From Candidatus Heimdallarchaeota archaeon (GTDB taxonomy: Archaea; Asgardarchaeota; Heimdallarchaeia; Heimdallarchaeales; Heimdallarchaeaceae): a DNA stretch of 38,489 nucleotides. This document shows positions 1 through 38,489 of the stretch, one piece after another. The translations under genes were made by a program, and so were the position numbers. The stretch's first letter is position 1; each line of letters begins with the position of its first letter. The stretch is taken from assembly GCA_021399345.1 (NCBI GenBank), contig JAAFKI010000136.1, forward strand, positions 1 through 38,489, given 5' to 3'. Under the pieces are notes generated by a model that worked only from the letters and a program-made list of their open reading frames with translations, ran no database searches and was not told the DNA's origin.

Positions 1-312
1 GGTTTCCTAAATAAGCTCTCTGGATGTCAAAACGAGGAGTATAGATTAAACTCTAGGTGCACCTCTTTTCCAATTCTGTTTGGAAATCCGGAAAAAATGG
101 GCTATAATAATCTTTGGGGAAATTTGGTATCTTCAACCCGAACAAAAGAGAAACAATGGTTTCTACTAGAATTTAATCAATGTCTACTACTTCAGAGTGA
201 AAAATTTTTTCATCAACTTAGGTGGATAATAGATGATATCAATAATGGAAGAGAAATATTAGGGTTTGTTGTTAGTTTTGATAAAGAAACTCTAACTATC
301 ACCAATAAGTGA
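1..312 (+). CDS. Hypothetical protein, probably 5'-truncated by the window edge
   Basis: Frame +1 is open from base 1 (GFLNKLSGCQNEEYRLNSRCTSFPILFGNPEK) into the listed 97..312 ORF and ends at TGA 310-312. No recognisable motif. Confidence 0.55.
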   Translation, partial: GFLNKLSGCQNEEYRLNSRCTSFPILFGNPEKMGYNNLWGNLVSSTRTKEKQWFLLEFNQCLLLQSEKFFHQLRWIIDDINNGREILGFVVSFDKETLTITNK

Positions 313-367
313 TTTTCAAGAAGCATGATGGAAAAAGTTCAAAACAGACCGTACAAATACAATATTA

Positions 368-2887
368 ATGGTAAAAAGAATACGTCTAGCTAGGCGTCTT
401 GCGATATACATCATTCTAATTCTAGTCATTATGATGGTTTTGATAAATGGATCCATTATTCTAATAATGGAATTAAGACTTCAAAGATTATCCCAAGAAG
501 CTTCAGAGGAATACTTACAGGCAAAAATACAGAGCATGGATGTTTCTACCTATCAATTTGTTCAATCTTTTGATCATCTTGTGGGAAGTTTAAAATCAGA
601 ACTTAATAATACTGCTTTAACAATTGCCAATAAATATTACTCATCAGAAGCAAGTAATCTTTATGAGCATAGTTTTCTTGCTTTTAATAATTCGGATCAA
701 ATAGCTTACATTAATGGTACCATAGATATGAATGTCGATAGAGAGAGCTCTATAGGTTATTATGATTATGATGGTAATGGAATTAATGATTTTGAAACTA
801 CAGGCTGTTCTGTTTTTGGAGATATTGAGTCACAACTAAATATTTCTGGAGAATTTTACTTACAAATAAACGCAACATTTGAGGGTGAACTTTCTAATGA
901 AAGCAGTATCTTAATTTATGCTCATAAGAATAACGAAATCTTTTCGTTCGACATTATAGATTATTATAATTCATTTTATTCTAACTATTTCAGCAATCAA
1001 TTCCTAGACCAATGGAATCACGGTCTCTACACCTTTCCAACAGGTTTGGATGATGAACTCTCACAGCTTGAACCAGACTATTTAGAAACATATTTTCTAG
1101 TCAAAGAACCCTACACAAATGAGAATTGTTCTATAGTTTCTTCTGGATTAAAATCTCGAATAGAAGGTTGTATTAATGGTTCATTATCTGGACAGTTTGC
1201 TGGATTGTTAAGAGGAAAATTTAACGGTACAGCTTCAGGTTATATTGATACTAGACCCAAAGAAATGTATGACTTTATGATACCTTTATTGAACCCAGTT
1301 TTGCAATGGGTCTATTTTGCTACTCCTAACTATATTCTGATTTTTCCATGGTTTCCAGATTATGGTGGATCTTTTTCAATAGGACTGTCAGCAGATTTTG
1401 ATTGGACACAGAGACCTTGGTACAATCAGTTGCTTCAAGCTGAAGAGGAATCAACGAATAAAGGAATGGAAAGTCATTTTTCAGATTTAGGGGTTGATTA
1501 TGTACACCAGAATATCTTCATATCTTTAGGACAAGCAATTTATACAGATACTAATGATTTTCAAGGATTTTGGGTTCTAGACTTAAACCTTGATTACTTG
1601 ATGAATACCCTAGAGTTAGATCTTACAGAAGATGATTACTCTCTGATTATAAATTCAGATAAAGAAATACTCTTATCTCCTCATTATGCTGCGAATATTT
1701 CACGAAAACCTAAAGAAGATTTTCCAACTGAAAATATGGCTGATTATGAAAACATTGAATTGCAATTATGTGTTGATGATGTATTGAATTTTCAGTCAGG
1801 ATATAGAATTGTGACGCATAATGAAGTAGTCTATCTAGTGATATATCATCCTATTTTCTCTATTCCTTGGTTTATGCTTCACTTTTCTCCATTAGACTTA
1901 GTAATGGAGGATTTTGATCCAATATTGCTAACAGTTAGAAACAATATTAGATTTTTAGAGGTTATTTTGATAGGCGTTTCAATTACCACCATAGCGGTTG
2001 TAGGTGCTATTTCATTATATTTTGCTGTTAGTTTCACAAATTATGCTGTAACACTTCTCAATGGAATGAAAGCAATATCTGATGGAGACTTTAGTGTAAC
2101 CTTTGACCTTTCTAAGAATACGCGTGTTCACGAAGTAAGTGAAGTATATTTTGCATTTGAAGAAATGTCGCTTAAATTAGATGAGTCAATAAGAAAAGAA
2201 AAAGAATCAACACATTTAGCAGAACTTGCAATGGATCTTTTTACACATGATTTAAGTAACTATCATCAAGCCATTCTTGGCTACTTAGAGCTAGCGTTAA
2301 TGCAAGATGGGGATTCTGAAGAATCCACAAAACTGATAGAACAATCCATAAGAGTACTCAAAAGAGCAGATGAAGTTAAAGACAGAATTCGAAAAATAGG
2401 TGGTCTAGAAAAATCAGCAGAACCTTTTGTCAAAAGAAAATTAGACACATATATTAATAATGCAATTACTACTCTAGAACAAACATATCCTAATTACAGT
2501 ATTAATGTGAAAAAGGATTTTGATACTGAAATTGAAATTTCTGCAAACGAATTCCTTGAGGATGTGTTCACTAATATTTTTGAAAATTCAATACAATTTG
2601 CGAAAAATCAGCAGATGAATTTCACTGTTTCTGCATCAAAAACAAGGAGTCAACAAAAGATTTTCTGGGAAATTGCTATTGCAGATGATGGAAAGGGTAT
2701 TTCTGATGAAAGAAAACAACAGATTCTTGATAGTTTTCAGACCGGACAAAGAATCAGAGGACTAGGCATGATGTTAATCTTTAGGATTGTTAAAGAGTAT
2801 GAAGGGTCTATAAAGATACAAGATAGAATAAAGGGAGATTATACTCAAGGAGCGAAAATAATCTTTACTATTCGAGATTACGAGTAA
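368..2887 (+). CDS. Membrane sensor histidine kinase (TM - dCache-like - TM - HAMP - HisKA - HATPase_c)
   Basis: N-terminal TM; FDWTQRPWY Cache motif; second TM; HAMP (MKAISDGDFS..EVSEVYFAFEEM); H-box FTHDLSNY; N-box FTNIFENSIQF; G1 IADDGKGI; G2 GLGM. Confidence 0.93.
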   Translation: MVKRIRLARRLAIYIILILVIMMVLINGSIILIMELRLQRLSQEASEEYLQAKIQSMDVSTYQFVQSFDHLVGSLKSELNNTALTIANKYYSSEASNLYEHSFLAFNNSDQIAYINGTIDMNVDRESSIGYYDYDGNGINDFETTGCSVFGDIESQLNISGEFYLQINATFEGELSNESSILIYAHKNNEIFSFDIIDYYNSFYSNYFSNQFLDQWNHGLYTFPTGLDDELSQLEPDYLETYFLVKEPYTNENCSIVSSGLKSRIEGCINGSLSGQFAGLLRGKFNGTASGYIDTRPKEMYDFMIPLLNPVLQWVYFATPNYILIFPWFPDYGGSFSIGLSADFDWTQRPWYNQLLQAEEESTNKGMESHFSDLGVDYVHQNIFISLGQAIYTDTNDFQGFWVLDLNLDYLMNTLELDLTEDDYSLIINSDKEILLSPHYAANISRKPKEDFPTENMADYENIELQLCVDDVLNFQSGYRIVTHNEVVYLVIYHPIFSIPWFMLHFSPLDLVMEDFDPILLTVRNNIRFLEVILIGVSITTIAVVGAISLYFAVSFTNYAVTLLNGMKAISDGDFSVTFDLSKNTRVHEVSEVYFAFEEMSLKLDESIRKEKESTHLAELAMDLFTHDLSNYHQAILGYLELALMQDGDSEESTKLIEQSIRVLKRADEVKDRIRKIGGLEKSAEPFVKRKLDTYINNAITTLEQTYPNYSINVKKDFDTEIEISANEFLEDVFTNIFENSIQFAKNQQMNFTVSASKTRSQQKIFWEIAIADDGKGISDERKQQILDSFQTGQRIRGLGMMLIFRIVKEYEGSIKIQDRIKGDYTQGAKIIFTIRDYE

Positions 2888-2894
2888 TTTTTAT

Positions 2895-3200
2895 TTACTC
2901 GTTTTGTTTCTCTTTTTCCTCTTTTCTTTTGTTATAATCTCTAACATCTTCCCTTAAATTATTAAATAATGGAATAACAACAAGAACGATAACAACTAGA
3001 GTAAGAACAATGCTGAATATTACCCAAGGAGTTTCAAGGATTCTCTTTCCCAGCCATAAGTCTCTAATACCTAATGCTGCAACAACTACCCATAAAATAG
3101 CTATAGATGAGAGGAGAAGATATTTACCTAACTTAGCTAGCTTTTTCTCAGTTTCACTTGCTTGAATATCTTCAGCTTGTGTTCCTTCAGTTTCAGACAT
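2895..3200 (-). CDS. Small two-TM membrane protein, unknown function
   Basis: 101 aa with two hydrophobic helices and charged termini; fills the gap between flanking genes. Confidence 0.75.
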   Translation of the reverse strand: MSETEGTQAEDIQASETEKKLAKLGKYLLLSSIAILWVVVAALGIRDLWLGKRILETPWVIFSIVLTLVVIVLVVIPLFNNLREDVRDYNKRKEEKEKQNE

Positions 3201-3336
3201 AGGTTGGGAAAATCTTGTGGTTTCTTAACTTTTTGGATGAATGCTGAAAATCATCAGTTTCAAGTTAATAACAAACTAATTCATAAGTAAATCTTTAAAA
3301 ATTATTTTGATAAGAGAAAATCGAAGGTGTTACACC

Positions 3337-4401
3337 ATGAGCTACGAAATAAATGAAGAATTCTTAAAAAAATTAGTAACAACACCTAGAGCAACTGGCT
3401 ATGAATTTCCCGCTCAGGTTGTTGTGAAAACATATCTAGAAAATGAAGTAGATAAAGTTAAAGTAGATAATGTGGGCAATATTTATGCTATAATTAATCC
3501 TGATAGTCCTTTCAAAATTATGCTAGCAGGTCACATTGATCAGATTGGTTTTCAAATCTCTCACATTGATGATAATGGTTATCTCTGGTTTCATCCTCTA
3601 GGTGGATTTGATACTACAACTCTTCCAGGGAAAAGAGTAAGAGTCATATCAAATAAAGGTGAATTTCTAGGAGTAATTGGGAAAAAAGCTATTCATTTAA
3701 TGAAAGCTGAGGAAAGGAAAAAAGCTCCTGAAATGGAGAAACTTTTCATAGACTTGGGTTGCAAGGATAAAGAAGAAGCTCTTAAGAAAGTGGATGTTGG
3801 TGATTTCGCAGTTTTTGATTATGGTTATCAAAGATTAGGCGATAATAATTACGCGGTTGCTTCTGGTTTTGATGATGCTATAGGATCTTTTATTGTTGCA
3901 GAGATTATGAAAGAGTTATCCAAAGACAAAAGCTTCTTTGCTGGAGTATATGGCGTATCTACTGTTCAAGAAGAGATAGGTCTTAGAGGCGCACATATAG
4001 CTGCAGAGAAAATCAAACCAGATATTGGGATTGCGTTTGATGTTGGTTTTGCTGCTGATGCTCCTGAAATGGAGAAAAAGCAACTTGGAGATACAAAATT
4101 AGGTGGAGGGCCAATAATTTCTATCGGACCAAATTTCAATCCTGTTGTTGTAAGGAAAATATTTGAACTTGCAGATAAGATTGAAATACCATATCAAAAG
4201 CATGCTGCTCCAAGAGGAACAGGAACTGATGCTAATGCTATTCAACTATCAGGTGCTGCTACAGCTTTGCTAGCAATTCCTAACAGATATATGCATACAG
4301 CTTCTGAAATTATTAGTCTTGATGATGTGAAAAACATTATTCAGCTTGTAGTTGCTTTTATAAAATCGATAAAGGAAGGAGACAGTTTCTTACCTCTTTA
4401 A
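3337..4401 (+). CDS. M42 family metallo-aminopeptidase (TET/Frv-like)
   Basis: Motifs AGHIDQIG, GFDDAIG, STVQEEIGLRGA, AFDVG, GTGTDA, PNRYMHT. ATG 3337 preferred over TTG 3307 because AAGGTG lies just upstream and a TTTAAAA box is at 3294-3300. Confidence 0.93.
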   Translation: MSYEINEEFLKKLVTTPRATGYEFPAQVVVKTYLENEVDKVKVDNVGNIYAIINPDSPFKIMLAGHIDQIGFQISHIDDNGYLWFHPLGGFDTTTLPGKRVRVISNKGEFLGVIGKKAIHLMKAEERKKAPEMEKLFIDLGCKDKEEALKKVDVGDFAVFDYGYQRLGDNNYAVASGFDDAIGSFIVAEIMKELSKDKSFFAGVYGVSTVQEEIGLRGAHIAAEKIKPDIGIAFDVGFAADAPEMEKKQLGDTKLGGGPIISIGPNFNPVVVRKIFELADKIEIPYQKHAAPRGTGTDANAIQLSGAATALLAIPNRYMHTASEIISLDDVKNIIQLVVAFIKSIKEGDSFLPL

Positions 4402-4415
4402 TCTCCTCTTTTTTT
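4402..4415 (+). terminator. Putative archaeal oligo-T terminator after the M42 gene
   Basis: TCTCCTCTTTTTTT immediately follows the stop codon, between convergent genes. Confidence 0.4.
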
Positions 4416-5250
4416 ACTCTATCAGCATAGTATAATCAAAATTCTTTACTGAGTGCGTAAGTGATCCTGAGGATATTAGGTCTACTCCTTCTAATGCATA
4501 ATCTTGTAGATTTTCAAGATTAATGTTACCTGACAATTCGATCAACACATCCTTCTTAATTGACTTGATTTTTGGAATTGTCAGTTTTATTAGTTGGGGA
4601 GAAAAATTGTCTAACATGATTATATCCACACCAGCTTTAGCTGCTTCCATAGCTTGCTCTTCATTTTGAACCTCAACCTCAATTTTCTTACTGAAGCTAG
4701 TGATCTCTTTAGCTTTTGTAATTGCTTCTGTGATTGACTTGAAGCCTCCAAGATGATTTTCTTTAAGTAGAATCATATCAGATAGATTGAACCTATGAGT
4801 ATCTCCTCCACCTGCAACAACAGCATATTTATCATATTTCCCTAAACCAGGAACTACCTTTCTTGTTGCACAGATTTTCAATTGAGGATTTATTTCGTGA
4901 GCTATTTCAATCATTTTAGCTGTTTGGGTAGCAATTCCTGATAATCTTCCAAGAATATTCAAAGATACTCTTTCAGCTTGTAACAGATTGTGTATATTTC
5001 CATCAAAAGAAGCAACAGCTGTTTTCTTTGATACTTTCTCTCCCTCTTTTACCAATATATCCAGTTTTGACCCTAAAAACTCAAAGATTCTTTTTATGAA
5101 GATGAGACCAGCAACAACTCCTTCTTGTTTTGAATAGATTTTTCCTTTAGCATTCGTACAAGGTAGAAGTGAAGTTGTAACATCCCAGTAAGGTATATCT
5201 TCCTCTATCCACTTCTTAATATCTTCATCAACTAAAACTAGGGGTATCAT
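4414..5250 (-). CDS. nadC: Nicotinate-nucleotide pyrophosphorylase (carboxylating), quinolinate phosphoribosyltransferase
   Basis: ED..DVTT, ERVSLN, SGIATQT, ATRK, HRFNLSDMILLKENH, IEVEV, IMLDN and SGNI motifs; lies downstream of nadA. Confidence 0.96.
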   Translation of the reverse strand: MIPLVLVDEDIKKWIEEDIPYWDVTTSLLPCTNAKGKIYSKQEGVVAGLIFIKRIFEFLGSKLDILVKEGEKVSKKTAVASFDGNIHNLLQAERVSLNILGRLSGIATQTAKMIEIAHEINPQLKICATRKVVPGLGKYDKYAVVAGGGDTHRFNLSDMILLKENHLGGFKSITEAITKAKEITSFSKKIEVEVQNEEQAMEAAKAGVDIIMLDNFSPQLIKLTIPKIKSIKKDVLIELSGNINLENLQDYALEGVDLISSGSLTHSVKNFDYTMLIE

Positions 5251-5268
5251 CCTTTTTTAACTCTCTGA

Positions 5269-6294
5269 TTAGTATTTCAGCATATTGCTAACAGCTCTGT
5301 AAGCTTTTTTACGAACTTCTTCATCTAATTCTATAATATTATCGTCTGTTGGCTTTTCGAGAGCTTTCCAAATCGAGAAAAGATCATTTCTCTTCATGCT
5401 AATGCATATCATTTTACTATCCTCAAAATGGATATCAGGATATTCAATTTTCATTCTGTCAATGAACCCTTGTTCGGTTAAGAAAAGAACCTTTTCATCT
5501 TTTGGAGCTTTGGCTGCATACCTGTGCATATCCCCTGTTCCCCCTACAAAATCTACAGAATCAATAATTTCAGGTCGGCATTCAAAATGAGCAAGAGTTT
5601 TTGTATTGTCATCAAGAATTAATTGTTCCAATCTTCTGATTGTGAGTGCATTGTGAGTTCTACAGGAACCTGGCCAAGTTATAATCTTTTTACCAGTAAT
5701 TTTTGCTAAATTATTTCCCATGTTCTCATCGGGAATAAATATGACAGTGTCTTCTTCCAAACTATCTGTGATTTTTCGAGCATTAGCTGAGGTACAGCAA
5801 ATATCTGACTCAGCTTTTACTTCTGCGCTTGTATTAACATAGCAAACAACAGGTGCTCCTGGATATTCTTCCTTAAGTTTTCTAACATCTTCACTTGTTA
5901 TTGAATCTGCTAGAGTACAATCTCTTCCTATTGCTGGAACTAAAATTAACTTCTCTGGATTAAGAATCTTCACAGATTCTGCCATAAAATCAACTCCACA
6001 GAAAAGAATTCGTTTCTCTCTAATTTCAGTTGCTTTCTTAGCAAGAGCAAGCGAATCACCAACAATGTCTGCAATTCCAAAAACAATATCAGCTGTTTGA
6101 TAGGAATGAGCAAGTATCTTGAATCCTCTTTCTTTCTTTAGTTGGTTAATTTTATATGTAAAAGGAGCAATTGATTCGCAAGCATTTTTAGTCCATCCTA
6201 GAGGATTCAATTTTGTAAATAATCTATCAACTTCTTCCTCTAGTAATCCAAACTCCTCACTTCTTATTTCAGGAGTTTCTTCTACAACCACCAT
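5269..6294 (-). CDS. nadA: Quinolinate synthase A (4Fe-4S)
   Basis: LAHSYQ, GDSLAL, FCGVDFMAE, YVNTSAEVKA, CTSANA and AHFEC motifs; Cys-containing motifs DCTLAD, SCRTH and CISMK. Confidence 0.96.
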   Translation of the reverse strand: MVVVEETPEIRSEEFGLLEEEVDRLFTKLNPLGWTKNACESIAPFTYKINQLKKERGFKILAHSYQTADIVFGIADIVGDSLALAKKATEIREKRILFCGVDFMAESVKILNPEKLILVPAIGRDCTLADSITSEDVRKLKEEYPGAPVVCYVNTSAEVKAESDICCTSANARKITDSLEEDTVIFIPDENMGNNLAKITGKKIITWPGSCRTHNALTIRRLEQLILDDNTKTLAHFECRPEIIDSVDFVGGTGDMHRYAAKAPKDEKVLFLTEQGFIDRMKIEYPDIHFEDSKMICISMKRNDLFSIWKALEKPTDDNIIELDEEVRKKAYRAVSNMLKY

Positions 6295-6604
6295 CTCAAC
6301 CGAACTACCCTTTTATGAATTGTATTTAAAGACTGTTTGATTAAGGTCAAAATTGAACTTAAATTTTTAATAGAAGCCTTGAAACTCAAGAAAAATGCAC
6401 TATTGAAGTAATTTCTAGTATAGTATAAGCAATAATTGCCTATTATTCTTAAAGGAAAAGCTTGAAGAAGTATGTTTGAGTGCTTCTAAGCTCATTTATG
6501 TATTGGCGATATGTATATTAAGAGCATCTAAAATTTGGTTTTCTGTGGATAAATATAAATAAACATTTATCATTAATAATAAAGTAAGGAATGTAGATGA
6601 AACC

Positions 6605-7651
6605 ATGATTTTGGCTCTATATGTGTCCAATGATTCTAACTCACAAAAGTTTGCTGGAATAATAAAGGAGACGCTTCTTGAAATTAATCCAGAAGTTGAA
6701 ATCATTGAATTCGAAGATGAAGAATTGAATGAAAACAATTGGGAAAATCAGATGAAAGATTTCTCAACACAAAAAGCAAACTGCATCATCTCAGTAGGCG
6801 ATGCAGGTACATTTCTTAGAGCTATTTTTCTTTCAAGATCATCAGTTCCAGTTGTTGCTGCATCGTCTGAAAGCGTAAGTTTCTTTACTGAAATAAGTCC
6901 AGTTAATCTTCAGTATACCTTAACAAGTATCCTGAATCGAAAATATGATGTCGATAACTATCATAGAGTAGTTTTTCTAGATTCTGGAAATGGTACGCCA
7001 ATTCCTGCACTAAATGAGATAGCTATATTCCCAAAAGATTCAGCACTTTTAATGAATTATACATTAATAATAGATAAGAATCAGCTTTATAGAGGTAGAG
7101 CTGATGGACTAATTGTGTCTACATCTTTAGGAAGTACAGGTTATGCTCTCTCATCAGGCGGTCCTATAGCTTTTGGAAACCCAGATGTTCTGATTATAGT
7201 TCCAGTTAATCCATTGAATAAAGAACACATTCCTTTGGTAGTTCCAATTGATTCAGAGATCAAATTGGTAAACTTGCGTTCAAGATCTCCTCTGGAAGCA
7301 ATAATTGATGGGCAAATAAGAATAGGTATCGATGAGGAAGTATTAGTTAGAAAATCGTCCTCAACAGCTAGAATTATACGATTTCATGCTAAGAAAAACA
7401 TACTTGCTAAACTAAGAAATAGATTAGTTGAGTTAGATCTGAGAACTTTAGAGCGTGTTCCTCCTTCTGCAAAATATATTTTTAAATTGCTTTTAACTGA
7501 AGGAGAAATGACACAGAAAGAATTGATTGAAAGTACAGGATTACCTAATAGAACTGTTCGTAATGCTCTATCTATTCTCAAAGAGAAAGGGGTCATTAAT
7601 CAAAGACCTCATCTACGAGATGCTAGACAATCAATCTATTTTGTTGACTAA
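6605..7651 (+). CDS. NAD kinase family protein with C-terminal winged helix-turn-helix
   Basis: NADK motifs ALNE, DGLIVSTSLGSTGYALSSGGP and IIDGQ; the GGDGT motif reads GDAGT; C-terminal PPSAKYIFKLL..MTQKELIESTGLPNRTVRNALSILKEKGVI..RDARQSIY is a MarR/TrmB-like wHTH. Confidence 0.88.
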   Translation: MILALYVSNDSNSQKFAGIIKETLLEINPEVEIIEFEDEELNENNWENQMKDFSTQKANCIISVGDAGTFLRAIFLSRSSVPVVAASSESVSFFTEISPVNLQYTLTSILNRKYDVDNYHRVVFLDSGNGTPIPALNEIAIFPKDSALLMNYTLIIDKNQLYRGRADGLIVSTSLGSTGYALSSGGPIAFGNPDVLIIVPVNPLNKEHIPLVVPIDSEIKLVNLRSRSPLEAIIDGQIRIGIDEEVLVRKSSSTARIIRFHAKKNILAKLRNRLVELDLRTLERVPPSAKYIFKLLLTEGEMTQKELIESTGLPNRTVRNALSILKEKGVINQRPHLRDARQSIYFVD

Positions 7652-7750
7652 TAGAATAAACTAGGGTATTAACAATTTATCAGAAAGGTTATCAAGATTG
7701 TGAATAATTCTAATCTCTTCTTCTTTAATGTGATTAGCACTATCAGATTT

Positions 7751-7810
7751 TTTAAATAGAGATTATAACAATAATATAGGGAAGAGCAATAAAAAATTAA
7801 TTTGAGAGGA
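7751..7810 (+). promoter_or_regulatory. Putative TATA box and ribosome-binding site of the GTPase cassette
   Basis: TTTAAATA at 7751-7758 and GAGAGGA at 7804-7810, ahead of ATG 7816. Confidence 0.4.
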
Positions 7811-7815
7811 TTTCG

Positions 7816-8508
7816 ATGAATTTGCTGGAACCATTAGTGATGAAGAAAATTACCATTTTAGGAACTACTGGTTCAGGAAAAACAACATTTTTGGAAGCAC
7901 TTTTTGGTAATATTGAAAAAAATGATGTTGCACGAAGAATATTTAGAGAAATTGGGGATAATCTAGATTTCACTCCATTAAAGTATAACAATTTCACTTC
8001 CAGTACAACAACAATCTCACTGAATGTTGTAAATTCAGTACTAATATTGACACGTTTCAACAAAGTTATTTTGAAGAAATATGATCAAGTTGAAACATAT
8101 GATTATGAATCAATTGATTCAGCATTTCAAGTAATTTTCAATGATCCAGCTGGTCAAGAAAGATTTGATTTTATGCAAGAAATAGCATTGAAAGGTTCGG
8201 ATCTTGTTATTATAATGGCTGATGGTACAAATATTTCCTCTTTAGAGAAAATACTTCATTACTTAGAAATGGTCCAAATGGAAGAGGTTAGAAAACAAAG
8301 AAAAATTCCTGTTCTTATTTTCATAAACAAATCAGACCTGCGAGGTAAAGGGATTTATTTGGGGAAAGAGGTAGCTGAAAGAGTAGTTTTTTCATCTATT
8401 ATCGATAGGGAGTTAGTTTTCTATGAAACCTCTAATTTGGATGCAAATTGCTATGAATTACCCTTAACAATCATTTTCAATTATCTTGCTATGCAAGCAT
8501 ATCTTTGA
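7816..8508 (+). CDS. Small Ras-superfamily GTPase (Rab/MglA-like)
   Basis: G1 GTTGSGKTT, G2 STTTISLN, G3 DPAGQERF, G4 NKSD, G5 ETS. Confidence 0.92.
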   Translation: MNLLEPLVMKKITILGTTGSGKTTFLEALFGNIEKNDVARRIFREIGDNLDFTPLKYNNFTSSTTTISLNVVNSVLILTRFNKVILKKYDQVETYDYESIDSAFQVIFNDPAGQERFDFMQEIALKGSDLVIIMADGTNISSLEKILHYLEMVQMEEVRKQRKIPVLIFINKSDLRGKGIYLGKEVAERVVFSSIIDRELVFYETSNLDANCYELPLTIIFNYLAMQAYL

Positions 8509-8548
8509 ACTTCTTCAGACTAACTAAATCTTTATCTATTTTGAACGT

Positions 8549-8932
8549 ATGATTTTGTTGAAGGAAATGAAACAGATTAAACAGCTTACTTTCAACATTA
8601 CTCAAAGTAGGCGTATTAAGAACTATGCTCAAAAGAATGACCTTCATGAAAAAGTGTTACTAGCTAGATATAAAGATATTATGCACACCATATACAAAGC
8701 TTGGGTGAAAAACCTACAAGAAAATCCTGAGTTGCAATTTAGAACTTTCTTTCTAGACATTATGAAATATGCAGAATTTACTTCTAGACTAAAAGAAAGA
8801 AAAGAGGATCTTATCAAAATAAAGAATCATGTTGGAATCTTAGAGGATGCAATCAAAGAATATAAACAAGATTATGCAAAAATCATCAACATTGAACAGA
8901 TCATTAAAGGCTTTGAGGAGGGTGGCATGTAA
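8549..8932 (+). CDS. Hypothetical helical protein
   Basis: 127-aa ORF co-directional in the cassette; its stop overlaps the next start (TAATG). No known motif. Confidence 0.8.
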   Translation: MILLKEMKQIKQLTFNITQSRRIKNYAQKNDLHEKVLLARYKDIMHTIYKAWVKNLQENPELQFRTFFLDIMKYAEFTSRLKERKEDLIKIKNHVGILEDAIKEYKQDYAKIINIEQIIKGFEEGGM

Positions 8933-9381
8933 TGAAAATAGGTACAACTCAATATAATGTTAAATTTAAGGATAAAATTCCTTGTGAGGATGAAGAAATT
9001 CTTGCGAGTGACCTTGCATATTATCTCTACTACTTTGATTTTATCCCCGAAGAGATCATTAATTGGAATATGGAGGATCTTAATGCTAAAAGAAAGCAAG
9101 AAGAGGAGATTTTCACCGAGTTAAGTAAGGAATATTCCAATTTGTTCGGAACATATGCACTAATCAGACAAAAAGCCAATGAACTATATGTAGGAAATAG
9201 AGTTATTGCTCTTACTCTGGGTTTGTTAAGACTAAAATTAATTGAATTAAAAGAAACAGGGAAAGATTTATCCTTAGATTATGATGAATCTATAAAGCAA
9301 ACTGAATATTTTATCTACAGATATCTTACAAAGAAACAGGACAAAAGATTAGTAGAACAAGTCGTTTTTGATGAAAGATAG
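8932..9381 (+). CDS. Hypothetical helical protein
   Basis: 149 aa; strong SD-like GAGGAGGGTGG at 8915-8925; coupled to the upstream ORF by TAATG. Confidence 0.82.
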   Translation: MKIGTTQYNVKFKDKIPCEDEEILASDLAYYLYYFDFIPEEIINWNMEDLNAKRKQEEEIFTELSKEYSNLFGTYALIRQKANELYVGNRVIALTLGLLRLKLIELKETGKDLSLDYDESIKQTEYFIYRYLTKKQDKRLVEQVVFDER

Positions 9382-9400
9382 AATGGATATTTTCCAGATA

Positions 9401-9443
9401 TTACAGACCTTTAGTTAAGGTTACAACCTTCTCAACAAGGTTA
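9401..9443. repeat. Imperfect 20-bp tandem repeat with nested inverted repeats; candidate recombinase binding or crossover site
   Basis: TTACAGACCTTTAGTTAAGG / TTACAACCTTCTCAACAAGG / TTA. It contains AAGGTT-AC-AACCTT (9417-9430) and ends 2 bp before the recombinase ATG. Confidence 0.6.
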
Positions 9444-9445
9444 AT

Positions 9446-10177
9446 ATGATTCGTTGTATTGTTTATGTTAGAACCTCAACATCTGATCAAGAATCAGGTT
9501 TAGAAACACAAATTGATGACGTTACAGCAAAAATCTATCAAGCTGGAGATAGGGAGATCATCAAAATAATCAAAGACGAGGATGTTCCAGGTGATAGTGA
9601 TCCGGAATATAGAGAAGGATTCATTGAGATTCTAAGAATGGTTGAAGAAAATGAATTTGATGAGTTGTGGAGTCAATCTAGAGACCGTTTATCGAGAGAT
9701 GTAGATATTCTAGGATATATTCGTGTTATGCTCAAGAAAAAAGAAATATCTATCATCTGTTTAGATGATGAAGATAACAAAGCATTTGCCAGAATAAAGG
9801 ATCTTTTTGGAGAAATGGAGTTAGAGAAATATAGAGAGAAACGATACAAAGGTATGTTACGAAGAATAAATAACAAAAAAGTTATGTCTCGTCCTCCATT
9901 TGGATATGCAGTTGATGAGGGAGGAAGCCTAATAGTTGATGAAAGTAAAATGGGTCTTATTAGACGTCTTTTCGGTGAGTTTGATAATCCTTTTGCATCA
10001 CTAAAGACCTTAAGTATGAAATATAACATCCCTGTATCCACTTTGAGAAATATACGATCTAATCCTATCTATAGAACAGGAGAAGTAAGGTGGGCTGGGA
10101 AAATAGCTTATTATGTAGATCCAATTGTTCCAGAAGATAAAGATCAGATGTTAAAAACTGAATGGGAAGGAAGCTGA
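9446..10177 (+). CDS. Serine recombinase (resolvase catalytic domain plus recombinase domain, no zinc ribbon)
   Basis: YVRTSTSDQ (catalytic Ser), SRDRLSRD, PPFGY and TLRNIRSNPIYRTG motifs; 243 aa. Confidence 0.92.
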   Translation: MIRCIVYVRTSTSDQESGLETQIDDVTAKIYQAGDREIIKIIKDEDVPGDSDPEYREGFIEILRMVEENEFDELWSQSRDRLSRDVDILGYIRVMLKKKEISIICLDDEDNKAFARIKDLFGEMELEKYREKRYKGMLRRINNKKVMSRPPFGYAVDEGGSLIVDESKMGLIRRLFGEFDNPFASLKTLSMKYNIPVSTLRNIRSNPIYRTGEVRWAGKIAYYVDPIVPEDKDQMLKTEWEGS

Positions 10178-10184
10178 AGCCCTC

Positions 10185-11090
10185 TTACTCATACATTTCT
10201 CTAATATACTCCTTTTCAAGGACTATTCTTACGTCTGGTATATTAGTGCTGAAGCCATATTCTGTGATGAATCCAGTAATCAAATTAGCTGGTATTATTT
10301 CAAAATAAGGGTTGTAAACTTTAACTTCCTTTGGTTTATCCTTTGCCCAAACCTCTGAGGATGGATAACTTTGTATAGTGAAGGGAATAGATTTCAAAAG
10401 TAGCTTTAGAGTGGTACTAGTGACATAAAAAGGAACTTTATCTTGAGAAGCGAAAATAGCTAAAGCATGACAGCCTATTTTATTTACAACATTTCCATTA
10501 GGAAAAATAGTGTCTGCACCTATAAGCACCAAATCAGGATTCAAAGCTTTAATAGCTCTTCCAACAGCTGCATCTACAAGGTAATTAACCTTATACCCTA
10601 GATTAACTGCTTCCAAAGCTAATTTCTTACCTTCTAGCGCAGGTCTTGATTCAAAAACTGTTAACTCTGGAAGCTTATCTGAGTCTTGTGTTTCGCTTAG
10701 TTTTTTGAGTGCACAGAATATTGTACTTGATCTTGACATAGTCACGATATTTTTACACTGGGAAATAATGGGTTTTAGTTTATCTATGAGATGCTTTCTT
10801 TGTTCATCCATCTTTTCAATTACTCTATCAGCTAAATCCTCAACAGCGACACCATGTTGAAAGAAATCCATGAAATAAATCAAAACATTTCGAAGAGCAG
10901 ACATTTCTTTTTTAATATCTATAACCTTACGTAGCATTTCTGAAAGGTCAATTATTTTGCCAAATCTAGCTGGATTTAATTGAATTTCATTTTTAATAAG
11001 CAGAACAGCTTTACGGACTATTTCTTCAGATCCACTGACTTTATCAGTTTTCAAACGTGCAATTTGTTCTTGAAATTCTTTGGAATACAC
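10185..11090 (-). CDS. Initiation factor 2B family protein (aIF-2B / MtnA / R15P isomerase superfamily)
   Basis: DKVSGS, TMSRSSTI, ESRPALEG, GADTI..G.VVNKIG, NPYFE..P..LITGFITE motifs; GTG start. Confidence 0.88.
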   Translation of the reverse strand: MYSKEFQEQIARLKTDKVSGSEEIVRKAVLLIKNEIQLNPARFGKIIDLSEMLRKVIDIKKEMSALRNVLIYFMDFFQHGVAVEDLADRVIEKMDEQRKHLIDKLKPIISQCKNIVTMSRSSTIFCALKKLSETQDSDKLPELTVFESRPALEGKKLALEAVNLGYKVNYLVDAAVGRAIKALNPDLVLIGADTIFPNGNVVNKIGCHALAIFASQDKVPFYVTSTTLKLLLKSIPFTIQSYPSSEVWAKDKPKEVKVYNPYFEIIPANLITGFITEYGFSTNIPDVRIVLEKEYIREMYE

Positions 11091-11150
11091 AAAGCTTCAG
11101 TTGGAAATGCCTTTAAAAAGTTGTTTCTTTCCTTAAAAAAGATCAAAAGA

Positions 11151-11885
11151 CTATAGACTAAAGAAATCTTTTTCCTCATCTATAATTTCAATGTATAATC
11201 TGTCATATTTGTGTGTTAGATGAATTATATTTTCTGGTAAAATTCTTTCCTTCGATTTTGCAAAGAATGTTCGAACTGTAGCTAAATCTTCTTCATCAAT
11301 CATCATATCTTTTTGAATCCTAATGATAAGAAGAGGAATTTTTTTGTTTTCCTCTAGAATATCTTCTACATTTCTCCCTACCTTACGAACACATCCATTG
11401 TATTCTTTTTTCATTTTTCCCGCACCATTTTCAACTAATCTCTCTAGACCTTCAAATGATGCAGGTATTGCTTTTTTGAGATTAAATCCACTAACTATGA
11501 AATTGAAAGGAAATAAAAGAGCAATGAAGATTGCTAAGAAATAGATTAGTGGAACGGGAAGCTTAAACAAAAAATTAAGAAACCAATGAGGTGTCAAAAT
11601 TCGAGCAGCACCAATAAGAATAACCCCTTTGCAGTTTGTAAGTGCTCTTCTACTGAGAAGCTCAATAATATTACAACCACCCATACTATATCCAGCAATC
11701 ATAAACGGTCTGTTTTCGGGGATTAGTGATTCTATTTCTTCTAGATGATCATCTATTGTGAATCTCTTGTAATTGGTTGTATATGCAAAATTGTCTTTCC
11801 CATACCTTTCTTCATATGTAGGATAGGTTCTCTTATAATTACTAAAACCTGGAGCTAGAATCATGAATGGTTCTTTTTCAGACAT
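11151..11885 (-). CDS. Alpha/beta hydrolase
   Basis: APGF oxyanion loop, GYSMGG nucleophile elbow, late Asp and His. ATG 11885 preferred over TTG 11924. Confidence 0.8.
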   Translation of the reverse strand: MSEKEPFMILAPGFSNYKRTYPTYEERYGKDNFAYTTNYKRFTIDDHLEEIESLIPENRPFMIAGYSMGGCNIIELLSRRALTNCKGVILIGAARILTPHWFLNFLFKLPVPLIYFLAIFIALLFPFNFIVSGFNLKKAIPASFEGLERLVENGAGKMKKEYNGCVRKVGRNVEDILEENKKIPLLIIRIQKDMMIDEEDLATVRTFFAKSKERILPENIIHLTHKYDRLYIEIIDEEKDFFSL

Positions 11886-11977
11886 TGTATTTGCGTTAGC
11901 TAGGTTAGTTTTAAGTTTTGTCAAATGCTTTATGATTTAAAGTAAAATCTAAAAAGGGTTCATGATATCAAAGTATA

Positions 11978-12871
11978 ATGGTTAATTTCCTCTTCATAAT
12001 TTCATTATTCTCAGGATTAGCTTCTTTTGCTTTTTATAACATAGGATTTGCTCTAGAAAAGAAAGCTATCAACAAGATGTCAGAGGAAATCAAAAAATCA
12101 ACAAAAACAATGTTGAAATCAATTTTAACAAGTAAATTATGGCTTTTTGGAGCTTTCCTAACAATAATAAGTATTGGTTTTTACTACGTTGCACTTCTAT
12201 GGGCTCCCTTAAGCGCAATAGCTCCCTTGTCAGGTTTCGGTATTATCATATTGGTCATATATGCTCATTTAGATTTAAAAGAAACAATAGGAAAAACTGA
12301 ATTGATTGGTATCTTCTTGATTCTAGGAGGAATCACAGTTTCTTCATATCTTACAAGTTTTGGTGATTCATTTCTAACTTGGAACCAATGGAAAATTTCT
12401 TCACATTCTTGGGGGAGTACAATAATGATAGTTGGTAGTCTTATTGTTGCAATTTCTTTTACATTCGTACCTGCTATTTTCAAAAGAAAAATTAAACCAT
12501 TTGATATTGCAATATTTGCTGGAATAATAGCTGGAATTCAAGCCATAGTCATAAAAGGAATCACCATTTGGACCTCAGAAACTGATTGGAATATCGATTT
12601 ATTTATAGCCATATTCTATTTTGTTGGATTTCTTATAACGGCTCTTTTGTCTACAGGAAGTCTCCAATTTGCATTTAGAGACGGTAAAGTTTCTAATATT
12701 ATGGCTATATATAATGGAGTGATGACAATATTTCCTATTTTCTTTGGAGGGATACTTCTAGGAGAATGGAGTTTACTTTCATCATTACAACAAACTTTTC
12801 TTGGTATTTCTATTTGTATAACTTTGATTGGAATAGTAGTGCTGAGTTTGCGTCATTCTCATTCTTCGTAG
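11978..12871 (+). CDS. DMT superfamily transporter (NIPA Mg2+-transporter-like)
   Basis: About nine TM segments; GFALEKKA, LWLFG, ALLWAPLSAIAPL, LKE, LQFAFRDG and GGILLGE motifs. Confidence 0.85.
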   Translation: MVNFLFIISLFSGLASFAFYNIGFALEKKAINKMSEEIKKSTKTMLKSILTSKLWLFGAFLTIISIGFYYVALLWAPLSAIAPLSGFGIIILVIYAHLDLKETIGKTELIGIFLILGGITVSSYLTSFGDSFLTWNQWKISSHSWGSTIMIVGSLIVAISFTFVPAIFKRKIKPFDIAIFAGIIAGIQAIVIKGITIWTSETDWNIDLFIAIFYFVGFLITALLSTGSLQFAFRDGKVSNIMAIYNGVMTIFPIFFGGILLGEWSLLSSLQQTFLGISICITLIGIVVLSLRHSHSS

Positions 12872-14213
12872 TGACTAATCTATGAGTAATCTTCTCTATT
12901 TCATCTAGAGTAATATCAATATCTCGATTGAGAAGTGTTGAATTGTCTAAAATCAATTTACCATTACTTATGACGTTTGTTACATCATTACCTTTCATGG
13001 AATAGGCGAAATGATTGAGAAGATATTTGTCATCAAAATTAGGTGTTAGATGTGGTTTCTTTAAATTAATTGTAACAATATCTGCAAACGAATTCTTTTC
13101 TAAAGTTCCAATACCTTCCCATCCTATAGCTTTAGCTCCACCAATAGTAGCTAATCTAAAAGCTTCTTCTGCTTTAATTAGAGTAGGATTATGATGTAGG
13201 CCTTTATAATAAACAGCTAGGAACCTAATAGTATCGAAAAGATCTAATGTATTATTGCTGGAAGGACCATCTGTCCCCAAACCTACTAATTTAGTTGACT
13301 TGATTATCTCTGGAATCGGAGGCATGTGATTGCCAAGTTTTGCATTGGAAAGAGGATTAAGCGATATTTTTGTTCTTTTATCTTTTAGTAAATTAATATC
13401 ATTGTTATTAACATGGATACAATGTGCTGCCATTAGATTTTCGTCTAGAATGCCTATTTCATCTAGAAACTGAACAGGGGTTTTTACATCAGGAAAAGGA
13501 ATTTCATATTTTTCATTGAACTTCTTGCTATCCTCTATTTCAGTTTCTGATTCAGCTAGATGGGTGTGAATTAGAACATCAGGACTTTCTGTGTTTTTAG
13601 AATTATACTCTTTCATGAACTTGTGAGCAGCTTTGAAATCTGAAATACTAACTGTATATGGAGAGTGCAAGGCTAAGGATACTCTAATCGTTTCCTCTAA
13701 CGAATTGTGATGTTCCTTAACAATTTCTATGGCATCCTCTAAAGTCGTTATCCCTGTAATAACAGGTGCAGCTACGATGCCTTTCAATCCAACGTCACTG
13801 ATTGCTTTTGCTTCGAATTCGGGATACCAGTACATTGAGTTAACCGTTGTAACTCCGCTTAGAATTGACTCCATACTTCCTAGAAGAGCTCCTTGATAGA
13901 CATCTTCTTCGGTGAGCTTAGCTTCCAAAGGCCAAATATTCTCTTCTAACCAAGTTTTTAATGGAATATCATCTGCAATCCCTCTAAATACAGTCATTGC
14001 TAAATGTGTGTGGCTATTAATTAATCCGGGAATTATGAGTTGATTATTATCTCCTACTACATCATGTCCAGAGAGGTTTTGTTTTGTTTTTTCATAAGTT
14101 CCTATTTCTACTATTCTGTCTTCTTCTATTATCAGAAGGGGATTTTTAACGAATTTGAGATTGAAATCATTGTCAAAATATACTGCTAATCTTCCTTCTA
14201 CAGCAAGTTCCAT
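12810..14213 (-). CDS. mtaD: Amidohydrolase, MTA/SAH deaminase-like
   Basis: PGLINSHTH, FRGIADD, WL...IWPLE, HSPYT, HTHLAES, AHCIH, LGTDGPSSNN motifs. Substrate is inferred. Confidence 0.8.
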   Translation of the reverse strand: MELAVEGRLAVYFDNDFNLKFVKNPLLIIEEDRIVEIGTYEKTKQNLSGHDVVGDNNQLIIPGLINSHTHLAMTVFRGIADDIPLKTWLEENIWPLEAKLTEEDVYQGALLGSMESILSGVTTVNSMYWYPEFEAKAISDVGLKGIVAAPVITGITTLEDAIEIVKEHHNSLEETIRVSLALHSPYTVSISDFKAAHKFMKEYNSKNTESPDVLIHTHLAESETEIEDSKKFNEKYEIPFPDVKTPVQFLDEIGILDENLMAAHCIHVNNNDINLLKDKRTKISLNPLSNAKLGNHMPPIPEIIKSTKLVGLGTDGPSSNNTLDLFDTIRFLAVYYKGLHHNPTLIKAEEAFRLATIGGAKAIGWEGIGTLEKNSFADIVTINLKKPHLTPNFDDKYLLNHFAYSMKGNDVTNVISNGKLILDNSTLLNRDIDITLDEIEKITHRLVTTKNENDANSALLFQSKLYK

Positions 14214-14284
14214 AAGAGTATAATAAAAGAAAAATATTTGAGTGTTGTTCTATTTGGTAACAAATTCTCTTTATAAAAAAAAAC

Positions 14285-15346
14285 CTAAGTCAAATATACC
14301 GGCTTGTGAGGATATATTGGAATTAAATGGTTACACTTTGGGCATCTACTATTTTCTGTTATGTTGTTGAAAATAACAGAAAACACATTCCTTTTTATCA
14401 GTAATTCTGAGCAATTTGGACAGTATGTGCTCTGGAAAGGGTGGCCTGGAATATTTCCCAAATAAACGAAATTTAATCCTTCGTCTTTTGCAATGGTATG
14501 TGCTTTTTGAAGCTGTGAAATTGTAGTCTTAGGAATTTGAGTTAAGTGGGAAGGGAAGTATCTAATAAAATGTACAGGGGTATTAGCAGAGAGGTTTTTG
14601 ATAACTTTCTGGGAGAAATCTCTAATGAATTCTTCGTCATCATTTATTGTTGGGATAACTAAATACACGAGTTCGATGTGAACACTTCTTTGATAAGCCA
14701 TTTGGAGATTTTCCCAAATATATTTGACTTTTATATCTAATAAGCAATCAGCAACATTTTCTGTCCCTTTGAAGCTGACAGTTAAACCATTCATGCCTGC
14801 TGAAATAAGATAATCGAGAGCTTCTCCTGTCATATATCCATTAGAAACAAACATTTTGTAATAGTCATTAGGAAGCAATTGGAAAACATCCACTGCAAAT
14901 TCAAAAGAAAGTGTTGGTTCATTAAAGGAGAAACAAACCCCATTTATGGAGGGATTAAAACGAGCATTTTCAACAACTTTTTCTGGAGTCATTAGACTTG
15001 CATCAGTAAATTTTTCCGGTCGAAGATTCTTAGTAATATCCCAATTTATACACCAATCACAATCAAAATTGCATCCCCAAGAACCTAATGTTAAAGTGGT
15101 TGATCCAGGAAAATAGTGATAAGCTGGTTTTTTTTCTATGGGATTAAGACTATAACTAGAAATATCTCCGTATTGAATGGAGTAGAGTTTGCCGTTAAAA
15201 TTTTGCCTTGTTTTACATTTACCCATTTCTCCCTCTTTAATAACACACATTCTTCTGCATGTTAAACACTGAACAGTATCACCATTCATTCTCTTGAAAA
15301 GATAAGACTGTCTTATTCGGGGATCTTTAGTGCTCAATGTTTTCAT
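14285..15346 (-). CDS. amrS: AmmeMemoRadiSam-system radical SAM enzyme (PflX/AmrS-like)
   Basis: N-terminal CLTCRRMC..G.C..R, PIEKKP.YHYFPG, CNFDCDWC.NW.I, FNEPT, FVYLGN, T.CP.C and C-terminal CPKC. Confidence 0.88.
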   Translation of the reverse strand: MKTLSTKDPRIRQSYLFKRMNGDTVQCLTCRRMCVIKEGEMGKCKTRQNFNGKLYSIQYGDISSYSLNPIEKKPAYHYFPGSTTLTLGSWGCNFDCDWCINWDITKNLRPEKFTDASLMTPEKVVENARFNPSINGVCFSFNEPTLSFEFAVDVFQLLPNDYYKMFVSNGYMTGEALDYLISAGMNGLTVSFKGTENVADCLLDIKVKYIWENLQMAYQRSVHIELVYLVIPTINDDEEFIRDFSQKVIKNLSANTPVHFIRYFPSHLTQIPKTTISQLQKAHTIAKDEGLNFVYLGNIPGHPFQSTYCPNCSELLIKRNVFSVIFNNITENSRCPKCNHLIPIYPHKPVYLT

Positions 15347-15464
15347 TCTTTTAGTAAAAGTATTTCTTATATATGTTTTGACAGTTTTATCTCCAAATAT
15401 GAAAAAAACACCTGTTTTGAAAAGCGATACACAAGGTAAATAGGTTCTTTTAAGGATGAAAATG

Positions 15465-17375
15465 TTAAAGAATTAGATATTTCAGAGAAAGGAATCTGCA
15501 AACTTGACTAGTCTTTCTCAAAAGAATCAATACTTCTATTGGACTTTGATTATACCAACTGAAAACAATTACTGATTGTTCATTATTAATTGTGACTTCC
15601 TTGAGATAGAGTGATAATGGTGTTGTAAAATCAAACGAGAAAGGAATTAAGGAATTGTAATCAGTCATTTGAAGAGTAACTTTGGAACCATTTGTGTAAA
15701 TAGTATTATTAGCAACATAGGTTGTTGAATTCCCCCATAACGGATCTCCAGTATTTGGATTAGGCAGGAATCGAGGATAGTTAGAACTGGATATGTCTAT
15801 ACGTAACTTGTGACCTTCATTAAAAAGATAAGCTGTACTATCAAGTTTCATGTTTATTTCATAAATAGAACCTGGTGTAAGAAAATCCCAGTCAGATAAA
15901 CCGTTTCTATTTCTGGCTCTAATGATTGTATCAGTAATAATCATAGATCTATTGTCAGGATAGACGTCAATTAGTTTGACAGTAAAATCAGTATCTGTAC
16001 AATTTGAACTAACATAAAGAGAAACTTCAACTTGTCCTACAACAGTTTCCGGTCGTGTAAATGTAGGTGTAGTAAATCTCAAAATGTCATCTCTGGAATC
16101 TAAAGGTTGTTGATCATATGTCCCGGCAGGGAGAACTAAATTGCCTCCACCTATAGTTTGAACAGGATCATTAGGATCATATAAATACCACAAACTGTCA
16201 GCAGTTGATTCACTTGCTGTGGGTAGATTAGTGGCAAAAATAATAGGTGGAGGAATTAAACTTAAGTTAGAATGCATATATAGATCAACTGGCACAGACC
16301 AAGTTGGCCAAGATGGTGCTTGATACCAGTTATTTGCAAGATGGCTTGGATTATACTCCAAGGAACTCATGAGATAAAACATAACAGGAGGTAACATATC
16401 CCAGATAGTAGAATTATCTAATAACCATTTTTCAAAAACAGCATCAGTTGCTTTAATAACTATTCCAGGATTTTGATGAGGGAAGAGTATATCTCCAGTT
16501 GGAACTCCAAACATTCCAGCATGAACCCATGGACCCATGATCAGTTTAGCATTTCCCGCTGCACCTATACCTCCTTCAGTTTGATAACCTGTAAATGCAT
16601 CTATTGTACTTTGAGAGAAGATATCATACCATCCTCCCATGTGAATTGAAGCTGCGTTAATGTCAGAATAATTATTTCCAATATTCCCTTGTTCCCAAAT
16701 ACCGCCATACTTTTCATTCGTCTGTATTAAATCGAAAGTTGATTCAGGAAAACCATTAGCTTCTGCCCAAGGAATAATAAGCTCACTTCTCAATTGACCA
16801 CCTGTAAAAGCTGTAGAGTAAACATTCGGTGTTGCAACAATAGGGAATTGGCAAACTAAAGATTCTGGCGCATTAGGGGCCATAAGATATTGAGCTATAC
16901 CTAAAGCAGATAAACCCCAGTTGCCGATTTTACCATTACACCAAGGTTGGTCAGTAATCCAATTAAGGGTGTCATGGCCATCTGTTTGCTCAGATATAAA
17001 GGGAATAGTTAATTCTCCTTCAGAAGCATAGAACCCTCTAAAATCCTGCAAAACGACAATTATACCTATTTCTGCATAATAAGCAAGTGAACTAAGTGCA
17101 TTTTTATTGTACGGAGTTCTAGCAAAAATTACTGGTTTAGATTCGTTAATGTAAAGCGGTAAGTAAACATCAGTAGCTAGCCTAATTCCATCTCTCATAG
17201 GAATCATATAAGTAATTTTAGCATAATGATTAGTAATAGAACTATTAGCTGGATAATCCCATTGAAATAATTCAGAATGTGGAGCTTTTTTAGGAATAAA
17301 AATAACTAGAAGTGTAGTTGAAGTTGCAACAATAATTATTGAAGAAACGATTAGAGCAGCTAATTTAGTTTTCAC
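15465..17375 (-). CDS. CocE/NonD family (peptidase S15) hydrolase with N-terminal membrane anchor
   Basis: IPMRDGIRLATDVYLP, RTPYNK, QDFRGFYASEG, WGLSALG, GGWYDIF, GPWVH, DTDFTVKLIDVYPD and SSSNYPRF motifs; GTG start. Confidence 0.93.
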   Translation of the reverse strand: MKTKLAALIVSSIIIVATSTTLLVIFIPKKAPHSELFQWDYPANSSITNHYAKITYMIPMRDGIRLATDVYLPLYINESKPVIFARTPYNKNALSSLAYYAEIGIIVVLQDFRGFYASEGELTIPFISEQTDGHDTLNWITDQPWCNGKIGNWGLSALGIAQYLMAPNAPESLVCQFPIVATPNVYSTAFTGGQLRSELIIPWAEANGFPESTFDLIQTNEKYGGIWEQGNIGNNYSDINAASIHMGGWYDIFSQSTIDAFTGYQTEGGIGAAGNAKLIMGPWVHAGMFGVPTGDILFPHQNPGIVIKATDAVFEKWLLDNSTIWDMLPPVMFYLMSSLEYNPSHLANNWYQAPSWPTWSVPVDLYMHSNLSLIPPPIIFATNLPTASESTADSLWYLYDPNDPVQTIGGGNLVLPAGTYDQQPLDSRDDILRFTTPTFTRPETVVGQVEVSLYVSSNCTDTDFTVKLIDVYPDNRSMIITDTIIRARNRNGLSDWDFLTPGSIYEINMKLDSTAYLFNEGHKLRIDISSSNYPRFLPNPNTGDPLWGNSTTYVANNTIYTNGSKVTLQMTDYNSLIPFSFDFTTPLSLYLKEVTINNEQSVIVFSWYNQSPIEVLILLRKTSQVCRFLSLKYLIL

Positions 17376-17386
17376 AAATTAAAGTA

Positions 17387-17401
17387 ATATTGGTCCAATA
17401 T
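17387..17401. promoter_or_regulatory. Palindrome, candidate operator upstream of the CocE/NonD gene
   Basis: ATATTGG-T-CCAATAT, 12-26 bp upstream of the GTG start. Confidence 0.4.
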
Positions 17402-17627
17402 ATTTTTTTGGGCTATTTTTTTTCTAATTATTCATAGCTTTTGGAAATTTCTTCATGGAGCTCATTCTTCATAGCAATGCTTAAACCTAGCCACATGACA
17501 AAATCCATTAGAATTCAACTTTCAATTTGAACATGTCATATAGACAAAAAACTTACTTTTTAATAACAGAGTAAAGATTCTTGTAGCACGTTACAAAAAA
17601 ATTATAAACCCATTAAGGTCATTCAAG

Positions 17628-20600
17628 ATGATGCTAAAGAAAAAGAAGGAACTTGTATTTGTACTTCTAGTATTGATGTTAATACCAAACTTAATTTCTT
17701 CAGCTCAAGCAGCAGAAAACGAAGATTTAGTCTACTTAACAGATATAGTGTCTAATGGAGGAATACTTGAATCAGTTCCTTTGATAGATCGAGATGGGAA
17801 TTTACACACATTCCTTCATGTGAAAAATTCTCAAGGAAATAGTTTAGTACATTTGTATTACCTAGATGAAGAGACTCATTTTGAGATTATTGAGGAATTT
17901 GCCATTGGTGTTAAAATTCAATATTCTTATTCATCTGACATCAATATAGGTATTGTGTATTCTGTTGATAATGAACTAGGTGCTAGATATTTCTATCATT
18001 ATACATGGACAGAAGCCAATCAACAAACGAATGAAATTTTCTGGATATCTGGGGAGGATATTAGTGGCCAGTATGTCTCATTCTTCAAATTCCAATTTAT
18101 AGATAGAATCCTTCATGCTTTTCATAATATGTGGGATCATGAGGATATGATATTTATGGACATTCATTACTATCGTGGTTTCTTCACTTACGATTATGAT
18201 GTCTTCAGCATAGACGCTCCTGTATCAGGCGCAACGAATGTTATGGATATAACATTAGATGAAACAGAGCGAATTTGGTATGTTCATAGACTTGATCAGC
18301 AAACATTTGGGATAGGTACGGCCATATTAGATAATAATACAATGTATCCTCAGCAAACAAGAACATTTAGTGAAGTGCTCTATCCAGTTGATAAGATAGA
18401 ATTAAGAGAAAACTCTAATGGACTTTCTTATGTCTTTACGAATCCATCTGTTCTATTCTGGGGTATGATTAATAGTACACATATAACTGAAAATACAATT
18501 ACATCATTTTATGAAAATCCTGTAGATTCCTACTATTTTGATGATGGTTTAAACAGATCTGTGATTGTTGCTGAGTTAGTTGATAATGACTATGTGAACC
18601 TTTACTTCTACAGATATGTGAGTGGCCAATGGACTTTCTCTCCGATAAACTCAATTTATCATATTACCGAAGGATTTTTCTCTGTTTATCTAACGCCAAC
18701 AGATTATGTAGTACTTTACAATATAACCGTTTCTACAGACGATTACAAACCTGGGACTTCATTAAAATATAAAGAAGAAGAAGCTCTAGGATTAATTGTT
18801 CTTACAACTCTCTCTTTGGATTATACAACATATGTTGATGGATTAACTATATACAATCCCATAAAGGAATTTTTCACCAAACAGTGGTATATCTTTCTGA
18901 TGGCTATTGCTGGAGTTGCATTGTTAGGTGTTCTTATTTGGTTGTTTATCAAAAGAAGAGGAGATGAGATTGGATCTATTCTAACCGATGAACAGGTTGG
19001 ACATCATTCTAAAATTGTACTAATTTTAATGAATATTTGGAGAATTATTTCTAATACTTTCAGTACAGTATCTACTATTTGGTTCTCAAATAAGAAAAGA
19101 TCGATTCTAACTTTGGCAGGATTTATTATTACAGGATACTTATTGAGTTCAGCTGTGATTATCGCTCAATCAGAAGAATCTGCCATGATCAAGGCATATG
19201 ATCGTTCATATCCACTTTTCTCGGATAAAACTCCTTCAGCTAGTTTGGAAACTTCTCTACAGTCAAATATAAATGGTACATCAAATGTTTCGGCATCTTA
19301 TGGAACTAATACTGAAAAAGAAATACTAAATCTATATGATGGTCTAGAAATTGAAAAATATATCTCTGGTATTCAATCAAGCTTCTGGACAAATACGATG
19401 GTTTATGCTCCTGGATATTTTACTTATTTGCCCTACCAGTTTGTATCTCTACCTGATACTTGTGATGAGTTTATCAGTACAATGCTAGTGGAAGGGAGAT
19501 CACCAATAAATAATACAGAGGTAGTAATTGCAGAACAACTTGCAAGCAGAATAGAACTTGGTATCAATGGCACATTAAGCTTAATTGCTTCAACAGATAA
19601 TCCTGTTGATGAGGAGAATTACCTACTAAGTATGACTGTTGTAGGAATCTTTTCACAAATAAATTTTGCTCAAGTAAGACGAACAGCTGCTCATCTAGGA
19701 ATACCCTATGATGTATATGTTCTTGCTTCAGAAAATGCCTTTATTATCACTAAACAAAGTATATACTTTGATATATTATCCAAAGGTGGAAAGATGAATC
19801 TCTTTGTAAGGGGATACTTCCAGTTAGAGATGAATTTTGATGAATTCAACGTTGCAGAAAGGAATAATATTGTAATTGAACAAGAAACACTATTAGGAAG
19901 AGTTTATTCATTAACCTACGATAATTCTGCTATAGTCCGTGTAAATGATGAAATATCAGAATTCTTCCAAAGTTTTAATACTTACTATTTGAATAATATG
20001 GCTCGATTATTGATATTTGCAATACCCGCTATACTATTATCAATTTTCATGGTATTTGAATCTTCAGAACTTTTCTCAACGAGTTATGAACAAGAAATGA
20101 AAATTTTAAGAAGTAGGGGAATAAGTACTCGAAGACTTTTCTCGATTTATCTCACGATAAGAATAGTTGAAATTATTGTGGCAAGTCTATTAAGTTTTGC
20201 AATAGCATTAGGGACGGCAATTCCTCTAATTAGAATTAATGGATTTATCAGTTTTACAAATACTGATACACATTTAGTGGTAGGTAATGTTCCATCAATA
20301 CTTGGATTGGTGGCGGGGGTCTTGTTCATAATTTCTATCCCAAGGATAATTATTCTAGTTAGAAGAAAGAAAAAAATTGAAAAAGCACCAGTAGTTAGAA
20401 GAAGTTCTATCAAGAAAATTGACAAACATACAGCTAAAGGAGTAGCTTTAAAAACAATAGCCAAGAGTCAACAAGATGCAGCAAGAAAAGGTGTAAAATC
20501 AGGACCCGACCTTACTGCTCCAGAGGTAGTAGCTGCTTCTGTAATAATTGCCTTCTTTGTTGCAATAGTAAAATACAAATTAATTACCTGGAGAGATGTG

Positions 20601-21992
20601 TTCTTTTTATCACTGGGAATAGGATTACTTATTTACTTTTACAACCAATCTTTCATTTCGTATTATAATGCATCAATTAGTGACTTTACACTGAATCTTT
20701 TCCTTACAATTGCAGGAGCAATTTTTACGCTCTTAGGGTCCTTACCACTTATAATCAAATTCTTAGGACTTATATTAAGAGCTGTGAGTGTTGTAGTTTG
20801 GAAAGCTAAGAAAAGCAGGTTCAACTTCTCAATTGCTGAAATTGGAAAAGATATAAAGTATTTTGAAAATATCACATTAATTTTCTTATTAGTAGTTCTA
20901 ATACTAATTCCTGTACTAGTAGTACCTTATTCAAAAGAAACAACTCTAATAGAACAATCGTATTTTATAAATGGAACAGATGTGCGAATAGAAAATTGGG
21001 CCAGTATAGATGAAATAAGTGCGGAAGATATAGATGAAATAGCACAAGTTGAAGATTATACACACGTGGAGGTACATACCTTATATACAGGAATGTTTGA
21101 ACATACGAGACTAGTGGTTGTTAATACGACGTCGTTTTTAGAAACGGTAGAGAAACCTGCAGATCGAGTATCAAACATTCAATGGAATAGAATAAGACAA
21201 CTTGATGCAAACACGACAATTATCTCAGAGGCAATGTTAGAAGACTTCTATAAAGAGATAGGAGATAAATATGAATTTGCTAATCCTGATGTGCCCTGGT
21301 TAAGGCACTCTCTAACAATCACAGGAAGTTTTGATCTGTTTCCAATGTATTATTTTGAAGGAGATTACGAAGAAGATGAATATATGATGATAATATCAAT
21401 AGAAGCTTATGAGGTATTAGAGGATGTACTAGTGAGACGATTAAAAACAAGCGATGAAATGTACATAAAAACACACAACCGTAAAGATGCGCAATCAGTA
21501 GTAGACAAGCTGTTCGAAAAAGAACAGGATATGAAAGTGAAAACGGTTGAAGATGTGAAAGATAGTCTAAAAACACCATTGTATAATATATTTATCATAG
21601 AAATGATCTTGTCGCTATTTGTAGCTCTAATAGTACTAATGTTCTCAACATTTACAACGGCGATAAAGATACTAGAAAAGCGTGTAATAAAACATGACAT
21701 AATGAAGAAAATGGGGATAAACCCAACGAAAATAATAAACATGTCAGCTATACAAACGACGGTAGCAGCGATAATACCAGCACTAGTTCTGGGAGCAGCG
21801 GGGGGAATAGGCGTGATATATCCAACACTGAAACAGCTGAACTATGGAACTGAACAGTTCTCACTATATGTGAATTATCCAGTATTTATGTTAATAGCAA
21901 TATTTCTAGGAATACCAGCGCTGATATACTTAAGCTTGACATACTTCCTAAAAAGGGAATTTGCAAAATATTCTCCAACAATGATGGAATGA
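17628..21992 (+). CDS. Large FtsX/MacB-like ABC transporter permease with extra N-terminal extracellular domain
   Basis: Signal peptide, ~390-aa beta-rich ectodomain and a TM, then two FtsX-like halves (LVEGRSP..EVVI; EMKILRSRGIS; KRV..HDIMKKMGI). Confidence 0.88.
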   Translation: MMLKKKKELVFVLLVLMLIPNLISSAQAAENEDLVYLTDIVSNGGILESVPLIDRDGNLHTFLHVKNSQGNSLVHLYYLDEETHFEIIEEFAIGVKIQYSYSSDINIGIVYSVDNELGARYFYHYTWTEANQQTNEIFWISGEDISGQYVSFFKFQFIDRILHAFHNMWDHEDMIFMDIHYYRGFFTYDYDVFSIDAPVSGATNVMDITLDETERIWYVHRLDQQTFGIGTAILDNNTMYPQQTRTFSEVLYPVDKIELRENSNGLSYVFTNPSVLFWGMINSTHITENTITSFYENPVDSYYFDDGLNRSVIVAELVDNDYVNLYFYRYVSGQWTFSPINSIYHITEGFFSVYLTPTDYVVLYNITVSTDDYKPGTSLKYKEEEALGLIVLTTLSLDYTTYVDGLTIYNPIKEFFTKQWYIFLMAIAGVALLGVLIWLFIKRRGDEIGSILTDEQVGHHSKIVLILMNIWRIISNTFSTVSTIWFSNKKRSILTLAGFIITGYLLSSAVIIAQSEESAMIKAYDRSYPLFSDKTPSASLETSLQSNINGTSNVSASYGTNTEKEILNLYDGLEIEKYISGIQSSFWTNTMVYAPGYFTYLPYQFVSLPDTCDEFISTMLVEGRSPINNTEVVIAEQLASRIELGINGTLSLIASTDNPVDEENYLLSMTVVGIFSQINFAQVRRTAAHLGIPYDVYVLASENAFIITKQSIYFDILSKGGKMNLFVRGYFQLEMNFDEFNVAERNNIVIEQETLLGRVYSLTYDNSAIVRVNDEISEFFQSFNTYYLNNMARLLIFAIPAILLSIFMVFESSELFSTSYEQEMKILRSRGISTRRLFSIYLTIRIVEIIVASLLSFAIALGTAIPLIRINGFISFTNTDTHLVVGNVPSILGLVAGVLFIISIPRIIILVRRKKKIEKAPVVRRSSIKKIDKHTAKGVALKTIAKSQQDAARKGVKSGPDLTAPEVVAASVIIAFFVAIVKYKLITWRDVFFLSLGIGLLIYFYNQSFISYYNASISDFTLNLFLTIAGAIFTLLGSLPLIIKFLGLILRAVSVVVWKAKKSRFNFSIAEIGKDIKYFENITLIFLLVVLILIPVLVVPYSKETTLIEQSYFINGTDVRIENWASIDEISAEDIDEIAQVEDYTHVEVHTLYTGMFEHTRLVVVNTTSFLETVEKPADRVSNIQWNRIRQLDANTTIISEAMLEDFYKEIGDKYEFANPDVPWLRHSLTITGSFDLFPMYYFEGDYEEDEYMMIISIEAYEVLEDVLVRRLKTSDEMYIKTHNRKDAQSVVDKLFEKEQDMKVKTVEDVKDSLKTPLYNIFIIEMILSLFVALIVLMFSTFTTAIKILEKRVIKHDIMKKMGINPTKIINMSAIQTTVAAIIPALVLGAAGGIGVIYPTLKQLNYGTEQFSLYVNYPVFMLIAIFLGIPALIYLSLTYFLKREFAKYSPTMME

Positions 21993-21999
21993 AGAAGAG

Positions 22000-23760
22000 A
22001 TGATAATAACAAAAGACCTAATTAAAGTGTACCACGATCCCTTGACAGAAGTAAAGGTTTCAGCATTGAGAGGGTTAGACCTCTATGTGAAGGAGGGAGA
22101 AGTGGCTAGTATCATCGGTCCTTCAGGTTCAGGAAAATCTACACTGATTAAGATTCTTTCAGGACTAGACAAACCCAGTGGAGGTACAATATATGTCGAT
22201 GAAATCAACATAGCAGAACTGGGTGAAAAACAGATGAGAGAGTTTAGGTACGGAAGAATGGGGATAGTAAACCAGTTCATAGGACAAAATCTACTTTCAT
22301 CATTGACACTAGAGAAAAATATCTTGCTACCAATGAAAATGAGATATGTAGCAAGAGAGAAAGCAAAGAAAGAGACAAATGAACTAATAAAAATGCTAAA
22401 TCTAGAAAAAATAAGAATGAATCCAGTAACAAAAGTTTCGGGGGGAGAAGCAGTGAGAGCAAGCATAGGTGTTGCAATAGCGAAAAAGCCCAGAATTTTG
22501 CTGGCAGATGAGCCAACTGGACAATTGGACACAGCTAACACAAATGATGTCGTAGAAACATTCAGAGATTTAAATGAGAATTATGGGACAACTATTTTGG
22601 TCGTGACCCACGATCTAAGATTCCGAAATGCTTTCAAGAAAAGCTACATCATACGAGACGGACGTCTTGTAGGAATGAACACTGATTTGGATAGAAGTGA
22701 ATTGGAGTTCATCATACGTCCACAAGAATCATCGCTTCAATCTATAATTGATAGTTCTCAGTTTGTTCGTGTTCCAGATGAAGTATATGTCAGTGGAAAC
22801 TACAAACATATAGTAGAATTTGACATTCATCCATCGAAGAAATTTTCCGTCATCTATAATCCTAATGAAGTTAATGCTGACGAAATTTATGAACTAATGA
22901 AGAAAACAGATGAAGATCAAGTTAATGAACTTATTAATGCAAATAATAAGCGTTCTCGTGTTTCTTTCAGTGAAGTTAAACCAATTCTAGAACAACAATT
23001 TGACTATCCCAAGAAGTCAGAGGAGATTATCGGAGTAGAAAATCTTAGCAAATCCTTTCCTGCTGGAAGAATGAAGAATGATGTTTTGAAAGATTTATCA
23101 TTCACTGTTAACAAAGGAGATTTCGTTGTTATCTCTGGGAAATCAGGTGCTGGCAAAACCACATTAATGAATGTAGTTTCTGGTGTCGAAGATCCAGATG
23201 ATGGTAACATTTTGATTAAAGATTTTGATATAGTAAAGGGTAATCTAAAAGATATAGCTGATTTCAGATTTCATGAAATTGCAATGATTAGTCAGGTCAA
23301 CAATCTATTTGATCAATATACAGTTAATGAAAATATGTTTATTCCAAGACTCTTCAATGATAGAACTGATGATCTTAACGAGGGCATTATGGACATTGCT
23401 AGAGATGTCGAGATTGATCATAAGATTACTTCTTATGCAGCAGAGTTATCGGCAGGAGAAAGACAAAGGGCAGCTTTATCAGTTGCTTTAGCAAGAAGAG
23501 CTCCTATAATTTTTGCTGATGAACCAAGTGCAAATCTTGACTCAAGACTAGCGCGAAATATCATTTCATTGCTTATGGAAACAGCTGTTAAATATGGAAC
23601 AACCATACTAATGTCTACACATGATTTGTCTTTAATTCGTCCAGGTTTTAGACTGATTCGACTTCAAGATGGTAAAATAATTGATGATTTAAGAGTTACT
23701 CCAGATAAACTAAGAGGAATTATTGAAGATTACTTAGGTGTTGAAATTGAAGATAACTGA
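22000..23760 (+). CDS. ABC transporter ATP-binding protein with two LolD/MacB-type nucleotide-binding domains
   Basis: NBD1: GPSGSGKST, VSGGE, LLADEPTG, VTHD. NBD2: GKSGAGKTT, LSAGE, IFADEPSA, STHD. Starts 7 bp after the permease stop. Confidence 0.93.
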   Translation: MIITKDLIKVYHDPLTEVKVSALRGLDLYVKEGEVASIIGPSGSGKSTLIKILSGLDKPSGGTIYVDEINIAELGEKQMREFRYGRMGIVNQFIGQNLLSSLTLEKNILLPMKMRYVAREKAKKETNELIKMLNLEKIRMNPVTKVSGGEAVRASIGVAIAKKPRILLADEPTGQLDTANTNDVVETFRDLNENYGTTILVVTHDLRFRNAFKKSYIIRDGRLVGMNTDLDRSELEFIIRPQESSLQSIIDSSQFVRVPDEVYVSGNYKHIVEFDIHPSKKFSVIYNPNEVNADEIYELMKKTDEDQVNELINANNKRSRVSFSEVKPILEQQFDYPKKSEEIIGVENLSKSFPAGRMKNDVLKDLSFTVNKGDFVVISGKSGAGKTTLMNVVSGVEDPDDGNILIKDFDIVKGNLKDIADFRFHEIAMISQVNNLFDQYTVNENMFIPRLFNDRTDDLNEGIMDIARDVEIDHKITSYAAELSAGERQRAALSVALARRAPIIFADEPSANLDSRLARNIISLLMETAVKYGTTILMSTHDLSLIRPGFRLIRLQDGKIIDDLRVTPDKLRGIIEDYLGVEIEDN

Positions 23761-23847
23761 TATCTTCAATTTTTATCCTTTTTCATTTGCAGTTTGAAAT
23801 ATATTGTAAATCAAAAGAGAAAATATTACAGAATGAAACAGCTGATT

Positions 23848-24594
23848 TCACTTAATTTTTATGTCCGCAATAGAATCTACTATAACATCAGCATGTTCTA
23901 AATCTTTAGTTTCAGCTATACCTGAAAGAACACCAATGCAAGCCAAAGCTCCAGCATTCCTACCCATAAGTAAATCTCGATCATCATCTCCAACAACAAT
24001 GGATTTGCTAATATCTACATCAAGAACCTTACAACCATATTGGAGCATGTCGGGAGCTGGTTTAGCTTGATAAGGGGAATCAATATCCAAACCAAGAACA
24101 AGGTCAAAATAATCAAAAAGACCTGCACTAGCTAATTGTTGAGCTGCTGGTTCTGAACTGTCATGAGTAGATAACATCAGTTTAATATTTTTACTTCTTA
24201 ATGAATCCAAAAGAGTACTAGCTCCTTCAAAAGCTTCAACATATTCTGTAAAATCGATCAAATGATCAACCTCATCAAAAAGTTCAGCAATATCTTCTAT
24301 AGAGGAATTAATAGAAAATGTTCGGAGATATTCTCTAGTTCTGCGGATAATTTCAACACGCTCAATGTGGATAGGTCCTTTATGGTCTATTTCATGAGTC
24401 TCAGGATTAAGTCCCATTAGAGCAAGTAGCTCTTTATAATTCGCTTGTTTCAATCCATATTTCTCTAGAAGTAATTCAGCTCTTTTCTTCATAACAGGTT
24501 TATACATGTTGAGAGTAAGTACTGTACCATCTTTATCAAAGCAGCAGATTTCTACATCGTCAAACTTCTTATTTCCACAGATTATGGTGACCAT
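23848..24594 (-). CDS. HAD-superfamily hydrolase (phosphoglycolate phosphatase-like)
   Basis: Motif I FDKDGTV, motif III KPAPD, motif IV VGDDDRDLLMGRNAG. Confidence 0.9.
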   Translation of the reverse strand: MVTIICGNKKFDDVEICCFDKDGTVLTLNMYKPVMKKRAELLLEKYGLKQANYKELLALMGLNPETHEIDHKGPIHIERVEIIRRTREYLRTFSINSSIEDIAELFDEVDHLIDFTEYVEAFEGASTLLDSLRSKNIKLMLSTHDSSEPAAQQLASAGLFDYFDLVLGLDIDSPYQAKPAPDMLQYGCKVLDVDISKSIVVGDDDRDLLMGRNAGALACIGVLSGIAETKDLEHADVIVDSIADIKIK

Positions 24595-24680
24595 ATGAGT
24601 GAAGAAATCAATATGTGCTTAATAACTTTACGTAATTAAGCTAATTAAATAAGAGAATGAAAATCCTCGAAAAAGAAAGG

Positions 24681-27600
24681 TTACAAAATATTGAGTTTAG
24701 TAAGCTTCTTTCGCAGGATTAACATAGCTTTCCTACTTCTATCTAACCAAATAACTCCTCGTTCAATTTCGTTTCTGAGATCTTTAGAAAGATCAATATC
24801 TCCAGTGGGAACATTGGTGTAAAGAACAAGACGATCATGGGTCTCGATAATATCACGAATATATCTGACCATGGATTTATGAAAACGTTTCAAGCGTCGA
24901 AGATTGGTAGTTGTATTAGATTCTAAATCAACAACAATAGAAGTGAGTCTGTTGGTTCGATATTTGTATCTGCGCAAATCTCTCTTGAGAGTGGTAAGGA
25001 AAACAAAGAAATTATCAAAACCAAGTAATTCAGCTTTAAGTTGGAAATCAATAGCAGGAAAACCAGATATATTAGAGGCAATCCAGTCATCAAAGGAACT
25101 GTAACCATTGGAAATAGCATTATTCCATTGTTCTTTGGTTGAAAAACCATGTTCTTGAGCGAAGTGATAATCGTAACCGTGGGAGAAACCAAAATCAGTA
25201 GCTATCATATGTTCTTTATGAGTGAAGTAACCTAGCTTACGTGCAAAGTAATATTTTTTCAATATACGCCAAATAAGAACACAGGAATAACAAATACCGG
25301 CCCAAAGAGGAAGTAAAATCAAACAGCAAAGAAGATACCAGTTATCCCATTTGTTAGGATGCTTACCTAAACCAAATTCACGAATGTTGGCAATACCATC
25401 TCTATCAGGATCTTCATAAGCGTCAGCAACAAGGGGATTGGTGCCGTGTTCAACTTCCCAACCATCAGTTAAAGTGTCTTTGTCAGTGTCAGCTTTGAGG
25501 GGGCGGGTGTGATAAACCTTAGTTTCCATATAATCAGATAAGCCGTCTTCGTCTGTGTCGACTTTGTGGGGGTCAGTCTTATATACATATTCCATAGTGT
25601 TTCTGAGATAGTCTTTATCTTCATCTTGATCACCTTCGGCAACAAGGGGATTAAGGAAATTTTCTATTTCATAGCCATCAGGAAGCGTATCATGATCAGT
25701 ATCATACCATTTAGGATGAGTCCCTTGTTTATATTCTGATATATTCTTGAGACCATCTCCATCAGGATCAGAATAAGTATTGCTATAGTTAGGATTAAGC
25801 GAATAAGCAACTTCCCAAGAATCGGGCAACCCATCTTCGTCGGAATCTGAAGAAAATGGGTTGGTATTGTGTTGATATTCAACTAGATTAATTAAAGTAT
25901 CATTATCATAATCATAGAAAGAATCATTAAGAAGAGGATTTAAGCCCATATCTACTTCGAATCCATCTGACATAAAATCTGAATCTGAATCTTTGCTAAG
26001 AGGGTTAGTGCTATGCACTTTAACCTCATCTCCATCAAGTAGAGTATCATGATCAGAATCTTCACAGGAGGGGTCTGTGTTATACAAATATTCTTCTATG
26101 TTTGTCAAACCATCAAAATCTTTGTCCTTTTGTGAATCATCATCGAATGGATTCAAGTTATTTTCAATTTCATAAAGATCATCCATGAGATCAGAATCTG
26201 TGTCGTTGGAATGGGGGTTGGTTCCATAAACATATTCATCGAAATTGTTCAATCCGTCAGAATCAAAATCTTCCATACTATCATTCACGAAAGGATCTAA
26301 ATTGTTTTGAACTTCCCACCAATCTAAGATCAAATCTTGGTCAGTGTCTTCTAAAACAGGATTCGTACCATAGATTATAATCTCTTCCGCATCAGATAGA
26401 TTATCAAAATCACTGTCTGCCAATAGAGGGTTTGTTGGATAAATATACACTTCATCATAATCTGATAAAGTGTCAAAATCTGTGTCGTTATTCTGAGGGT
26501 TGGTTTTATATGTATATTCTTCAAAATTTGTAAGCATATCGGCGTCTGGATCTTCCATAGAATCGTTATTCAATGGGTCAAGAAAATTACAGATTTCCCA
26601 GTAATCATCAATTAGATCAGAATCAGTGTCTGAGCAGTTGGGATGAGTATTATGTACAAATTCGGTTAGATTAGTTAGTTTATCATTGTCTATGTCTTCA
26701 TATGAATCATATCTCAACGGGTTAAGGTTATATTTAATTTCCCACCAATCATTGATGAAATCATTATCTGAATCAGCCTTTCTAGGGTTAGTATTATAAA
26801 TAAACAACTCATCCCAATCTGATAACTTATCTGAATCTGTATCGTTGGTAGTAGGGCTAGTTTTGTAGATATTTACTTCATCGTAATCGCTTATTTGATC
26901 TTCATCTGTATCATTGGATTTACAGTTTGTGTGATGAACATATACTTCCATTCCGTCAGGTATATTGTCACTATCTGTATCTGGTGATGTAGCAGATGTC
27001 CCTAAAACTAATTCACTTGTATCGTCTAGATAGTCTCCATCGCTGTCTATTGTTCGAGTCCTGGCAGGACCACCATTATAAGCCAATATTCTTTGCATCC
27101 CATTAACAGGTATTCCAAAAATTTCCCAACAGTAGAGATAATCATTTTCACATATAGCTAGTAACTCGATTTTATTATTGCCATCTAAATCTGTAACTAG
27201 AACAGATGATCTGATTGTTGAATGAAAATTATAGGTTAGTAACTCTAAACCAAATTCGCTAATTATTTTTAATTGATTGTTCTTTGTGACAACAAGTATT
27301 TCTAATGACCCATCATTGTTTAAATCAACTGCAATAGGAGTACCTATCAGTGTTTCTTTAACATTTAATCCAAATTTCTTTATTCCTAAATTTGTGAAAT
27401 GGTAAACCATCCCTGAATCTGAACATAGAATTATGTCCATGCTTCCATCAGAGTTTACATCAGCTATTATTGGGTTATCATAAATTCCATAGTTGAGTGC
27501 TTGACTCCATAGAAGAGTTCCTACTGAGCTAAGACAATAGATGTTAGAATCTGAGGTAGTTACAATTTCTAATGTATCTGAAACGTAATCAAAATTAGCT

Positions 27601-28355
27601 ACACCTATACAACTTGAAAGATAATCACTGAAGTAGTAATTCCAAATGATGTCTCCTTCTCCATTGAAGCAGAATAAAGATCTACCATGTGTAACAATAA
27701 TCTCACTTACACCATCAGCATTTATATCAATTGCACAAGGTTCTCCTGTTTTACCTGATATGCTGAAAGTGTGTTGCCATTGAAGTTCTCCCTCATTTGA
27801 GATACAAAAGAGACCATCCCAATGAGTACTAGTGATAATTTCCATTAATTTGTCTCCATCAACATCAGCAACACATGGTGCTGTGAAAAGAGAATTATCA
27901 TCTGATCTAGTATAATCCCACTTATAGGAACTATCGTGATTCATGACATATATCTGTCCTGATAAAGCATAAATTATTTCCACATAATTGTCATTATCAA
28001 TATCTGCAACAACACAAGAGGATTGAGAACTAGACGCCAAAGTGGATTTTGACCATTTTAATTCTCCAGTGTTGCTGAGACAAATGCCTGTGGTCAGGAT
28101 TTCTTGTACACCATCTCGGTCAATATCTATGATGCATGGAGTTTCAGAACTCCATTCCAAAGGATAAACCCATTCTATCTGGAAAAGTATATTGCTAAAA
28201 TCAATATCAATTGAATAATTCATTGAATTATCAGAAGTCATAGCTTCAGTTGAAGAATTCCAAAAAATCATACAAACAATTGTAAAAACTAAAAAACCCG
28301 TTATTATTTTACTTTTAAATCCCTTGACCATTTCAACCACTTTTACTTTTTGCAA
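24681..28355 (-). CDS. Membrane-anchored surface protein: FG-GAP/VCBS beta-propeller, TSP3-like Ca-binding repeats, TM and cytoplasmic tail
   Basis: Signal-like N-terminus (ATG 28331 may be the true start); 8 DxDxDGxxEI-type repeats; 24 DxDxDxxx[DN]xxE repeats; TM WYLLCCLILLPLWAGICYSCVLIW. Confidence 0.88.
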   Translation of the reverse strand: MQKVKVVEMVKGFKSKIITGFLVFTIVCMIFWNSSTEAMTSDNSMNYSIDIDFSNILFQIEWVYPLEWSSETPCIIDIDRDGVQEILTTGICLSNTGELKWSKSTLASSSQSSCVVADIDNDNYVEIIYALSGQIYVMNHDSSYKWDYTRSDDNSLFTAPCVADVDGDKLMEIITSTHWDGLFCISNEGELQWQHTFSISGKTGEPCAIDINADGVSEIIVTHGRSLFCFNGEGDIIWNYYFSDYLSSCIGVANFDYVSDTLEIVTTSDSNIYCLSSVGTLLWSQALNYGIYDNPIIADVNSDGSMDIILCSDSGMVYHFTNLGIKKFGLNVKETLIGTPIAVDLNNDGSLEILVVTKNNQLKIISEFGLELLTYNFHSTIRSSVLVTDLDGNNKIELLAICENDYLYCWEIFGIPVNGMQRILAYNGGPARTRTIDSDGDYLDDTSELVLGTSATSPDTDSDNIPDGMEVYVHHTNCKSNDTDEDQISDYDEVNIYKTSPTTNDTDSDKLSDWDELFIYNTNPRKADSDNDFINDWWEIKYNLNPLRYDSYEDIDNDKLTNLTEFVHNTHPNCSDTDSDLIDDYWEICNFLDPLNNDSMEDPDADMLTNFEEYTYKTNPQNNDTDFDTLSDYDEVYIYPTNPLLADSDFDNLSDAEEIIIYGTNPVLEDTDQDLILDWWEVQNNLDPFVNDSMEDFDSDGLNNFDEYVYGTNPHSNDTDSDLMDDLYEIENNLNPFDDDSQKDKDFDGLTNIEEYLYNTDPSCEDSDHDTLLDGDEVKVHSTNPLSKDSDSDFMSDGFEVDMGLNPLLNDSFYDYDNDTLINLVEYQHNTNPFSSDSDEDGLPDSWEVAYSLNPNYSNTYSDPDGDGLKNISEYKQGTHPKWYDTDHDTLPDGYEIENFLNPLVAEGDQDEDKDYLRNTMEYVYKTDPHKVDTDEDGLSDYMETKVYHTRPLKADTDKDTLTDGWEVEHGTNPLVADAYEDPDRDGIANIREFGLGKHPNKWDNWYLLCCLILLPLWAGICYSCVLIWRILKKYYFARKLGYFTHKEHMIATDFGFSHGYDYHFAQEHGFSTKEQWNNAISNGYSSFDDWIASNISGFPAIDFQLKAELLGFDNFFVFLTTLKRDLRRYKYRTNRLTSIVVDLESNTTTNLRRLKRFHKSMVRYIRDIIETHDRLVLYTNVPTGDIDLSKDLRNEIERGVIWLDRSRKAMLILRKKLTKLNIL
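25377..27047 (-). repeat. 24 intragenic TSP3-like / EF-loop-like repeats (about 22-26 aa each)
   Basis: Counted by eye from DSDGDYLDDTSE to DPDRDGIANIRE; most units are followed by a T/L-N/D-P turn. Confidence 0.88.
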
Positions 28356-28883
28356 GAGTAAGAATGCCTATTATCAATGTCCAATATTATCCTCCATATC
28401 AGTAATTTAGCAAACCGTTCCTTTTGTAATATTCTACTCTCTTCTTAGTCCTATAATTGAGAGTTAAAACATTTATAACTTTTAATGCATCATTCTTATT
28501 GCCGGAAAATTTAACAGAGTAAGGCATATAAGTGCATGAGCCTAACACATTGGAAAAACGATGATTGGAATGGCATCTATCCCAATTATTAGATTGACTA
28601 AATGACTGATTTTCAAGACAAAGGTAGGGCTTATATCTCATCATATCAAAATAACGATATATTACTTATAAGTGTTTGGTTTTTTGAGGTTATCATATTA
28701 GACTAAATCTAATTCATCAGGCATGCTAAATTTGAACATAAATCAATAGTTACTTGAAAAAATCTCATGACAAAATAGGAAAATTCCTTCAATACCTTTT
28801 GCACTCCCTCAGATGTGAAAATCAGTGAACTTTCTGGTTTTTCAATAGAAGTTTAGATAAAAAGGATAAAAAAATAGGATTGT

Positions 28884-30569
28884 TTAGGATTCTTCAATCT
28901 TCTCTTTTAGTTCATCAAGCTCTTTTGTTTTCTCATCAATATCTTCTTTAATGGATTTAATTTCACTGTCCAAATCATCTATATCAATGTTGATTTTGCT
29001 AGCTTTCTTGTATTCTTCTTCATGATCAATGCTTGAGGTGAGTGATTTCTGAATGTCCAGTTCAACATCTAGTTCTTTGTATAGAACTTCTAGTTGTTTA
29101 TTCTTAAGCTCAAATTCCTTTTGAGATCTAGTAAGAAACCGTTTTTCATTTTCCATATCTTCAAGAAGTTCTGTTAATTCTTGTTGGGTCTTCTCTAGCT
29201 TCGCAAGATCTTCTTTCATGCAGTCATGACAATAATCAATATCTTTCTCGATTTTTTCTAATTCTTTCTCAATCTTCTTTCTCTTTTTCTCATCATGCTC
29301 TGCATCGAGTTGTGCTTTTAATTCACTCTTCTTTTGCTTATTTTCTTCAAGTTGATTTTCGAGTTCAGCAATATTTACATGAAGCTCTAGCTTGTCTTTA
29401 TCTATTTTTTCAATTTGTTTTTCAGTCTTTTCAATTTTAGATTTGAGATCATCCATTTCCTTATTTTTGTCTTCAGATTTTTCTTTTTGCTGATTGATCT
29501 GTTCCTTCAGATTTTCTATTTCTTGCCCAATTTCCGCTAGCCTATCAACATCCTTCTTTGTGTCAACTGTTTCTTTTAGTACCTGTTCCTTCTCCATCTT
29601 AGTTTCTAAGTCCTTGTATAGCTCTTGAATTGTGAGTTTTTTCTTCTCTTTTTCTTCAATGATTTCGTTTCTTCTGACATTATCCTCTTCAAATTTAGTT
29701 TTGAGATTCTTCTGTTCTTCTTGCTTTTCAGCTACTTCAAGCTGTGAATTTTCACATTGCTCTTCTAGATCTATAATTTCCTTAGAAATTTCTGTTATTT
29801 TTTCTTCATCCCTCTGATCTTCCTCTTCTTTCTCTAGAAGTTCTTTCTTCTCGATTTTGTCCTTAAGCCTTTTATCTAGGGCTTTGACATTTTCTCGTTT
29901 AAGTCTGAGCTCCTTCTTTACAAGATCTTGCATCACTTCTTCAGAACTTATTTTCTCTTCGATTTTTTCTATTGCTTCTTCTCTTGCATCCCTATCCATC
30001 TCTGATCTCTTAATTGCAGCAGTTAGTTCATCAATTTCTTTTTCGATTTTTTCTATTTCTTTGATATCATCAGAGGAAGCTTCTATTAAGATGTTTAACT
30101 CTCTCTGCTTCTGCATCTTCTCTTCCTTGTCTTCAATGAGTTTCTTAAGTTCTCTTTCACTGAAACGGATTTCACTTTCAATAAGTTCGATTCTTCCTAT
30201 GTCTATGAGTTTTCCAATTTTAGTGATGTATTTCTTAATCGAATCTATTTGCAGTTCTCCTTTTTCTAAAGATTTTCTGAAGAATAAAGCTAAATTAGTA
30301 TTCTCTCCAATTTTGATTATTAATACATCGATATCTTCAGTGTCAAAGAGAAGTTGATGATATCGACTGAATTTATAATTCGATAAATCATACAACTTTT
30401 TAAAAGTTAAAAGAATATTAGCAAACTCTTCACCAACTTTAGGGATGTTTACTGACTCCTCAAATTGTTCAAAAGTTGTTTGATAGACAGTACCATCATT
30501 ATAGAACATAACAATATGTTCAACTTCTGGAAGTGCTCTTTTTATCCTTTCTAATGTTTTTATTATCAT
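28884..30569 (-). CDS. Roadblock/profilin-like N-terminal domain fused to a long repetitive coiled coil
   Basis: aa 1-124 follow a helix - beta hairpin (HIVMFYNDGTVY) - helix - three strands - helix pattern; aa ~126-561 are E/K-rich heptads. Confidence 0.72.
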   Translation of the reverse strand: MIIKTLERIKRALPEVEHIVMFYNDGTVYQTTFEQFEESVNIPKVGEEFANILLTFKKLYDLSNYKFSRYHQLLFDTEDIDVLIIKIGENTNLALFFRKSLEKGELQIDSIKKYITKIGKLIDIGRIELIESEIRFSERELKKLIEDKEEKMQKQRELNILIEASSDDIKEIEKIEKEIDELTAAIKRSEMDRDAREEAIEKIEEKISSEEVMQDLVKKELRLKRENVKALDKRLKDKIEKKELLEKEEEDQRDEEKITEISKEIIDLEEQCENSQLEVAEKQEEQKNLKTKFEEDNVRRNEIIEEKEKKKLTIQELYKDLETKMEKEQVLKETVDTKKDVDRLAEIGQEIENLKEQINQQKEKSEDKNKEMDDLKSKIEKTEKQIEKIDKDKLELHVNIAELENQLEENKQKKSELKAQLDAEHDEKKRKKIEKELEKIEKDIDYCHDCMKEDLAKLEKTQQELTELLEDMENEKRFLTRSQKEFELKNKQLEVLYKELDVELDIQKSLTSSIDHEEEYKKASKINIDIDDLDSEIKSIKEDIDEKTKELDELKEKIEES

Positions 30570-30579
30570 GTTTATCCCA

Positions 30580-32028
30580 TTATGAAATTATTAATGATCT
30601 GAATTTGTTTACCCATTTATTCAAGTATGATTTAGTCTTGTCATTACCATACTTTGAAAATATAAAAACTATTCCAAGTGATGCAATTATGAAGATTAAA
30701 GGAATTAAACCTATAAGATAAGTTTGGGCGGAAAAGAAGGTGAAGTAGATAGAAACAAGAATCAATTGAATGATTGTAGTAGCAAAACCTAATTTCCAAA
30801 ATGTTTTGATTTTGATCGGACGATCGTGTTGTTCAGCAATATTAAAAACTAGAACATTGTCTCCTAAAGGAGTTAAATTATCGCCCCAGTTGGCTCCAAA
30901 AGCGAGCGCGTAGTAGTAGTAATTACTTCCAGAAGACATCTGAGTAACCACCGGTAACAGTACTTTTGTTATAGGGATGTTATCAATGAGTGCACTTAGA
31001 AATGCTCCAATCCAAATTATCATAAGAAACTGAAATACAGGATTACTACTTCCTAAACCGCTTAAAGCATTTCCAATAATATCAATGATTCCAACTACTT
31101 CCAAACCACCTGCTATAACAAAAATACCTAATAAGTACAGTATCAATTCTAAATCGATTTTCTTCATTATTTCCTTAGGTTTCAATCCATTAAATGTACT
31201 GAAAATCGTTAGAATCATTGCTATGGATAATGCTATTATATCGGGCGTTAGCTTATCTGAATTTACACTCACCAATAACACTATTAGGATTACCAATGAG
31301 CTCATGGATGCATAGAGAAGTCTTCTATTAGGAACAAAGTTCCAAACATTGAATTCTTCTAATGTGTCTACCATCCTTTTTCTAGGTTCTCGAAGTTCTT
31401 GTCTATATAGAAAAATGAAGAATCCAATTGTGACTACTGCCATTAATAATGAGAATAATCCAACATTGATAAAGAATTGATTGAAGCTGATATCTGAAGC
31501 TGTAACAATTAAAATGTTCGGAATCGATGAAATTGAGAAGAATGTTCCTCCTATGTTGACCATTATAGCTTCAGTGATGATGTACGGTGTAGGATCTATA
31601 TTCAGCATACGCGATATTGTAATCGTTAGAGGAATGAGTATCATTACTGTGAGTATGTTGTTGATAAGTGCTGAGAATATTACTGATAAAGTAGCCAAAA
31701 TTGCCATTAGAGCAATCGGTTTTCCTTTAGATATTTTTATTGCTAAGACTCCTAAGAACTGGAAAAGACCGGCTTCATCGGATATCTGTACTATAAACAT
31801 CATACCTAAAATCAAAATTAAGGCATGAAGGTTGACGAATTTATCTAAAGGAGTTCCAAACAAGAGATCGACGATTATATCAAATTCTTTTCCTTCTAAA
31901 AAAACCAAAACAAAATAGGTTATTACTGCAGCTGTTAAAGATGCTATAGCTCTATTTAGTTTGTTAGTAAACAATAAAATGATTACTGCTATAAAACAAA
32001 GCGAAATAATTATTTGACTAGCTAACAT
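30580..32028 (-). CDS. ArsB/NhaD/SLC13 (ion transporter superfamily) permease
   Basis: More than ten TM segments; LILGMM, SALINN, NIGG..ISSIPNILI, LSALIDNIP and GANWGDNLTPLG motifs; 10 bp upstream of the coiled-coil gene. Confidence 0.9.
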   Translation of the reverse strand: MLASQIIISLCFIAVIILLFTNKLNRAIASLTAAVITYFVLVFLEGKEFDIIVDLLFGTPLDKFVNLHALILILGMMFIVQISDEAGLFQFLGVLAIKISKGKPIALMAILATLSVIFSALINNILTVMILIPLTITISRMLNIDPTPYIITEAIMVNIGGTFFSISSIPNILIVTASDISFNQFFINVGLFSLLMAVVTIGFFIFLYRQELREPRKRMVDTLEEFNVWNFVPNRRLLYASMSSLVILIVLLVSVNSDKLTPDIIALSIAMILTIFSTFNGLKPKEIMKKIDLELILYLLGIFVIAGGLEVVGIIDIIGNALSGLGSSNPVFQFLMIIWIGAFLSALIDNIPITKVLLPVVTQMSSGSNYYYYALAFGANWGDNLTPLGDNVLVFNIAEQHDRPIKIKTFWKLGFATTIIQLILVSIYFTFFSAQTYLIGLIPLIFIIASLGIVFIFSKYGNDKTKSYLNKWVNKFRSLIIS

Positions 32029-32202
32029 CTTTAATCTCCAGAATAGTATTTTTGAAATATTTGTTTTTATATCTTTATTAATTCTCTTTGTTCAAGAGGG
32101 AGTTATAAAATATATCGAAATAACCTAAAATATTCAGAAGAAAGGATTTGTTCTAAAAATACAAAAGCTTAAATAGTGCTGATTTGCTCTAGCCCGTTCA
32201 AA

Positions 32203-33033
32203 ATGGCGGTAAAAACAGAAATTCTTGATTTTGAGCATATCAAAGTTATTAACTCCAAACCCCTTGAGAGTGAAAAAAAACCTCCTTTAGTATTCATTCA
32301 TGGAATGGGAAATACTACTAAATGTTGGGAATACAATTTTTTACCATTTTTTTCAGAAAAGGGATATGATTGTTACGCTCTAGATTTAAGTAACCATGGA
32401 AACAGTGGCTCAAAGAAGAAACTCAGGTGGACATCAATTAATGATTATGCTGAAGATGTCAGAATTGTAGTTGAGAATCTAGAACAAAAACCAATTTTAA
32501 TAGGTCATTCAATGGGAGGATTAACAGTTCAAAAATATGCTCAGAAGTATCCTGAGACGATAGAGAAATTTATTCTACTGGCTTCAACTTATAACAAAGG
32601 TATTTGGAAAACATTTGGAAAAACTCTTCTCACACAGACACCATCAGTTCTTAAGATTCTAGCAACCTTTGATCTTTATCCACTTTACAACACAACTAAA
32701 AAAACTCGAAAATGGTTATTTTCCAAAGAATTTCCTGAAGAGGACTTAATAGAGTTTTTTGAAACTGTCGAACATGAATCATTCAGAGCGTTTCTTGATT
32801 GCCTGTTTATGAAACCAATTAAGAAAAAACCACAAACTCCACCTATATTAGTTTTAGGTGCAGAGCATGACGCTTTCTTTTCTCCCAAATCTTACAAGAA
32901 ATCTTTTTCAAAAAGATATTCTACTGTGGTGGAAATTTTTCCAGATAAGTATCATCATATGATGATGGGAAAAGGATGGGAGAAAGTAGCAAAAAGAATC
33001 AAAACTTGGATCTCCGTTGGAGTTGTCAACTAA
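32203..33033 (+). CDS. Alpha/beta hydrolase (lysophospholipase-like)
   Basis: FIHGMG, LDLSNHGNS, GHSMGG, LGAEHD and HHMM motifs. ATG 32203 preferred over GTG 32176. Confidence 0.9.
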   Translation: MAVKTEILDFEHIKVINSKPLESEKKPPLVFIHGMGNTTKCWEYNFLPFFSEKGYDCYALDLSNHGNSGSKKKLRWTSINDYAEDVRIVVENLEQKPILIGHSMGGLTVQKYAQKYPETIEKFILLASTYNKGIWKTFGKTLLTQTPSVLKILATFDLYPLYNTTKKTRKWLFSKEFPEEDLIEFFETVEHESFRAFLDCLFMKPIKKKPQTPPILVLGAEHDAFFSPKSYKKSFSKRYSTVVEIFPDKYHHMMMGKGWEKVAKRIKTWISVGVVN

Positions 33034-33079
33034 CTGGAATTTTCCTAAAATCAATATCATCTTTCAGTGCGAATCCACC

Positions 33080-34375
33080 TTATTTAATCAACAGTATTCG
33101 TTCATTTGGTGGATACAACCATTCAACGCCTTTCTCAGTGACAATTGCATCATCTTCTATGTTAAAACGTACTTTTCTACCGTCCCAGTCAGGGTTAGGC
33201 GTATAGGCAATAAATTCAAATGCAAATAGATTATTTTTTTTGATAACCAAATGTGAACGATCTAGACGAAATCCTGCTATTGAGGGACCAGATGCCACCT
33301 CACTATTTCCAGTATTTCCCACACAATGACAATCTATCGAAATTTCTGTTTTTCCAGGATATTCTTGATTTTCTTCAGGGTCTAAACTAGGTCCTCCTCC
33401 TAGCATTGGGTCAACTGTTAGATGAATATACTCAAAACCAGCATCTTCGAGAGCTTGTTCAATTTTCTTCAAAGTTTCACCTGCTGTCTGACCTACCCTA
33501 ATATTTGATTTAATAACTTCACGAGCTTCTAATGCTCTGTCCCATCCAAACTGAATACCCGAAGGTACAGAAGTTTTCCCTTCTTTTAATACATAAGCAA
33601 CACGTTTGAAATCTGTTCCAAGGTTCATATGACTGATTCCGTAGTCATATTGCATAAGATCTCCACGCTGGATAACATACTTACTTAACCTGTATTCTGA
33701 CTTATCTGATTTCTCAGAATGGATTATCATTGGAGTAGCAAGATCGAAAGTAGAACTCATTCCAAGAGCTATGAGTTGATCTTCCATCCACCAGCCTACA
33801 TCTTCCAATGATGTCTCACCAGGTGTTATAACTTCATCAGATAAAGCTCTTTCCAGAAGCTGTCTAGTAGTTTCGCATAATTCTGAGTAAACTTCAATTT
33901 CAATTGGAACTCTTCTAGTTCTGAAATCAGTAATAACCATTTCAGCTGAAACGATTCTTTTCGAAAACTTTTCACCCAAAACTGAAGTAAGTTTTTGATA
34001 TTCTGAATGTGAAAGCCCGTTAGCAACTGCAATCCAATCTGATATATTTACTGCTATGTGTTGAGGATTTCTTTCAGAAACAAACTCTTGCAATTCATCT
34101 TCATGTTTAAAAATATCATACACTTCTAATGGTTGAAGGTCCCCCTCATATCCACCTAATACTGCTCGCTCGATCCTATCTTTTCCTAGATCAGTGAAAA
34201 CGAAGTATCCATTATCTCCTCCTAGGTCAATGTTAAGTGGATCAGGATTTCCTTCTCTCATTACATGAATCCACATGTCAATATTATTTTCTCTCATAGC
34301 AATTGGTAAAACTTTTTCAAACTTTTCTTCACGGATTATTTTTAAAGATTCCCATCTAGATTGAGCACTTTTCAT
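33080..34375 (-). CDS. M24 family (Xaa-Pro aminopeptidase-like) metallopeptidase
   Basis: REGNPDP, GDLMQYDYG, TDFKRVAY, HCVG, FAFE and IEDD metal-ligand pattern. Confidence 0.85.
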   Translation of the reverse strand: MKSAQSRWESLKIIREEKFEKVLPIAMRENNIDMWIHVMREGNPDPLNIDLGGDNGYFVFTDLGKDRIERAVLGGYEGDLQPLEVYDIFKHEDELQEFVSERNPQHIAVNISDWIAVANGLSHSEYQKLTSVLGEKFSKRIVSAEMVITDFRTRRVPIEIEVYSELCETTRQLLERALSDEVITPGETSLEDVGWWMEDQLIALGMSSTFDLATPMIIHSEKSDKSEYRLSKYVIQRGDLMQYDYGISHMNLGTDFKRVAYVLKEGKTSVPSGIQFGWDRALEAREVIKSNIRVGQTAGETLKKIEQALEDAGFEYIHLTVDPMLGGGPSLDPEENQEYPGKTEISIDCHCVGNTGNSEVASGPSIAGFRLDRSHLVIKKNNLFAFEFIAYTPNPDWDGRKVRFNIEDDAIVTEKGVEWLYPPNERILLIK

Positions 34376-34499
34376 AAACTAACATCCTTTGAAGTTATCT
34401 TTGTTTATTGTATTAAATATGTTTCACAATATTTTGGTTGATTTCATAGGATTTGATGGTTTCCCAAAAGATTTATGAATTTTACTCGAATAAATTCTT

Positions 34500-34976
34500 A
34501 TGACATCTATAATTGAAGCAATCAATATAGAGATGCAAGCAGTATTTAAAATGCTTAAAGATGCTACTTCTAGAATTGAAGGAGATTTCTGGAAAAAGAG
34601 TGAAAATAAATGGATGTATGGATATACTCTTTTTCATGCCATAGAGGCAATAGAGTACTATATGTCTGATTCACCAGAGGAATGGGTACCCTTAAGTGAA
34701 GTTTCTGCTAATTCTGAGGAAAAAGAAACAGAAACTTTGAAAAATAAAAATAGACAATTTTTTGAGAATTACCTTCTAAAAGTTGAGTCAAAAACATTTG
34801 AAGTTCTTGGGAAATTAGATGATAAAGATTTGTTGGAGAAAGATGGATTTTCAAAAAGAGGATTTACATCAAGATTACATAAATACTCATATGTTATTAG
34901 ACATGCAATGGTTCATGTAGGAGAACTTTCAAAGACTTTGCGAAGTCTTGGGATGAAAAGTATAAAGTGGGAATAG
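34500..34976 (+). CDS. DinB family protein
   Basis: Four-helix pattern with His triad LFHAIE ... RHAMVHVGEL. Confidence 0.82.
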   Translation: MTSIIEAINIEMQAVFKMLKDATSRIEGDFWKKSENKWMYGYTLFHAIEAIEYYMSDSPEEWVPLSEVSANSEEKETETLKNKNRQFFENYLLKVESKTFEVLGKLDDKDLLEKDGFSKRGFTSRLHKYSYVIRHAMVHVGELSKTLRSLGMKSIKWE

Positions 34977-34996
34977 AATTAGTTTCAAAACATCAT

Positions 34997-35986
34997 TTAC
35001 TGTGGAGAAGAAAGAGGATATAAGTCAACAGAACCAGCATCTCCCGCGATTTCATAAGTACTATTCAATCCTAGGTTTGACCAATAATTACCTTCTAAAA
35101 GCAACACACTATACCATGTGTTATTAACCCCAGAATCTGATGCTTGAGATATGCTACCTATATTATTATCTAAAAATGAATTGTGGAAAATTTCTATAAA
35201 CATCGCATCATAATAAAGCTTAATTGCATGATTTGTGCAATTCAAGAAGGTATTTTCAGTTACAAATATATAATTTCCTTTGCCAATCAACAAACCAGGT
35301 CGATTGCCAGATATCACGTTGTTGGTGATATTCAAATAGTCTGAATCAGTAATCCCAATACCTTCTAACAGATTCTCTTCTATAGTTAGATTTCTACATT
35401 TATAGATTTCTAAACCTATGTTTCTATGTTCAGTTGATACAGTATTATCTGAAAAAGATGAGTTATACACTTCTGCAAAAATCATACCCCAAGACTTCCC
35501 TTCAAAAGTATTATTTGCAACATCGATATTACAAGCAATCCATATCTCGAAAAAGAGTGTAGTACAAAATCCGTCTAATCCTATATAATGATCTACACCA
35601 AAGAACGAATTATTTCTAATTTTTATTGATCCTCCTCTTAAACTCCCTACTGATATTGCAGTTGCACCTCCTATGAGGCTGCAGTTTTCGATAACTACAT
35701 GATAGCTTGTATTTGAAATTTCAATTAACTGATATGCCTCACGAATACGTCTATTTCTAGTTCCAATTTCCAAATCAGCAATAACTATAGGATTCTCCTT
35801 GGAACCATTTCCTGGAAAATCATATTTTACAAAATCCTCATCACTTGTGATTTCAATAGTATTTCTCAATCTAGTAACAAGAAATATTGGAAGAAATCTA
35901 TCAATCAAGATTACAGGTACTAGAATTAGTAATATGATAAGAAGAACATATACTAGTTTCTTTACTCTCTTCTTATCTAATTTCAT
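34997..35986 (-). CDS. Membrane-anchored right-handed parallel beta-helix (NosD-like) protein
   Basis: N-terminal TM; I.ITSDEDF..Y.FPGNGSKENP.VI cap; repeated I..N.. rungs; C-terminal GNYWS..D.YPL. Confidence 0.85.
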   Translation of the reverse strand: MKLDKKRVKKLVYVLLIILLILVPVILIDRFLPIFLVTRLRNTIEITSDEDFVKYDFPGNGSKENPIVIADLEIGTRNRRIREAYQLIEISNTSYHVVIENCSLIGGATAISVGSLRGGSIKIRNNSFFGVDHYIGLDGFCTTLFFEIWIACNIDVANNTFEGKSWGMIFAEVYNSSFSDNTVSTEHRNIGLEIYKCRNLTIEENLLEGIGITDSDYLNITNNVISGNRPGLLIGKGNYIFVTENTFLNCTNHAIKLYYDAMFIEIFHNSFLDNNIGSISQASDSGVNNTWYSVLLLEGNYWSNLGLNSTYEIAGDAGSVDLYPLSSPQ

Positions 35987-36153
35987 TTTCCATAATAATA
36001 TCTCAAACTTTGATTAAATATTTTTCTGTAATTGATGGGTACCTTATTGGAAAGACCTTCCTTTTCGTATGCTCCCAACTATTAGTTTTGTCATCCTTCT
36101 CGTTAGAGGGGTTGATTCTATGTTCATGTAAATAGTACCCTTCTTGGAAGGCA

Positions 36154-37296
36154 TTATGGTTTTAGAGAGAAAGGTAAAAAAACTTGCAAAACACTCTTCA
36201 GCGAAGTAAGGAACCTTTCAACATTTTCTGGTTGGGCAGTATGTCCCATTAATCCAATTCGCCATATCTTACCTGCTAATGGTCCTAAGCCGCCACCAAT
36301 TTCAATTTTATGTTCAAACCGCAGTTTCTTTCTAACTTCCGCTTCATCAACACCTTCGGGAATGGATACAGCATTAAGCATTGGAAGACGAAACTTATCC
36401 TCAACATACATTTTCAAACCCAATTCTTCCAACCCTACTTTTAATTTATTGTGACATTCTGCATGGCGTTGAAATACCTGTTCAGCTCCTTCTTCAAAGA
36501 AAAGAAGAAGTGCTTGATAGAGTGCATATAGCATATTTATTGGCGCTGTATGATGATATACTCGCTTGTGATCTTTTTGCCAATATTCTCCAACCAAGCT
36601 CATGTCTAGATACCAGTTTGGAACTCGGGTCTTCCTATTTCTAATCTTTGATAAAGCTTTTTCCGAAAAACTAACAGGTGCTAAACCGGGAGGAACTGAT
36701 AAACATTTTTGAGATCCACTATACAAGGCATCAATCCCCCAATCATCAACTTTAACTTCAATCCCTCCGAGACTTGTAACTGCATCCACTAAGAATAAAC
36801 TTTCAGTATCTTTAATTATATGTGATATCTCCTCGACTGGGTTTCTTACTCCAGTAGAGGTTTCTGCATGGACCATAGCAATGAGATTATAGGAATTGCT
36901 TGATAATTTTTCTTTTACTTGTTCTGGATCAATAGGTGTCCCCCATTCAAATTCTATGACATCTACATTTGCACCTAAACGCTCTGCTACTTCGCACATT
37001 CGTTTTCCAAAAACTCCATTTATGAGTATTAAGACCTTATCTCCTGACTCAACCAAATTAACAAAACAGGTTTCCATCCCTGCAGATCCTGTACCTGAAA
37101 CTGGGATTGTCAATTTATTTTTGGTATTCAACAATTTTTGTAGCAATACCTGAATCTGATCCATTATATTAATAAAATGGGGATCTAGGTGGCCCAAAGT
37201 GAAACGATTGAGTGCTTTATATACGTCAGGATGAACACAAGAGGGTCCTGGTCCCATTAACAAGATTTCTTCAATATCGTCTAATAGATTCGTCAT
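36154..37296 (-). CDS. Alanine-glyoxylate / serine-pyruvate aminotransferase (class V PLP enzyme)
   Basis: LLMGPGPS, SGTGSAGME, VHAETSTG, VDAVTSLGG, SGSQKCL (PLP Lys), YHHTAP and WRIGLMG motifs; AGGGTGA SD upstream. Confidence 0.94.
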   Translation of the reverse strand: MTNLLDDIEEILLMGPGPSCVHPDVYKALNRFTLGHLDPHFINIMDQIQVLLQKLLNTKNKLTIPVSGTGSAGMETCFVNLVESGDKVLILINGVFGKRMCEVAERLGANVDVIEFEWGTPIDPEQVKEKLSSNSYNLIAMVHAETSTGVRNPVEEISHIIKDTESLFLVDAVTSLGGIEVKVDDWGIDALYSGSQKCLSVPPGLAPVSFSEKALSKIRNRKTRVPNWYLDMSLVGEYWQKDHKRVYHHTAPINMLYALYQALLLFFEEGAEQVFQRHAECHNKLKVGLEELGLKMYVEDKFRLPMLNAVSIPEGVDEAEVRKKLRFEHKIEIGGGLGPLAGKIWRIGLMGHTAQPENVERFLTSLKSVLQVFLPFSLKP

Positions 37297-37406
37297 ATCT
37301 TTTCACCCTTTTGAGGAGTTTCAATATCCTATTTGATAATATACTGATACTATTAAAAAACTATTTCATTTTTTTTTAAAAAAGTGATTGGAGTTTTAAT
37401 GTCCTG

Positions 37407-38144
37407 TCACTTTCTTTTGTTCTTTATACTATTAACCAAAATGTCTCCAATTAGATATAATCCACACAGGATTAATGCAATATCTACGTACGCACCAAGC
37501 ATTATCATTCCAAAGAAACCAAAGTAGATTGTTAAAGCTCCAACAAAAACTGTTAACATGACTGGTTTTGGTTTTTTTGAGAGTATTAACAAAGCTGACA
37601 ACATAACCAATGTTGGACAATTCACACCACCTAAAGGTGAATAGAGTAAAGCATTCAAAGCTATTGGTGGTTCTACCCAATGTAAGTACCAAAAACCAAA
37701 GAGTAATCCGATGCTAGAAAATATCCAATCAAGAATCTTAGCATTTTCTAGATCAAACTTCAGTTTCTTAGATACAAATGCTAGGAGGACTAGGACCGTG
37801 ATTACTCCAAAGAAGATTATGTTTGGTATGACAATGTAAATACTTGAAACAACTGTGCTGGACAATGAAAGAAGAAACAGCATAACAAAGAAAATTTTAT
37901 TTCTAAATCTTTTCCATACAATTCCTGTTCCTAAAAGAAGAATCATTACGATGTGCATCGCAAGGAAATAATATTTCAATTGACTGCTTATTAATGTCAG
38001 CGTGTTTACTATATGTTCAGGGGTTCTCATAAAAGTCATAATTACTATTAGCACAAAAACCAATCCCAAAAAACCCCAAGTAATTAAGCTTCTCCAATCA
38101 TACTTCATCTCTGTTTTCTTTTTTATTTCTAAAGTATTGTTCAT
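37407..38144 (-). CDS. Multi-pass membrane protein (DUF6064-like, tentative)
   Basis: About seven to eight TM segments and an SPLGGVNCPT motif. Confidence 0.7.
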   Translation of the reverse strand: MNNTLEIKKKTEMKYDWRSLITWGFLGLVFVLIVIMTFMRTPEHIVNTLTLISSQLKYYFLAMHIVMILLLGTGIVWKRFRNKIFFVMLFLLSLSSTVVSSIYIVIPNIIFFGVITVLVLLAFVSKKLKFDLENAKILDWIFSSIGLLFGFWYLHWVEPPIALNALLYSPLGGVNCPTLVMLSALLILSKKPKPVMLTVFVGALTIYFGFFGMIMLGAYVDIALILCGLYLIGDILVNSIKNKRK

Positions 38145-38258
38145 TTTGTCACATTCTTAAATTGTTGATTATAAGTCTATAAGTATATACTTATTTAAGT
38201 CTTTCTAAATCTGTACCGCTCTTTTAGTTATGTTTGTCTAAATCAACGATAACTCGTA

Positions 38259-38489
38259 CTATTCAATACTGACGTCCTCACAGTCATCTCTAAATGGACA
38301 ATCTTCACACTGTCCTCCTTGAGAACATCTAGTGAATGCAAAATCATACAATTTGTCAACAAGTTTCTTCTGTCTTCTGAACTCAACAAGATTCAGGAAA
38401 TAGTATATCTTGGGTCTTTCTTTTTCTGAATAGAGGATATTAACATTTTTTAGAATTTTCAGGTGTTGTGATGTAGCTGGTTGTGATAC
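38259..38489 (-). CDS. ArsR/SmtB family transcriptional regulator, 5'-truncated by the window edge, with Cys-rich tail
   Basis: Not in the ORF track. Manual translation: VSQPATSQHLKILKNVNILYSEKERPKIYYFLNLVEFRRQKKLVDKLYDFAFTRCSQGGQCEDCPFRDDCEDVSIE*. SQPATSQHLKILK is the ArsR recognition-helix signature. Confidence 0.88.
   Translation of the reverse strand, partial: VSQPATSQHLKILKNVNILYSEKERPKIYYFLNLVEFRRQKKLVDKLYDFAFTRCSQGGQCEDCPFRDDCEDVSIE

What the first reader, a model, noticed from the sequence alone, without database searches (positions are those of the whole stretch)
4414..7651. Degenerate NAD kinase fused to a winged HTH, divergent from nadA-nadC: candidate NAD(P)-sensing regulator
Seen: the catalytic GGDGT motif reads GDAGT, with Ala at the Asp position. 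The usual GxNxGxLGFL segment reads AASSESVSFF. The NAD-binding NE and Gly-rich DG..STxxGSTGY..S.GGP motifs are intact. A ~70-aa wHTH follows, and the gene is head-to-head with nadAC across 310 bp. Known: the GGDGT Asp is needed for NADK catalysis, and characterised NAD regulators (NadR, NiaR, NrtR, NadQ) use other sensor domains. I recall NADK-HTH fusions in other archaea, so the architecture may not be new, but I know of no regulatory role shown for them. Inference: an enzyme-derived one-component regulator of de novo NAD synthesis.
Basis: partly seen in the sequence, partly recalled or inferred. Interest (0 to 1): 0.72.

Follow-up and report, generated by a model that had tools for sequence, protein, structure and literature searches.

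The report
NAD-kinase-derived regulator of archaeal NAD synthesis
A Heimdall-type Asgard archaeon carries a disabled copy of the enzyme NAD kinase joined to a DNA-binding domain, and comparison across archaea indicates that it is a so far undescribed switch for the genes that make the coenzyme NAD.

Summary
Gene 6605-7651 (+) encodes a 348-aa protein with a full NAD-kinase fold and a C-terminal winged helix. The catalytic GGDGT motif reads GDAGT, with Ala at the Asp position, and GxNxGxLGFL reads AASSESVSFF. The NAD-recognition residues (N137/E138, T178/Y180, the Gly-rich motif) are intact. The gene lies head-to-head with nadA-nadC across 310 bp.

The genome has a separate canonical NADK with GGDGT on another contig. 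The divergent nadAC arrangement holds in 19 of 20 same-genus loci. Relatives at 31-42% identity in other archaeal lineages sit beside NAD genes in 8 of 13 contexts examined.

The spacer holds a conserved 15-bp palindrome, AAGCAATAATTGCCT (6427-6441), which is the best match in the whole genome. A matrix built only from the Heimdall sites finds the same palindrome beside the regulator in five other lineages. The wHTH recognition helix is invariant family-wide, and all fused forms make one clade apart from canonical NADKs.

The architecture is widespread, with about 70 clusters at 50% identity, and some members keep GGDGT. DNA binding, the ligand and the sign of regulation are untested. I found no paper describing this family. 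This scan has already reported the same family on other genomes, with the same conclusion.

The parts
4414..5250 (-). nadC, quinolinate phosphoribosyltransferase (278 aa); second gene of the nadA-nadC operon
   Evidence: TIGR00078 314 bits, QRPTase_N and QRPTase_C. Follows nadA after 18 nt.
5269..6294 (-). nadA, quinolinate synthase (341 aa)
   Evidence: PF02445 322 bits, NF006878 323 bits.
6323..6330 (-). Probable nadA TATA box (TTTAAATA on the minus strand), 29-36 nt upstream of the nadA ATG
   Evidence: tatttaaag is invariant or nearly so in 19 aligned spacers. The promoter role is inferred from the archaeal TATA consensus and its position.
6341..6358 (.). Conserved element TTAAGGTCAAAATTGAAC about 10 nt upstream of the nadA TATA; possible weak second operator
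   Evidence: Conserved in 19 spacers. It resembles AGGCAAAATTTCAAC in L047 and AGGCAATTTTAACTG in L041, which lie 31-32 bp from the main palindrome there. Its role is inferred only.
6427..6441 (.). Candidate operator O1: AAGCAATAATTGCCT, a 6-3-6 palindrome (consensus AGGCAA-N3-TTGCCT)
   Evidence: Conserved in 19 of 19 spacers. It is the top hit in the 3.27-Mb genome at 21.1 bits; the next intergenic hit scores 16.0. The same palindrome lies beside the regulator in L041 (22.6 bits), L046 (21.3), L144 (17.8), L047 (13.4 and 13.7) and L056 (12.3).
6496..6516 (.). Second conserved palindrome TTATGTATTGGCGATATGTAT (TAYGTAT-N5-ATAYRTA), about 35 nt upstream of the likely regulator TATA; probably the site of another factor
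   Evidence: Conserved in 19 spacers. Two other genome hits score no better than chance allows.
6549..6565 (+). Likely TATA region of the regulator gene (GATAAATATAAATAAAC)
   Evidence: An A/T box 40-55 nt upstream of the ATG, with similar ATAA.T.TAAATAA boxes in most orthologous spacers. Weak and inferred.
6605..7651 (+). NADK-wHTH fusion gene (348 aa): candidate NAD(P)-sensing transcription factor
6797..6811 (+). Remodelled motif I, GDAGT (aa 65-69), in place of GGDGT; Ala67 at the catalytic Asp position
   Evidence: G65 and G68-T-F-L are invariant among 32 family orthologs.
6857..6886 (+). Remodelled motif II, AASSESVSFF (aa 85-94), in place of GxNxGxLGFL
7013..7018 (+). NE motif (N137, E138), dinucleotide recognition
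   Evidence: N137 is invariant in 53 family members. Role as given in PMC9763689.
7103..7165 (+). Gly-rich NAD-binding region DGLIVSTSLGSTGYALSSGGP (aa 167-187); also the core of the predicted dimer interface
   Evidence: D167, G168, G176, S177, T178, Y180 and G186 are invariant. Interface residues 156-217.
7460..7648 (+). Winged helix-turn-helix (aa 286-348) with recognition helix LPNRTVRNAL
   Evidence: HTH_24 24.6 bits, above its cut-off of 21.9. The model has three helices and a beta-wing at pLDDT 83-93. R316, T317 and L325 are invariant; L313, P314, V318, R319 and L322 are at least 90% conserved.

Best explanation
Gene 6605-7651 encodes a homo-oligomeric, one-component transcription factor built from an NAD-kinase paralogue. 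The paralogue has lost its phosphoryl-transfer apparatus but keeps the dinucleotide pocket, which now serves as the sensor. Through its C-terminal winged helices a dimer binds the palindrome AAGCAATAATTGCCT (6427-6441) in the spacer shared with nadA-nadC. Occupancy of the pocket by NAD, or a close relative such as NADP(H), NADH or NaAD, changes DNA binding. This adjusts transcription of the de novo NAD genes nadA-nadC and probably of the regulator itself. Real NADP synthesis is left to the canonical NADK on another contig. Shown here: the architecture and motif states, the second NADK, conserved linkage to NAD genes, recurrence of the palindrome across lineages, the invariant recognition helix, and a single clade of fused forms. 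Inferred: DNA binding, loss of kinase activity, ligand identity and the dimer-interface allostery. Open: the sign of regulation. I put NAD-dependent repression at about 50%, activation when NAD is low at about 35%, and position-dependent dual action for the rest.
For: 1. The fold is that of NADK. The AF2 model has pLDDT 88.6 and matches NADK structures with Foldseek E about 1e-22, TM by target 0.8-0.87. HMMER gives E 6e-24 to 1SUW.
2. The catalytic Asp is replaced by Ala and motif II is lost, while N137/E138, T178/Y180 and the Gly-rich motif are kept. The roles of these residues are described in PMC9763689.
3. The remodelled motifs are themselves conserved among 32 orthologs, and the wHTH is the most conserved part at 84% mean identity. 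The protein is therefore under selection, not decaying.
4. The own genome has a canonical 279-aa NADK with GGDGT, GVNCGKVGFL and ND at C115:71738-72601. Same-genus genomes have both genes.
5. nadA-nadC is divergent in 19 of 20 same-genus loci at 66-97% regulator identity. Of the 5 genus genomes without the fusion, 4 also lack nadA and 1 has nadA at a contig edge.
6. In other lineages the homolog is divergent to nadA-nadC-aspDH (L041, L044, L145), to nadA (L047, Thorarchaeota L056) or to a QRPTase gene (L144). It is followed by an NAPRT-like gene in L046, and in L049 it lies next to nadK-nadM-NAPRT and pncA-nadE. That is 8 of 13 contexts.
7. The palindrome is conserved in 19 of 19 spacers and is the best site in the genome. 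A matrix made only from Heimdall sites scores 22.6, 21.3, 17.8, 13.4/13.7 and 12.3 bits beside the regulator in five other lineages. The background for at least 11 bits is about 1 site per 29 kb.
8. Five same-order genomes without the fusion have nadA but no site of 12 bits or more upstream of it.
9. The recognition helix LPxRTVRxAL is invariant or nearly so across the family, which fits a shared operator.
10. On the NADK domain alone, all 71 fused rows fall in one clade (SH-like support 99), apart from 60 canonical NADKs that include this genome's own.
11. The homodimer model scores ipSAE 0.43 against a best control of 0.00. That mark was reached by 20 of 30 proteins solved as pairs and 1 of 23 solved as single chains. 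The runs share at least 84% of contacts and the partner pLDDT is at least 79. The interface, residues 156-217, includes the NAD motif. NADK oligomers are solved, so this pass may reflect likeness to them.
Against: No experiment exists; everything rests on comparative genomics and models.

In this genus O1 lies about 96 nt from the nadA TATA and about 110 nt from the likely regulator TATA. It does not overlap a core promoter, which is the usual place for an archaeal repressor site.

No other NAD gene of this genome (aspDH, nadM, nadE, nadK) has a convincing site, so the regulon looks purely local.

Five of the 13 distant contexts show no NAD gene, and 8 show no palindrome of 12 bits or more.

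The exact consensus AGGCAANNNTTGCCT also occurs elsewhere in Asgard genomes, mostly inside genes and never next to NAD genes in the 30 loci examined. The motif alone is therefore not diagnostic.

Some family members keep GGDGT, so a kinase-dead sensor cannot be generalised to the family. Residual activity of this protein has not been excluded.
Confidence: 0.75

Rival explanations
1. It is a transcription factor for nadAC, but the pocket senses redox state (the NADH/NAD+ or NADPH/NADP+ ratio, as Rex does) or a pathway intermediate such as NaAD or NMN, or ATP, rather than the size of the NAD pool.
For: NADKs bind NAD, NADH and NADP in the same pocket (solved complexes listed). The remodelled, conserved Gly/Thr-rich loop G-x-x-G-T-F-L-R could contact a 2'-phosphate. 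In L047 a second site precedes LarA; from my own knowledge, its nickel-pincer cofactor is made from NaAD.
Against: The genes beside the regulator in 8 lineages are NAD synthesis and salvage genes, not redox enzymes. In this genome the only strong site is at nadA.
Confidence: 0.2
2. It is a bifunctional enzyme and regulator like RbkR: still an active NAD kinase that also binds DNA.
For: 14 of 73 fused representatives keep GGDG[TS] and a normal motif II, so the ancestral fusion may have been active. RbkR sets the precedent (PMC5397151).
Against: Here the catalytic Asp is Ala or Thr in the whole clade and motif II is lost. Mutagenesis of this Asp abolishes function, as reviewed in PMC9763689. A canonical NADK coexists. 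The N-domain is the least conserved part, at 51% identity.
Confidence: 0.06
3. It is not a DNA-binding regulator. It is a pseudoenzyme subunit that joins or modulates the canonical NADK or another NAD enzyme, and the winged helix serves protein contacts.
For: NADKs are oligomers and the predicted interface is the canonical one, so mixed oligomers are conceivable. Winged helices can mediate protein contacts.
Against: A conserved palindrome recurs beside the gene in six lineages. The putative recognition helix, not a surface patch, is the invariant part. The gene is linked to nadA, nadC and NAPRT rather than to nadK, except in L049.
Confidence: 0.05
4. The adjacency to nadAC and the palindrome are inherited synteny without function, and the protein regulates unrelated genes.
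For: Within one genus, synteny alone is weak evidence. O1 is far from both core promoters, and a second, different palindrome (6496-6516) lies nearer the regulator promoter.
Against: NAD-gene adjacency recurs in different arrangements (divergent nadA, divergent nadC, co-directional NAPRT, a salvage cluster) at 31-42% protein identity. Inheritance cannot explain that.
Confidence: 0.03

Closest known systems
NAD kinase NadK/PpnK (EC 2.7.1.23), e.g. A. fulgidus 1SUW/1Z0S and M. tuberculosis 1U0T/1Y3H
   Same: Same two-domain fold. Same NE motif, Gly-rich region II with its Thr and Tyr, and a predicted dimer interface in the C-terminal domain.
   Different: GGDGT reads GDAGT with the catalytic Asp lost. 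GxNxGxLGFL is lost. A roughly 85-aa linker plus wHTH is added. All NCBIfam NADK equivalogs are missed by a wide margin. It belongs to a separate clade from canonical NADKs, including the one in the same genome.
RbkR, the archaeal riboflavin kinase/wHTH regulator (Rodionova et al. 2017, PMC5397151)
   Same: Archaeal cofactor-pathway enzyme fused to a MarR-like wHTH. It is encoded next to the pathway genes it controls, binds a palindrome, and responds to the pathway's nucleotide cofactor.
   Different: There is no sequence relationship. In RbkR the wHTH is N-terminal, the kinase is active and it is usually the only RibK. Here the wHTH is C-terminal, the kinase motifs are broken and a separate NADK exists. 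RbkR has been tested experimentally; this protein has not.
NrtR, the bacterial Nudix-related NAD regulator (PMC2330246, PMC6800001)
   Same: An NAD-pathway enzyme fold, often catalytically degenerate, reused as an effector domain with a C-terminal wHTH. It controls nadABC and salvage genes and is often divergently encoded.
   Different: A different sensor fold (Nudix, binding ADP-ribose) and a bacterial distribution. Pfam shows no Nudix domain here.
NadR, NiaR and NadQ, the other bacterial NAD regulators
   Same: The same physiological job: feedback control of NAD synthesis and salvage (PMC2330245; NadR as described in PMC5397151).
   Different: Unrelated domains (NMNAT/RNK with an N-terminal HTH; the 3H domain; NadQ). 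None is detected in this protein. I found none described for archaeal de novo NAD genes.

Membership tests
NAD kinase (Pfam PF01513 + PF20143; EC 2.7.1.23) | Two-domain NADK fold | tested here: met
   PF20143 73 bits and PF01513 37 bits, both above their cut-offs. AF2 model matched to NADK structures with Foldseek E about 1e-22.
NAD kinase (Pfam PF01513 + PF20143; EC 2.7.1.23) | GGDG motif with the catalytic Asp | tested here: not met
   GDAGT, with Ala67 aligned to the Asp by MAFFT and HMMER. The clade has A or T at this position.
NAD kinase (Pfam PF01513 + PF20143; EC 2.7.1.23) | NE/D motif and conserved region II (GSTxY, SxGGP) for NAD recognition | tested here: met
   N137/E138, T178/Y180 and G185-G186-P187 are present. 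N137, S177, T178, Y180 and G186 are invariant in the family.
NAD kinase (Pfam PF01513 + PF20143; EC 2.7.1.23) | Reaches a curated NADK equivalog score | tested here: not met
   Best match NF002984 at 143.7 bits against a cut-off of 326.
NAD kinase (Pfam PF01513 + PF20143; EC 2.7.1.23) | Phosphorylates NAD | not testable with these tools
   Needs an enzyme assay.
MarR/TrmB-type winged-helix transcription factors | wHTH domain (three helices plus a beta-wing) | tested here: met
   HTH_24 24.6 bits against a cut-off of 21.9; TrmB 23.3 and MarR_2 19.2 are below theirs. The model shows H287-299, H304-311, H315-327, E331-335 and E343-347.
MarR/TrmB-type winged-helix transcription factors | Binds a palindromic operator as a dimer | tested here: inconclusive
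   A conserved 6-3-6 palindrome lies beside the gene in six lineages, and the homodimer model passes its mark. There is no binding assay.
Archaeal NADK-wHTH fusion family (unnamed; annotated as 'NAD(+)/NADH kinase' or 'ATP-NAD/AcoX kinase') | NADK domain plus C-terminal wHTH with PPSAK...LPxRTVRxAL, forming one clade | tested here: met
Archaeal NADK-wHTH fusion family (unnamed; annotated as 'NAD(+)/NADH kinase' or 'ATP-NAD/AcoX kinase') | Encoded beside NAD synthesis or salvage genes, with an AGGCAA-N3-TTGCCT site | tested here: met
   Window: nadA-nadC plus a 21.1-bit site. Family: NAD genes in 8 of 13 contexts, sites in 5 of 13.
RbkR / NrtR / NadR / NiaR (known cofactor regulators) | Homologous sensor domain (CTP-dependent riboflavin kinase, Nudix, NMNAT/RNK, 3H) | tested here: not met
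   No such domain in the Pfam or NCBIfam scans. The resemblance is functional only.

The most novel reading that the evidence does not exclude
This is a member of the first transcription-factor family for NAD homeostasis in Archaea. It arose once by fusing an NAD kinase to a winged helix and then repeatedly lost catalysis, so that an enzyme's substrate pocket became a pure cofactor sensor. As an NADK-type dimer or tetramer it may bridge the strong palindrome and a weaker site next to the nadA promoter. Those sites are 84 bp apart here and 31-32 bp apart in two other lineages.
Probability: 0.7. Interest if true: 0.75.

Novelty: new variant of a known kind. Interest (0 to 1): 0.7.

Why it matters
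How archaea control NAD synthesis appears to be unknown. The characterised regulators (NadR, NiaR, NrtR, NadQ) are bacterial, and I found no archaeal counterpart in the papers searched.

If this family is the missing regulator, it gives an operator sequence and a candidate ligand that can be tested directly in vitro. It would also correct the annotation of roughly 70 clusters (at 50% identity) now labelled 'NAD(+)/NADH kinase', which inflates NADK counts in metabolic reconstructions of Asgard, DPANN, Thermoproteota and Thermoplasmatota genomes.

The family offers a graded natural series, from apparently intact kinase-regulators to kinase-dead sensors, for studying how an enzyme becomes a sensor.

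A compact NAD(P)-responsive DNA-binding protein could also serve as a biosensor part.

Tried and rejected
1. The search for related loci on genome contigs. No systematic census of contexts was therefore possible. The 13 contexts are a hand-picked sample of long contigs and tree-diverse representatives.

2. Reverse test with the exact consensus AGGCAANNNTTGCCT in 201 Asgard genomes. It found 35 sites in 33 genomes, against 13 sites for the reversed control. Of 30 loci examined, 25 sites were inside ORFs and none lay within 1.5 kb of NAD genes or the regulator. The test is uninformative because the Asgard regulators' own sites are imperfect (AAGCAA...TTGCCT...TTGCCA). It does show that the consensus alone is not diagnostic.

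3. Search for further regulon members in this genome. The next intergenic matrix hits (16.0 and 15.2 bits) precede a glycosyltransferase and mutL. A one-mismatch match to the core regex, 125 nt upstream of aspDH, lies inside the upstream aldo/keto reductase gene. I rejected all of these.

4. The Block 3 palindrome (6496-6516) as the regulator's operator. I rejected it in favour of O1, because only O1 recurs in other lineages. Block 3's two extra genome hits (23.3 and 21.7 bits) are about what chance gives.

5. ncRNA or riboswitch in the spacer: no Rfam match at E up to 1.

7. Literature: seven full-text searches and six papers read gave no description of an NADK-HTH regulator. The library is incomplete, so this is 'not found', not 'absent'.

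8. A shifted register in which D66 would be the catalytic Asp with an inserted Ala. I rejected it because position 66 varies (D/G/S/H) among orthologs while G65 and G68-T69 are fixed.


Full report
WHAT IS THERE. The window is contig C68 of a 3.27-Mb Asgard assembly that is 88.6% complete. Close homologs of the gene are labelled Heimdallarchaeaceae. The 348-aa protein matches NAD_kinase_C (73 bits, aa 136-259), the NADK N-domain weakly (37 bits, aa 33-114) and a winged helix (HTH_24 24.6 bits, aa 292-331). It falls far short of every NCBIfam NADK equivalog, with a best score of 144 bits against a cut-off of 326.

THE MOTIFS. The translation reads GDAGT at aa 65-69, AASSESVSFF at 85-94, NE at 137-138 and DGLIVSTSLGSTGYALSSGGP at 167-187. 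MAFFT against the genome's own canonical NADK and HMMER against A. fulgidus NADK 1SUW/1Z0S (E 6e-24) both align SVGDAGT with SVGGDGT. Ala67 therefore sits at the catalytic Asp position. The alternative, that D66 is the Asp with one inserted residue, is unlikely, because position 66 varies (D/G/S/H) among orthologs while G65 and G68-T69-F-L are fixed.

A review of NADK (PMC9763689) assigns the roles of these residues. The GGDG Asp is the catalytic centre at the 2'-OH. The NE/D pair and the Thr and Tyr of region II recognise the dinucleotide. Mutagenesis shows all of them to be critical. Here the recognition residues are present and invariant across 53 family members (N137, S177, T178, Y180, G186), and the catalytic one is gone.

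An AlphaFold2 model built on the family alignment is confident (pLDDT 88.6). It shows the two NADK domains, a low-confidence hinge at 272-276, and a three-helix wHTH with a wing. Its best PDB matches are all NAD kinases, with Foldseek E about 1e-22.

A SECOND NADK. The genome has four NADK-superfamily genes:
- The fusion in this window.
- A canonical 279-aa NADK at C115:71738-72601 with GGDGT, GVNCGKVGFL and ND.
- Two longer 'ATP-NAD kinase family' genes of about 373 aa, both with GGDGT.
Same-genus genomes likewise carry both the fusion and a canonical NADK of 284-292 aa.

LINKAGE TO NAD GENES. In 19 of 20 same-genus loci that hold an ortholog (66-97% identity), nadA-nadC is divergent from it. 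The exception, L017, has 1167 bases upstream of the gene, up to the contig start, with no nadA match. Of the five genus genomes without the fusion, four also lack nadA with this query (72-80% complete), and one has nadA 76 nt from a contig end.

Relatives at 31-42% identity from unrelated archaeal lineages carry more weight:
- Divergent to nadA-nadC-aspartate dehydrogenase in L041-43, L044/45 and L145.
- Divergent to nadA in L047 and in a Thorarchaeota contig (L056).
- Divergent to a QRPTase gene in the GC-rich L144.
- Followed on the same strand by an NAPRT-like gene in L046.
- Next to nadK-nadM-NAPRT and pncA-nadE in L049.
- Followed by an MFS transporter in L048 (Thermoplasmata), which may be a niacin transporter; this was not tested.
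- No NAD gene seen in Vulcanisaeta (L040), Micrarchaeota (L057), or two short contigs of GGDGT-intact members (L142, L143).
That makes 8 of 13 hand-picked contexts, in several different arrangements. Inherited synteny cannot explain this.

THE OPERATOR. Aligning the 19 orthologous spacers gives three conserved blocks:
- Block 1: a perfect TATA box for nadA (TTTAAATA on the minus strand, 6323-6330) with an adjacent conserved element, TTAAGGTCAAAATTGAAC (6341-6358).
- Block 2: the palindrome AAGCAATAATTGCCT (6427-6441).
- Block 3: a different palindrome, TAYGTAT-N5-ATAYRTA (6496-6516).

Reading the spacers of distant homologs, I found AGGCAATATTTGCCT between nadA and the regulator in L041. I then built a palindromic weight matrix from the 19 Heimdall sites alone and scanned the other loci. 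It scored:
- 22.6 bits in the L041 spacer.
- 21.3 bits between the regulator's stop and the NAPRT-like gene in L046.
- 17.8 bits (GGGCAAAATTTGCCC) in the GC-rich L144 spacer.
- 13.4 bits in the L047 spacer, plus 13.7 bits upstream of larA.
- 12.3 bits in the Thorarchaeota spacer.

In the window's own genome the nadA site is the top hit at 21.1 bits. Sites of at least 11 bits occur about once per 29 kb, and the next intergenic hits (16.0 and 15.2 bits) precede unrelated genes. Five same-order genomes without the fusion have nadA but no site of 12 bits or more upstream. The wHTH is the most conserved part of the protein, and its recognition helix LPxRTVRxAL is invariant or nearly so across the family. 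That is what a shared operator predicts. Rfam finds nothing in the spacer.

A CAUTION ON THE MOTIF. The exact consensus AGGCAANNNTTGCCT occurs 35 times in 201 sampled Asgard genomes, against 13 times for a reversed control. Of the 30 loci examined, 25 sites lie inside ORFs and none is near NAD genes or the regulator. The consensus alone is therefore not diagnostic. The evidence is its recurrence beside the regulator, not its rarity.

FAMILY AND HISTORY. A scan of 1.84 billion cluster representatives gives 69 clusters at E up to 1e-30. Fused forms, which align through residue about 345, give way to canonical 250-300-aa NADKs near E 1e-26.

Among 73 fused representatives:
- 14 keep GGDG[TS], mostly with a normal motif II.
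- About 42 keep the Asp but lose the glycines (G-x-D-x-x).
- 11 lack the Asp, including this clade (GDAGT, GSTGT).

A FastTree tree of the NADK domain alone separates 60 canonical NADKs, this genome's own among them, from an 80-row clade (SH-like support 99). That clade holds all 71 fused rows plus nine short rows that look like fragments. The GGDG-intact fusions cluster in one subclade. The tree is quick, midpoint-rooted and has many open forks, so only the main split should be trusted.

The simplest history is one old fusion, possibly bifunctional at first as RbkR is, followed by repeated loss of catalysis. Within the Heimdall family the N-domain is the least conserved part (51% mean identity, against 67% for the C-domain and 84% for the wHTH). 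The remodelled motifs (G..GTFLR, AS...SFFTE) are nevertheless fixed. They were remodelled and kept, not left to decay.

HOW IT PROBABLY WORKS. The 6-3-6 palindrome implies a dimer. A homodimer model passes its mark with ipSAE 0.43 against a best control of 0.00. That mark was reached by 20 of 30 proteins solved as pairs and 1 of 23 solved as single chains. The runs share at least 84% of contacts and the partner pLDDT is at least 79. The interface (residues 156-217) is the NADK C-domain and includes the Gly-rich NAD motif. Because NADK oligomers are solved, this pass may only reflect likeness to them. If it is real, the ligand pocket lies at the subunit interface, so ligand binding could reorient the two winged helices. 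This step is inferred.

The sign of regulation is open. In L041, L056, L144 and L046 the site abuts a TATA-like box on its TTGCCT side; that box is the only A/T-rich element in the GC-rich L144 spacer. The site therefore sits at the BRE position of the promoter reading rightwards, which is usually the regulator's own promoter. That fits autoregulation. For the nad gene, the proximal edge of the site is 71-75 nt from the start codon in L041, L056, L144 and L145, 116 nt in L047 and 133 nt here. This is upstream of the core promoter, which is more typical of archaeal activators, unless a second site is used.

Such a second site is possible. The conserved 6341-6358 element next to the nadA TATA resembles half-palindromic AGGCAA sites that lie 31-32 bp from the main site in L041 and L047. 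Here the spacing is 84 bp, about eight helical turns. An NADK-type tetramer could bridge two such sites. This is speculation resting on three lineages.

WHAT IS KNOWN. Seven full-text searches and six papers read gave no description of an NADK-HTH regulator or of any archaeal NAD regulator. The library is incomplete, so this means 'not found'. The closest analogue in logic is RbkR, the archaeal riboflavin kinase/wHTH regulator (PMC5397151). The closest in physiology are the bacterial regulators NrtR, NiaR and NadR. None is homologous in its sensor domain. Databases name these proteins 'NAD(+)/NADH kinase' or 'ATP-NAD/AcoX kinase', which is probably wrong for this clade.

EARLIER NOTES OF THIS SCAN. 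After I had derived the palindrome, I looked up the scan's notes. The same family has been flagged on at least eight other genomes. Several follow-up agents reached the same conclusion: an NADK-derived regulator, a conserved palindrome, and RbkR as the analogue. One of them favoured activation. These are AI notes, not independent evidence. My results agree with them, and I checked the shared claims myself.

VERDICT. The feature is real and not an artefact. It is very probably a transcription factor for NAD synthesis genes (about 0.75-0.8), with a dinucleotide ligand likely (about 0.6) and the sign of regulation unknown. It is a new sensor family within a known kind of system, the enzyme-derived one-component regulators.

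Noticed in passing
window 6496-6516; G000 C21:54970-54990; G000 C55:92063-92083: A second conserved palindrome in the nadA/regulator spacer (TAYGTAT-N5-ATAYRTA) has two look-alikes in the genome. One lies between two divergent [NiFe]-hydrogenase operons. The other lies about 160 nt upstream of a 90-aa stand-alone wHTH gene, close to a 373-aa NADK-family gene. Their scores (23.3 and 21.7 bits) are about what chance allows, so a shared second factor is only a lead.
   Followed up: partly
G000 C115:56715-57836 (+) and C55:89642-90823 (-): Two further NADK-superfamily genes of about 373 aa with intact GGDGT ('ATP-NAD kinase family' type) sit beside the canonical NADK and the fusion. That makes four paralogues in one Asgard genome. 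Their function is unexamined.
   Followed up: no
many contigs of G000-G040, e.g. G000 C184:11647-11883, C169:205149-205343, C55:92254-92451: Numerous small ORFs (73-135 aa) match the regulator's wHTH (aa 270-348) at 31-46% identity, several per genome. This is a large family of stand-alone winged-helix proteins related to the fused domain.
   Followed up: no
L047:6106-6120 and 6256-7518: In a Guaymas-type sediment contig, a second operator-like site (CGGCAAAATTTACCT, 13.7 bits) lies downstream of the regulator and about 135 nt upstream of a LarA-family gene. From my own knowledge, LarA's nickel-pincer cofactor is made from nicotinic acid adenine dinucleotide, so the regulon may extend to it.
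   Followed up: no
L048:6088-7470: In a Thermoplasmata contig the fused gene is followed by an MFS (Sugar_tr) transporter. It could be a NiaP-like niacin transporter. No palindrome was found there.
   Followed up: no
L049:4890-4995: The spacer upstream of the fused gene in the 'Parvarchaeota' contig reads like a tRNA gene, possibly with an intron (GCCGAGGTA...GGTTCGAATCCC...). I did not run it through ARAGORN.
   Followed up: no
G000 C88:53748-56364: The aspartate dehydrogenase needed upstream of NadA is not in the nadAC locus. It sits at the end of a minus-strand run with an aldo/keto reductase, a 90-aa ORF and a pyridoxamine-phosphate-oxidase-like gene, with no operator-like site. In other lineages aspDH is the third gene of the regulated operon.
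   Followed up: partly
window 5269-6294: NadA carries about 45 extra N-terminal residues before the Pfam domain begins (the match starts at aa 48). The extension is conserved in the genus orthologs, which align from residue 1.
   Followed up: no

Follow-up and report, generated by a model that had tools for sequence, protein, structure and literature searches.

The four plus-strand genes that span positions 7816-10177 of the window, the 38,489-nucleotide stretch of Candidatus Heimdallarchaeota archaeon DNA analysed here, encode a Ras-superfamily GTPase, the coupled ORF2 and ORF3, and a short serine recombinase that we call SerRec-A. With a probability of roughly 0.6 we read this block as a vertically inherited chromosomal neighbourhood specific to the Heimdallarchaeaceae, made up of three units whose functional coupling is unproven. 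Within it, SerRec-A represents a short, domesticated version of a large serine recombinase, and a pairing of GTPase and recombinase as a functional unit is not supported.

Organization of the locus

Our ORF coordinates agree with a preliminary description of four co-directional genes separated by 40, -1 and 64 bp, all on the plus strand, and the genes on either side are those it had named, a NAD-kinase-wHTH gene 5' and an IF-2B family gene 3'. The features of the locus are as follows.

6605-7651: NAD-kinase-wHTH gene, left flank
7739-7759, + strand: promoter-like element of the GTPase gene, ACTATCAG followed by the TATA-like TTTTTAAATA (7748-7757)
7816-8508, + strand: GTPase, 230 aa, Ras superfamily, paralog lineage 'beta'
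8549-8932, + strand: ORF2, 127 aa, orphan helical protein
8932-9381, + strand: ORF3, 149 aa, orphan helical-hairpin protein, its start overlapping the ORF2 stop by 1 nt
9387-9405, + strand: ATATTTT (9387-9393) and TATTACA (9399-9405) in the ORF3-recombinase spacer, conserved across genus orthologs
9406-9442, strand-neutral: tandem palindromes, GACCTT-N5-AAGGTT (9406-9422) and AACCTT-N6-AAGGTT (9425-9442)
9446-10177, + strand: SerRec-A, 243 aa short serine recombinase
10185-11090, - strand: IF-2B family gene, right flank

The GTPase

The GTPase scores above cut-off with Pfam Ras (5.6e-10, 39.5 bits against 21.6) and with NCBIfam small_GTP TIGR00231 (47.1 bits against 42.5), matches Pfam Roc at 2.8e-08, and carries the G1, G3 and G4 motifs expected of a Ras-superfamily small GTPase. 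The earlier reading of all five G motifs stands for G1 (GTTGSGKT, 16-23), G3 (DPAGQ, 110-114), G4 (NKSD, 171-174) and a G5-like TSN (205-207), but G2 could not be assigned with certainty. Its closest solved relatives are Arl8, M-Ras and Ypt7 (E about 1e-6), and G1, G3 and G4 are a fold signature that it shares with the Asgard and eukaryote-like small GTPases related to Arl8, Ras and Rab; it differs from them in ~55 extra residues, compared with Ras, between G1 and G3, with the Pfam Ras match confined to residues 102-211, and it has no adjacent roadblock/longin partner gene. PADLOC returned just weak partial P-loop matches for the GTPase and none for the other three proteins. Within the genus, orthologs share 76-95% identity; those in other families of the order share 36-48% and are stand-alone genes. 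Linkage to the block also varies within the Heimdallarchaeaceae: the gene lies on another contig in genus g10, is parted from ORF2 by one extra gene in genus g13, and has decayed to a pseudogene in species G004, in which ORF2, ORF3 and the recombinase are intact. A tree shows that the upstream position is filled by two different GTPase paralog lineages in different genera, which could mean that the adjacency has been selected. The TATA-like box noted previously ahead of the gene was located: TTTTTAAATA and the upstream ACTATCAG lie ~60 nt 5' of the ATG, and most aligned genomes of the genus conserve them, with the exception of one subclade; this pattern points to a putative GTPase promoter. 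We regard the GTPase as a member of an order-wide family whose genes normally stand alone, here with its own promoter-like element.

ORF2 and ORF3

Both proteins are helical and devoid of recognisable motifs, as previously described, with no family match in Pfam, NCBIfam, PHROG or PADLOC, nor to the small-GTPase regulator families (roadblock/longin, GAP, GEF). AlphaFold models ORF2 as short N-terminal helices and one long helix at residues 64-125 (pLDDT 85.7) and ORF3 as a helical hairpin (pLDDT 72.7). Foldseek and VIA-align gave no specific fold for either model, the VIA-align matches of ORF2 being generic coiled-coil ones; the long-helix and helical-hairpin matches reach Z of up to 8.1, which lies below the meaningful level for helical proteins. 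Weak Foldseek matches of the ORF2 N-terminus to the ribbon-helix-helix proteins CopG, Arc, ParG and antitoxins (E 2-6, not significant) offer a weak lead that this region is ribbon-helix-helix-like; the monomer model cannot form the paired strand, and Pfam ribbon-helix-helix profiles match none of 22 family members. The ORF2 family is restricted to Heimdallarchaeaceae-type sequences and ORF3 has just 18 representatives among 1.84 billion proteins; dN/dS is 0.07-0.20 for ORF2 and 0.07-0.15 for ORF3. A paralogous ORF2/ORF3 pair elsewhere follows a different gene of 169 aa, with neither GTPase nor recombinase nearby; that gene was considered as roadblock-like and rejected, its Atlas features giving a flavin-reductase-like lead only. 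A toxin-antitoxin assignment of ORF2/ORF3 was also set aside, there being no family or defence match and the pair being syntenic, not patchy. ORF2 and ORF3 appear to be a lineage-restricted, fast-diverging and translationally coupled helical pair, which probably acts jointly as a small coiled-coil complex and possibly binds DNA. Complex prediction of ORF2 and ORF3 with SerRec-A as partner gave a score of 0.00, which is no answer and speaks neither way.

A short serine recombinase related to the large type

SerRec-A falls within the serine recombinase superfamily, with a Pfam Resolvase match (PF00239, 9.3e-18, 65.2 bits against a cut-off of 23.3, residues 5-142) and a catalytic serine accompanied by the Y/R and D-R...R cluster; the catalytic motifs had been called intact, and Y7, R9, S11 and D80-R81...R84 are indeed all present. 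The protein consists of the catalytic domain and the opening portion of the 'recombinase domain' (PPFGY, NPIYRTGE), with no zinc ribbon and no coiled coil. Its PDB profile matches are catalytic domains of large serine recombinases, and residues 1-219 align with profile positions 87-322 of 651 in the integrase family phrog_95 (4.3e-27), SerRec-A being the only one of the four proteins that PHROGs match meaningfully. With TP901-1 integrase, the conjugative-transposon recombinase 3g13 and phrog_95 it shares the N-terminal Y-x-R-x-S and D-R-L-x-R domain, the E-helix region and the beginning of the recombinase domain (PPFGY, NPxYxTGE), and its best profile matches are of this type. Unlike these proteins, it stops at 243 aa, before the zinc-ribbon and coiled-coil parts with which large serine recombinases recognise att sites and set direction. 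Its gene is moreover fixed on the chromosome in single copy and retained by the whole family; no element, att sites or directionality factor accompany it, and in two genera the protein is catalytically dead. Large serine recombinases of ~450-700 aa carry PF07508 followed by a PF13408 zinc ribbon and a coiled coil, and neither PF07508 nor PF13408 matches SerRec-A at E<=0.1. Small resolvases and invertases such as gamma-delta, Hin and Gin end in an HTH_7 of ~45 aa within a total of ~180-200 aa; HTH_7 does not match SerRec-A, whose C-terminal 100 aa carry the PPFGY and NPIYRTGE typical of the large enzymes. Assignment as an IS607-type serine transposase, a type with a MerR-like HTH ahead of the catalytic domain and usually a TnpB partner, was rejected (31.5 bits against a cut-off of 110, an N-terminal catalytic domain and no TnpB gene nearby).

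SerRec-A is conserved above every neighbouring gene, with identities of 82-99% among genus members and of 76-83% for its g10 and g13 orthologs. Against g13 it retains 77% identity, compared with 63% for the GTPase, 50% for the hydrolase, 46% for ORF3, 41% for ORF2 and 34% for IF-2B, and its dN of 0.005-0.054 is the lowest of the genes compared. The window protein and the proteins of g1, g10 and g13 have all of the catalytic residues Y7, R9, S11, D80, R81 and R84. These residues are absent in g11 and g12, where the C-terminal R149, P151, G153, Y154, N206, Y209, T211, G212 and E213 remain invariant. Part of the role of SerRec-A is probably non-catalytic DNA binding, because g11 and g12 have lost the catalytic serine and DRLSR but still retain the gene, its C-terminal domain and the upstream palindrome. 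Intact residues in the other three genera, at 82-99% identity, imply that recombination activity is retained there, on a substrate that was not found.

Inheritance of the block

The order NadA, NADK-HTH gene, block, IF-2B and alpha/beta-hydrolase gene is constant in 13 genus loci, namely those with flanks readable on both sides, and all four genes are intact on a single contig in at least 12 genomes, in identical order wherever found. Block and flanks are recognisable in all five genera of the Heimdallarchaeaceae and the right flank is syntenic in each of them, with flank divergence equalling or exceeding that of the block. Genus g12 has the same gene order, as does g13 apart from its extra gene; four of five genera retain the order ORF2-ORF3-SerRec-A and three have a GTPase of the same family upstream, a retention that could reflect function rather than inertia. 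Gene order is conserved in relatives throughout the genus; the GTPase drops out of it in g10 and, as a pseudogene, in G004. We add a caution that conserved gene order within one family need not amount to a functional operon.

Between the two origins previously offered for the block, domestication fits the recombinase, and a minimal mobile element, or the remnant of one, carrying a eukaryote-like GTPase is refuted by flanks that are identical throughout the genus, with a right flank syntenic across the family. Mobile elements are the usual carriers of serine recombinase genes and SerRec-A resembles the N-terminal half of phage integrases, but the block shows no base-composition shift, terminal or att repeats, second palindrome site, phage or plasmid genes, or variable location, all four genes are under purifying selection, and contigs of four DNA runs placed on 6500-11200 contain no empty site and no inverted, excised or otherwise alternative junction; we regard a mobile origin of this kind as next to impossible. 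The lack of rearranged junctions in these metagenome contigs is uninformative either way on SerRec-A activity. The same contigs broke or lost depth over ORF2/ORF3, an observation that fits strain divergence there. A different form of mobility, in which SerRec-A inserts genes that code mainly for secreted or surface proteins into slots next to its own locus, much as in an integron, is suggested by independent insertions of a 275-aa secreted-protein gene (G001/G023) and two surface-protein genes of ~1160 aa (G004) next to SerRec-A and of a 624-aa beta-helix gene between ORF3 and the recombinase (G041), where the palindromes remain with the recombinase. G004 has a duplicate of the final 93 nt of the recombinase gene between its two inserted genes (76% identity, E 2e-14), in G023 ~40 nt of the IF-2B 3' end are duplicated so as to flank the insert on both sides, and beta-helix or giant surface-protein genes also adjoin the paralog SerRec-B and distant homologues. 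This cassette-capture reading is very unlikely nonetheless: the G004 pattern is what ordinary tandem duplication of the gene tail plus adhesin gene would produce, no palindrome copies border the inserts, including that of G041, other junctions of the neighbourhood also bear insertions or deletions, and the inserted 275-aa gene is one member of a large family of resident paralogs.

The preliminary description also put forward a single recombination system built from the four proteins and gated by the GTPase, in which ORF2 and ORF3 would serve as GAP/GEF or directionality factors, and order and tight spacing within the genus, the four-gene contigs, the order kept in g12 and (bar the extra gene) g13, and GTPases of two paralog lineages upstream in three of five genera would all agree with it. 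Synteny of this depth is nevertheless weak evidence, since neighbours that are plainly unrelated, IF-2B and the hydrolase among them, are equally syntenic. Unlinking of homologues in related genomes, named in advance as evidence against such a system, was found in part, the GTPase lying apart from the block in g10 and alone outside the family. The GTPase pseudogene of G004 sits beside three intact genes, the block persists where the recombinase is dead, SerRec-B and the ORF2/ORF3 paralog pair do without the other partners, ORF2 and ORF3 have no GAP, GEF, roadblock or longin features, and the recombinase appears to be served by a promoter-like element and an operator-like site of its own. We consider a gated system improbable and favour the vertically inherited neighbourhood of three units.

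The palindromes upstream of SerRec-A

Both distal and proximal palindromes are kept in g1 and g10, and the proximal one in every one of the five genera, even the two whose recombinase is inactive; it ends 3-8 nt before the ATG across these genera (3 nt in the window). Unlike the palindrome, the rest of the ORF3-recombinase spacer cannot be aligned between genera, and the spacing between the two palindromes differs by 2-3 bp among species. ATATTTT and TATTACA are candidates for a recombinase promoter and/or a T-run terminator of the upstream genes, and SerRec-A is probably transcribed from its own promoter, with co-transcription of all four genes a possible alternative. Upstream of SerRec-B lie GTATTACA, at ~45 nt, and a related AAGGT-N1-3-ACCTTCTTA motif with the same ACCTT half-site. 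A strict genome-wide palindrome search gave 8 matches against 1.7 expected, two of them at the locus and the rest scattered in no consistent position, and no clear second copy was found elsewhere in this assembly. An AAGGT-N5-ACCTT in the IF-2B gene (10578) was rejected as a second site, being a codon by-product of K-V-N-Y-L whose synonymous positions vary among species. SerRec-A, or a close partner, would bind the ACCTT/AAGGT palindromes abutting its start codon, the binder being inferred, and binding would serve autoregulation and/or mark the site at which SerRec-A acts. The tandem inverted repeats directly 5' of the recombinase gene, which overlap its likely promoter or 5' end, recall the sites of Tn3/gamma-delta resolvase-res, RK2 ParA-res and pSM19035 beta-six; in both cases one site per replicon suits autoregulation and dimer resolution. 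SerRec-A differs in lacking a C-terminal HTH_7, in having palindromes of 16-18 bp with hexamers 5-6 bp apart, not subsites of 25-34 bp, and in not residing on a transposon or plasmid.

Alternatively, ORF2 could be what binds the palindrome, or the palindrome could work as an RNA hairpin. The more specific proposal that an ORF2-ORF3 coiled-coil complex binds the ACCTT/AAGGT palindromes through a ribbon-helix-helix-like ORF2 N-terminus, and so controls the recombinase gene, draws on the adjacency of the three genes in four of five genera, on the Foldseek matches described above, and on half-sites ~11 bp apart centre to centre, a spacing that, as with Arc and CopG, suits two ribbon-helix-helix dimers. 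It is unlikely: besides the unsupportive Pfam and Foldseek statistics, g11 keeps the palindrome although ORF2/ORF3 are not adjacent there, the same half-site precedes SerRec-B, which has no ORF2/ORF3 neighbours, and the palindrome is invariant while ORF2 and ORF3 diverge quickly.

SerRec-B and the scarcity of XerA

The paralog SerRec-B is fixed at another locus, syntenic with LarE-LarC-LarB and with no GTPase or ORF2/ORF3 neighbours, and is catalytically intact at 73-88% identity across genera; SerRec-A and SerRec-B both evolve more slowly than their housekeeping neighbours. Since both appear to be fixed single-copy host genes under very strong purifying selection, they would serve the cell rather than a mobile element. 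Across 70 genomes of the class with completeness of at least 80%, A/B-type recombinases occur in 26/26 Heimdallarchaeaceae and 0/43 genomes elsewhere, and XerA-type matches (E<=1e-30) in 39/43 genomes outside the family and, with uneven scores, in 4/26 inside it. Proteins of sister families score as XerA/XerC, and the closed genome G045 has no PF00589 or XerA match, its sole recombinase-domain matches being SerRec-A and SerRec-B; a Xer-like gene that scores at the model cut-off occurs in one genome of genus g1. XerA is near-universal in archaea and belongs to the tyrosine-recombinase superfamily, whose mechanism differs from that of serine recombinases. The A/B recombinases are a possible functional analogue of archaeal XerA/dif, present exactly where XerA-type genes are missing in the class, but work by a different mechanism. 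These distributions suggest a housekeeping recombination role for the pair. Our literature search found nothing on this cluster, on Heimdallarchaeum serine recombinases or on XerA loss in Asgard archaea.

In one form of this role, SerRec-B would have taken the place of XerA in chromosome-dimer resolution or other housekeeping site-specific recombination, aided by SerRec-A as an accessory or second catalytic subunit; the SerRec-A palindrome would then be a res/dif-like site present once per chromosome and as direct repeats only in a dimer. The complementary distributions, the XerA/XerC scores of sister families, the closed genome and a single-copy site adjoining its own recombinase gene, as in the Tn3, RK2 and pSM19035 resolution systems, all agree with this. 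The complementarity is nevertheless weak as a correlation, since it represents a single evolutionary event; SerRec-A is catalytically dead in two genera, hexamers 5-6 bp apart in a palindrome of 16-18 bp mismatch the ~26-30 bp crossover geometry of serine recombinases, inter-palindrome spacing is variable, no site for SerRec-B was identified, and a Xer-like gene occurs in the g1 genome. We regard this replacement as possible but not probable. Our fuller proposal is held tentatively, as slightly less likely still: Heimdallarchaeaceae would have lost XerA and come to rely on the SerRec pair for housekeeping recombination such as dimer resolution, with SerRec-B always catalytic, SerRec-A catalytic or a DNA-binding accessory, the palindrome res/dif-like, and ORF2, ORF3 and perhaps the GTPase serving as lineage-specific accessory or timing factors.

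Implications

To our knowledge, serine recombinases are known almost only from mobile DNA or developmental excisions. In one Asgard family, from which the usual XerA is mostly missing, every genome searched has a compact pair of these enzymes as fixed genes, and the dead orthologs that keep the DNA-binding half and the DNA site provide a clean natural case of a recombinase becoming a DNA-binding factor. If SerRec-A and SerRec-B took over dimer resolution or a similar task, this would be, as far as we know, the first cellular replacement of Xer by a serine recombinase. The Heimdallarchaeaceae are an Asgard family with circularised genomes (PMC8813620), and such a replacement, if true, would bear on how chromosomes are maintained in this family.

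Architecture and conservation of the four-gene block

Reading the ORFs in the window confirmed the four co-directional genes of the preliminary description, with gaps of 40, -1 and 64 bp, and Pfam identified the flanking genes it had named, a NAD-kinase-wHTH gene (NADK-HTH) on one side and an IF-2B family gene on the other. By names in the protein database, the organism belongs to Heimdallarchaeaceae, Asgard archaea.

Features of the block in the window
7816-8508, +, ORF, GTPase
8549-8932, +, ORF2, 40 bp after the GTPase gene
8932-9381, +, ORF3, gap to ORF2 of -1 bp
9406-9442, tandem palindromes GACCTT-N5-AAGGTT and AACCTT-N6-AAGGTT in the 64-bp spacer, last base 3 nt before the SerRec-A ATG
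9446-10177, +, ORF, SerRec-A, a short serine recombinase of 243 aa, 64 bp after ORF3

Within the window's own genus (g1), whole-genome searches scored the conservation of gene order, as the preliminary description had proposed: the order of the four genes does not change wherever they occur, and at least 12 genomes have intact copies of all of them on a single contig. Synteny mapped by tblastn at 15 loci gives a constant arrangement of NadA, NADK-HTH, the block, IF-2B, a hydrolase, a membrane protein and an amidohydrolase, with flanking genes that diverge as much as the block or more, and the right flank is syntenic family-wide (31 genomes, five genera). No base-composition shift was found at the block, purifying selection acts on each of the four genes (dN/dS 0.02-0.20), and no alternative junctions at the block were seen in metagenome contigs. 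The constant order and flanks, together with the uniform composition, the selection and the lack of alternative junctions, exclude a mobile-element reading, and the earlier suggestion of a minimal mobile element is abandoned. The block is real and conserved, and it is not mobile.

Gene order in the five genera of Heimdallarchaeaceae
g1: NADK-HTH, GTPase, ORF2, ORF3, SerRec-A
g13 (two closed genomes): giant gene, GTPase, extra 324-aa gene, ORF2, ORF3, SerRec-A
g10: giant gene, ORF2, ORF3, SerRec-A; GTPase on another contig
g12: full block; another GTPase copy lies elsewhere
g11: SerRec-A alone adjoining the hydrolase; ORF3 on another contig

The GTPase and its association with the recombinase

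The first gene encodes a Ras superfamily protein (Pfam Ras, 5.6e-10; NCBIfam small_GTP, 47.1 bits against a cut-off of 42.5) whose closest solved structures are Arl8, M-Ras and Ypt7. All five G motifs had been reported for it; G1 (residues 16-23), G3 (110-114) and G4 (171-174) are clear and G5 is plausible, but G2 is not assignable, and an insert of about 55 residues sets G1 and G3 apart. The GTPase tree resolves two paralog lineages, one in the block of g13 and g12 and the other in the block of g1; the additional copy in g12 is the closer one. Species G021 carries a tandem pair of GTPase genes upstream of ORF2 (L034:7949-9431), the second of which, at 64% identity, forms a basal branch of the "beta" lineage.

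The preliminary description had proposed a GTPase-gated recombination module. GTPase and recombinase do occur together in g1, g12 and g13, but they are unlinked in g10, where the GTPase (77% identical) lies amid unrelated genes. Orthologs outside the family (36-48% identity) stand alone with varying neighbours, and in species G004 the GTPase is a pseudogene with many stop codons beside intact ORF2, ORF3 and SerRec-A. Gene order at this depth is moreover weak evidence for shared function, because IF-2B, the hydrolase and further genes are equally conserved neighbours. A single four-gene system is not supported, and inherited adjacency is the most likely explanation of the GTPase-recombinase pairing.

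ORF2 and ORF3

The description of ORF2 and ORF3 as helical proteins lacking a recognisable motif holds: neither has a family match in Pfam, NCBIfam, PHROGs or PADLOC, and their models (pLDDT 85.7 for ORF2 and 72.7 for ORF3) are all-helical with one very long helix each. Fold searches with these models brought up nothing more specific than coiled coils and helical hairpins, apart from weak ribbon-helix-helix rows at the ORF2 N-terminus, and no ribbon-helix-helix profile match was found in 22 family members. Neither family is seen outside this lineage; ORF2 has 76 cluster representatives, and ORF3 just 18 among 1.84 billion proteins. Because they are translationally coupled and co-vary, we infer that ORF2 and ORF3 are probably partners.

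The pair has diverged much faster than the genes around it, with identities to one close species of 95% for the GTPase, 77% for ORF2, 77% for ORF3 and 99% for SerRec-A. Its dS is raised, and metagenome contigs fragment or drop in depth over it. Compared with two loci of very close species (L021, L023), window positions 8549-9381 look like a case of allele replacement or rapid diversification.

A paralogous ORF2/ORF3 pair, about 30% identical, occurs elsewhere in genus genomes after a 169-aa gene, without a GTPase or recombinase; it was not found in the window's assembly. At L036-L041 in other genus genomes (e.g. L039:4606-5903) the three genes form a module beside Nudix and cation/proton antiporter genes, and the 169-aa protein may be flavin-reductase-like, judging by Atlas features.

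A pair of short serine recombinases

SerRec-A is a serine recombinase (Pfam Resolvase, 9.3e-18) and, as originally noted, its catalytic residues are intact (Y7, R9, S11, D80-R81...R84). It resembles the N-terminal half of large-serine-recombinase integrase profiles (phrog_95 positions 87-322 of 651, 4.3e-27), residues 1-170 are matched by XisF and CcrA in NCBIfam, and its PDB matches are large-serine-recombinase-type catalytic domains. Unlike large serine recombinases, it ends at residue 243, ahead of any zinc ribbon or coiled coil. SerRec-A evolves slowest among the genes of its neighbourhood, and the invariant residues of the recombinase family lie in the C-terminal part. The g11 and g12 orthologs have lost the catalytic serine motif and the DRLSR cluster while their frames remain open.

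The window's genome encodes a paralog, SerRec-B, at a separate locus.

Second recombinase locus
C125:45946-46695 (L002:1462-2211), -, SerRec-B, second short serine recombinase, 46% identical to SerRec-A

It lies between a gene for a 410-aa beta-helix protein and a divergent LarE-LarC-LarB operon, and is fixed and syntenic in all five genera (73-88% identity across genera) with intact catalytic motifs in each. A third resolvase-domain match in this genome (C89:7023-7193) is fragmentary and broken by a stop codon. Solitary homologues 50-55% identical to SerRec-A (P0038, P0043; loci L054, L056) are encoded on other archaeal contigs from metagenomes, of which one carries the label Euryarchaeota; their surroundings look chromosomal (MCM, NMD3, ELP3), with giant NosD/beta-helix genes nearby.

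A conserved DNA site and insertions beside SerRec-A

Both palindromes before SerRec-A are kept in g1 and g10, and the proximal one in all five genera, including those with inactive recombinases. Between genera the rest of the spacer is unalignable but the half-sites are invariant, an indication that their sequence is specifically recognised and does not simply form base pairs. Upstream of SerRec-B, AAGGT-N1-3-ACCTTCTTA occupies a comparable position, and some 45 nt upstream both genes have GTATTACA. In the simplest reading, the C-terminal domain (residues about 140-243 in SerRec-A) common to SerRec-A and SerRec-B would bind this motif, which could mediate autoregulation and perhaps mark the site of action. 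Recombination at the palindromes is unproven, since their geometry is unlike that of known serine-recombinase crossover sites. No convincing second copy was found in the window's 88.6%-complete assembly; an apparent one inside the IF-2B gene was rejected as a coding by-product. A microsatellite of pentanucleotides, (ATGTC)x5 then (ATGTA)x2, closely precedes the conserved TATTACA and palindrome region in species G042 (L066:7340-7385), and its length could be variable.

Several species have secreted- or surface-protein genes inserted adjoining SerRec-A, such as a 624-aa beta-helix gene between ORF3 and SerRec-A in G041. In G004 a second copy of the final 93 nt of the recombinase gene, at 76% identity, separates two inserted surface-protein genes, paralogs of about 1160 aa each (copies at L030:10753-10845 and 14552-14643). 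Ordinary tandem duplication can explain this repeat. In G023 a 275-aa secreted-protein gene, an insert common to G001, separates the recombinase from IF-2B and has on either side a diverged copy of roughly 40 nt from the 3' end of IF-2B (L026:4696-4740, 5760-5800), a footprint like that of integration into the 3' end of a gene. The insert borders have no common core or palindrome, and we treat these insertions as a lead.

Distribution of XerA and significance

In a class-level survey of 70 genomes of at least 80% completeness, SerRec-A or SerRec-B type (A/B-type) recombinases were present in 26 of 26 Heimdallarchaeaceae genomes and 0 of 43 others. XerA, the usual archaeal tyrosine recombinase, shows the inverse distribution, with XerA-type proteins in 39 of 43 genomes outside the family, where sister-family proteins score as XerA/XerC, and in 4 of 26 inside it, with uneven scores. 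In the closed genome G045 no tyrosine recombinase is matched, and SerRec-A and SerRec-B account for all of its recombinase-domain matches; no XerA-type gene was found in the window's assembly either. XerA is near-universal in the class, sporadic in Heimdallarchaeaceae and complementary to the A/B recombinases. This complementarity is only suggestive because it reflects one evolutionary event, and a housekeeping role for these enzymes, for example in chromosome-dimer resolution, is conceivable yet rather unlikely. Enrichment cultures of Heimdallarchaeum are available (PMC8813620).

In summary, the main interest of this locus lies in a combination on which we found nothing in the literature: a domesticated pair of short serine recombinases in Heimdallarchaeaceae, with a conserved DNA motif, inactive derivatives and a missing XerA.
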